A stretch of 61,944 bases of DNA, filler included, from Choristocarpus tenellus KU-1152 (lineage: Eukaryota; Protista; Phaeophyceae): the NCBI GenBank assembly GCA_964200185.2. It is 8 parts of 8 records of this genome, joined end to end, with 100 filler letters (N's around TTAATTAATTAA, not from the genome) between each part and the next. Parts side by side here need not be neighbours in the genome. Positions count along the whole stretch, not along the records: positions 59,357 to 61,944 come from CAXNAD020026497.1; 7 more parts are not named here. One strand, written 5' to 3'. The notes beneath the pieces are model-generated. The model saw only the letters and a list, made by a program, of their open reading frames with translations. It had not been told where the DNA came from and searched no databases. A program made the translations under genes and the position numbers. Positions 1 through 61,944 of this stretch are shown piece by piece. Every line of letters begins with the position of its first letter. Positions within the stretch are counted from its first letter, which is position 1.

Positions 1-78
1 AAATCACACCAAAAAAGTGAAAATCGAAAAAAGGGTGAAAAATGGACGCCGGCACCCTCCCCCCAGATACTTTGACCC
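1..78. mobile_element. MITE end (AAAGTATCT-TIR group), truncated by window start
   Basis: Ends CCCCCAGATACTTTGACCC; paralogous stretch at 31705-31780. Confidence 0.75.
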
Positions 79-1829
79 TAGAGTTAGATCTATTTACAGA
101 ATGGTTGAGGAATGGAGCTAAATCACATAGCTTTCCTTGATATTTATATATTCGATTTTTTGTATTTCTTTCTTGTTTCTTTTGTCATATTGCATTGTTC
201 TCTTTTTAGGAGTTATCACCTTACAAAACTCTATACTAGACTATCAATAAAGAATAGAAATCTTACAATAATTAATGAATACAAAAAATATATTTTTACC
301 AACTAAATATTATTCGGTAAAGGTAAAGATGAACAAGTTTTGGTCAAAGTCTAATAATTTAGATAACCATATCGAGCTAAATATATCCTAGAAGACAAAT
401 TGAGGGTAATATATCTTTACCAGAAGTAACTAAGTAGAGTTGATGAGGACTTAAATTCAGACCTCTTTAAAAATATGTCACTGCATCTATATCAAGATAT
501 TCATCGGACCCTTGTTGATTATTACCACCAACTACCATTTTCTCTTCAATGATAGATTGCCAGAGATATTCTTATTTATTTCATTAAATCGCTACCATCA
601 AACTATCAATATTATAAGTGGAAAAACGGGTGTACCAATTGTTGATGGTGGTATGTGCAAGTATAATGATACTGTGATATGATATGCATTGCAACACCTA
701 CATGATGTGTGCTAGTTGTTGGCTGCCACCACCTGCAGACGCAAGACCTTTCGTTTCCAATTCGACACTACACCAACAACAGAAAGTGGAGTGAGCTTCT
801 GTGTGCTGTCCTGATACGCAAATGCATTTTGATAGATGCTGTGCTTGCTGCTCTCATTGTCTGACGCCCCATTAACCGCCCCACCTCTTACTGATATATC
901 AGTTCTTCATCGACTCTGTTGTGCCACTCTTGTGGCATATATGTGAAACATTTATACATTTTGTGTGCCTGCCTTACTCTGCTGACTGCCTCGAGTGTGT
1001 TGTCACTGTTCTAATGCTCCGATTTTGAAATTTCTGTGGAGTGCTGTTGTTGTCTCAAGTAGTATTTCTAAATAACCTCTCAAGGTTGCAGACGAAACAA
1101 AGGCTATGCTCATTTTTTTGGTGGGTAGTGGGACATTCAAATATAGTACTGGCACACACACACAAATGCGAGGGTATAGTTAGGTAGGCTAAACAGCCTC
1201 TACTTCTCTACCACACGAAGTTATACTCAAACATTGAGCTGACGTTGCCGCTGGCCGCATTGAAATAGCAATTCTAACTCGATGTAGTGAAAAGTGAATA
1301 GTCATTTTTGTTTCATAGAGACTTCATCTCATTTTTGACTTTGTATTGAAGTTGTAGCAGGTAGGTCTAGAGACAATGCTGTGATTGGGTAGCTATACCC
1401 ATCACCAGCAACCTCCCGTACCCCCTCTACCATTTTGTTGATGGATTTTCAAGTAATCAGGTCTATGTGAAAAGTAGAACAAACTATTATTTGTCCCTAG
1501 AGTTGTTGACTGTTTTCAATAAAGTGTTGCTTACTGACTCTCTTGATTCCTCCCCAAAACACCAATGCGCGTGGGAGCTGACAGTGTGCAACTGGAGGTA
1601 AGTACCAGTAATGGCGTTACTGCCAGGTCTAAGGCAATGAATGTCCAGTTTTGGGCTTAATATTTTTTCGTTTGCATGCAGTAGCAGTGCAAGCAATAGA
1701 GTGATGCGACTATAGCATCTTGTGTTGTGCGTATATTGATGGCAGGGTCGTTGTTCTGCAACAGTTTTGTTTGTGAGTGAATTTGGACTCCCTCCTGCAA
1801 CAACAGTGTCAAGGACTCCAGTTCAGGTA

Positions 1830-2089
1830 AGAGTGAAAGTATCTTAGAGGGTACGAGTTTTGTCCTGTTTGTTCATTTGCTGCTTGGCTTCCCTTGTTTT
1901 TTTTAATGATATTTTCCTACTCCAAAACGTTTCAGAGTAGGTAAAGTGTGTACGTTATGAAAAGGTGTGTCCGGAACAAGGATATTGACACTTCCTAATA
2001 AACATGATATCCAAAATTACGTCAAAATCGTAACATTAGGTTTTGGTCTCCAAATGGATGCGACCCTACCCTCTAAGATACTTTGGCTC
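1830..2089 (+). mobile_element. MITE family A (~260 bp), full length
   Basis: TIRs GAGTGAAAGTATCTTAGAGGGTA ... TACCCTCTAAGATACTTTGGCTC; flanks GTA/GTA; seven other copies in window. Confidence 0.9.
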
Positions 2090-2649
2090 GTACACGTACC
2101 CTAACCCTATTTACATAACTTTGGGTGATTATTGATAAAATAATAGTAGTGAAGATACTATAACATTGTGTAGAAGGTTGAAGGTGGGTTTAGGGCGTTA
2201 CTTTCTATTTGATTGTTGCAGCGTGGAGTATAGTAGTTTGAAATAGTAGTACCGGGTTGTTCTTTTCCTTTCTTGAACAATGTGTTGATATTCCGATGAC
2301 GAACAAGGTATGCATGGCAAGTGATAATGATATTGAAAGATAGATGCGTTTATAACATGGTTGCATCTTCTTGTTGTGGCGGTTCTTATGTTCTTATTGT
2401 CATAATTATAGTTTTCAGCGTTTTGGTGGTGGTGGGAGTTTGGTTTTGGTATTATTGAGAAGGCATTTTATGCATTCCCAACCAACAACAGGATGTAATA
2501 GATGTGATGTTATAAAAACCACAATCGAGGATGGTGTAAATGAAGCTGAAAATTATGGAAATATGAGAAAGAGAGATACACAGAGGACGGGATATAAAGG
2601 GAAAGTTTATTAAGTAATCTGAGTTTTGCGGGGGGGAGAATTCTGCTAG

Positions 2650-2860
2650 GATCAAGTTACAGGAAAAGGAGGGTTGATGAAGGAAAATATTATTTTGGGC
2701 AAGGGTAAATGACGAGTTAATTAGTGAGTGACTAAGAGACAGGAGTGATAGGAGAAACGTTAAAGAAATGAGTGATAGATGGAAGAACAAGGTAGAGGGA
2801 ATGGTCAGAACGTGAAGAAGATTTAAGGCTGCTGGTACAGGAAAGGGAGGACTAGAACAA
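2650..2860 (+). pseudogene. Degenerate Myb/SANT-like (trihelix/NAM-associated, Harbinger ORF1-type) fragment
   Basis: Manual translation FWARVNDELISE*LRDRSDRRNVKEMSDRWKNKV fits the FW..V...R....RW pattern; contains stops. Confidence 0.3.
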
Positions 2861-3180
2861 GACAACCTCTGAGCAATCTCTCCCACCCAACCACCCTTTT
2901 GCTTGATCACGACCGATTGGGATGCTGGGTAAGGGGGGGGAAAGGTCAAGTTTGAGTGGGGTAGATGTCTTCTAGTTCAAAGCGTTGGTACGAAGTGGAT
3001 GTGGAAGGGGTGTTCTTGGACGATTCTGGAGTGGTGTTGAAATGCGTGGGGGTATGGAAAGTGGGGGAAAGTGTTGGGGGGTTTAGTGGTGTTGAATGGG
3101 GTTGGAAAGCGGTAAGTGAGGAAATGTCTTGTGGAGGAAGTGGTAAGTGGTGTGGGGTTGAGTGGGTTTGAAGGGTGGGA

Positions 3181-3396
3181 TGGTTACTGGAAATCAGTGG
3201 CAAAGGGGTCGCAGTGGTTGGTCATTGGATTTAGGGGGTGACTGGAAACCAGCGGCGAAGGGGTTCACAGTGGTTGGTCACAAGAGATGGGCGGTGACTG
3301 GAAATCAATGGCAAAGGGGTCGCAGTGGTTGGTCATTGGATTTAGGGGGTGACTGGAAACCAGCGGCGAAGGGGTTTTGCACTGGTTGGTCACAAG
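3181..3396. repeat. Tandem repeat, 2 x 111 bp, each built from two ~55-bp subunits
   Basis: ACTGGAAATCA(G/A)TGGCAAAGGGGTCGCAGTGGTTGGTCATTGG at 3186 and 3297; subunit ACTGGAAA...GGTTGGTCA occurs 4 times. Confidence 0.9.
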
Positions 3397-3519
3397 TGCC
3401 TGCATAATGAGGAATGGGTGGAATGCAAATATAAAAATTATAATCCAGAATTCGTGAACAAAAAAAAATAGGAATTTCAGATGATACCTAAAGTGATCCC
3501 AGTAGCTTCGCCCTCTGTG

Positions 3520-4870
3520 GCAATCTTGTTTTTTTTCACTGTATCACCAGAACAGTTGAACAACAATAGATATATGAAATGAACGGGTATGCCAAGAGCG
3601 TTTCAATATTTGTACCCACAAATATCCAGGCTTCGAGGAACGGGACTATGTCCATCTCAAATAAGGGAAAAAACGCGGGGGAACATCTTCAGTGCAATTT
3701 TGAAGGTCAGGACTTCAAAACGGACGAAGATGGAGTGGTTGGCTGGATTCCTTGCAAAACACTGGTCCGGGGTAGGTCGCTGCCCAAGTTTGGCTGGTGT
3801 GGCTATACCGAAAAACCCCTCAAGATTTCCGGACATACTTTTAACGCCTTTTGCAGACTTTCTGTAAACACACACACGTATCACTTACACAGCAACATGA
3901 ACCACGACAATGAGACAAGGAGAGCCGCCGAGGTCACTTTGCCCCCTAGATTTACCTTCGGCACCTTCTCTGTCAAGAGGCGACGGAAAAGCAAGTACCG
4001 TGTGACACTCAGTGCGATGTTAGGCGACGAGAAAGGGTGGGTAGTGTAGCGCAGCAGCATAATCAAATCGCGAAATGGATCACGGGGCCGCGACACCGAC
4101 GCTGAGAGAAGATACATTGAAAGCATTACCACGCAAACATGTTTAGATCTTCATCCACGTCTAACCTTGTTCCTGGACTTAGGGTTGTACGTATAAAGTT
4201 AATTAAGGCTTTCTCCTAGCCTGCATTCATTCGAGAAACCAACACAGTTTCCCATCAACTCAAGCCTGTCCTCCCTCGCCCTTGCGCCTTGATAAAATAT
4301 CACCCGCCCAAGAAACACGGAGGACGCCCATTTCCGGCGCTCAACGACGAAATGTGATAGTCAGGACTCTAACCCTACGAATCCTTTACCTATGTATGAA
4401 CAACGGGAAAGACTGTCAAATGGTGCTCGAGATATCAGCAGGATATGCGATGGTCAGGTCGGAAACTGTGAGTAAATGGGATAGAGACTTCCTAACTGAG
4501 GGCCATATCAAGGTGTCGAAGCAAGGGCACTATGAGAGGCGTTTCGTTCTGGACGTTGACGAGGACATCCTTGTCGAGGTTAAAGAGTGGGTGCGCGAAC
4601 ACACAGGACGAAAGGGTGGGGAGGCATTCTTCCTGTCTAAACCCTCTACTTCCAATCAACTAATGGCACATCTATTGCCACTCTTGGTGTCCTACAATCC
4701 GGGGTTCGAACCCCAATATGAGAGCTCTTTCTTCGAGAGAAGAAAAAAATGGGAAAAACACGAACCACGTACTTTTGTAGGTGGGCATCACGAATATGCT
4801 TTTTTTTTAAAATTGGATGTCTGCATCAAAAGTAATCAGTGGACAACCTCACAGCACAAAGGTACCACAC
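3520..4870 (+). mobile_element. Degenerate DNA transposon copy A with HTH-like transposase N-terminal segment
   Basis: Peptide SETVSKWDRDFLTEGHIKVSKQGHYERRFVLDVDEDILVEVKEWVREHTGRKG (IS630/Tc1-like HTH pattern); inverted paralog at 13560-15512. Confidence 0.55.
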
Positions 4871-5949
4871 AACCTCTTTTCGCTCGAAACTAGCATGACC
4901 GTGAGTCGCACGATAATATGCCTATATCCCATCATCTCTTCCTACCAGCTCCTACAAACTAGTAAGGGAACAACATCCCTGGTAAGTGAACACCGCTGGG
5001 GACGATTGGTTTGGTTTGGATCAAGTTCCGTCACTAACCATGTTCCTTTACAATCTGTTACTTTATGCCCCTACTGTGTTGGCACTCATTGTTATTGTGG
5101 TATTCCTTCAAAATGGTGAGATCATTTCCAGAAGAGGTGAAATTTGTGGACTTTCGTCTCAACGAAAATCACCTTTCCTATCTTGTTTTTGGGACTTGAA
5201 ATTTACAGGCAACACCAGGGCGTCATGGAAGGTGTACGTGGGAGCATGGGGGTATGGACTTCACCTCGTGGGCATTTTAACATGTCGAAATCGCTGGGGT
5301 ATGGGAGTGATCATGTCCAAGCTCTTATCAACGCAACGACAAGGGCCCAGGTGGGAGTATGGTCTGCTCTCCATTTATGTTATCGTGTGCCTATCTGTGT
5401 TCTGAGACGAAGATGACGCTATGATCCTATAGGGTTGTTCTACGTACCACTTAAAATATCCTTCGACCTCGCTTCACTATAATTTCTATACAGCTAGCTT
5501 GTCTATAGGATTGCACCTACTCAGACAAAGTTTCTTGAAAAATGTCGTCTTTAGTTGGCATTCGCGGTTGTCTATTGATGTACTGACGGCATGATCCCGA
5601 CAAACGACGGCCTCCTCGCCCGCCCACGAGACTATACTGTGTACGTGCGCGCCTTCCACGAAACTGTGGGGACATAACTGTGTCAGGGTAAGGATGCTCG
5701 GCTTCAGCCTTTCTGGTCTCTCTGATCGCGACACAGCGAACTAGTGGATGGTTAGGTCGTTAGGTCAATGCCGCTATTCGATCCCCGACAATCCCGTTCA
5801 TGGACTAGTGTAGAGGTCTTACGACCAGGATGAGGTACTCTAAAGTAGAGACCTGTGCCAGGGTATGAGGGAGTTGCTGTTCTGGGGTATAAATGAGGGA
5901 CTATCCTTCGAGATTTAGCAGCCTCAGTGGTTCAGTAACACTCGGTGGG

Positions 5950-7170
5950 CAGGAACAGATGGGGTTTGTGTGGCGATTGAAACCTGAAAAGTCTGTGCTG
6001 GGGGGAAACGATGTGGAGATCCACAAGGTATGAGCCACAATTCTCCAGCAACACGTGGAGAAGCAAAGATACTATGTTCTCCAGCAGCAAGAGGACAGAA
6101 AGGGCAGGGTAGGGTCTGTGGCCGCCTTTGCTGAAGGAGATAAAACCTAGCTCAATTTGCTTGTACAACAGTGATGTCTGTGGGTAATTTGGACCTCCAA
6201 AGCGTGTAAGGGGGAATTCTAAAACTATTGAAGGTATCATAGGTCAGGGCCCGACCAGACAGCATAATAACAAAAGTAATTGAGACAACAGTCACCTAAA
6301 TGGCATCGAGCAAGAACTTTTTGGATAAGTAGAATGTGTTTGGTGTTTTTTCCGTTGGTGCAGTCATGAAATGCAGTTTGCTCATAGCTCCTGAACATTT
6401 CTTTGTCAGCATCCTCTAGTAACAAATCCTAAAGTTTCAATATTCTGTGTGCACTAGTTATGGGACAATGTCTACGGGGGAGTGCGGTGTTTATTATTTT
6501 TGGTGTTAATCGTTGCCATTGTGATGGGGTTGAAATATGTGTGGTTTTTTTGTCGGTGGCAGTAAGGCAAGTGCAACAGGAAACGATGTTGGCAATTTGC
6601 CAATTTGCCTGAGAAGGTAGTGCAACGAAGGCGAAATATGGTGATCCAACAAGGGATTACCAGGAGGAGAGGTGCCACTAGAACATGGCAGGATGGTATG
6701 TGAGGCTGCTGGGGAAACGAGTTTGAGTGGGATTGTGAGTATGAATACAAGTACCAACGTGTTAAGTTGCCCATCTTGAGAGGTGAATTGGCACAGCAGT
6801 ACCAGATATATGTAGTCTTTCAGGTGTGGCCTGAATGTAGTGTGAGCGATTGTAATTGGGATTTATTTGAAAGGTAATGTGTGGAGGGTATTGAACTCTT
6901 TGTCTGCCAAGGTTACCAATTGTATTTGTTAGGTTAAATTTCAGGCATGAACATTGTCCAAACCCATATCCAAGAATATATTTGAATAATGACCCTTCTA
7001 AGACAGTATGATCCAATGTTTGAGGTGGTTTTGAAGTTCCACCTCCAATGCCTTTTGTTTCGTAACACTATGCCATAGTTCATTCTCTGTGTATAGCAAT
7101 CCCAAGACCCCCTTCTTTTTGACCAACTACCCTCTCTCTCTCCCAATTGCCCTTTCCCACTCCTGTACTA
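5950..7170 (-). mobile_element. Heavily decayed non-LTR retrotransposon (L1/Tx1-like) 3' ORF2 relic
   Basis: Minus-strand KKKGVLGLLYTE resembles the post-RT KK.GGLGL motif; downstream HDCTNGKNTKHILL resembles the C-terminal zinc knuckle; many stops and frameshifts. Confidence 0.35.
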
Positions 7171-8029
7171 TATTTCCCACACCCCTAAGGTTATGTCTCC
7201 AAAACAGAATTTCTACTGTTGGTTCTCTGAATCCCTAATACTGATATCCCCATTATGCCTCCTTCCTCTACTCATTTTCTACTCATACCTCAGTAGAGTA
7301 GCATTGTGTTGTTTCTGTGCGTGCAACTGTATCCTATTCTTCATTTCCTTACCTACTTCTCAAATCTCTGACATCTCTCTCTCTCTCTTCTTACTGGATT
7401 GACTGGGTAACCATCTATTGCTGAGTGCTCTGTTTATGTATGTAAAATAACAACACACAACTATTTATGTGTATGTGCATTTGTGAATGGTTATATTCAA
7501 CCTCCCAGAGGACACTACATGTCAATGTGGACGGCCTGGTAAGTTGTGGTGGGTGTGGTCTACAGCCTTCCATGCCTGCAATGTGGGGTGGATAGAGGCT
7601 GCTGGCTACTTCTGTTCCCTCCTGTAAGAGCCACTCCCCCCAGTAGTTTACCCCACAGAGCCATGTCCTCCCCCTCCCCACTCCTGCACTAATGTTTCAT
7701 CAGTTGTGATTTGCTTGTTTCCAAGATATATTTGAATACTTGGTTATGTATTGATGTGGTTTTGTGTTCTAGAATTTTTGCCAGATTTGTCCTTACAGTG
7801 TTACCATTTTCTATTTTGCGGTAGAGACTTAGTCGGATAGATGTATAGACGGAGGAAGTATTTACGTCTGAAGGGGGAGGAACCGTGAAGTATGGTACAT
7901 GCATACATCACACTGTCAAATGCTACAGTATGTAGTACTTTAGAAGCTTTGTGCCTTTCATGTATCTTCTTTTATTCGTCCTTTGTGGTGAATTTCATTG
8001 GAGAGAGTGCCAGTAGGATGAGGTACATT

Positions 8030-8590
8030 GCCCATCAAACCCCTCCTTGAAGAGCTTTTGTTTGGCATTTATATTGAAGCTTCAATGCTGCAGTGTCTAC
8101 AGAAGCATCTGGGTGTTAATTTTGTCGTAGTCCTTGGGCATCCAGCCTGTCTCTTGTTTTATTACCTGTTTCCTCAGCTGACACTTGTTTATGAACGGCT
8201 TGGCGACATTTAACCTACATTTGGATTTTGTTCAGGTTGTCAATACATGTGGGACTAAAAGTGTATGAAGTCATGGTGACACTCGGTGGATATCACCCAC
8301 ACTATAGAGCAGAAGTGCGCACGGTCGGCCCTACAACCATGATCAACGTCCAAACCACATTGGTGGGCTGGCAAGCTGGCCTCATCATGCAAGACTCGAT
8401 GGCCTTTGCCGGAGCTCTCTCCTTACCACCCCACCATTGTCCGGGCAAAACACTTCAGCAAGAAATCGCCCATGTCTGACAAAGGTGACCTCTTCAATGC
8501 AGGAGTTGAGGAGGGGAGGTCATTGTGCTGGAACATGTAAGCTTTTGTGATTTCTGCTGTCATCATCTACCTCTGCTTGTTGCCAAAATG
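8030..8590 (-). repeat. Diverged inverted copy of the 15570-16480 repeat/ORF
   Basis: 8401-8590 aligns with the reverse complement of 15575-15750 (MAFAGAL...GDL..AGVEEG peptide in both). Confidence 0.8.
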
Positions 8591-11019
8591 ATATCAATTC
8601 CACTGGTGCACTAGCAACACTCGACTAGTCCAATGGCCTCAGCTGCTGTACCATACTTGGGTTAGGGCAGAAGGTGCAAAGGGAGGTCAGAGGTGAGTTC
8701 CTTGCTCCTCTTTGACTTTTCATCAGGCATTACTATACATGACAATATATATATATGTATTTTTTAATCCGGATGTAGTCTTCCATGTGGTGAGCAAGTT
8801 CTGTAGAGGAAGTATGTGGTGAAACATTGGGGACCTTTCGTAACGGCAGCAAATTATTGTTTCCTTGTTGCCCAAGAAGGAGTCGAGTTGATGATACAGA
8901 GAGGACGTTGGCATACTAGAAGGCTACAAATGTTTTTGGCAACAATTTTGGAAAGGAATATATCAGGTCTATCATTTCTTGGCCCAGTTAGACTCCCGGA
9001 GTGAAAGGCATCGAGACTTGAATAAATTGTTTTGGGCTTACGTGAAACAGTTATTTTGTATGTACTGGTATTTATCTTAACTTTATTCTGCGGACTATCC
9101 CAACCCGTGGTTGGAGGAATTAGACACGGAGATACTGTACTTCTCACAATTAACTGTTATAGTACTCCAAGTAATTGATTGACAAAGGTAAAACACAGGA
9201 TCTTTTGACCCCAGAGTTGCTCAATGAAAGCCAGAGTAGCATTTCCTTGAAATTGTTTTGTATTTTTGGCTGTTGAGTTCTGTGAGATGAAACTGAAATT
9301 TAATTTTCTCATGCATACTTTCTTTATCACTGGTGAGGTTGTTGAAATGAGTCCTTATCTCACTATGTGTTATGCACGTACACGCTATCCTTTGGCATAG
9401 AGAATAAAAGAGCACTCTTTTATTGTCCTACTATACCTGCCTCACTCTGTTGTTGGGGTGGCTGGTGCATAAGAGTATATGTGATGAAGATTCTTGTAGG
9501 TTCCAAATGGTCAATGCTGCAACGCACTGCTGCAAAAATAGAGTGGGTCGGGTACAGTAGGGACAATGACGCAGTGTTCCTCATTGGGCTCAAAGTGCCA
9601 ACAGAGTCCACGCAGGCGCACAACACAGCGCGGCATTAGGCCTTCATTGGAGCAAGCTCCCCGCTAGTGATTAAAGTACACTACACTTGAGAATATTTCA
9701 TCAGATTTTTTGTCTCGCATAACTCAAGAGCCAAAAATGATCGATTTCTAGGGAAAACCATTCTGAGTTTCTATGAGCGACTGGGCTCAGAAGATCCTTT
9801 GTTTTCTATCTAAAGCCTCTCTTCATTCCTTGCTTCTCATGCGTTTGGTTCGGAAATCCCACCGGTCAATTGCTTCACCTCCTTCAAACGTTGTTCTTGG
9901 TTGGCCTTGACGTTGTCACCTTGACTTTGGTTTGGCGTGTTTTTGTGGTATAGGGAGAGATAAGGTGGTACAGGTGCATAATTTGTTGGTCTTGCCATAT
10001 GTGGGTTTGGATATATTGAAGGCAGTTTTCCTTGAAAAGGAGACTGGTGCGGATGGGGTTTGGATCCTGAAATTCCTTCAGCAAACTCTACTCTACTTTT
10101 GATAAAGGCTCAATGTAATGTGGATCAGTATGGTGTTTGAATTGATACAGTCGATATACAGATGTAACGCTGACGATAAATATATCATAGAGGCGAAGTA
10201 AATGAGTGGTACCCATTAAAGATGCTGACAAATATGTGCAATTTTTGTCTTCTCTTTAAATAATGCGTATTGCATCCTTCCCAAATCTGTCGAAAATTTT
10301 CAAACAGTGGAGAAACCAACGCTCTCAAGTCAATTTTAACAGTTAATCCACAGAAATATGGATGGTTTTCAAAAGATTGAAAAAAGTGGGATAAAATGTG
10401 AAACGGTCCACAGTAAAGTTGGGTAGCTCTCGTTCAGTTTGGCTCTCATACCTTGCAAACTGGCATATTTTGGATGTGTCAGGGAAGGACGTGGACCAAA
10501 AGCAAACCAGGTTACACAGGCTGGCAGCGGTGTACACATCATGTTGTGATTAGCAACCTTGAGGAGAGTGTTGTGGTATAGGTAGTATTGAAATTCTTTG
10601 AAGTGGTAAAAAGTTTTGTTGAGGCATCTTTAACATACGCGGCGACTGTTATCCTTCCTTGAGAGTCCTGGTATTTTTGGTTTGACGTTTTCCTTGTCAC
10701 ATCTTTACTATGTTCGAGGACATACTGACATGACTTGCAATTGATCGCGTATGCTGTACATTGATATGGCTACTTCATACCGTTCGTTATATTTTTCAGT
10801 GATGATATTTTTTGGCCAGCTCCCCTCGGTTCTTTGCTTTCTTTTCTACAACTCAACACACACGTCACGCACTGTGCACCTGTTCCACAAGAGCATCTAA
10901 TATTCACAGTAATCCAACCACGGTTCTTATGTTTGTATTCCGACATCAACTGAAAGATATATCTTGTTTGAGAATTAGATGCATTGTTTCCCCGCTGTTT
11001 AATCTTGATTCGTTTCAGA

Positions 11020-11893
11020 TACTTAACCACCCTTTGAAAATTGAAAGAGGAAGGTTTACGCTCTCAAGTGGCTTTACAAGTAATGATGTCAATTTGCTCT
11101 CCGTGGTAGCCATCCCAATTTTTCTTCCCTCATTGTTATCACCTTACGATACGAGGTCTCAGCCTTTTTATATTTGCCCTACAGAATCAAAGCCACAAAA
11201 CATGTTAGTGCATCAACCAAATCATCCTCAGTGACTCAACATGTCCAAGTACTTTCATGCTCATTTCGGAACAGGCGTGTTTCACTCTGAACCTTAACAC
11301 TCTCCCAACAATTGAACAAACGCAAATATGTGTGAGTCAGCCTTGGTTTACTACCTACTGCAAATCTTACCCATTTACTCTTCCTGTTCCTCATCTTCAA
11401 CCACTCTTTGAATATTTACATAGAAAGCTTCACACTCCCACCTGGTCCTTAAGCAACAAAGCCAAGTTGCTCCGCCTGACAGCACCCTTACGGTTGTTTG
11501 ATCCCAAGGTTTCTTCCCCCATCGTTATCACAGTACGGTGCAGGGTGTCATCCTCGCCATATTTGCCCTGCATAATCAAAGCTACAAACAACACATGTAT
11601 GGTGCATCAACCATATCATCGTCAGTGAGTCAGCGTGTCAAGGTACTTTTATCCTTAATTCGGAACAGGCATATTTCACAGTGGACTTTCACACTCTCCA
11701 ACAATTGAACAACTGCAAATAGATATTAGCTAGCTTCGGTACACCTACCGTAAACCTTACCTATTTACTCTTCCTGTGACTCATCATCAACCACCCTTAA
11801 AATAGTTGCAAACCTTTACACTTCCACCTGGTCTTGAAGCAACAAAGTAAAGTTGCTCTGGTAGCGGTGTCATGTTAGTTTGATCCCAGGAAG
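11020..11893 (+). repeat. Diverged tandem repeat, ~389-bp unit, ~2.2 copies
   Basis: ATCAAAGC...GTGCATCAACCA at 11186 and 11575; collinear similarity across the unit. Confidence 0.85.
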
Positions 11894-11929
11894 AGTAATT
11901 AGATACGAATTCTAGTAGGTGGACTGTGG

Positions 11930-12297
11930 ACTGATGCCGGCTCATATACATTTGCAATTGTTCAATTATTGGAGAGTGTGGAAGTCCAGTGTGAAACAAG
12001 AACAAGCCTGTTGTGAACTGAGCATGAAAGTACCTTGGTAGCTGAGTCGGTGAAGATAATATGGTTGATGCACCATAGATTTGTGTTTGTGGCTTTGATT
12101 ATGCAGGGCAAGAATGGTGAGGCTAAGTCCTTGTACTGTAAGGTGATAACCATGGAGGAAGAAACCTTGCGATCAAACTACTGTAACGTTGCTATCACGC
12201 AGAACAACTTGGCTCCGTTGGGCTCTGTTCCTTAAAACCATGCGAGAGTATGAAGGTTTGTTTATAAGTATTTGAAGGATGGTTGAGGATGGGGCAC
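11930..12297 (-). repeat. Inverted copy of the ~389-bp unit
   Basis: TGGTTGATGCACCA...GCTTTGATTATGCAGGGCAA is the reverse complement of unit sequence near 11565-11615. Confidence 0.85.
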
Positions 12298-13559
12298 AAC
12301 GTACAACATCGTCGTATCTACTGGACTTTATTATCTTCTGAACTCCAAGAACCTTGGGCTTGTGTGTTTTCGTTTGTTTTTAAATATTCTCACACATTGT
12401 ATTATTTACACTCCCAAAAATTTCAAATCATTGTGGTGGTGGTCTTCAAATAGGTCTCTCCATCAAACCAAATGCCTGATACGGGAGGTGTAATATTGTA
12501 GTTGCAGCTCACACCAGAAGTGAAATTGTTTCTCGTCTATCCCATTTCATGAGGAGTGGAAATGCTGAAAAAAGTATCATTTATTTGGAGGTATTATCTC
12601 TTCTTACTTGTTTTTCATGAAATGATAAGTTCAAATTCTCGTTTTGAGTAGGAAATTCTCCAGCTTTGGTTGTATCGAGTATGGATTAGCTTACGGAAAT
12701 TCTGCATGTAGTGGTACTCTGTACTAGAGTGTAATTTCACTATTGAAAATCTTATCTGTCACCCCATGTTCTGACGGTAGTGTTTTTCATTCTCAAATGA
12801 TACAGAATTTCCCATTTTGGCCTCAGTAAGACCCTCGGGACAACACTCAAGGGTTTGATGATATCATACAGGAATAATCTGATCGAAGCGACCAATATGC
12901 ACTTTTTTTAGTCAATCAAAATGCTACTAAAGCTGCATTGTACAAGGACAGGACTCAAAATGGTTTGGGAATGATGGCAGATGCGTGTGCAATATTTGCT
13001 AGTATGTCACACCCTTCGCTGCGTCAGCTGAAACCCTGATCGTTGGGCAGGAACTAGGAGTACCTGGACAGGGCAGGACGTCGATGCATGTTGAGGTATC
13101 AAGACAAAATTTACTGCCACACCAAGAGGATGTTCACGGCATACTGGCAAGCCTCATACCAATGCTTCAAGCTGCATCAACCCAGGACTGCTTGCCCGCT
13201 CTCCGTGGTGCTGTAAACAACCTCCTTTGGTTCCCGTGAAATATGAACCTCATTAATTCCAAAAAGCAATGCATCAAAATGCATTCGACCAGTCACATCT
13301 GTTTCCCAGCAAGTGCTTCGATCCCTGGTTGCTTTAGTCATAGACAGGGCGGGTGATAGATGTCGACACCTTCTGGGGAAAGAGCTACCTCCATTGCTCA
13401 ATTTACTGAGGAATGTCCAGGGAAGGTTCGAAATAGAGATAAGCTAACATGGGCTACGGCAGACTGCTCTTTTGTCATGGGGCGCCCACTAACTGTCCTG
13501 AAGATAATTTGAATTAACTAGTCACCTTTGGGTGTTGTTTCTTGTTTTTTCCATGTTTT

Positions 13560-15512
13560 CTTCTTATGTAGTGATACCAATTGGTTGTGCCTCTGGGGTT
13601 GTCCACTGATTACTTTTGATGTAGACATCCATTTAAAAAATAATAATATTTGTGATGCCCTTTACAGTGTCCTCCAGAGTATGGTCTTTGTTTTAGTTTC
13701 TCGCTATTTTTTTCTTTTGAAGAAAGAGCTCTCATATTGGGGTTCGAACCCCGGATTGTAGGACACCAAGAGTGGCGACAGATGCACCATTAGTTGATCG
13801 GAAGTATAGGGTTTAGACAGGAAAAATACCTCCCCACCCTTTCGTCCTGTGTGTTCGCGCACCCACTCTTTAACCTCGACAAGGATGTCCTCGTCCAGAT
13901 CCGGAACGAAACGTCTCTCATAGGGCCCTTGCTTCGACACCTTGATATGGCCCTTAGTTAGGAAGTCTCTATCCCATTTACTCACAGTTTCCGACCTGAC
14001 CATTGCATATCCTGCTGCCATCTTGAGCGTCATTTGACAGTCTTTCCCGTTGTTCATGCATCTACATACACGGGTAAAGGATTCGTAGTGTTAGAGCCTT
14101 TACCGTCACATTTTGTTGTCGAGTGCTAGAAAAGGGCTTCATTCGTGTTTCCTGGGCGGGTGATATTTTATCAAGGAACAAGGGCGAGGGAGGACAGGCT
14201 TGAGTTGATCGAGAATTGTGTTGATTTCTCGAATGAATGCAGGCTAGGAGAAAGCCTTTATCAACTTTATACGTCCAACCCTAAGTCCAGGTACAAAAGC
14301 AAATGTACGGCATCTTGCAAGAAGTGGGAGACACCAAACCATCGGTGTGCAAATAAGTCTCAATCTCACCTTCTCTTTTTCCCTGGCGACCTCGTTGATG
14401 GCTACCTCCACCTGCTTCGTGACCTCTTGTAAGTAAAGGATTTGGTGATATCGAAAATTCTCCACAGCTGCCTTGGTTACAATTGCTTTCTCCTTTGCCT
14501 TGTTAGCCCTTTTGGTCTTCTTTCTCATTTCCTTAAGCGACTCTGGCTTGCACAGCTTCCAAACAGCCAGGACCTGCTGGAAATGTCAATTACTAAGCTG
14601 TTGTACACCCAGGTTTTCACTTAGATGTTTCCTAGGCACAATGGCACACGATTGCACTTTTTTTCTCTTCCCCAACCTTCCCTTGGCCAGGTCACTCAAG
14701 TTTTCCCTTTACTTGCTGTGACCAGGATTCCCCACCACAGACTTTGTCGCTGTACCACCTGATGATGGACTCGCCGCTATCTTCCTGCTTTTCCCAGTGG
14801 AGACTGCAGAGCAGTGCTCCAAAGTAGTTCTAACCACGTTTGTGTGGTAATGCTTTCAATGCATTTACACTCAGTGTCAGTATCGTGGTCTGGTGATTCA
14901 TTGTGCAATTTGAGCATGCTACTGCTCCACACTACTCACACTTTCTCATCAACTAACATTGCATTGAGTGTCACACGGTACTTACTTTTTGTCACCTATT
15001 GACCGAGAAAGTGCTGAGGGTAAATCCAGGGGACAGAGTAGGCTCGGTGTCTCTCCTTGTCTCATCGTTGTGGTTCTTGTTGATTGTTTGGTCAAGCGTG
15101 TATGAGATCTCAAAAGTCTGCAAAAGGTATTAAAAAGACTTCCGGAAATGATCCAGATTTTTTTTTCGGAATTGCCACAATCATTGTATTTGGGCAGTGA
15201 CCTAAACCGGACCAGTTTATTGTGGGGAATTTAGGCAACGAATTCATTTTCATCTGTTTTAAAGTTGTGAACATCAAAATTGCACCGCAAGAACCGCTTC
15301 ATTTTCGTCCAGTTTGAAGTCGAGACCTTCACGATTGCACCTGAGATGTTCCCCTGCTTTTTTGCCAATCTTTGATCCGGGAATAGGTCTTGTTCACTGG
15401 AGGTAGTACATTGATGCATACAACTTTTTTACACCTCTTGTCAAAAGCTTTCATCTGATATTCAAATTGTTGTGTACTTCTTGTGGTGATCCGGTGAAAA
15501 GAACCAAGATTA
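13560..15512 (-). mobile_element. Degenerate DNA transposon copy B (longer paralog of 3520-4870)
   Basis: ORF 13704-14057 near-identical to the copy A peptide; carries an extra ~520 bp (14300-14825) absent from copy A. Confidence 0.6.
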
Positions 15513-15569
15513 CTTAATAGGGATGAGTTGATACTACTTTAGTAAAATTCTATTTTCAATCATATTCAC

Positions 15570-16480
15570 AAGGAAACAGAGGTGGAGACGACAGAAATCA
15601 CGTAAGCCTGCATGTTCCAGCATTGAGGTCCCCTCCTCGACTCCTGCGTGGGAAAGGTCACCGTTGTCGGACTTTGGCGGTTTCTTGCTGAAGATATTTT
15701 GCCTCGACAATGGTAGGGTGGCGAAGAGGGCTCCGGCGAAGGCCATCAAGTCTTGCCTGAAGCCAGGTCGCCAGCCCAGCCCAAGTGGTTTGGATATGCA
15801 TCGTGATTGTAGGGCAGGCCGTGTGCACTTCTGCCCTAGAGTAGAAGTGATCAAAATAAAGCCTCGCCATGATTTTGTGCACCTTTTGCTGCACATGCAC
15901 TGACAACCTCGAGACTATGTTGGATTCCGCCGAGTGCTTGTGAACGAGCTTCGCATGAGGAAACAAGTGGCCAAGGAAGAGACGGCGCGCATGTCTCGGG
16001 AAGACTACCGCCCAGATAGTTGTGTGGACTCTGAGGCGTCGAAGGTTCAAAATGGTGTTGGCCTTGGCCCTGAGACAAGGGACTTGGCAAGCGGTAGTCG
16101 GTCCTTGTCCTGCTGTCGCTTTCCCTTGTCTGACTCAACGACCTATTAGTCGACAGAAACTCGCGGTGGTTCTCCTTTGGAAGTGTCCCATGTTGGTGAG
16201 GAACAATGACCAGATTATGAATCAGGTGAACACCGCAACTGGTAGTACGATCAAGGAGTGCGCGGAGGGTGGGCGGTTCACTGATATTGGCCCGTGTTTG
16301 TCGTACAACCCGCCAGCGTCTCGAGACCGCGGAACAACTTCTATTTCCGTCCGATTCCCCTCAGGGCCTGGGGGCCACTGCGCCTTTCATGCGTATGGAC
16401 AGGAGACAGCAGCAAGAGTATGAGAGCGTCGAATTGTGGGCTGGTACCTTACGTGATATGCATGGGAGATCGCTGTGACT
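15570..16480 (+). pseudogene. Multi-copy decayed ORF of unknown function
   Basis: In-frame ORFs 15664-15903 and 15934-16149 separated by a stop; KSCLK...RVHF motif; paralog at 8030-8590. Confidence 0.35.
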
Positions 16481-17087
16481 ACTTTGTAAATGTAAGCTCT
16501 TCCTTCCAGGAAGGTGTAGGTGTGTCGTGTGTGGAACATGGGGGGTTAAAGAGATGGAGCGTAGGTGTGTGGCGAGGAATAGGAGAGGATTAGTGCCTTT
16601 GGTGGTGTAACTGTGAGGAGGATTGTATATATGTTATCATTTCCAGGTCTCCTACCAAACACGATTGGGAAAGGGGCATGTGTACATGGTGAGAATTGTT
16701 TTGCCCTTTGCAGCAAAGCGATGTTGATGTGTTGTTATAGCAATTTTTGACGGTGATGTCTGCATGAACTATACATGCTAGAGATGGTTGTCAAAGGCTC
16801 CATGATTTCAGTGTGTGTTAGGTGTTAGGGTCTGAGGATGTTGTTAATGGAGGGGGGGAGACTGGAAGTTGTGTTGTCAAGGATGGCCCAGGTGTGCGTA
16901 GGAGAGACTGTTGGGGATTCCTGTACTGTTTGTCCATTATATACTGATTTATTCTGGAGATGTTTTGAAATGTATATAGAGAGGTCACTATAAGTAGAGG
17001 TATACATGTAATAAAGTGCATGTATGTAGTAGGTGCTGTGCTGTTGGTATGTACAAGCTTTGTTTCCATTTTGTAACGGTGTTTGTT

Positions 17088-17118
<31 letters not shown>
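17088..17118. repeat. Compound (TA)n(GT)n microsatellite
   Basis: TATATATATATATGTGTGTGTGTGTGTGTGT. Confidence 0.95.
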
Positions 17119-17699
17119 TTGTGAAGTTGAGTAGATTGTTAACAATTGGTGTTGATAGAAGACCTGGGCGCATTTTTGTCTTGGTGTAAAAGAATGGTGT
17201 GTGTGTGATGATGACTGAAGGGGGTCTTGCCTTTTTTGTTGTGTTCAAGATGTGATGGTCGTGTACATGTAGGCAACTTGAGAGTGTATTACTGGTTCTT
17301 CAAATGCAGAGAATTGGAGTTGGGTTTTGATGTATGTGTATTTGTGTGTGCTTAGGTTCTCTGTAATGTGGGCATAGTGTGACAACAACCTGCCTGCACA
17401 AGTCTTTCTATGTTTTGTGTCCAACCCATATCCCTCTATTCTCGGAGACCCCATTGTTTTTTTTGTTGGTTTACCGGGCGGGGAGGGGGTTGGGATTGAT
17501 TTTTGTGCGTTGGATATATGACCCCATCCCTGCCTCTTGAGGGAGTATTGACACGAGAGTTGATCAATAATGTGGAGAGGGGTGTATATATAACTCAAGA
17601 TCATCAGTACCGTAACTAAGGGCAGCTTTTGTGCTTCTGAATTTTCTTTCTGTAAAATTAAATGTAATTGGCACTGAGCCTACATGATAAAGATGGTTC

Positions 17700-20600
17700 C
17701 TGTTGGAATCAATCATCAAGAGCAAGTTGAAATGCAAAGTTTATCAGGTTAAGAGTCAATAATTTAATTTGTGTGAGAGATTTTTCTTTGTTATCACCAA
17801 TTCGAGGTCTGTTGCTGGAAAAAATGACTGATAGTGGGATAGCTGTTGAGCAGTAGCATATTCTTTCATCCATACGAACACTACTATGTACACCATCTGG
17901 CCAGAAACATGTATATTTCTGCTTTATAATACACTCCAACCATTTATTGCCTCAAATGAGAAGAAACAAGACGTACAAAGATGAGAGGGTGATCTTGCGA
18001 CTATTGCAGAAGCTTTATTTTTTCCCCAGCTAAAAGAGCTGTTTCTTCATCTATCCCACAAATAGCAATCAGTATTGTAATTGGAATGCTACTTGGGCTT
18101 ACAAAAAGACAAACTTCACTTGTTAAGTGCAAAAGGTAAAAGTATTGAAATAATATTTGTATGGGAAGGTGATATGCGCCTTATGATGAAAACTAAAAGT
18201 TGACAGTGTAATGAACCTGGTGAAGGGATGGTATTTTGTGCTATTAAAGAGTTAGAATTTGGAACTAACTATAATAGCTGCGTGCTATTGGGCTTGCCTT
18301 CAATGCAGCACCTATGATTATCAAATGATTATATTTTTCTCTGGTGATGAAGATTTTTATTCTTCTTCTTCCTAGTTTTCTTTGTTTTGGCCTTACGTAT
18401 TTTCATTTTAGAAAATGGTAAATCTGCAATAGGGAAAGATTTGGTTACCATATCTAACATCTCCTTCCAGATTAAAAAGCAACCTAATATATGTATCTTT
18501 TTGTAAAATCAAATGTTATCTTTTGCATTCCCTTTATTATTTATGCAAATGATTAAGCTTGTGATAAAATTATTATTATCTCAGATGGAGACAAAAGAAA
18601 TAAAGTTTCTTATCTTTGTTAACATCAGACCATTCATAAATTTATATAATCCATCATGGAAGCAGAATGGGTTTGTCTGGGTTGACAAAATATTATCATT
18701 TGCATATTAGTAAGGCTTATGCTAAAACTGGAGATAAGGCAAAACAACAAGACGGACCTGGGGATATTTTGCTTGTCACTTTTATTTCTCATTAAATAGT
18801 TAAATTCAGCTCCTATGCGAGGCTTTTTAGCAATTGAGTTTAGACTATCCACAGGCAGGGTGATAATTGGTGAAAGGACAAAAATGTATTTCTGATAAAC
18901 TAGTAGTGTAGGCTCGAGAGAAAGCAAGAAGTCAAGAGTTGTGATAGTCCAAGCAAAGAATAAACTACCAGAATATCAGAAATCGGCTTTATCTACAGAG
19001 TGTGCGAAGCTACCCGTCTCCGTGGCTACTAAAAAACAGTCGAGTTAACGCATCAGAAGCTCAGTGATCATAAGTTTTTTTAATAATGCTCGTAACGAAA
19101 TTCCTGAAAGACCGATAGATTTGAAACTACAAATTTTCTCTTCTAGTAAAGCATTTTGCAGATGAGTTTATCCAAGTTTCAAAAGATATTTTGGCTAACT
19201 GAACTTTCAAAATTTTACAAGGTGCCAACTATGGATGCAAAGAAAAGCAAAAACAATGCCGAAGGAGTCATAATAGGCATATTTATTTTAACTGTTGCAT
19301 TAGCAATTTTATTATCAGCAAACCCACTCTTAATCTTACTAAGATAACAATAAACTCTTCTGAATTTTCGTTCGTCTTTTTTTCCAGCGAAGAATCTGTG
19401 ATGGATTGGTGAATAGTTGAGATGTGGCGAAAAACTCGGACAAAAATGACAATATTTTTCTGGTATTATTCCTTAATTCTTCTAGCGGAACATCACAAAA
19501 GACAAGCTGTACTCAATAAATGGAAGGAAAATAATAACGTGCTGACCTGTATTTCTCAGCCCTTTCCTTTGTCACATTTAAATGAAGAATATTTAATATG
19601 TTACTTTGCGTTCTCCTGTGAATTGAAAACATCCCTTTTAGGTTATTATTGTTGTTAATATAAAATCTTGAACCAACTCGGTATTTTGAGAACAAGTAGC
19701 AGACCCTTTTAGAAGCATATTTGAATCAGCTTTGAAGAACAATAAGGCACTCGAAAAAGCAGCGATTGTTTTTTAGATAATGGAGAGGTTTGAAGCATAA
19801 GAAATAGAATAGTATAAGAATGTTCTTTAAAAACGGAGAATATATCCAATATTTTAGTATTTTTGGGGGTTTTCGCGAAAAATATTCGCTTGTTGAAATG
19901 TTGTACTAATAATTGTGTGCGCACTGCCTTAAAGTAGCTCTACTGATTTTGAATGTTGATAGTACGTTTTCCTATGTCTTTCCAAAGTATGCTTGACAAC
20001 TGGCTTTCTACAATGTTTTACTCAGATCATTCAACCAATTATTCTGTGTATGGATTTAGGTCTTAATCATTTAAGTTTAACTTTTTAACGGTGCTTCTGG
20101 TGTGTTTAGTCATTCTATAGTGGTGTATGACGGAAACAACGATTCTAGATATTTACACTGTACTTGGTAATAAGCTGCTTGTTTTAAAATGAATGATATT
20201 ACCTCCATCTCAACCTATTTCTGTTGATAAAATAGAAACATTTTTTGCTTTTCCTTATATTTTTCTTTTATTCCCTTTGGAACTAAAAGCTACCGATTTT
20301 GTTGTGATTGTAACTAGAGATCCATATGCTTGTAATAATTTCCAAGCTATTATCTGTCTGAGTTAGGTAACGTAATTTATTACATGCATCAGGATCCTTA
20401 TCTTCCATATCTTGGATATAAATGCTCGTACAATATGTTTCAATAAAAAACAATAATATAGTGTCCATTACTTCACCACTATATGCCATAATATTTCTCC
20501 TTATTTAAATATAATTATAGAGCTAATGTGCATGATCTAGTTAGTTGGAAAAAAGCAAAAACAGTAGTTGAGGAAAGAAAGGGAGAAGCTTGTTGCTCGA

Positions 20601-21495
20601 TGGGATTAAGATTAGGTCGTTTCTAGTGCCTTCGTTATCTATATCTATATATTATTTCTTGAACAGATAAAGGATTGAAAGTTGTCGCTAATTTTAATGA
20701 GAGGTCAGGAGTACGCATTCTCTAAAATATTTACTGTAAAATATTTACTGTAAAATATTTACTGTAAAATATTTACTGTAACTCGTAGCTAAATGAAAAG
20801 CTTTTACATCAGCCGGTTATGTTGATATGGCCCTACTACCAGATGACTACAAACAACAACAAGACGACAAAACAATAGTTGAGCCTTTACTATTATATAC
20901 AGTCAGGGGATGTGAAAAAATTTCAGTTTCGGTTACCACACTTTTGTAGGGGTATTAATAGGCAAGATAGCAGACAAATTCTTTACCAAGACCAAATAGA
21001 CTAAATGCAAACTCATCACCCTGAGAAAGCAAAAGCCCAGTCTGCACAGCAAGCTCTTCTTGTGTTGCATCTGGTGAGTTTGATAGCAATTCAGATCAGG
21101 TTAAATCAACACCACCTAGATCAATATAATATTTCTCTTAATTGAAGTTTTTATTATAAACGGCATAGTTACAGGAATTTTGATTATGGTGAATATCCCT
21201 CTGTCTTCATCATTTGTTGCTGATAGCCTTATAATTTCATACAATAATATATTAAAAGATAAGTTTGAAAGGAGATCCTTATGTCCAAATTATCTTGTTT
21301 CTGCCATTTTCTGTAATTTTGCCATAGTAAGTTTATTCTCTAGCCCCGGATCTGCTACATGTGAAGGTAGATGAATTGATTGCAAAATTAAAAGATGATT
21401 TACCACAGGTGCCATATGACGACGCTGGTCTATTGTTGACAACAAACCATTACTATTATTTGAATTAGGGATGGGCAATTCATTTTTCTCAAGGA
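17700..21495. other. AT-rich island of fragmented, decayed coding-like DNA of possible bacterial origin
   Basis: Visibly more AT-rich than flanks; no long ORF; SD-like AAGGAG 7 nt before the ATG at 20489 (-). Confidence 0.4.
20723..20781. repeat. Perfect 14-bp tandem repeat x4 (TAAAATATTTACTG)
   Basis: Directly visible; the unit contains the palindrome AAATATTT. Confidence 0.95.
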
Positions 21496-21501
21496 GGTGA
21501 G

Positions 21502-21771
21502 AGGTCAAAGTATCTGGGGGGGGGGGGGGGGTGGTTGGGGGGGGGGGTTTGTTTGGTGGTCGGAGGAAGGAGTANNNNNNNNNNGGGGGGTGGTTCGTGA
21601 GGGGGCTTCCGTTGTGGTCCGGACGAAGTGCTCAAAAATCACAGTAATTGCTGTCTTCAGTCGTGAATCGTCCGTGACTCAAGACAGCAATTACTGTGAT
21701 TTTTGAGCAATTCATCCGGACCAAAAGGGATGTCTCCTCACAAACCACGCCCCCCCAAGGTACTTTGATCC
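21502..21771. mobile_element. Foldback (hairpin) MITE with AAAGTA-type TIRs; contains the 10-N gap
   Basis: GGTCAAAGTATCTGGGG ... CCCCAAGGTACTTTGATCC; perfect 29-bp stem 21629-21657/21681-21709; same family at 61905 and 53006. Confidence 0.85.
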
Positions 21772-22099
21772 AGCAACGGTCCTCGTATGATGTATTTTGG
21801 ACTAAAAAGCATTTAGGATCTTCGCTTGGCGCTTGAGTGGATGTATACTGTGTTATTATGACTCAGGGAAGTTTCCGTTGGGTTCAATGCTTGGGGCCTG
21901 GGTGGTAGCCGCCGCTTAGTTTGGGTGTGGAAGAGAGGTCATCTGTTGTGGAAATCTCGACTTGTGCTGAAGATGGTGATGTGGAGTACGAGATGCTTGT
22001 GCGTCAACGAATATCTGGTAAGGTTTCTGCCAATTGCTCTGTGGTCCGATCAACGCAATGAGGGGAGGAGAAAGGATTGGGGTATGGCAGTGTGAAGTA

Positions 22100-23184
22100 T
22101 TAGAGGATGGTGGCAGAACGCTGTAAGGGAGATGAAATCTGGGTCGCAACCGGGCCAATAAGAACATGCGTATGAGGACACATATAAACACAAACTCTTC
22201 GGGAGGATAATAAATTCAATGTACCAAATGCACAAGTATATTGATTTAGGGAACGTCCGATCTCTACATCATAACATGTCTGTCTAGGCATATGTCGGAC
22301 TGGCGAAGTAGAGGGTGACTCACGAACAGAAATTGGCCTATGCTGCTCCTCAAAGCCGTGTCTGTCGTCAGTATGGTGGCAGTGTAGGGCTTGTCCAGAA
22401 CCAGGCCCGTGTAAAGGGGCGTCTTGTTCAATACTGTAGTGTTGGACAAGAATCTGCATATTTTGCAAGTCGCCATTCTCCCATTTGACCTCGTAGGGGT
22501 AGCTGACTCGCTCCTCTCTAACTTTCACCGTGTTTTGGGGCTGGTAGTTGGTCACGGTCCCTTGCATCCGCTGATCGTCCCATCTGAAGTATAGTCCCCT
22601 ACCCTTATCTCTGGCATTGAGTGTTTTACCCTCATCTAAATCCGGCACATAACTCAGTGTCGGTTGAAGGGGTACATATTTCTATATATATCCTTGCCCA
22701 TGTCCCTATGCTTCCGTCGGTGGTTGACAATGGACCGACTGCATTGTCTGACACACAGGGCTGCAGCCTTGTCACTGTCCCTCTTGTTCTTCTCTCGAAG
22801 TTGGTTGACACCCTCTTCGATCTCGTCCTCTGTCGTGTACAACCCCAGTTGAGGGGGTGAAGATTTTTCGCCATCGTCCGATAGGTAGGACACTGAGTAA
22901 ATGTACGCCTCTGAACCATCTACGTGAACATCACTGACCTTCCCCTGTACGATGGCCCCCCCACTCGCGCGTAGGATGAAGCTGGTTCCTTGACCGAACC
23001 TGGCGTCGGATGTGTCCCCAAGTCTTAGTTGCTTAGAGAAGCGAGCAGGTATCCCACCGAGAGATTGCCGGTTGGATTCCGAGGTGAACCTCTGGTATTG
23101 ACCAGGCAGGATCGTGAATGTGTTGTCCAGGTGGTTGTGGTCGATATCTGTAAAGTCTGGGATGATGATAGCCTGAAGGGACAC
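22100..23184 (-). pseudogene. Frameshifted intronless ORF with two Tudor/SH3-barrel-like segments
   Basis: GKVSDVHVDGSEAYIYSVSYLSDD and GTVTNYQPQ...YPYEVKWENGD fit the Tudor-like G.V....Y.V.(W/Y)..GD pattern; split over frames. Confidence 0.4.
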
Positions 23185-26000
23185 GACGCGGGGACCCGGT
23201 TGTGCGTCCTGCGTAGTGACGTGCTCTCGTTAACGTATGTTGTCAGGACGAAGACATTTCCAGAGGAATAGGAAAGTCAATCTTTGACCCTGACAATTCA
23301 AGTAACGTATGGATGTATATGCATTTAGCCCCCCGCTGACCCTGCAACAGCAGCAATGTGTACCGTCTAGTTCGCGCCTCGCGAGGCAGACACCCATGTC
23401 ATGCATGTGACTTACCTTTCCACTACCCATGTGCTTCTCCATGACAGTTCTCCCACACTCTAAGGAGCACCCGGAACAAACGGACCCCGGCCGACCAGGA
23501 CAAGGGAAAGAAGAAGACAAGAGGAAAGGGGAAGAAGAGTATACCAGGGGTCGGCGATCCAGACCCGGCGTCTGCCGCCCAGGTGGAGGAGGAGTGGGCA
23601 TCTCAACCCTCGAAGTCAAACTGGTATACAGAAAACGTATGCACACCAAGGGTGTCCTCATCAAGGGGGCTGTCCTGGAGGTCGCCATACAAGTTATGAA
23701 CAACCTAAAAAGGAAAGACGAGCTCAGGATAGACCCCAACGCCGATGACTCCTCAGCAGGGTCTTCAACAGAGGGTCCTCCTGCCAAAAAATACATCCTC
23801 AGCGACAAAGTAATCAACTCAGTGTGAGGTTGACCATCTCATCTCTCCACCGTATTTCAGTTTGTATGAAGACACATCACAATAAACACCCTAGTAGCGC
23901 ACATTGATGTAACCCCCTAACATCCGCAGGTGAAAAGGGACCTCGTGTTGTGGGAGGATGTGGAGGAGGGTACAAAATACCTGGACATCGTCAAATACTC
24001 TGAAGGCGTTACCCTCAACAGCAGTGACGAACACACAGGCAAGCAATTATATCATTGAACTACATAGGTTAAGATTCAAACACGGTTCCCTACACCAAAC
24101 ACACAACCTAGACTCTCACAGATCTTACCGACGACTTACAGTTTCACAACGAACATGGTCACAGGGTTCTCCGGTTTTATATGTTGCGAAGTTGCTCATT
24201 GAACAGATTGATTTATACTTTCTCAAAGTTCTACCGGTCGAAAAGAAACCGGCAAAAGAAGGCAAATTATGTCCCTATGTTACCAGCCCTGTTTGTCTCC
24301 TGTGTAATGGGCTCCAATAATCCCCCCAAGTGTAACGAATCGCAAGTACTCCAACCCATCCATCCTTTCCTCAGCCCCTGCCTCCTCCTCTGTATCCTGC
24401 CTCGCTCACTCGTTCTCACCAACCTCCATACAATCCCCTGCCTCCTAACGCTCTAACACCTCCCCCCGTCGTTTTGACCCGTACTTTGCCATGTCCTTTG
24501 CCTACTCCTCCACCATCACGGAGATAAATAGAGTCACAAACATTTTCATCACACCAGACAAAAACGACACGTCCAAGCACGACCTTGACAAGTTCGAGTC
24601 CGATACAAACGCCGCTTGCGAGAGAGAAGTCGCCCTTCTCCAGACCCGACCAGGAGGCGTCGTGATCACATGCACCGCCCTCGGAGACAACCTAGATCCG
24701 GATCGTCTCAAACTCCTCATGGACGAACTCTCCGCCTTCTGCAATTTTCAAATGATGAAGACACTGATAGCTGGTGGTGTATCCACGCCTATACCTTGCG
24801 CAAGACCCAAACCATCAGGTGACGAAGAGGAACAAGATAATACATCGCCTAGCCCTGCAGTAGGTACGGGAAGCAGGATTCCAACAATGGGAAGGAATGT
24901 GATCACACCCTCAGTACACGACTCTAAAGGCGACGGGAACCGATCCGTTTCCAAGGCTTTGTCAGATCTAGAGGAACTTGTAGAGGACGATGCGGGTGGT
25001 CAATCAGGCACGGACTCAGAGTCCACGCCTTGGGGGAGTGTTTGGGGAATGTCCCCAAACGCCCATTCAGTGCCCAGCGGCGGCGACGGGTCCCAAGTGC
25101 CGGGAAACCGTTACGACCATACTGTGGGCCGAACTAGAGTCCACAGCTCGGGGGAGTGACCCCGGAATGTCCTCAAGCGCCCATTCGGTGCCCAGCGGCG
25201 GCGACGAGACACAAGTGCCTGGGAGTGGTTACGACCATACCCTGAGGCGAACTGAGAAACGCGCCCGTGGCCATCCCACCCCAACCCCGAGGGACAAGCC
25301 TTCCAAGAAGGGCAGAGGGAAGGGGAAAAGCATTATAGGTAGGAACAAGAGGATGCGAGAAGTTGATGAACGAACCAGTCCACTCAAATAGCCTCGTGAT
25401 ACTGATGTGAGCGCTTTGGAACCTGCCTTCTTCACAGACGTCTTCGCTCCCACGAAAATGGGAAGATACGCCAGAAACACGTCTTCATCTGCATCGAGGT
25501 ATGACGATGATAATGAAAGTCTATCTCGTGGTGCTGAGGATTGCGCCACACGAGACGCGGCCGACTCCGGCGATGCATCCGATGTGGGGACCACCGAAGT
25601 CTTCATGGAGGCGTGCGTTACCAAGCTCCTGCGGTCGGCAACGAAACCTGCTTCTGCACAGTATCCAGCGCAGACTCAAATACTCACCCAGATCATCTAC
25701 AACCACGAGTTCTGGATCAGCAAGGCCGGTAAAGGGGCCGTTTCTATTGTTTTCGGGGACGAATGCTACGTCCACGAGCCCACACAGGTTAAACTCGGTG
25801 ATTGTGGAGGGAAGCCAGGCAACACGTTGCGTCCCGAGCATGTGGAAGCACTCCAGGCGAGGAAGGCTATCTTCTTGAGCCTCGTGACGACCGAACCTTG
25901 GAACGCCAGATACTCCACACATCTAAATCTATGACACCTTCTTGTTGAGGCATACCCTAAGCTCACAGAGTGGTGGGAGAAGGGGGACGAATGCAATTTC
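23185..26000 (+). pseudogene. Unknown multi-exon gene, decayed copy 1 (probable transposon-borne gene)
   Basis: Collinear paralog at ~29050-31700 (RMHTK.VLIK..VLEVA.QVMN.LKRKDEL; FMEAC.T.LLRSATKPAS); intron at ~23811-23929; stops and frameshifts. Confidence 0.65.
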
Positions 26001-26823
26001 GAGTCCGCCCACCAATTGAAATAGGGATTCAGACGTTTCAGTTTTTTGTTGAAGTACTGGTAGAGTTACAGGTTGTGGTGATTTGTGCATCAGTGTGCCT
26101 TGCCTTGGTGTCCGACTACCATGTTCATGCACTTTCCATTCCATGAGTTATGCATTTAGACAGTGGTATCGGATACATTGCTACCAGTCAGAGTCGTCAG
26201 CATATCAGATATCATGCTCACATTGAGGATTAGACCTGTGTTATTATTACTTTAAAATAACGTGTCTGCTGAAAGGTTTAGAACAACTAAAATAATAATA
26301 CATCAATCAAACAACTCCATCTTCTCAGCTAACCTTTCCAAACAATTCGCCAGGACCAGTGATGGATATCCTGTCCTTCTCAAAGTCGCTATTCCTAGAA
26401 CACTATAACGCACCTCCCCCCTTCTTCTCAATGCTCTACGCACCATCTCATGCTTGTCCAAGTGTCGACAAACTAGAATCGATCTCTTCCTCCTTCGAGT
26501 CTTGGAGGATTATATACCGAAGTCCACGCACGATGCTCCTAAGCACAGCACCAACCCACGACCTCTCTGGAAGTGCATCTTGAACTACTTTCAGAGAAAC
26601 GTACGACAATAGATTTTGACCAATAACCACTCGTATACACCTCCAGATATCTCTCACATTGCACGAGAGATATAATGGATTAACCCGAAAACAAAACCCG
26701 ATCTTTTTCCCTTCCTTCGTATCAACAATTCCAGCACTAACACCCTCAGCGACAACCATGTCTTATTACATACTAAATCCAACAAATAAACAAAGCATTA
26801 CATTTCAAGCTGTACGTGATACA

Positions 26824-27143
26824 GAGCAAAAGTATCTCAGAGGGTACAAGTTTTGCCGTGTTCGTTCCTTTGGTGCTTGGCTCCTCATGTTTTTTTTAAT
26901 GACATTTTCCTACTCGAAAATATTCTGGAGTAGGTGAAGTGTATGCGTTAGGGAAATGTGTGTCTGGAACAAGGATGTCGACACTTCCTAACAAAACACT
27001 GTAGGTAGAATTACATCAAAATCACAACATCGGACAATTGGTACTTCCTAATGAACATAATAGGTAAAATTACATCAAAATCAGTCGATTTGATGATTGA
27101 CCCCCAAATGGACAGCGCTCTACCCTCTAAGATACTTTGACTC
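26824..27143 (+). mobile_element. MITE family A with internal ~58-bp duplication
   Basis: GAGCAAAAGTATCTCAGAGGGTA ... TACCCTCTAAGATACTTTGACTC; AATTACATCAAAATCA occurs twice. Confidence 0.9.
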
Positions 27144-27408
27144 TGTATGTCATGGTTCCTCGTGCGCACACCGGGAGAACAGGCCCAAACTGGCAGTCCT
27201 CTTTGTGTACACACCACACACGACTCAGGCAAGCAAATAAACGAAAAAACGACCTCTCAACAGCCTATATTCTTTCTTTCATTTCTTCATCCCACAGTGG
27301 CGAAACACACCCTAACCGATAGCCTTCTTTATTTGTCAAAAAAATCCCACTCATGCAGCCAAACAGACCAATATCCAGCCCTGGAACAACCTAACCCATA
27401 TATCTTAT

Positions 27409-27532
27409 GAGCCAAAGTATCTTAGAGGGTAGAGCCGTGTCCATTTGGGGATCAAATCTGATATTGCGATTTTGACATAATTTTGACTGTTGTGTTTGTT
27501 AGGAAGTGTCAATACCCATGTTCTGGACACAC
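27409..27532 (-). mobile_element. MITE family A, truncated at contig end
   Basis: GAGCCAAAGTATCTTAGAGGGTAGAG start, matching internal sequence. Confidence 0.9.
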
Positions 27533-27632
27533 NNNNNNNNNNNNNNNNNNNNNNNNNNNNNNNNNNNNNNNNNNNNTTAATTAATTAANNNNNNNNNNNN
27601 NNNNNNNNNNNNNNNNNNNNNNNNNNNNNNNN
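27533..27632. other. Artificial contig linker
   Basis: N44-TTAATTAATTAA-N44 (stops in six frames). Confidence 0.99.
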
Positions 27633-27885
27633 GACCTCTTACCTGGATTATCATCAATATCATTGTATAAAAAGGAACTGGTCAACGATGTCTTATCACA
27701 ATCGGAGATCATAATGACAAAAAAAAATAGTCAAGAAGCACAAATATATCAAATCTGGGACTTCAAGGTTATAATGGTGTTTATAAAATCATCATCAAGA
27801 CATATCGCCTGTAACAATAACCCCTCACCTCTACCCACCCTACTACGTGTGTGGCCAACTCTCTCAGGATATGGTCATACTGGAA

Positions 27886-28144
27886 AGAGTGAAAGTATCT
27901 TAGAGGGTACGAGTTTTGCCCTGTTTGTCCATTTTGGGGCTTGGCTTCCCTGCGGGTTTTCATGACATTTTCCTAGTCCAAAATGTTTCGGAGTAGATAA
28001 AATTTATACGTTCTGAAAAGGTGTGTCCGGAGCAAGGATATTGACACTTCCTAATAAACTCGATAGCTAGAATTACATCGAAATCGCAACATTGGTTTTG
28101 GCCCCCAAATGGACGCGAATCTACCCTCTAAGATACGTTGGGTC
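27886..28144 (+). mobile_element. MITE family A, full length
   Basis: Both TIRs present; flanks GAA(A)/GAA(A). Confidence 0.9.
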
Positions 28145-28699
28145 GAAAGAGTGAAGTGGCAGGAGGCAGTGGGGGGTAGGGATGGCAGTCAATAGCATTT
28201 CTTAGAACGCTTGCTATGAGCTTGCGATGAGAATCTCAGAGGAAGAGTGGAGTCTCCCCGCAAACCCTGTCCTCCAGAAAGATGAACACCTCAAACTCTA
28301 GCATCCTTAAGGGGTACATCTCAGTTTATTTAATTCAAGAGATAAGTTGGTGAGGATAATGACATGCATCACACTGGGAACAAGGAGTGCGAATGGGGGG
28401 GCAAACATTGCCAGACTGACAATGAACATTGGTTGGCATCGATACAAAGTGTAAACCATGTCAAATATTCCCGAGATGTATTCGTGTGTGCTCTGTATGT
28501 GGCATCATGTATCGGTGTAAGCAAGGGCAAGTAAACTGGAACTATCCCCATGAGTGGTATTCAATGAGGGAAAGTGAGTGTATCACAGGATTCGCCATCA
28601 TGCAATTGAGGGTGTAAGGATTACAGAAGGCTGGGTACTTTCTGCCATACAGAGCCACAAAACAGAGTAGTGTGATAGCAACCTTCACACCAAATTCAC

Positions 28700-31600
28700 A
28701 TGGTCACTGTGCTGTGGTACGCTAACCCGGACGCCGCCATCGAATCCCTCAAAACCTGGGGGGGTTCGCACACGTCTACAGGTTGCAGGTGGGTTAAACA
28801 TTTCCAACACGTCCCCACGCATCGAACCCTAAGCCCATGGGGTTCTGCTGCTCGACACACATCCCCTGCAAACCCTTCTTCAATCGTTGTTAAGCCTAAT
28901 CCTTCACATCCTCAAAGCACATTCTTTTCCAAGTTCCTATGTAGCTCACAGATGAGATCAAGGAGCAGCACTTCGCAAGAATATGCACTGATGTCCTCGC
29001 TGGAGCCGGACTATCCACATCCTCAGAGGGAAGACCCCCCAAGGCCATCGCTGGCACGACATTGTGGATGTGACTGCGCATGTCTTCTTACAGAGCAGGC
29101 AGCCAAAAGACTACCTGCTGACGCGCTCTCATAGTCGTACGTTGTTGAGATGGAGACATTTCTAGAGGAATGGCTAAGTCAAGCTTTGACTGTGACGATT
29201 CACCCAATGTATACATGTATGCGCATATACCCCCTGCTGACCCTGCAACAGCTGCAACATTTACCGTCAAGTTTGTGCCTCATGAGGCAGACACCCATGT
29301 CATCATGTGTGATTTACCATTCCACTATCCATGCGCTCCTCCACGACAGTTCTCGACCAATCTAAGGGGCGTCCGGAAGAAACGACCTCCGGCCGACCCC
29401 GACTAAGGAAAAAAGAAGAGGACACGAGGAAAGGGGAAGAAGAACAGACCAGGGGACGGCGATCCAGACCCTGTGTCTGCCGCCCAGGCCGAGGAAGAAT
29501 GGGCATCGCAACCGTGGAAATTCAAAAGGGCATACTTGAGGAGAATGCATACCAAGGATGTCCTTATCAAAAGGGTTGTCCTGGAGGTCGCTGTGCAGGT
29601 CATGAACGATCTCAAGAGGAAAGACGAGCTCGGGATCGACCCCTACGCCGATGACTCCTCAGTAGGGTCTTCAGAAGAGTCTGCTCCAAAGAATCGATAC
29701 ATCCTGAGCAAAGAGGTACCCAAGGGAGTGTCAGGTTCATCCTCTCATCAGTCCCCCGTATTTGAGTTCGTAACAAGTCACTTCACAATAAATGCTCTGA
29801 TCGTGCACATTGATTTTACCCCATAAAATCGAAAGGTGAAAAGGGACCTCGTGTTGCGGGATATGGAGGAAGGTACAGTCTTCCTGGACGTCGCCAAATA
29901 CTCAGAGGGCATTACCCTGAACACCAGTGGCGAACACGAAGGCAAGCAATTACATCATTGTACAATATCGCCATACGTGAACATTACACACCGTTCTCTA
30001 CCCCAAACACCTCACCTCGACTCTCACGGATTTTACCAACGTTGGACAGTTTCACAAGACACGGGGTTCTCGATTTTTATATGTTCCGAAGATGCTCACC
30101 GAACAGATTTATTCATACTTTCGCTGTGTTGTGTCGATCGACACAACACAGCACAGTGTGGGAAATTATGTCGCGGTTCATGTCCTATAGTCCTATACGC
30201 ATCCTCTTGGTCCTATGTTACAAGCCCTACTTGTCTTCCTGATTTATGGACTCAAAGAATCTGCCCAAGTATGTCAAACCGCATGCACTCTCCTTTCCTT
30301 CCATTTTTTCCTCAGCCTTTGCCCTCTCCTCTATATCCTCCTTCACTCCTTTGCACCAACCTCTACCTCACGCTTTGCCTCCTCCATCTCGCCCTTCTTC
30401 CCGTTGTTTTGCCTCCTACTTCGCCTGGTCCTTTGCCTACTCTTCCGCCATTACAGAGCTAACCCGAGTCACATGCATTGTGAATACGCCAGAGAAAACG
30501 TCACGCCCGAGCACAACATTCACAAGTTCAAGGCAGAAACGAGCGCCGCCCACAAGAGCGCAGTCGCCCTTCTCCAGACCCGACCAGGAGGCATCGTAAT
30601 CACATGCACTGCCCTCAGGGACAGCCACGATACGGATCGTATGCAACTCCTTGTCGACGAACTCTCCACCTTCTGCGATTTTGTGCTGTCAAAGACACCG
30701 ATGGCTGGTGGCGTATCCACGCCTGAACCTTGTGGAGGACCCGACCCACTAGGTGATGAAGAGGAACAGGAGACGCCATCACCTAACCCGAAAGTATGTG
30801 CGGGAAGCGAGACACTCCATGGGGGAAGGCATCCAACCACACTCTTGGAACACGACTCTGAAGGCGATGGGGACTGACCTGATTGTAGCACTTTATCATG
30901 TCCAGAGGAAGATATCCAGGAGGACGTGGGGGGGCGGCTAGCCAAGGACTCAGAGTCCATGCCTGTCAGGAGTGACCCCGGAATGTCCCCAAACGTCCAT
31001 GCGGCGGGCAGCAGCGGCGATGACTCCGTCGATCCCCACTCAACGGGTAGAGGGAACAGGAATGACGATACTGCGGAGCTAAGTGCAGACTACGCCCATG
31101 CCGAGTCAACAACACCATGGGTTGATTTGACATCATCAGGTTCCTCACACAGGGACAAGCCTTCCGCAAAAGGTAAAGGTAAGGCCAAAACGACGGTCAT
31201 TAGGAAGAAGAGGTTGGGAGAAGATGCTGGACGGATCAGACCGTTCAAACACCCTCGTGGAAATCTCGGACGCGCTTTAGAATCTAGATTTTTTGCGGAC
31301 TTCTTCGCTTCTTCCAGAAAGGGCGGAGACGCGGAAAATGCAGCGCCATTTAATACCAGGCATGAGGATAACGACGAAAAGTCCGCACATGGTGATGACG
31401 ACAGTGTTACAAGGGACGCGGTAGACTCCGGCAATGCATCCGTTGTGGGGATCACAGAAACCTTCATGGAGGCGTGCATTACCGAGCTCCTACGATCGGC
31501 AACAAAACCTGCATCTTCGGTGTACAGATTGCAGACTCAGATCCTAACCCAGGTCATGTACGACCATGAGTTTAGGCTCGTAAAGGCCGATAGAGCGGCC

Positions 31601-31700
31601 AAAAATCTTGTATTCGGGGACGACTGCTACGTCTATGACCCCACACAGCTAAAACTCAGCGGTTGTGGAGGGAAGCCCAGCAGCAAGTTCCTTCACATGC
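28700..31700 (+). pseudogene. Unknown multi-exon gene, decayed copy 2
   Basis: Paralog of 23185-26000; ORFs 29170-29406, 29473-29826, 30215-30877 and 30926-31813; 3' end cut by a MITE fragment. Confidence 0.65.
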
Positions 31701-31704
31701 AACC

Positions 31705-31780
31705 AAATCACACCAAAAAAAGAAAATCGAAAAAGGGTCGAAATCGGACACTGACACCCCCCCTCCCAGATACTTTTGTG
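31705..31780. mobile_element. MITE fragment (same family as 1-78)
   Basis: AAATCACACCAAAAAA...CCCTCCCAGATACTTT. Confidence 0.75.
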
Positions 31781-31851
31781 CATATTACCTTGGGAGGTAA
31801 TGCTATTTGTTAGTAGTGAAGATAAGAAGGTGTGAAGCCTCACACGACCCC

Positions 31852-31951
31852 NNNNNNNNNNNNNNNNNNNNNNNNNNNNNNNNNNNNNNNNNNNNTTAAT
31901 TAATTAANNNNNNNNNNNNNNNNNNNNNNNNNNNNNNNNNNNNNNNNNNNN
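31852..31951. other. Artificial contig linker
   Basis: N44-TTAATTAATTAA-N44. Confidence 0.99.
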
Positions 31952-32060
31952 AAACAAAATAGAAAGGGGAACACAACGTAACTGTGGAACGCACTTGATG
32001 CAAGTTCCGAAGTTACTTGGATGACGCACAAAGGAAGAAACAATGTTTTCTAATTTTAAG

Positions 32061-35000
32061 GAATGAACGTCCAGCAGCCTTGACCCACATCTGTTGCTTT
32101 ACCCGTTTCGATCAGGCAGAACGAACACCGGCACAAGCAAGGCAGAACACCTAACCAGCCTTTGCACCCCCGTACGCGGGAGGGACGAGAGCCATCGATT
32201 CTAACACGTGGGATGGACACTCCAAGGCCGTTACGAGACGTTACCAACGCATGGGTTCCAGTCGCGGATTCGCAAGGCAGACACACCTCAATCCCAAAAA
32301 GGTATGGCTCACCCCCCATCACCACCACGTATAATACTGGAATACTTCATAGTTGATACGTACCAAACATCCTGGATTATGACGTCATCTTCACATCCTC
32401 ACACCGTACGGAAAATCCGCAGGGTCCAAGGTATTGAAAATGGACATTTCCCTCAAAACAACATCGGAAATGAAATCGCAGGAAATTATGGCTCCAGTGC
32501 TTCATAGGAGCAAGGCTTCTACAATAACCTTTTCATTTCGTTTGGAAGAATTGCGAATATCGAAAATGGAAAAGTCCAATCACCTCTTGACAAAAATGTG
32601 GTTTTATGAAGACAGCATAAATCATTTCTCCCTCTTCCTTAAACACGCACCCGATTCGCATTGTTTATAATCCAACGCTGAACGACGCTGGTCCAGAGGA
32701 AAATCTAGCCACCACAAAACTACAGGAAAGAGTATTTCCAAAATTTGAGATTTCTGTGAAAAAAAATATCGGAAATGAAATCGAAGGAATAATGGCTCCA
32801 GTGCTTCATAGGAGCAAGGCTTCTACAATAACCTTTTCATTTCGTTTGGAAGAATTGCGAATATCGAAAATGGAAAAGTCCAATCACCTCTTGAAAAAAA
32901 TGTCGTTTCATTATGAAAGGAAGGATAAATCTATTGCCTTCCCCCTCAAACACGCACACCATTTGCATTGGTTATAATCCAACGCCGAACGACGCTGGTC
33001 CAGAGAAAAATCTAGCGACCACAAAACTACAGGAAAGAGTATTTCGGGAAAATACAGATTTCCGTCAAATCTACCTCGGTAAGGAAATATTACAAAATAA
33101 TGGCATCAGTGCTTCATAGGAGTAAGGCTTATAACATTACGATTTTCCCTACATGGTTTGCGTGCTTTCCACGCAATTAGACCAGGACATTTTGATCATC
33201 TCTTCCGAATTACGAAACGTATCTCATCCGGCATCCCGCCGTTACAACCTACTTCTATCCACTACTCTATCCCCCTTTCAGGAAACGGGGGGTTGGGAGA
33301 CCAACGAATAGGAGCACTCTCCGGTCATGGAAGAAGTCCAAGACAGATCAAATACTCCACCTATTCCACTCCATGTTTGTCGACCAATACGGGCAGAACG
33401 TGGGAGAAGGAGACAGATACACTTGGAAGGACCTCGCTGCTTGGTTTTTGGACGAGGATAATAAGTTTGCGCCATTGGCAAGGGCACTGCGAGAGTTAAT
33501 GTACACGGAGATACGCGCACCTGCAACTGACATGCAGGTCAGGACCTTCCTCGAGTTCTTGATGCAGGACCTTACCACAGAACACACTCGACAGGTGTAC
33601 AATTCGATTCTCGCGGGCATCGCTCCAGATGTCAAAGTGCTCAATGACGGGGTGATGTCCACATACCAACCCGGCTTGTCCGACACGGCCAAGAGATACA
33701 ATATCAAGATCGATACCCTCAGATCCTCGGCAGTGAAACGCACAGGATTCATCAACGATAGAGAACGGTTTAGTGCTGTGTCCGTACATAATATCGGAGC
33801 GCCATGTCCTACCCCTGACATAGAACACGTAGAGGCATCTGTGGCACCTCCCACCAGGCAAGTAAGGGTGTCCATCCCAATGGGATATTTTTTTTTACAG
33901 CCAAGGCTCGAACCCAGAATACCAGCAAACCCCGTAGAAGATAAATCTTCCCTGAGGTCAATGGTATTTTTATGTAAAGGTCAGGCTTGAACACAGATAT
34001 CCAGCAAACCACGGACAAATAATATTTTCCACCAGGCCAATTGGGCGAAATGTTTTTAAGGGTCAACGTGGGTTCGAACTCATACATGTTGCAACCCCAA
34101 ATACATAAATTCCTTCTGCCAGGGTTCGAACACGGAACGCCATATCCTAAAAGCTTCTACACAAATTTGAACCCCCCCCCCCACAAAAGAAAATATAACC
34201 AACTCCCAACACTTCATCCTAATCTCACTCCTTCTTATCGGTCGTGATCGTTAGGCCGAAGAAGGACAGGGCAAGGATATTCGACGCCACAAGAGACAGT
34301 TCCTCGCGACAGTTCGATGTGCAACACCCTGAAACACACGTTCTTGGCCTAACCGTCTGGGAGAGCAACAGCATGGCCCTGCCCCACGACCCGATCATTT
34401 GGCACGATCCTGCTGAGGGAATGCACTCCTTGGACCCTAACACCAACAAAAGGGTGTGCCACCCAGATGCGCTGTGTCAGCAACACGCCCAGAGGTAATG
34501 CAATTCCAACATTGTACGAAAGCAAAAACACTTGTGCACTTCCTGCCCGCAATATCCTCATTCACCCGGACATTTTGTGTACACTCTCTCCTCGCAACGC
34601 AAATTCAAACATAAGCATGAGACGACATTCATATTTTATTTCCCCCCCCCTGTGCAAACGCTTAAAACAGGGTACAGATTGGAACCGACTACGATGTTTA
34701 CGCAAACTCCAAAGAGAGGTTCGAGATGGAGGCAACAGATGGGCTGATACCGTGCCTTTCCACGTTCGTTAAGTGGAGACCCTTCTACATCACCAAGGCA
34801 ACTCAAAGTGCGTTGGGAAACACAACCGCTTGAGACATTGTTTGTTTCAAACAGACGCATACAAAACATATAACCGCACCAACGCTCAGCACTTACCATA
34901 TACCAACCACCCAACTCAAGTGCGACACACATACATATCGATATTTCCTCCATTGCACAGTGAACAACAATTGTATCAACACCCTGCCCAACCCTTATGT

Positions 35001-36259
35001 TTCTCCATGCGTTTAACACAGGACATGCGTTTGCGTGCACCATATGACCACCGACCTATTGGTCCAATGCCTGAGGGAAAACTGGAACAAAGTACACTGT
35101 CGGACGGTGGTTGGCGACGATGGCCAACGCACTTGCGCCTGTACCTGCGAGTTCTGTGACAAAGGCAAGGGTTGCGGCTCTGAAGATGTGAAGATTGCAC
35201 TGGAAAGCGCTATGAATATGATGGACTTCCTATTGTAAGTAGTAATCTTATCCTGGCCCGAAGCTTAAACTACAACCTCCAACTAATATGAAAACATCGT
35301 ACAATATCAATACCACATGCAGATACCACCCTTCCACATACACACAAACCCACAAACGAAATGACTTCTCTCATTCATACCAGTTGTGGTACATGCCCAA
35401 CGTTGGCCAACTTGCCCATACACCATTCAAACACAAACAGTAGCATTTCATTATCCTACTCGGGACATTTACCGAATCCCCCCACAATTATCCCAATACG
35501 ACTGCCAAGGTGTGAGAGGACCACCCTCAAGCCCCTCTGTTCGCAGTCCACAAGTGGTTCAGAAGGTGGTTATCAAACATCTTGTGTGGATGGAACATGC
35601 AAGACTTGCGACTGGACTAATCAACCCATGTGGAAGTGCCCTTGTATGATCAACGCCCACAGTACCACGGCAACATGGAATGAGTTTGTCCATGCATACA
35701 CCCCGATTGTGGAGGGGGACCTACCAGGAAAGACAACGAAGGAGATCAAGGTGAGTGTGTGTGACATGTGCCTATGCAAAAGGGAAACCCTGCAACACCA
35801 TGCATGTGAATTAATTACAGTTATGAATCTCTCTATTGTGGTGGTATCGGACAGGAACCCTCACCCCACACTTTGTTTTTGGGAAAAAAACATTCTTTCC
35901 ATTTCAATAACACGCCCCCCACTAACACCAAACACAACCCCGTTCTTAAACTTGCCATATGCCTAAAGGCACTGTCATCTCGTCTTGGGCTCTTGACCCC
36001 TAACGGCACAACGAAGGATGAAATAATTGAGAGGATAAAGGCGAAGCACACGGTATTCAGGGCCAAGAATCTAATGACCGACGATTTCATCCTTGCCACT
36101 TGCATGGTGGGCGAATCGAACCCCATCTCGAGGAGGACAACAACCGAAGAGAACTACGACGAAGACCACACTGAGTCTTCGGACAAGGCCAACACGAAGA
36201 GAAGGTCAGTACGTGGTAATCGGGACCAAAGGGATGCGGTGGACACCGCACACCTGTGA
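32061..36259 (+). mobile_element. Intron-rich Sola2-like transposase pseudogene lacking the DDE core
   Basis: Approximate exons 32061-32301, 33282-33857, 34255-34494, 34671-34808, 35022-35234, 35510-35750, 35970-36259; spliced peptide has STFVKWRPFYITK...RTCVCVHH, CVDGTCKTC and a C-terminal SAP-like LGLLTPNGTTKDEIIERI. Confidence 0.6.
32440..33150. repeat. Tandem repeat, 305-bp unit, ~2.3 copies, inside a transposase intron
   Basis: ATCGGAAATGAAATCG at 32463 and 32768; third partial CAGTGCTTCATAGGAG near 33107. Confidence 0.92.
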
Positions 36260-36606
36260 TGAAGTGTTTTGCCTTCTCCAGTACTGATCCCCATCCCACA
36301 TACTCCACGAACAGCTATTATTGTTGAGATATTGACATTACCTCCGTTTACGTCATTTTTGTGCAATATAGGCTAGGCAGTCTATAGGGAGTTATATGTT
36401 TAGTGAACAGTGGAATACAATAGAAGTATTGACTGAGTAGAGTTAGGGTCACGGATTTGATTTGGTGTGCTTAGAATCAGGTTCGAGTCTCGATGGATTG
36501 ATTTACTACTTTTGTTCAATATAAGTGGCTGATGTAGTGCGACTGACACAGACACATTTTGACGTGTCTGATGACGTGCGCAATAGATAATAATATAAGG
36601 AAGAGC

Positions 36607-36706
36607 NNNNNNNNNNNNNNNNNNNNNNNNNNNNNNNNNNNNNNNNNNNNTTAATTAATTAANNNNNNNNNNNNNNNNNNNNNNNNNNNNNNNNNNNNNN
36701 NNNNNN
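36607..36706. other. Artificial contig linker
   Basis: N44-TTAATTAATTAA-N44. Confidence 0.99.
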
Positions 36707-36775
36707 CAAAAATCGCGACATAAAAAAATTGACCCCAAATGGACAGCCGCCACCCCCTCCCAGATACTTTGAGCC
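36707..36775. mobile_element. MITE family B end, truncated at contig start
   Basis: AATGGACAGCC...CCCAGATACTTTGAGCC; matches 60540-60602. Confidence 0.8.
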
Positions 36776-37262
36776 TGAACATCTTTATTGCATAGAGCAA
36801 AATTGCACACTGTGGCATGCTGATATCAACCATCTACATCAAGGTAAATCAGGGTGAGACAGCTTGTACCTCCATTCGCGGTCGTGTCAGTGGGTATCCA
36901 ATGAGCAGAAGATCTATCCTGTAGCAACTAACTTTCTAAACAAGGTCGATTGAGGTGAAATCGAGCCAAAGTAAATGAGAGGTATCCAGTTTCTTGGTCG
37001 TTTTTCGTTTGAAATCACACTTTTCATCTTTTTTGAACGTGCCCTTATTTCTATGGAGGACGTGCTAGGATTGATAAGAGACCAGCAATATCTGTATTTC
37101 CCCCCAAAAAATCGATAGAACTCGGAAAATTTCCTCAACACACTTGTGGAAAAAGTCGAATCTGGAACATATGCCATCATTCTCCGAATGCAATCCTGGG
37201 TATCCCTCATTTACTTTGACTCAGCGTCGAAACATGACAACAAAAAATGAGAGGGAACTTAC

Positions 37263-37413
37263 CACTGTCTGCTTCCTCGTCATTAAAGGAATCAGGGCAG
37301 CATGAGTACTTTAGCTCTCCATAGCTGGAGAGGAGGCCAGCACCGTAGGCCTTCAGCTCTCCCCTCTGACGACAGAGCCCAAACTCAACAGAGAACCAGT
37401 AGCACCGTGCCAG
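37263..37413 (-). CDS. PAH: Biopterin-dependent aromatic amino-acid hydroxylase (phenylalanine 4-hydroxylase), internal exon
   Basis: [34 protein letters not shown]; AG/GT boundaries; phase 0 with the upstream exon. Confidence 0.92.
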
Positions 37414-38374
37414 CTGCCGGGGCACAATGCCCGAAAAATGAGTTAGTCAGGACAAAGTCTTGTGGTACAGTAGGCATTGGTCGCAACCCTACACTTTCAA
37501 CACAATGGTTTCAGTCTCTGTCCTGCTGTAGGTTGAATGAACGGGAATGGAGGAGCACAGACTGTGTTGAGGTGTCTAGGCTGTGTTGAGTCAGAGAGAG
37601 AAATATGGGGACAAAATTGGAGGGTCATTTTGTCCATCGGATTGGGTTTCTTATGCGCAAGGTCCTTGCTAGGAGGTCCATCATACCCACCACACGGCCC
37701 AAGCTTCAGAGAGAATACACCCCGGAATACACACTTCTCTGTCAATTTTAGAAGGTTGGTTATCATGGTGGAGGTTAGGTAGGGCATGGGGCACACTTCA
37801 GTTGTACAATTATATACTAAAAATGTAAAGGTTTTACCAGATAGAGTACTGCCACCCTGCCTCACTTGGACCTCCTCTTGAACTGTGATCCCTAGAGTTG
37901 GAGGCGATTGTTCTATGAAATAAGGTAATATTTTAGCTCAAAGGTTGATATTTACACATTGGTATCTTGAAGAGTGTGTGCAAAAGCACCCTTCCAATAT
38001 GCGTATCAGTATCAAAACCGTTTGCCCCTCATGATCAATGTCGTATCATCCGGATTTTTGTTCAGTCCGTTCTCCACCTACATCACTGCAGTGGATGTGG
38101 GTACACGATTCAACATACTCCATGTAGCTTAAGATGAGCAAGTGGTAATGCACTGCGCAATGATATTCTATAGGCCAACTGATATGTCCACCACTCCTTC
38201 TCCAGCTCATAATCTCCTAGCACTTGCTAGACATATGATATATGCTGATCCAGCATGTTCCAAAAATATCTTACTTCCATGGCAACTTCCGCCCTAAGCT
38301 ATACAAACTCATCCTTTACTCCCACCTTCCCCATCACACAACAGCAAGAAGACATAGGTGCAGGGTTCTATCAC

Positions 38375-38525
38375 CTTTGTTATCTCCTCGTCCGAGGCCC
38401 CCAAAGAGGCCAACCCAAACTCCTGGGAAAAATCGGCAAAGTCGGGGTCAGCAAACATTGGAGCGTGACCAAGCAGTTCATGGCAGAGATCCGGCTCAGG
38501 AGTGTAGTGTGGACGTGAATGGTGC
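38375..38525 (-). CDS. PAH: Phenylalanine 4-hydroxylase, internal exon with iron-binding histidines
   Basis: [50 protein letters not shown] signature. Confidence 0.93.
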
Positions 38526-39443
38526 CTTCCCATCCAATGTTTGTAGGTGAAGGCAGTACACAGATCCGTATCAATGCAGGTAGACCAGTGGAACAGATAT
38601 AGGTGTGGTGACTTGTGAAGGGGAGAAAGAGACAAGAAAAAGAGAGTCTAGTCCGTTCTAGGTGTCCTCGAAGGGGAGAAATATTTGAGTTAATACACAG
38701 AGTTGGGGAGATATTTGAGTGAAACAATTGAGATGCAGGCAGGTTGTTACTCTTTTGCAGACCATTTCCCTTACCCAGGTACAATAAACCCTATTAAAAT
38801 TGCTGCATGTGCATATTTTGTCCACAAACTTTATGTTCCCCCTTTCCACACACAAAATGACATCACAATTGAGCAATGGCCCTTTCAAAAAAAAACTCGT
38901 ATTTTGATCATTTCTCAGTATCCTTGAAATGTAACCTTACCTACCTCTCAACTGCTTGACTCTTTGCCCTTTTCTATTTAGCACGTTCAGGAGTTGTGCA
39001 ATCTCGTTGGTATTGGGTAGGTAAAAGAGAAGAACTCTGTCTTTTTGGCACAGTTTGATGTGCTACATGAATCAAACGAATAGACAGTCGCTCAAACTGC
39101 AGGAGGATGGTATCTTTTTTTTTAAGCACAAAAAGCAGCACTTTCGAACTCTAAAATATCAGGAACATGCTCCGATAAGGCATACAGTATCAAGCATCGG
39201 AAGGAGAAAAAAAAATGCTCACACGACGAACTGCAGATATGATGAAATTCAAAGGGAGAAGAGCACTAGCACAAACTGCTTGTTCTATTGACATTTGTAC
39301 GCCAGCTGACATCATCAACAACACACGCAAACACACTGTATATTATTTTTTAACTGTTGGCCTCTCACCGAATGTATTGTGTGCTGAAGAACACCCTGAA
39401 GGCCAACCCATTAAGGAAATCTCTTGAGGACAGTAGGCCTGCC

Positions 39444-39530
39444 ATCGGATGGATAATCTAAGTACACTTCTCCTGGTCAGGGCCCGAATGGACACCCTGG
39501 TGTAGACCCCCCCCCCCCCCCCCCCCCCAA
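39444..39530. mobile_element. MITE family B fragment
   Basis: CACTTCTCCTGGTCAGGGCCCGAATGGACACCCTGGTGTAGACCCCC matches 61174-61220. Confidence 0.75.
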
Positions 39531-39590
39531 ACCCCCTCCACTTTTTCTTCTTTCTCAATTCATCTTTTTCCCTCCTTAAGACCAGACTCC

Positions 39591-39690
39591 NNNNNNNNNN
39601 NNNNNNNNNNNNNNNNNNNNNNNNNNNNNNNNNNTTAATTAATTAANNNNNNNNNNNNNNNNNNNNNNNNNNNNNNNNNNNNNNNNNNNN
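39591..39690. other. Artificial contig linker
   Basis: N44-TTAATTAATTAA-N44. Confidence 0.99.
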
Positions 39691-39838
39691 GTGAAATGTG
39701 TATGTGATGAAAGGTGTGTCCGGAATAAGGATGCTGACACTTCCTAACAAACACGATAGCCAAAATTATATCAAAATGGCAACATTGGATTGTGCCCCCC
39801 AAATGGACGCGGCTCTACCCTCTAAGATACTTTGGCTC
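39691..39838 (+). mobile_element. MITE family A, truncated at contig start
   Basis: Ends TACCCTCTAAGATACTTTGGCTC. Confidence 0.9.
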
Positions 39839-39929
39839 TTCTTCTCTCGCAGATTCCTTGAAAATGCAAGACTCTTAAGATGCGCATCAAAGCCTTACAT
39901 TGAACTGGAAGTGCGTGACGGGGCATGAC

Positions 39930-40475
39930 GAGGGACCGATCCGTGTGAATGATATTTTAACGGGACCAGTCCATGACCATCAAAGAGAATAATCGGACCA
40001 GAGCCATTGAGACGTATTATTCAATTAAACGGACCATGGACAACCCAGAAAAAATATGATGCATAATGAAGGCCAGACCTGGATCGTCAAAGTGCATTTC
40101 CAGACTGGGAATGGCCTAGCCCTATCCAGAATATATCATAACAAGGAAGCTCCGTGAGTATGACTTGGTGAGATAGATCAAATGTGTTCATTCCCATTTT
40201 TCACCATATCCGAAAGGGCGAGTAGGATAAACTAGAAAAAATGATAGACCAGGACCAGTCCAGACCCATCAAAGAATAAAACCGGAGAGGACCGGGCTGG
40301 GTAAAATATTTTTTAACAGGGTCGGACTAGGGCCATCGAGATTTTAAACTGGACCGGGTCACGGGCTGGCATGGTAATACGTTTTAAAATAAGGCAGGAC
40401 CAGGGAGCATCAGGATTGTAAACAGGACTGGGTCGTAGAATGGGTCATGGGTCCGATTCAGCCAGACGGTCCAGT
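39930..40475. repeat. Degenerate minisatellite-like array of GGNCC/GGACC clusters separated by AT-rich spacers
   Basis: Recurrent GGACCAGTCCA.GACC(C)ATCAAAGA and GGACCGGG motifs at irregular 30-45 bp spacing. Confidence 0.55.
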
Positions 40476-43400
40476 TAGCTGCCTATCCATCGTAAGACCC
40501 TGATATTATCATGATGGAGCCTATACATGAAACAATATCCCGATCGTACAATAGCAGATTCATATAGGATACAGTGTGCTATTATATTGATGGATCCTAA
40601 ACAGAAATAGTGACCCCAAATTCCTAGGGCACTCTTGACAATGTCGCACACAGTAGAAGAGAGTAACACTTTGTTTTCAGTTTAACTCCTAATAAACCGT
40701 ATGATATTGTGGGATGTCTTGGACCTCCAGTAAGCGAGGTATTAGCAGGCATGTCTAGCAATAAACTTGGACGTTGATGGTGAAATGTTGGTGTTGCAGC
40801 CTCATCCCACCAACATTGTATCTACAGCAACACTCACACAGAATAATAAAGAAGTAAAGCAATGCAACAGGATGACACGGTGGTATCGAGACCCAGTCAA
40901 CTAGAGCTCTCCTTGTACAAGCCAACCTTGTATGCCCTTAGTGCCAGGGTTGTGAAGCAGGCAAGAGTATCCCCATCCCCCCGATAGGTGAAGTTTAGGA
41001 CCCGGGTAGGAGTGAAAAATGGAAGCATTATTCTTAATAAGTCACCGCAGACCACCTCACAGCACAATCTACCTTTTACCATGCACCAGGTGTAGATGGG
41101 GGCTAAAAACCTCCGAGAGCTTATTGATCTTGTGTCACTTGCTTGTTGCACAAGAAAAAGCCCGATGCCCTTGCTTACTGCTTGTCAGAAATAGTATGCC
41201 AACGTGTGCATGTGACTTTTGTACGTGTCAAGGGTGACACGGAGATACTCATGAGATCGTCATATTAAGATAGTGTGGGACAGGCAAACACTCCCTTGAG
41301 TATGTCAGTGTCAGGTTCTATAAAAACCTACAATAACTAGCCTTTAGAACTGTTTTCGAAAGTCCGTAATTAGGCACGTATGCGTACTATAGGTTTTACT
41401 GTCAGGGCAGTTGGATGGTGCCGTGCACTACTACCATATTATTAATACTAGTATTTTGAATATTTAGTAACAAAGGTTATATTTAGAGGTGCACAATGAT
41501 TAATCGATTAATCTGGAGCATTTGACAAGCGACTTGCCAGCCTTGTCAAATATTCCATAGTATTTTGTTCATGAAGCACAGTCAACCGTTTATCAATCAT
41601 TCAATATGTAGAACTTGTTCGGAATTCAACAGTAAACCATATTCAATTGCTTCAACCAAAGAAGTTTTTTTTTTGCAGTTAGAAAATACTACGTACAACA
41701 AGTACTTCAAAACAATTTCCCAACAGAACATGCTCACAACACATAGTTGTCAAAAAAGACGATACACAGGATCTCGAAGATATATATATATAAAAGTGTT
41801 AGTGATCTCAGCAAGCTCTGCCAGGCCTTACAGCACACAGATACTGCCTAAGAAAGTTACAGAAATAGGAAGCCGTTCGGGTGACTTGTCTCGATCTTCT
41901 ATCGGTTTCGAACGATATCCAGTCCAGCAGCAACAGTAAAAGGCCATATTATTGTTGGAATCTGAGGATTGGTAAAGTAGCGTTTGGCTGTGTTGTGTAG
42001 GTGACTATATGACAATACAAAGGGGAAGGAGTGGGGGGGCGCCATCCACACACGCGTACGCACGCACGCACATTAAGAATAGTTTCATCGTCCCGCTGCA
42101 CTGCCAAATATCTACTCCACAGTACTACTACCATAAATAAAGCAATACCTGGATTATTAATGGTGAACACATTAATATGACAAAAAAAAAAAAGTTCCAA
42201 AGGGTGCGAGGGGATAAAAGTTCGATGCATGTTTGGTCGAACAAATAATACTCTGGAGTAGGTAGGAAAGGTGTTGATACTGCATTATTTGATGTGTGTG
42301 TATTTTATTCGATTGGAGTACATATTATTTTTCACTCCAAACTAAAGCAAAAGCACATTGTAGTGGAGTCTGTAGTACAACTATATGACTAACAACACTC
42401 AGCATGCGACTAATAATAAAGGAAAACGTGCGCGACCTAGCTTTTACAGAACATGATATTGTCGTAATCGGGTGCCTTATCAACACCATGCTTGTTCCCA
42501 AGTATTGATACCACAGTGGTAGTATTTTGAAACAACAGCTAACAACCGTTTTATCACCAAGAGATATGTCACTGAACCTGTATCTATTCGCCACGGCAAT
42601 TTATTGTACGAGTAGATAAGGAGACACCAACCTCATGCCTTGTGTTTGTAAACTACATTTGATCTCCACAATAAGCCTGCTAGTAGTTAGAACATACAAT
42701 TATTAGTAGTATTATTCAATAGCAAGATAAGGTTAAGTTCAAGTATTAGCGCAACATCCCTATGATGCATGTTGTAGTCAGTTATTGGTGTGGATCCGAG
42801 TGAAACTTACAAATTGTACTACTATCAGCCTTCCGGGGTGAGATTGAGGACGGTTTGATTTTTCGCGCGCATTTTAGACGCACGATTTTATAAACCGACA
42901 AATGATATCGTACTGGTTAGGTAATAGAGTCCGAAAAAAGTCAGTTGTCGAAACATTATTCTGTTTCGTCAATGAATTTCAGGGGTTCGAACCCCTCTCC
43001 ATACAGCAAGATCACGAGTAATTCTAGAGAGCCAAAGGGGGAAAGTTTCGAATATCTTGGATCTAGTTACTTCGGTGGAATTCCTGACGCCATGGTAGAT
43101 TGTGATAGGTGTGCTGTTTTTAATAGTTCAAGGGGAATAGGTAAACATGTGTGTGGGGGGTTATCCTTGTATGATTTTCTACGCGTGATCGTACGCACGA
43201 TCAAATGGAATGTATTAAGCTACTTCTACACCTAGCAAGAGCGACTTCCTTGATCCATAAGTAAGCACGATTGTCCATTGCATTAATATCATCCATAGGT
43301 CACTGCCATGGATAAATTCTTCTGATTTTTCCAAATTCGACGTCGCAAATACTGCAGATAGATTTTACACCTATACATAACCTGTACTGTTCGATGTGTT

Positions 43401-43715
43401 GCTATACAACAAAAACCCCAGACCAAGAACGAGGTGACAACGCTTCATTGCCGCCAACCAATGCTGTGGGAATCAAGGCACAATCCGAGACAGTACAACA
43501 AGTCGCATTGCAACATAAAGTTTCAACAGTAGGTGTGTGTACAGGACGGTATAATCCCCAGTCCCCGAACTACAGAGTGAAGAAATCAATCAGAGTATAT
43601 AACAGGGGTGGCAGGATCGATATATTAGTATATTTGGTGTGGGTCTTGTCACGCCCCAAATCGCACAACAAGCAGCCACATAATCTAATCACTTTCCCAG
43701 AATGCATCCAGCAAA

Positions 43716-43972
43716 GAGCCAAAGTAACTTTGAGGGTAGAGTTGTATCCATTTGGGCGTCAAAATCCAATGTTGCGATTTTGATGTAAGTTTGGTCATGT
43801 TTGTTAGGAAGTGTCAATATCCATGTTCTGGACACACCTTTTCATAACATACATTTTACCGACTCCGAAATATTTTGGAGTAGGTAAAATGTCATAAAAT
43901 AAAAACATGGGAAGCCAAGCCTCGCATGGACAAACAGGGCAAAACTCGTACCCTCTAAGATACTTTCACTCC
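43716..43972 (-). mobile_element. MITE family A, full length
   Basis: GAGCCAAAGTAACTT ... TAAGATACTTTCACTC; flanks (C)AAA/(C)AAA. Confidence 0.9.
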
Positions 43973-44157
43973 AAAACACTCTGGTCAGATGAGTTTGGCA
44001 TGACTTGCACTTTGCAAACTCTGAGACAGATTTTCTACTGCAGTCTAGCAATGTCTCCACCTCTGTTTGGATTACTTCCTCCCAGTGCAACAAGGTGTTC
44101 GTAGATAGTGCTGCTGATACACTATAGACACCACTGGTGGATTATGTGATAGGGTAG

Positions 44158-44257
44158 NNNNNNNNNNNNNNNNNNNNNNNNNNNNNNNNNNNNNNNNNNN
44201 NTTAATTAATTAANNNNNNNNNNNNNNNNNNNNNNNNNNNNNNNNNNNNNNNNNNNN
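44158..44257. other. Artificial contig linker
   Basis: N44-TTAATTAATTAA-N44. Confidence 0.99.
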
Positions 44258-44452
44258 ATATAAAAAAAACAAAAAAAAAAAAAAAAAAAAAAAAAATTGA
44301 AAAAAATTCCCCCCCCATCCCCCCCCCCCCCCCCCCCCCACCCCCCACAACCAAGAAATCTCAAACATACCAAACACATTCAGCAACTATTTTATTTTTA
44401 TGTCCTACAGTCTGACACACTCGATTGAGGGAATAAAATTAATGAAACGCAC

Positions 44453-44638
44453 CTGCTCAATGCCAAAGTTCCTGTTCCAGGAGTTGAGCACGCCCAGCTT
44501 ATGCTTGTGGACCTGTCCACTACGTTGGTCGACACAACCCAAGTTGAGACGGCTAACAAACCGGACGTCTGGGCAAGTGTCTGGGTAGTTTTCCCCGCAG
44601 TGTAACCTCAATGTGTACAGCCTGCCCTCATGTTGGGT
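44453..44638 (-). CDS. UEV1: Ubiquitin-conjugating enzyme E2 variant (UEV1/MMS2), internal exon
   Basis: TQHEGRLYTLRLHCGENYPDTCPDVRFVSRLNLGCVD...WNRNFGIEQ; AG/GT boundaries. Confidence 0.92.
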
Positions 44639-45703
44639 CTGGCTTAGGAGGGGTGTGTGGATGGGGTACAACAGTAGGGCACAAACAGGGTAAGGGTAGA
44701 TATTGGCAAAAAGCAACTCAGGTTTGGGGATTTTCTCAGCTTAGATCAGGGTGCACAATGATAGAGAGGGGCACATGACCTTGGGTCTGAGATGGGCAGG
44801 AAGGAACATTCCACTCTTTCAGGCAGGTTACTCACAAGCAGGAAGATGAAAAGCAGAGCAGGCAAATTGAATTAAGAGAGCCGGTGTAAATAGGCAATGC
44901 AAGACATCTGTTGCAAAAAGATAAGGGGAGTTCCCTTTTACACAATAGTTGGTGAGTTCCAACCTGCAGGAGCATTCCCACTGTGTATACACACATCAGC
45001 ATCAAAATACTTCTCTGAGCACGACCGGTGCTTTGATAAGGTGAAGAGAATAGCCCTTCCATTTTCAATCACTCATCAAGACTGGTGTTGCATTGATTCC
45101 AAGTACATCTCTGGTACCCATACTATCAAGTATGTTGGAGTACATACGTGCATCACTAAACAGATAAACAGCAAGGGATCCTTACTTCAGACTTCACAGG
45201 AACATTTTCTCCCTGTTTGAACAATAGCCCAAGTCTTACGAAAATGTAAGCCTTGTTTCTAAACATTCCAAATGGAGGCATACTCTGTACACTCAAAAAT
45301 AATAAATAAAAGATCCCAGTCGAAGGGTAGAGAACGCATGGCGTCTTACCACACGAGGTCACATTTTCTCTACACCACTGTTGCACCAACTAGCCTGTGA
45401 ACACCCTGTGGCATATAACCCATAGCACTTTTCATTTTTCAATGGCTGTCCATGAGGGATGCAAAGTTAATTTCCTCGTGTATATTGGAGCATACTTTAG
45501 GTTCCTGAACTTCAAATTAGAGAGGAAATGGGTGGAGTTCAAGATATCTCACACAGAAAACACCCACAAATCTCAAATCACATGATAAAAAAGGAGCTTC
45601 CTTTGAAAAAGACATGAAATATCACCATATCCATTCTCCTGTTTTTGTTGAAGCAGATGCGAAAAGTGCTTGCCTACACACCTCACATATCTCTTGAACT
45701 CAC

Positions 45704-45843
45704 CCCATTCGGACCAAGGATTGTTCCGTTCCAGTCAGTCATGAAAATGTCCTCCCCATCCACCAGGCCGAAGCTTACGCTGTGGTCACCCACTCCCTTC
45801 TCCCCCTTTTCCAGCTCTTCCAACAGCTTAAAGTTCCGTGGAA
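45704..45843 (-). CDS. UEV1: UEV1/MMS2 exon
   Basis: (V)[46 protein letters not shown], the conserved UEV N-terminus; first and last exons not located. Confidence 0.93.
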
Positions 45844-47792
45844 CTGAAGGAATTGAGATCATGAGATAACATACTGGGTAAGAGGATTTGACTTTGATGC
45901 CTCCCAGACATCGTACTACTCAAGAAGGCTTGGCATACCCCCACCAGCCATTGGCTAGATAAATAATGAGCATGCTGTTTCCTTGAGCCCCACCCCAAAA
46001 CCTTCAAAACACTCCAAACACAAGGTGCAAGTATGATGAGGCACCCTCATTTATTACATACCTTACATTCGCAGGCACAACCAGTAACCCCAATAGATGA
46101 ACATCTACAGCATGTTGCCACAGATCTTCCAGGTAGCTCTGCAAAAGGTAGGGTAGAAATACTGTGGCCATTCTACTCCCTGAGATGATTTACAGCCAGC
46201 AAATGAAATCTTACCCCTACCTGGGACTAAAAAAAGAAACCCCTGGAAGACTTTATTTGATCACAATCACAATCACCATTAGTATTGAATACCGCATCTC
46301 AATGCGCCTCTATCAGCAAGAACACCATGAGTGATGGGTGAATTGCCACCAGGGAGGGTAGCAAAAAACTTGCTGGATGGGATGCATAGATACTCCGATA
46401 AATGTTTTGAGGGATTTTGTGAGTACTATCCTCGGGCAAGTCCATGACCTACAAAGGATATGAGTTTATTTATTACAGTAATCGGATGGTTTGAGTTGTT
46501 CGTCCCGCAGGGCCAATGTGAACGATAGGAGAGAAGGCGGAAACAACCAGGCCACGCCATCTCAGACACATGCCGTAACACGAGCCTTCCTTATACATGT
46601 TCGTTTGCATATGGCTATCTAATGATGGCGCCATCCTCTCTATCAGGTAACTTGACGTTACATGCAGTTATGATCTACGGGCGCGCTCTCTGATCTGCAA
46701 GTGTTGCCCTTGCTTACTTTGACTATATGACAACCAACAACAAACTCGAGGGGTACTGGCGGGAAAATTCCACACTCTACATCCAAGTTCTCAAGCACAA
46801 TCGACGAGGTGAGACAAGAGCCTGCATTCGACTCCCTTGGCTCATCAAGCCATGCCTTAGAGAGAAAAGAAGCGAAGTACAAGAGGACACGGGAAACAGT
46901 CAAGGATCCAGGACGCTGTCAACGATCCCAATCCAAGCAATGAAGGTACGCTCTAACCTATGATTTAGCAACTGGGGCTGAAACAAATTCAATTTCTGAC
47001 AGAGGCACAAGGTTTCCTCCCTTTGAAAGGTTCCAAACAGCACACACCTAAATATGCCTTCCCCGTGCCCGCAGGTCTAGAGGACAGGGTATGTAACTCC
47101 TGCTAGAGCTTCTTGTAGACTCGGGGTCTAAATCCGTTAGCACCAAACTTCCCAGTTAACGGTATGTCGTCATAATTGAGTCCTAGAGTCTTCTGAAGTC
47201 CAAGGGAACACGACAACAACTACAAAAATAATACCCTTTTCGCTCCAATTGCTGGAAGACCAGGGGTCCAAGAATCATTATAGTTGAGTGTGCTTGTTTC
47301 GATAGGCGTGCGGAGATCTCTTCTTCGTACGGCATCTTGCCTTGCACCTTGGAAATATATATATGTTAAAATGCCCACGGTTCGCCTCAGGTTAGAACTT
47401 CATTTAGGGGAACTTTCCCGAGTCATGCTCACCCATGATTACTTCTCCGGTCGATGTGGTCATCATGATGCTGCAGATGATTATCCAGACAAAATTGTAG
47501 GGTGTATGCAATGCCCTTATCCCTTGCGTTGCCTGGCAGAGCACAACGCTGGATTCACTAGGGGCTTTGTGTTCCCCACCCCAATCTCGAAGAGGACTTC
47601 GACTCTCCACCAACTTCCCTAACCCTACAGTATGGTTGAAACTACATACTTCAAACTTCACACTGATATATATACCTTGATATTTTTATATTTGTACACT
47701 GCTAATCTTGTGTTCGCGTAACTTCGTTTACAACTCGACATACGATGCATTAGAACACCATGGGACCGTTCAGTCCCTCAACCTGACAAACG

Positions 47793-50299
47793 ATGCCTAG
47801 CGATTCCACAAAGGATGTTCACCTAGAGGCTCGACCCTGGGGGTGGTTATTTCGCGCAATTTGGTTCTGCTCACCAAGGGAAGGAGAGGAAGGGGTTCAC
47901 GCGCAAGGCTCCTGTCCCGTCGTGCTTAGAGTTCCTGATACTGTGCTTATCGAACATGGCAAACCACAAAAGTGGCTGGGATTATCTTCAAGGGGAGTAT
48001 TGGTCCGCCGAAGCTTTCACGCAAAAGAGTCAATCTCGGTAACAAGTCCAATGGCTTCATTAGGACACGAAGGGGAGATTCAGAGACATAGGCGTAAAGC
48101 CGGTGCCCAGGGAGGATCTTCACTCAGTACTCCCGATGAAGAACAAGTTCGAGATCGTATCCACACCATCCGAGACGCTTTTGTGGCGTTCGTTCAACCA
48201 CCAGACACAGATGCACCATTGTGCATGGCCTGGTACAAAGATGGGACAAACGAGGTGTTGTGCACTAGGAGCCTTGACACTCTTTCAGGGTTCCAGAATT
48301 GGTTAGTATCTCTTGCTGGTCTCCAGGCTTATATTCGACCCGCTCGCACGGGAACAGGAGTTTACAATGTGGTAGGGGATAGACATAATCACTATTCCAA
48401 GTCAAATTGGCAAAGGTGTAAAGAACTTAGTCTGAGCAGGGACGGAAATAGAGCAAGTAGCACAGCCTCGAATCGCAGAATCGGCGATATTCAATCCGTC
48501 AGCACCCATTCAGACGCGGGAGTTTCTAGTATAGAGATTCTCGACGATGTAAGCTCTGTGTCATCTTTCAGCGCACTGTCAAGTACCCCCACTGATCCTC
48601 ATGGGGAAGTCCCCATCGCTCCCCACAACCATGTTCTGGATGCTTGTGCAGCAGAACTCGCATTTGTGGTCGAGGCGTCTTGTGCAATGCCAGATTTCAC
48701 CATTTCCACTCGAGACGTAAGGTCACAGAATTTCCTAGGAAAACGGCGCTGGACAGGTGCCGAATCTCAGGGGGCCCATTTGGGGAAAGGGAAGGTAGCA
48801 GAAAAGGGATCACCACTCAATGGGAGGGATAATTGCCGCCCCAAACCCTGCGCAAACCTCTTGGTGGCTCGTCTCGAGGCAGAATTTATTGTTGACGATG
48901 ATGGTCATGCGTGGTTCAGTCACCCCCTAGAGATCATGGTGCAGCGGCGGGTACCAACGCACTTGCAAGTTGAGGCTGAGGTTGCAGAGGGTTGTGAGGT
49001 GGAGGAGCACGAAGTTCGGCATGCAGTAGCTGCTGCCCAAAATTTGAAAAAGCTTTTGGGTTTGTCATATAGACGGGGTCTAGAAGTGGCGGATGCCTTC
49101 CGTCATTTCGATCCTAACAAGAGAGGTGTTGCAGGCCAGCAAGAGTTGAGGGAGGGCATGAGACGTCTTGGGGTTAACCTGTCCCCGGAGTCCACAAGGA
49201 TAGTGATTGGGCTGATCACAGACACCCCATTACCCGACTCCAGATGTAAGAGAGATTTCTCTTCCTGTGAACACAATCTGATCTCCAGAGCAAGAGGAGG
49301 GATCAATGAGCAGGCTCAGGGTGGTCAGACCAAGCAAGGAGATGAGGAATGTCCTGTTGACACAAGGTTGCAGTTACTTCATAAAAAGGGACAAGAGAGA
49401 CGAGGGCAGAGGTCGTGGGGGTTGCAGGGTGGGAGGACCAAAATCAACGGACAACAGTATCAAGTGCACTCCTTCAACCTGGGAGATCTAGAACGCTTTG
49501 CTTCAGCTCCATTGAGAGTCGAGGGATATCTAGAGGAGGGTGCAAGAGAGGAGAAAGAGAGGCAGGTAGATTGGCTGAAGCAGAGAAAGAAATCGAGTTT
49601 GGTACAGCAAACCGAATTGCAGGACAGGAGTTGTGTCAATGCAAGCAGCACCAACAGAGGATCAGCACTGTCCCTGGGCAAGAGGTCAAGGGAAAATGGA
49701 TGTTCACAAGACCAAGAGAAACTTGATCCTCAGAAACATGGATATCATTCCCCAGGGCAATATCAACACGACTGTATAAATAATTTTGGGAAAGATCCCT
49801 CACACATGGGTAGTAGCAGGAAATTTCAAGGCCAATGGTCAATCAAGTCGACTACTGGCATATCTGAACGGTTTTCTGATCCCAATACCCTAAGACACAT
49901 GCCTGCTCCATACCAAGGCCAGGTTCAGGAAGGTGCTAAGTATGCTAGGTTTGATAGTGTCGGCAAGGGGAAAGAACTAGAGGGGAGGCCGAGTCTGATG
50001 GGCAGGGGTGTCAGCAAGGAGGAAATAACAAGCAAGGCATTAAATATTGATGGAAGCCATAGGATTGCAAGGGGAGGGAATAGTAATAGCTATGGCTGCA
50101 TGAAGGATGGGGTTGAAAGGGATGACGAGAGTGACAACATGTGTGCTCTCCGAGACGCCAAACTGTGCCTCGGGTCCAGAAAATCTGGGGAGCCAGACGG
50201 ACTCCTACCCTTATCAGTACTGGAGTGCACCTCCTTTCCATGTGATGACCTGGTGGCAGAGGCAGCTTCTGGTCGAGACTCCGTTTTTTTTGTGGACCG
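47793..50299 (+). CDS. Large protein with EF-hand-like motif, long first exon
   Basis: 836-aa open frame; AFRHFDPNKRGVAGQQELREGMRRLG EF-hand; donor CG|GTGAGT at 50300. Confidence 0.85.
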
Positions 50300-50728
50300 G
50301 TGAGTTATAGATGATTGTCCAGCAAGGTCAGATGTTCAAGCGGTGGGGGATTTGAGCTTATTGAGGAGAGAGGTTCCTGGGGAATTGGTCTTCAACATTG
50401 ATCAGAAAATATACTTCTTGATACTGCCATCTACACTTGAGGCGGACAGAGCAATGTTAGATTCCAATGGCCACTTTCAAGCCCATTAATGCAAACCACC
50501 CTTTGCCTCAAGAAGGGTATGAGCATCCATTGACTTTCATCCTTGACTGCTCCCTAATCAATCTCCCTCAAAGTATGGGGCCTCCAAAGCAATTACGCAT
50601 CCCCAGCCCGTAAAGCCCATATCTCCCAATTAACTGAAACATATCTCTTAAACCCATATCATTACGCTTTACGTGAAGCAACATTCCCCATATCGTTCGA
50701 TTCATTTCCTTGCCCCCTTCACCTTCAG

Positions 50729-51107
50729 AGGACTGGTGATTGCCTACCGGCTGCTCAGACATTCGAGGAGTCATTCTATGGACCAAGCCTCAGTCGCTCC
50801 ACGTCCCAATTCAGTCAGTGCTCCAAACAACACAGCAGATCGAGACAATTGGAGGATGCTGCCTCGTGCTGGAATGGAACAAACAGCCAAGAGACTGCCG
50901 GACTGGAGTGCAGATAACACCTTCTCTTCAGGACAAGCCCCTGTTCTATTGGTTGCCATACCCGGGGTGTTTCAGACACTAGATACATTGGAAAATATTG
51001 TCTCCCCTCTGCTGGCGGCACATAGTGGAGGGCTCATGGTACTGCTGGTGGGTCCACCAGGGTTGCCCAACACTCATTGGCGGTCAGGGATGAATCTCAC
51101 TGGAGAG
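50729..51107 (+). CDS. Second exon of the same gene; start of an alpha/beta-hydrolase-like domain
   Basis: Phase-compatible acceptor TTCAG|A; PVLLVAIPGVFQTLDTLE...VLLVGPPGLPNTHW; donor GAG|GTGAGC. Confidence 0.75.
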
Positions 51108-51917
51108 GTGAGCGTGATAAGGACTCTACTATGTAGCAAAATAGGAGCTGTGAAAAAGTCATCCCATGTGATGGAAAAGCAAGTAAGGAGGGTCTAAGAC
51201 TTCACGCCAAGTATTTGATCTTGTTGCAAAGTTGAATTCGCGAGACCAGAAAATGAACCTTGCATTGTATTTGTTGGCGACCGAGAAATAGGGACCTCTG
51301 TTGAAGTTTGCGGCTGTAGAAGCAAATGATGAATGGCACAATGGGTTATAATGATGGCGATAATACTATTCCAGAGTACACCAGTACAGGGTTTAAGGTG
51401 CTGGAGGTGTAGAACAGAAGAAGAAGAAGCACAGTTACACCGATAGAGCAGTAGGATGCATTTGCCATCGTGAGCAATATGTGTAACCCTTTCAATCATA
51501 CCTCATTCTCATAATTTTCGCCTCTTGAAGCAACTCTCTTGATTGGACAGTTAGGTGCTCAGGAAACATAAGTGTTTGCAGCGGAAGAGAAAGAAACAGA
51601 TCACAGTGTCTGAGAGCATGTGTTTTTTTTGCCTTGAACAGCATTATGTTTGGTGCTAGCGTTATCCTAGCTCGTTCAGTCTGCAGCCAAGATAGTTCAC
51701 AACGAAACTCCTCCAGGACAACAACTTCAAGCCCATTTGCTCAAATGAATGCCACCCAGAAAAACTCTTAGAGTACATTTGCCCTATGTCCGTTGTCCAG
51801 ACAATAATCGGATTCTGTTTCGGTCTGTGACATGCATCGTTCCTCACAACACTTAGAGCCCGTCTCTTTGCGACACCCATTTTGTCCATGGCAACATTCT
51901 ATTTAACGCCATCACAA

Positions 51918-52180
51918 GAGTCAAAACATTAAAGAAGGTAGGGTTGCGTCGGTTCAGGATCATAAATCCAAAGTTGCGAATTTGATGCAATTTTGGCTAT
52001 CGTGTTTGTTTGCAAGTGCCAATAAATATCCTTGCTCTGGACACACTTTCCATAGCGGTATACATTTTAGGTAACTGTGTTCACACAGAAAACCGAAAAA
52101 GGGCGCAAAAGACCCGTGGAAAGTCAAGCCCCGAAAACACAAACAGAGCAAAACTCCTACCCTCTTAAATGCTTTGGGTC
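51918..52180 (-). mobile_element. Diverged MITE family A copy
   Basis: Decayed TIRs GAGTCAAAACATT ... TACCCTCTTAAATGCTTTGGGTC; flanks CAA/CAA. Confidence 0.75.
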
Positions 52181-52668
52181 CAATTGGTTTAATGTTCATT
52201 CAAAATTGCCTACAAGAGAGTTCAACGTCCAGGACAGACCTTGGAGTCTTTTCACTCAAAACGGTGCGATCCAAGTACAATGTTCAGAGTCCTTTTTGAT
52301 CTATACCAAACCTTGTCCAGTGCAAAACTCAGAGTCCATTTCTTTCCAGCACACATCTTGTCTGGGTTAGCACTCGGATTTCGTTTGCTCTGTAACCATC
52401 TCTTTACAGGACAAGGCTTGTGACCTTTTTATTCTGTGACGCACACATCACCATGTCTACAACATGCGAGCATTTTAGGTCAAAGCTTCAGGAGCGGTTT
52501 TTTGTTTTCCATTCATAGGATGAAATATGCATGTGTTCAAGTAAAGTGTTGATTCTACACAATTTGTTTCCTATTTTTGAGGGCACACTACACTGAAAAG
52601 TTTGGCCTTCTGGCATGATGATGGGTCGGTAAACTACTGCACAAAGAAATCACACGATTCAAAAGAAG

Positions 52669-52905
52669 GAGTCAAAGTATCTTAGAGGGTAGAGCCGCGT
52701 CCATTTGGGGGTCAAAATACAATGTTGCGATTTTGATGTAATTTTGGCTATTGTATTGTTATGAAGTGACAATATCTATGTTTCGGACACACCTTTTCAT
52801 AACATATACATTTAACCTACTCCTAAACAATTTGGAGTAGGAAAATGTCATGAAAAGCCCACGGGAAGCCAATCCCCAAATGGAAAAAAAAAGAAAAAAT
52901 CGTAC
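52669..52905 (-). mobile_element. MITE family A, truncated at contig end
   Basis: GAGTCAAAGTATCTTAGAGGGTAGAG start. Confidence 0.9.
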
Positions 52906-53005
52906 NNNNNNNNNNNNNNNNNNNNNNNNNNNNNNNNNNNNNNNNNNNNTTAATTAATTAANNNNNNNNNNNNNNNNNNNNNNNNNNNNNNNNNNNNNNN
53001 NNNNN
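52906..53005. other. Artificial contig linker
   Basis: N44-TTAATTAATTAA-N44. Confidence 0.99.
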
Positions 53006-53049
53006 AAACCAGCCCCCCCCCCACCCCACCCCCCCAGATACTTTGACCC
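53006..53049. mobile_element. MITE end (foldback family) at contig start
   Basis: CCCCACCCCCCAGATACTTTGACCC. Confidence 0.75.
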
Positions 53050-53883
53050 GTCGTCACATCGCCCTGTACAAGGTCCATGCATTCACCAGTTCAATCTGGG
53101 TGTCAATACTCCTTCACATGACAGCACAGAGTGATTTGGAAAATTTTGAAGTCCTCCATGATAACCACCACCGTCCCCCGAGGCATCCGAGTCTAGCGCC
53201 CTCTCACCTCCAGGCCAGGTATCATGCCACCATGCTGTTCTTCATCAGGGTGTTTGAGTCTGAACCCTGAACAGATTTCTGGTTCGAAGGAGTGGGATCA
53301 ACAGCCAATGACAGGACGAGTGAGTCGCTCGCACAACGGGGCGACTATGTCCTAGTCATCCCAACAAACACCCTCTTTGACGGTTTCACGAGGTTTTGAA
53401 CCCTGTCAAATGTGACTGGGTCGACTCTGGAGTGGTGATCCTCCACAGTCATGACAGCCCCCCCCCCCCCGTATCAAATTTTGCACACCTCCCATTCTAT
53501 ATGAGAACTAAGCCTTGTCCAGAGGGTTTGTCACATGGGTCGTTCCCAGGTGAGAACAGACCTTGCAAAATTTATGTTACAATTAATTCCGAACGGAGGA
53601 AGTATTCTCATTTTCAAGTAGAGTGTACGGGGAGTAGAATAGAAGCAGTCACACGTCAAGGTAGAACTGTATTGCTCTTACAACAGACTTTGAAGACAAG
53701 GCAAAGGGGGAAATTCCACGTGTGAGGCACAGAAGAGGAGGGGACATACACGCACATCTTCACCTACCAACCGGCTGGCAAAGAGAGTGGTGAAAGTACA
53801 GCCCCTCACCAAAATTTCTAGCTCCGAAAGTCACAACAAGTCAAAAGAACTGAACAAAACTCGAGGTTGTTATCAAAACCTAT

Positions 53884-53911
53884 CAGCACTCAGCACTCAG
53901 CACTCAGCACT
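53884..53911. repeat. 7-bp tandem repeat (CAGCACT)x4
   Basis: Directly visible. Confidence 0.9.
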
Positions 53912-54723
53912 CCACACACCTCACTTCACGCAGTGCACAAACACTGATTCAATCAAATATATTGAAATTTTATAGGAGTTGATGGGACTGATACTCATCT
54001 TTCTCCTGATTCACAGTATTAAAATTTCGTTCTAGTTGGAACCATTCATGCAACCCCTATGATCAATGTGCACCTCAAGTCTTTTCAAATGGGGAAGGGA
54101 ATTGTTTCTGCAGGACACTAGTGCTGGATTCACCACCACAACTAAGCATGATGTATTATGCTCATGAAGGCGCTCGAATCGTTTCCGGTTAACACAACTT
54201 TGCAACACAGATTGGAACCAAGAGCCCTTTGTTCCAACATTCTTCTCAACACATGAGTGAAGACCTACACCTGAAAAAACCCAGAAAGCACATCTATTCC
54301 CCAGCCCAGTTTTCTCTCAATCTCAGTATCACAGTCGCTCTGCTCCTCTGCCTTCTCTGTCACTACCATCATACTACTGAGGCTAAGCCTCAATAGAAGA
54401 CATCACAGCAGTCACTACATCTGTCACTACCTTCCCGAAACACATACATACACACACACATGTACTGTTGGTACGGCCTCCAGGAGACTAAATAATACAA
54501 TTAGGGGGATACTGTAGTAGGTTACAAGGAAAACCCGATCAATGTATGGGGTCAATGGAACATCTAGCCTGTACTCTAGAGGTTTATACATACGCTGTCA
54601 GTCTTTTCGTGCTTACCGCCCCTGAACACCTGAATCCCTAACCTTAGAAACGACATAAATCTTTGCACCTCTCTTCAACAAATCGCAATAATCTTTTTAG
54701 CACTTCTCTTCAAATACACTCAC

Positions 54724-54921
54724 CCTCTGGGGAGCTATGTGTCCAAAGGCAAGGGCCAGTGCAATGACCAACGACTTGCATTCCATGGCAACACTCTGTA
54801 TCGCAGCCAGGGTCCAGGCATCAGTGGCTTCAAGCACCTCACGTGCACGAGGGACTGCATCTGGTGAATGTTGAGGCCGCTGAAAGATGTCCTTGGTCGT
54901 AGCTACCTCGATGGCTAGCTC
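54724..54921 (-). CDS. ATP12: ATP synthase F1 assembly factor 2 (ATP12), exon 4
   Basis: ELAIEVATTKDIFQRPQHSPDAVPRAREVLEATDAWTLAAIQSVAMECKSLVIALAL; AG/GT; final exon not found. Confidence 0.88.
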
Positions 54922-55987
54922 CTGCGTGAAAACCGGCAGTGATTATTAGTTCTAAATCGGCTTGCCTTGGCTCAGAGACTGAGAAATCTGTTCCAAACAC
55001 TACGAAAAATTTTAATAGACAGCACGAACTCTGCAAAATGTACATAGTATCTAAATACAAAAAAAAAGGAGACCCTGGGGTCTTGGCGAGCCTACACGTA
55101 TTCGTGACCATGTCTGTCTTGAGCGATCAAGAACACGATTCAAGAACGTGTTGAAAGTGTAGCAAGCGTTTGTTTGTTCAACAGAAATAGGAATATCTGC
55201 ACTGAAGAGAACACCTTCTCTTTACAGCAGAAGAGCAAAAGGTCCTGCCGGTGACGTGGCAAAGGACAAGGAGGGGCTGCAAAAAATTACTGTCAATATT
55301 GGGATGAAGGAAGTGTAAACATGACATCAAAGGTGAGTCATAGTCGATCACCGGAAGCAGCACAGCATGGAGGCTTGTTCATATGGGGATGGGATATCAG
55401 TCTTGAAGCATAAATGACACAAAAGTATAATATGCCCTGCGGTACCCCCTCTGGCCAGCACAGAGTATGTTCTGGTACAATTTCGGAATTATTAGTCATC
55501 AAGACATGAAAAGTTGAGGCCCTGCTGAACTTGACACAACTCTATCAATTAGATCTTCCAACAAGAAGAAAATCATCGCAACGTTTGGTACAAGATGATG
55601 CTGGCACCTTTTCTGGGCGACTGGATCTGAGGACACACATCAGTAGATCCAACCACTCCTGGATGCTTCACATCCATCAACATTCTGCATAAACAAAATG
55701 TACACCCTTCTTGTAGTAGGTAGTACTATGAACTGGCACAAGAGAAAAAGAAACCCCTTACATGGATCAGGTGCCGAAGTCTCCCTCTGAACTGCAACCT
55801 TGACTTTGACTTTGACTTGAATCTTGATCCCAACCTTAAGGCCCTAGCCAAGTCAAATGCTCTCTAATATCAACATACATACACAAATGCACAGTAACTG
55901 CATCCCAAACAAGGCTGTCAGCAAGCAACAAATCTCAGTTTTGTATCTCTTTTAAGAATTCAACAATTTCTTCACTTTTATTCTTAC

Positions 55988-56069
55988 CTTTTTGATCCAT
56001 TCTCGCAGGGGGGACCACAGCTCCGCCTGCTTTCGTGCCAATGCAGGATCTGGTTGAGCAACCAAAAAG
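55988..56069 (-). CDS. ATP12: ATP12 exon 3
   Basis: (C)FLVAQPDPALARKQAELWSPLREWIKK; phases match neighbouring exons. Confidence 0.88.
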
Positions 56070-57005
56070 CTTTTGGCACGGTACACAAACACAGACAGTT
56101 AAAAAAAGCTAAGTGAATGGGGAGTGGGTTGCATGGGAACAATTAAGACAGGAGGGACTGCAATTTCAAAGGGATTTTTTTAATGCCAGCACAATCACAT
56201 CGATTCCGATTGGCAAGACTCTTCAAGTATGGGACAGTATATAGGCAATACCATCATCAGCAAGTCACGTAAAGCATCCTCCAGAAGTATGGAAGAACAT
56301 GTTACACCCAATGATGTAACCCTACAGGCATCTTCCAGGGTGGAGTTGCATATGAAGTCTTGGTGAGGACTAACTAGTGGAACCAGCTGTTTCTCTCATG
56401 TCACCAGCTCCATGTAATATTGACAATGTGGACAAGACATTGGCGTAATTTTGGACCCATTCAGCTTGACTATCAGTACAAATGGGCAAGACACAGTTGA
56501 ACACAAAATTACGTAGTATGTAATAATGGCTGGCTAAGGGAGAGGAGCTGGGTTCTATCAATGTTGCAAAGGCAACCCTGGCAAGGATGTCTAAGGTCTT
56601 CAAGGGGGTCTGAAGCTACATGAGACCACTGTATATGGGTGGTACATGTCCCGAGCACAATCACTTATGTTGCAGCCCACTGCATAAGTGCATGCTGTGA
56701 GATGGCATCATGACAGTATCAAGCTTAAGGATCACACTTGGAAGTACAATAAATGTGCTTTTACAGTCAGTCCCAACCCATTTTGGGTCTCTCCCTGAAT
56801 CAGATAGTATCAATGGAGGGAAGCACATGATAAGCATCCACTGCAACATTCGTTTTACTCTGTACACTTGGCAGTACAGTGGAAAATAAGCATCTTCAGT
56901 GCACAACAAGGATAAGCCAAGAATAAACAAGAAGTGCAGGTTGTAAAAAAACATATGAGATAAACATCGCTGCTCTTGAAAATGGGCAAACCCGACAGCC
57001 CTCAC

Positions 57006-57193
57006 CAAATTGTGTCTGTTGGGAGGAACTTGAGGCATGTGCTTACAGTTGACTCCCGGTGGGGGACAATCTGATCCAACGCTGTGGCTGCAAGAGACAT
57101 CAAGGGCATTGTGGCAGGCTCGATCCCAGTTGTTACGTTTGTCTGGGCATCCCATTCCGATGCTACCAACATGGCCAGCTCCATGGAGTCGAA
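57006..57193 (-). CDS. ATP12: ATP12 exon 2
   Basis: LAMLVASEWDAQ...IEPATMPLMSLAATALD...FLPTDTI signature. Confidence 0.92.
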
Positions 57194-57474
57194 CTTTGAT
57201 GGGCAACGAAAAGTCGAAGGTGGGTTGGTGGGGGCAACACAGGAAACAGATGACCGAGAGGTATTTGGGAACAAAGAACTACCCAAACTGGGGATTGGTT
57301 TAGTTAGGTTATCTGAGAGATGTTGATGTCGAAGAGGTGCTATCAGGCCAGCGTTATCAAAACACTAGGCAGTGGTTGTGAAGAATAGAGGGTGAGTTAG
57401 AAATAAAATCAGAATTAAAGATTACGATGAGGGTAGTGGAAGGGGTCTGTCGGGGAAGAAAAATACCACTATAC

Positions 57475-57807
57475 CATGAGCGGTCGACGCGCTGGGGTCT
57501 TGAGAGTACGAGAGTCCAGCAAGATTTCCCATTTCCTAGTCCTTCCGTCCACCTCACGCACAGAGACTTGTTTATAAAATCTACCTCTGCCCTTGATTTT
57601 TTGGTGTGTGACATCTGGTGTCGAAGAAAATCTCCTTCGTCCATGTGATAGTTCGCTTATAGCAATGAACATCGCGATGTTTGTTCTTGGGGGCGTACGA
57701 CCCTCTATCTGTCCAGCTGAATGCCTCATCAAGCGCCTGGTCTGTGCTATCATTGCTCCTTTCCAACCCGTCAGGGGAAATGACCACCTCCACGAAGCCG
57801 AAGCCAT
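57475..57807 (-). CDS. ATP12: ATP12 exon 1 with Arg-rich mitochondrial presequence
   Basis: RFYKQVSV...WEILLDSRTLKTPARRPL signature; exact start codon uncertain. Confidence 0.88.
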
Positions 57808-58332
57808 GACTGAGCTTCGTCAGGGGGTGCAACCTTGAGGATAGCAAGCCCGTGTCGGTGGACAAGTCCGCGGAAGTAGGAAGAGCAACAGAGACAGAGA
57901 AACTGAGACAGAGAGAGACTTCAAAAATATACCCAACACTCAAGATAAGGCGACTCGTCACAATTATCGACATCAGAGCATGTATCCACAAAAGGTGGAG
58001 TGGGGATGATAACACTCGGTGTCGCCCAGGGGAATGCGAGGATGATCGATATCACAATGGTGCGAGGTATCTACCTTTAGGCAGAGTCCTTGCAAGAAAG
58101 GATTCGCCAAACAATGGAATCCACTAGTTGAGGGTTTGAATTTTTGTTAACAATAACGATAGTGTAATGTTGTACACACCCTCTCAACACTCCAAACGCC
58201 CTTTGAGGATGTGGCAAACCCCAACAACTTCTTGCATTTTGATTTGAACAAAAATGGAGAGGGATTGGACCTTATACAGTAGGAATAGTCACGTGCAAAC
58301 TTCAAAAATATCGCTCTCACCCCCCTTTTAGG
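57808..58332. promoter_or_regulatory. Putative bidirectional promoter region between ATP12 and METTL5
   Basis: Head-to-head starts ~525 bp apart on one contig. Confidence 0.45.
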
Positions 58333-58427
58333 ATGAAGCTCAAGCACCTTGAGTCTGCACTCGAGACCGTTACGAAATATAGCGACTTGGGTCCTTCCAA
58401 TGTCAATATTGACCTTGAGCAATACAG
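58333..58427 (+). CDS. METTL5: rRNA N6-adenosine methyltransferase METTL5, exon 1
   Basis: MKLKHLESAL...IDLEQY signature; GC donor follows. Confidence 0.88.
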
Positions 58428-58623
58428 GCGAGATAATGCGACTAGACACAATCCACCCACCCGAGGAGAAGGTCACAATTGCCACTCCAAGCTAACACGA
58501 ATCCAGGCTAACACGAAATGGATGGGGGAAAGTCCTGTCACCTTATACTCCTAGGAGCTATTCGGTTAACACTGTTCCTGGATCCATTACCTTACACCAC
58601 CTCTGTTTCTGTCGCCCCCTCAG

Positions 58624-58880
58624 CACCTCCCCCCACCTTGCAGCTCGCATGGTCTACACAGCTGAGTTCGAATATGGAGATATCTGCGAGCGAAGAGTCT
58701 TGGACTTGGGTTGCGGTACGGGCATGCTGGGTATCGCGGCGAGCATTCTTGGGGCAGGGTTTGTCGTGGGTGCTGATGTGGACCCGGGCGCCCTTGCTGT
58801 TGCTGCCAGTAGCGTATCGGATATGGAATTGGATATGGACCTGGTGTGCTGCGATGTGACCCGGAATCCCTTCTCTCTAG
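58624..58880 (+). CDS. METTL5: METTL5 exon 2 (SAM-binding motif I)
   Basis: TSPHLAARMVYTA...GDICERRVLDLGCGTGMLGIAASILGAGFVVGADVD; rest of gene beyond contig end. Confidence 0.92.
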
Positions 58881-59256
58881 GTTTGCTGACTTTTCTAGAC
58901 CAATGTTTCGGTCAATGTTCTCCTTGATTGCCGCTCGTAGGGGATTGTTTTGTATGTGGTGAAAGGGCAGTTTTAAGGTTGGATTTAGCCACAACACTGG
59001 CCCCGCCCACTCCATGTAGTAGGTGGAGATAGCAGCTCTAGTGGAGGGGAAAGTAAAATGCCGAGATTTACGCTGCTCAATGAGCATACCCAATTTACTC
59101 CTGCCAATAGACAGCCTTGTCTGGAGATAAGTGTTGTCTTCCCCCTCACTTCAACGCCTCACTTCAACCACATGTTGCTGGATGACAATGTGAGAGGTGA
59201 CATGCTGTTCCATTTGTTATATCACGTGTACCCCCACCCCTGCCGCACACCATCTC

Positions 59257-59356
59257 NNNNNNNNNNNNNNNNNNNNNNNNNNNNNNNNNNNNNNNNNNNN
59301 TTAATTAATTAANNNNNNNNNNNNNNNNNNNNNNNNNNNNNNNNNNNNNNNNNNNN
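59257..59356. other. Artificial contig linker
   Basis: N44-TTAATTAATTAA-N44. Confidence 0.99.
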
Positions 59357-59957
59357 GGGTACGACTGACCATTGTGTGTTGCCAGTGGGGATGTATGTCG
59401 TTCTCATGCTGGAGGTCTGTGCCAGTGTAAATGATAGGTTCCACTACTGCATCGGTAGCTGTTCCTCGAAGTGCCTGAGAACAAACTGGAACAAGCGTTT
59501 CCGTGCCAGGGGGAAGGAGTATCTTTTTTACTGTGTGCAATGGTGTATTGAATTCAGATGTGATTACTGAAATTGAAGCATGAGATGCAGTTTCTGTCTG
59601 GCAAAAATCTTTTGGGGGGGAACAGATGGGAAGGGGTACGATTTTGTCTTTTGCTGGAATGCATTGATCACTGTCTTTAAATGACATCTCCTCTCTATCC
59701 CAATCTAGCACTGCCCCAAATGCCGACATAATACTGTTATCCAACAAAATTTTATCTACTCCCAGATTAGGTATGACCACTGCTTGGACAGGCATTGATA
59801 TGTCACCAAGTTGTAGTATAAATTGAATGAAACCAGATACAGAGAGAGGTCTACTGGATGGCGCGCGCAATTGTATATGACCGCGCGTCTTATACATAAG
59901 GTGTGTGTCGGAGATCCCAAAAAGGAACCTGTCCCTGACACAACTCATTGTAAACAT
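59357..59957 (-). mobile_element. Ty3/Gypsy LTR retrotransposon pol fragment (retropepsin C-terminal half)
   Basis: LRAPSSRPLSVSG..LQLGD..AVVIPNLGVDKILLDNSIMSAFGAVLDW matches the retropepsin flap and ILG.DFL...ID region. Confidence 0.65.
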
Positions 59958-60421
59958 TATATACTGCGTAGTACTATGCAGTAGTTAGGCATCGTAGCTT
60001 CCGTATAGGTGCAGCATTTACACTGTTTCCCGCCGTTGGGATGGGTTCTTTTGCGTTCAAGAAATTTGAATACTACACAGAAGCAATGCTTCCACAACAT
60101 TTTTGGTTGTTGTATGTTACAATATAAACCTACCCAGCCTGCATAGAGCTGCAAAATTTGCACTATCTCGTGTCATAGACCTCTGACCCTGTTTTGGACG
60201 TATTATTATTACGAGTTTCCTACAGCACGGTTTTGGAATTTTTCCGTACAACATCACACGCAGCACTCACTATGTTTTGACCGTAACACTCAAAGTCAAC
60301 ACAAAACGTACACATACATACACACATACGTAACACATACAATGTGTCTCGTACCACTAGAACCTAGAACATAATGTGTAAGTTACTGTTAAATACTATC
60401 TTGTAGCACTACACAACAAAA

Positions 60422-60602
60422 GGCCCAAAGTATCTGGGAGGGTGCAGGGGGTCTACAGCAGGGTGTCCATTCGGGCCCTGACCAGGAGAAGCACACTAGC
60501 ATCATCTATCCGATTCATGCAACCAAATTCATCCCAAAATCGCGACAGTGAAAAATGAGCCCCGAATGGACAGCCATCACTCCCCCCCATACACTTTGAA
60601 CC
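60422..60602 (+). mobile_element. MITE family B (~180 bp), full length
   Basis: GGCCCAAAGTATCTGGGAGGG ... CCCCCATACACTTTGAACC; flanks AAAA/AAAA. Confidence 0.85.
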
Positions 60603-60696
60603 AAAAACCCGACAAATGTTATGCCGAATGTCGTAGCTCTCCTGTCCAAAACATACATACCATACGTGAGTCGAAGTAAACTATGACAAATATCCA

Positions 60697-60959
60697 CAAA
60701 AAGTTGTAGTATATCTGTAAAGGTAACTGCTCTAGTCCCGTCAAAAGTCGAGTATGTTGTAGCTATTATACAAGCAGCAATATTAGCTATATAGCTAGGC
60801 ATATGCAAAAAGTAAGAAAAACTGCCAAAAACTTCCAACTGTACTGCAATACTACCAGCAGCACCAACAGTTCCTGAAAGAGCAGTAATAATCCTCTTTT
60901 CTTTGACGTAAATCTACCACTGCTTAGGCAACAGACGTCTTACCGAGGAACTCTCCCAC
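60697..60959 (-). pseudogene. Bacterial-type sodium:solute symporter (PutP/SSF) gene fragment
   Basis: VGEFLGKTSVA*AVVDL / frameshift / RIITALSGTVGAAGSIAVQLEVFGSFSYFLHMPSYIANIAACIIATTYSTFDGTRAVTFTDILQLF contains the SSF signature YS..GG..AV..TD..Q. Confidence 0.8.
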
Positions 60960-61064
60960 TTTATCATGCCATTTACCTTGAAGCAACCGGCTAAATCTTG
61001 CACTATTTGCTTTTTTCTACTTTTTTTAGTACCAAAGTGATTAGATCAGATTGTTGCTTTGTCT

Positions 61065-61235
61065 GCCTCAAAGTATCAGGGGGGGGTGGTTGGCTGTCCA
61101 TTCGGGGCTCATTTTTCCATGGCGCGATATTGGGGTAAATCTGGTTGCATGCGTTGGATGGGCAATATAAGTTCACTTCTCCTGATCAGGGCCCAAATGG
61201 ACAACCTGGTGTAGACCCCCCAGATACTTTGAGCC
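61065..61235 (-). mobile_element. MITE family B, full length, inverted relative to the 60422 copy
   Basis: GCCTCAAAGTATCAGGGG ... CCCCAGATACTTTGAGCC; flanks TCT/TCT. Confidence 0.85.
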
Positions 61236-61904
61236 TCTTATCAATACCTAAATGCTATCCGAGTATCTCTTCAAGCTTCGACTCACTTAATACTCCTTGT
61301 AACCAATGATCACCATTTTCTTGTCCCAATAGAGCCGAAAATACTCAGTTGGTACATACTCATATTTTATAGATCTGTAAGCCCCATTAAGAAACACTGG
61401 TTTTCAAAACATTAATTTTTGTAAAATCATGTTCTTCTAGGCGCTTTTTTGTTAGATTTTTTGCTTTGTCTACACCATGAAAGTCACAATGTTATCTTTT
61501 GATGGACATGCTTCAGCGCATTTATTTATCAAGATTGAACCTTGAGCATCAAGAACCGCAGGACTTACAAAGTTTTTCTGATGCTATAAGCTCTGTATAT
61601 ATTTTCTTTCCTGTCTTGCTCCTGCTCAACCGTCTCTTGAATTTCAGAATCAACCAAAGCAAATCTATTATTCACTATGTTCACTTCTACCTCCAATTAA
61701 ATTATTTATTTAAATTGTTCTCTTCAAGGAAATCTAGTGTGAACCTTATTCCTCAAGACAATCTTAGTACTTCTTCCAGAGAAATAAAATAAATATGAGT
61801 GAATTGGAAAATATGAAAAAAAAGTGGCTGAAAATGCAAAAATGCCAAAACCCAGGTACCTCTCGTTTGCTTTTGCTCCGTAATGCTCATAACGCGTTGG
61901 TTCA

Positions 61905-61944
61905 GGGTCAAAGTATCTGGGGGGTGGGGGTGGTTTGTGAGGGG
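61905..61944 (+). mobile_element. Foldback-family MITE start, truncated by window end
   Basis: GGGTCAAAGTATCTGGGGGGTGGGGGTGGTTTGTGAGGGG matches the 21502/21585 arm. Confidence 0.8.

Follow-up and report, generated by a model that had tools for sequence, protein, structure and literature searches.

A probable relic of Rickettsiaceae-like bacterial DNA among host repeats in the genome of the brown alga Choristocarpus tenellus

Introduction

Is a short, broken stretch of bacterial-type coding sequence that lies between repeats of the brown alga Choristocarpus tenellus a piece of bacterial DNA that entered the algal genome and decayed there, and if so, which kind of bacterium did it come from? 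Among brown algae, the species belongs to a lineage that was one of the earliest to branch off. Past intracellular associations leave few lasting traces, and dead bacterial DNA in a eukaryotic chromosome is one of them. The original prediction for this locus read positions 60603-61064 as an intronless minus-strand remnant of a sodium:solute symporter (SSF) gene of a type found in intracellular bacteria, inserted horizontally between two host MITEs, and took it for the fossil of a possibly undescribed endosymbiosis. On the evidence presented below, we regard the locus with high confidence as a dead, non-functional relic of Rickettsiaceae-like bacterial DNA in the nuclear genome of C. tenellus, and we are more reserved about the nature of the association from which it came.

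Results

Positions 59357-61944 of the window (the whole stretch of DNA that was analysed, 61,944 nucleotides) are the complete 2588-base contig CAXNAD020026497.1 of assembly GCA_964200185.2, which has >26,000 contigs. We aligned to this piece the Logan contigs of three runs that carry one organism label (X1, X2 and X3), and the depths given here were taken from those contigs, not from raw reads. X1 and X2 share a single study of origin, and the assembly may itself have been built from them, so agreement with it does not count as independent evidence. The features of the contig are as follows.

59357..59854, minus strand: Ty3/Gypsy LTR retrotransposon fragment, an open frame upstream of the reverse transcriptase (depth 1,000-9,000)
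59855..59940, no strand: second high-copy host repeat (~1,600 copies; summed depth 40,031)
59966..60421, no strand: unique non-coding host DNA left of MITE 1 (depth 21.5 in X1, 6.6 in X2)
60422..60602, plus strand: MITE copy 1 (AAA/AAA flanks; summed depth up to 36,338 in X1)
60603..60696, no strand: single-copy spacer from MITE 1 to the relic (depth equal to that of unique DNA)
60697..60965, minus strand: SSF-domain gene relic, Rickettsiales-type (phmmer, tblastn, DNA alignment and tree)
60966..61064, no strand: single-copy spacer from the relic to MITE 2 (alignments and tblastn)
61065..61235, minus strand: MITE copy 2 (TCT/TCT flanks; summed depth up to 52,902 in X1)
61236..61904, no strand: mostly unique A+T-rich DNA right of MITE 2 (34% G+C; depth 29.7 in X1, 7.1 in X2)
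61905..61944, plus strand: MITE copy 3, its start only, cut by the contig end (reads diverge before 61904/61905)

The repeats on this contig belong to the host. MITE 1 and MITE 2 are inverted to each other and 80% alike over 153 bases; the family has members of ~171-181 bases with G-rich terminal inverted repeats and no coding capacity, and a summed depth of 36,000-53,000 against ~25 for unique DNA in X1 corresponds to ~1,400-2,000 copies. Both complete copies are bounded by 3-base direct duplications, which are short enough for chance, and reads of other copies diverge from MITE 2 at 61235/61236. A related MITE lies at positions 2449-2620 of another C. tenellus contig of the same assembly, CAXNAD020000587.1 (hereafter L062), which has an intron-bearing gene model. 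The Gypsy fragment is 90.6% identical in DNA to L062:6176-6684, where reverse transcriptase, RNase H and integrase frames follow in Ty3/Gypsy order, and the second repeat is ~90% identical to two other places in L062. The surroundings first described for the fragment, two host MITEs with short flanking duplications and a Gypsy relic on the same contig, were thus found at the coordinates listed.

Several smaller observations concern these flanks. The Gypsy fragment abuts the ~1,600-copy repeat, and since reads of other copies diverge exactly at 59854, we take this position as the junction of the two. Three MITE copies within 1.5 kb are far denser than the genome-wide average would give. Beside MITE 3 there is a further small host repeat, since 50 bases at 61824-61873 are 84% alike to L062:17562-17611 and have a depth of ~890. 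The unique DNA left of MITE 1 contains an imperfect ACA/TAC-rich microsatellite-like run (60299-60341) and gave no protein, RNA or tRNA matches over 59966-60421; the interval 61236-61904 holds no recognisable gene and no homology to SSF-kinase genes or their neighbours, and Rfam families and tRNAs were absent from the whole piece. The spacers and the right-hand unique DNA have a G+C content of 34-39%, against 44% for L062, which would fit a once larger insert, although homology does not support one. A 14-base inverted repeat (60663-60676/61276-61289) was set aside as being at chance level, with ~0.5 expected by estimate. We also dropped the idea of a composite transposon, in which the two inverted MITEs would have carried the relic, as the inner part is single-copy by depth.

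Homology to bacterial genes is confined to ~60697-60965, so that the core of the range 60603-61064 originally given for the fragment stands and its outer parts, 60603-60696 and 60966-61064, align with nothing. The recognisable part is intronless, measures ~270 bases or about 90 codons, and corresponds to residues 92-185, approximately, of a ~950-residue protein; it is truncated at both ends and contains neither the gene start, nor the gene end, nor the kinase part. Its main stretch, 60913-60698, reads in one minus-strand frame (tblastn E 1e-18). A second stretch, 60962-60909, lies in the adjacent frame and continues the same proteins upstream (residues 93-110, by tblastn), which confirms a frameshift; this frame, which a TAA interrupts, carries the preceding residues up to the GEFLGK motif and slightly beyond it. 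The minus-strand peptide of the original prediction is present, and its stop and frameshift are the first two of the following lesions, where L001, L002 and L003 are the top three bacterial loci described below.

60924..60926, minus strand: in-frame TAA stop at a Glu codon of the relatives (translation and codon alignment)
60910/60911, minus strand: 2-base deletion within a Leu codon, causing the frameshift (pairwise DNA alignments to L001, L002 and L003)
near 60827, minus strand: 3-base in-frame deletion (the same pairwise alignments)

DNA alignments to these three loci have 67-69% identity (69% over 268 bases in the comparison with a Rickettsiaceae genome) and extend from ~60697 to 60958-60965, with noise beyond both ends. 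In the spacer on the MITE 1 side, 60603-60696, no homology was detected in alignments, and an in-frame extension of the relic in that direction was unconvincing once the alignments had been read. No homology was detected in the other spacer either (60966-61064), and the well-conserved N-terminal part of the gene is missing both from this interval and from beyond MITE 2. Searches of the contig by tblastn, tblastx and blastn, in which 227 relatives and 61 loci were compared with it, recovered no more of the donor gene and none of its neighbours outside 60697-60986, and tblastn found HisKA and HATPase_c domains nowhere on the contig. Instead of a complete ~400-residue transporter core in one open frame, there are only the ~90 codons with their stop and frameshift.

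The family of the relic was evident from its relatives. A direct Pfam scan of the fragment found no PF00474 match, the NCBIfam model TIGR03648 (sodium/solute symporter) reached an E value of 0.038 only, and the other open frames of the piece gave nothing significant in Pfam and NCBIfam scans. A phmmer search of 1.84 billion representative proteins returned 107 proteins at E <= 0.001 (best 6e-15, 56% identity), almost all of which align at their own residues ~110-185. The PF00474/SSF domain is present in all nine of the matches that we scanned, and six of the nine also have HisKA and HATPase_c domains (lengths 929-970 residues). A structure search gave only weak matches, in which the same region aligns with the solved SSF transporters CHT1, NIS and vSGLT. 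The motif Y-S-x-x-G-G-x-x-A-V-x-x-T-D-x-x-Q of the relatives is present at the end of the matched stretch, with its first Gly changed to Asp in the relic, and the relic departs from the family consensus, which has 7 invariant and 11 nearly invariant columns, at three columns of the second kind (Gly to Val, Lys to Glu and Gly to Asp). By these significant sequence matches, the relic is assigned to the sodium:solute symporter family (PF00474).

The same comparison changes what the parent gene is likely to have been. Most relatives are proteins of 900-1200 residues that join a histidine kinase to the SSF domain, and a minority are SSF only or truncated; given this prevalence of fusions, the relic probably descends from a sensor kinase gene instead of a plain symporter gene. 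The proposed SSF assignment held for the domain, which all nine scanned relatives carry, and probably does not hold for the function implied by the name. SSF-domain sensor kinases exist elsewhere, for example CbrA of Pseudomonas, in which, as in the relic's nearest relatives, a histidine kinase accompanies an N-terminal SSF domain; nothing of a kinase part is left on the contig.

The family is expanded in intracellular bacteria. Putative sodium/solute symporters number 19 in Amoebophilus asiaticus and 12 in Cardinium hertigii (PMC8831229), and we found many SSF paralogues in Rickettsiaceae by the genome scan and a protein-cluster search. Members that we fetched from Rickettsiales and from Cardinium/Amoebophilaceae are mostly 900-1200 residues long, and those of Rickettsiales end in HisKA and HATPase_c domains, so the members resemble sensor kinases more than plain transporters, and "symporter" probably describes the expanded family only in part. 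The relic shares the family consensus of the Amoebophilus, Cardinium and Rickettsiaceae paralogues around the motifs that the original prediction gave as typical of them, and the consensus agrees with that wording. It differs from the living paralogues in its size of ~90 codons, with stop and frameshift, against their 900-1200 residues and, in Rickettsiales, their two kinase domains. In bacterial genomes, SSF-kinase paralogues are often truncated or split into short frames (L063:5001-7651, L002, L004, L016, L021, L026, L028 and L043). Turnover of the SSF-kinase family in these symbionts seems to be rapid, and damage to the donor copy could predate its transfer.

We scanned one genome for each of 185,579 species of bacteria and archaea and obtained 61 loci, which rank as follows by identity to the relic.

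Rickettsiales bacterium NORP64 (L001): 69%
Rickettsiaceae MAG (L002): 62%
Rickettsiaceae MAG (L003): 60%
Megaera, Tisiphia, Rickettsia and other Rickettsiaceae: 36-53%
Cardinium, Amoebophilaceae and other Bacteroidota: at most 50%, and >45% only over short partial segments

Alignment at the DNA level was obtained with the top three loci only. The closest relative, NORP64, is an environmental MAG without a known host. Close relatives sit in compact bacterial neighbourhoods, such as groES/groEL and murC-murB-ddl-ftsQ. In a maximum-likelihood tree built on 92 usable alignment columns, the relic adjoins L001 within a six-member clade (98/89) that also holds L002, L003, L005 and the Megaera symbiont of Nemacystus decipiens, and the Rickettsiales side is split from the Bacteroidota side (Cardinium/Amoebophilaceae) at 98/88. 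Forcing the relic into the Bacteroidota clade made the tree 23.5 log-likelihood units worse, with an AU p of 0.053 that is borderline because there are so few alignment columns. The signal as a whole rests on ~270 bases and these 92 columns. The claim that the fragment derives from paralogues of intracellular bacteria agrees with the scan and the tree, in which Rickettsiales are closest and Cardinium/Amoebophilaceae form the sister group.

We looked for a closer donor in several collections. The L001 protein, searched against 5.8 billion protein clusters, returned many more paralogues, several from NORP64 alone, and none of these is >66% identical to the relic over 88 residues. A metagenome scan did not find a closer donor (best 59%), and a viral collection contained a single relative, at 37% identity. 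Because the relic is at most 66-69% identical to any known bacterium, its donor is best described from these comparisons as a Rickettsiaceae-like bacterium that is itself not among sequenced genomes.

The tree and the species-genome scan place the relic within a bacterial clade and not among eukaryotic genes, as had been proposed, and the best matches are bacterial. This placement bears on the idea that the fragment is a decayed paralogue of a working SSF-kinase gene that brown algae had once acquired. Such an acquisition would have precedent, given that ~1% of brown algal genes are reported to be of horizontal, mostly bacterial, origin (10.1101/2024.02.19.579948). However, no eukaryotic source was found among the matches that have a source name or whose contig was inspected, and a word-index search, which sees only proteins of similar length, found no short proteins resembling the fragment. 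The relic is also intronless, lacks both gene ends and is nested inside the Rickettsiales paralogues, and we therefore consider a host-family pseudogene very unlikely.

Is the bacterial fragment truly part of the algal genome? A single X1 unitig covers 60466-61120 without a mismatch at depth 25.8 and includes 137 bases of MITE 1, the whole relic and 56 bases of MITE 2; in X2, a unitig covering 60744-61105 spans the right junction. The relic is therefore physically continuous with host-specific sequence, and the MITE and Gypsy families both recur in L062. Depths in X1 were 21.5 for the left unique DNA, 25.8 for the relic and 29.7 for the right unique DNA, and the corresponding values in X2 were 6.6, 7.2 and 7.1, a match between the relic and unique DNA of the same contig only. 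Since unitigs break inside the MITEs, it is the assembly that connects the relic unitig with the Gypsy part. X3 covers the repeats only and has zero depth on all three unique stretches, a pattern that may reflect very low coverage, another strain or another type of library. The ratios of X3 to X1 depth vary from repeat to repeat.

These data are what we weighed against an assembly artefact or contamination, in which algal repeats would have been mistakenly joined with a read or contig of bacterial origin. The contig is small and comes from an assembly of >26,000 contigs, the supporting runs may be the assembly's own data, and X3 lacks the unique parts, all of which count in favour of a false join. 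Against this, the X1 unitig passes without error from MITE 1 through the relic to MITE 2, a second sample bridges the right junction, and the depth of the relic equals that of neighbouring unique DNA in both runs. A stop, a frameshift and an identity of only 66-69% to any known bacterium are unlike a fresh contaminant, and the contig holds no other parts of the donor gene or its neighbours. Contamination is unlikely because the relic is joined on both sides to a 2,000-copy algal element at matching depth, and we rate an artefact as the least probable of the explanations considered, marginally below even a host pseudogene. The original argument that decay and MITE flanks speak against contamination is borne out by the lesions, the bridging unitig and the matching depth, and the proposed horizontal insertion of bacterial DNA by the same unitig together with the bacterial tree placement.

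Decay of the relic was also visible in its substitutions. In a codon alignment, changes specific to the relic number 13, 10 and 16 at codon positions 1, 2 and 3, compared with 4, 3 and 22 for its sister L001 (Fisher p 0.006); when a different sister and outgroup were chosen, the contrast pointed the same way but was not significant (p 0.44). The terminal branch of the relic in the tree is 0.45, against 0.07 for L001. The even spread over codon positions, the stop, the frameshift, the truncation and the long branch together fit neutral drift after transfer.

Discussion

The reading we prefer, a dead bacterial relic in the algal nuclear genome, would have the following history. A short gene piece of a Rickettsiaceae-like intracellular bacterium would have been joined into algal chromosomal DNA, the likely route being end-joining repair of a chromosome break with DNA released from bacteria in or on the cell. 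The piece would never have worked in the alga, because its start, end and kinase part are all missing, and later neutral drift would then have added the stop codon, the frameshift, the codon deletion and the changes at near-invariant residues. The order in which the MITEs and the relic were inserted cannot be told, because the MITEs flank the recognisable part without interrupting it.

Nuclear relics of endosymbiont-type bacterial DNA are already known as a kind, and the present relic is a further example. Wolbachia-to-host nuclear transfers are found in arthropods and nematodes and are mostly non-functional and decaying, often amid host transposons. These are likewise fragments of a Rickettsiales endosymbiont that decay in host chromosomes; unlike the relic described here, they come from a donor in the Anaplasmataceae, lie in animal hosts and reach the size of whole genomes. 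In the green-algal case of Volvox carteri, a rickettsial insert of ~9 kb with four gene-like regions was PCR-confirmed in several strains (PMC4324946). It too is Rickettsiaceae DNA that sits in an algal nucleus, is read as the mark of an earlier association and does not require the bacterium to be present today, whereas the C. tenellus relic retains ~270 bases from a single gene, has a stramenopile (brown alga) as its host and is known from sequence alone. Capture at a chromosome break, the likeliest route, matches what is known of both the Wolbachia transfers in animals and the Volvox insert.

How the donor lived is a separate matter. We infer that it lived inside algal cells. Transfer could also have occurred without endosymbiosis, from a surface-associated or transiently taken-up Rickettsiales-like bacterium or by way of a virus. 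Brown algae carry many integrated giant-virus elements, which makes a viral carrier conceivable. The closest relative is an environmental MAG whose host is not known, and some Rickettsiales, such as Deianiraea, are extracellular (PMC10847448). On the other side, the relic's clade includes Rickettsiaceae and the Megaera symbiont of a brown alga, an obligate intracellular life is documented for Rickettsiaceae (PMC10847448), and the viral collection held just the one distant relative. We judge transfer without endosymbiosis improbable, though less so than either the artefact or the host pseudogene.

That an intracellular donor is favoured does not make the association an undescribed endosymbiosis. 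DNA transfer from an unsequenced Rickettsiaceae-like bacterium is the part of that proposal which stands; the endosymbiosis claim exceeds the data, because the relic is silent on how long or how stable the association was and because Megaira is already present in another brown alga. This member of the Rickettsiaceae is known from Nemacystus decipiens (PMC10132079). A preprint on brown-algal comparative genomics mentions neither Rickettsiales nor endosymbionts (10.1101/2024.02.19.579948). A larger reading, which we put forward tentatively and hold to be possible but not probable, is that C. tenellus or its ancestors hosted a not-yet-sequenced Rickettsiaceae endosymbiont lineage and that the relic is one of many scattered through the genome; if true, the whole set of relics could reveal when the association existed and which bacterium was the donor.

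Taken alone, the relic is tiny and functionless, and its value is that of a marker of contact between Rickettsiaceae and brown algae. It would offer a defined target for PCR surveys of strains and of related species. With a Rickettsiaceae-type relic present in Choristocarpus, the known contacts of this kind would reach one more brown-algal lineage.
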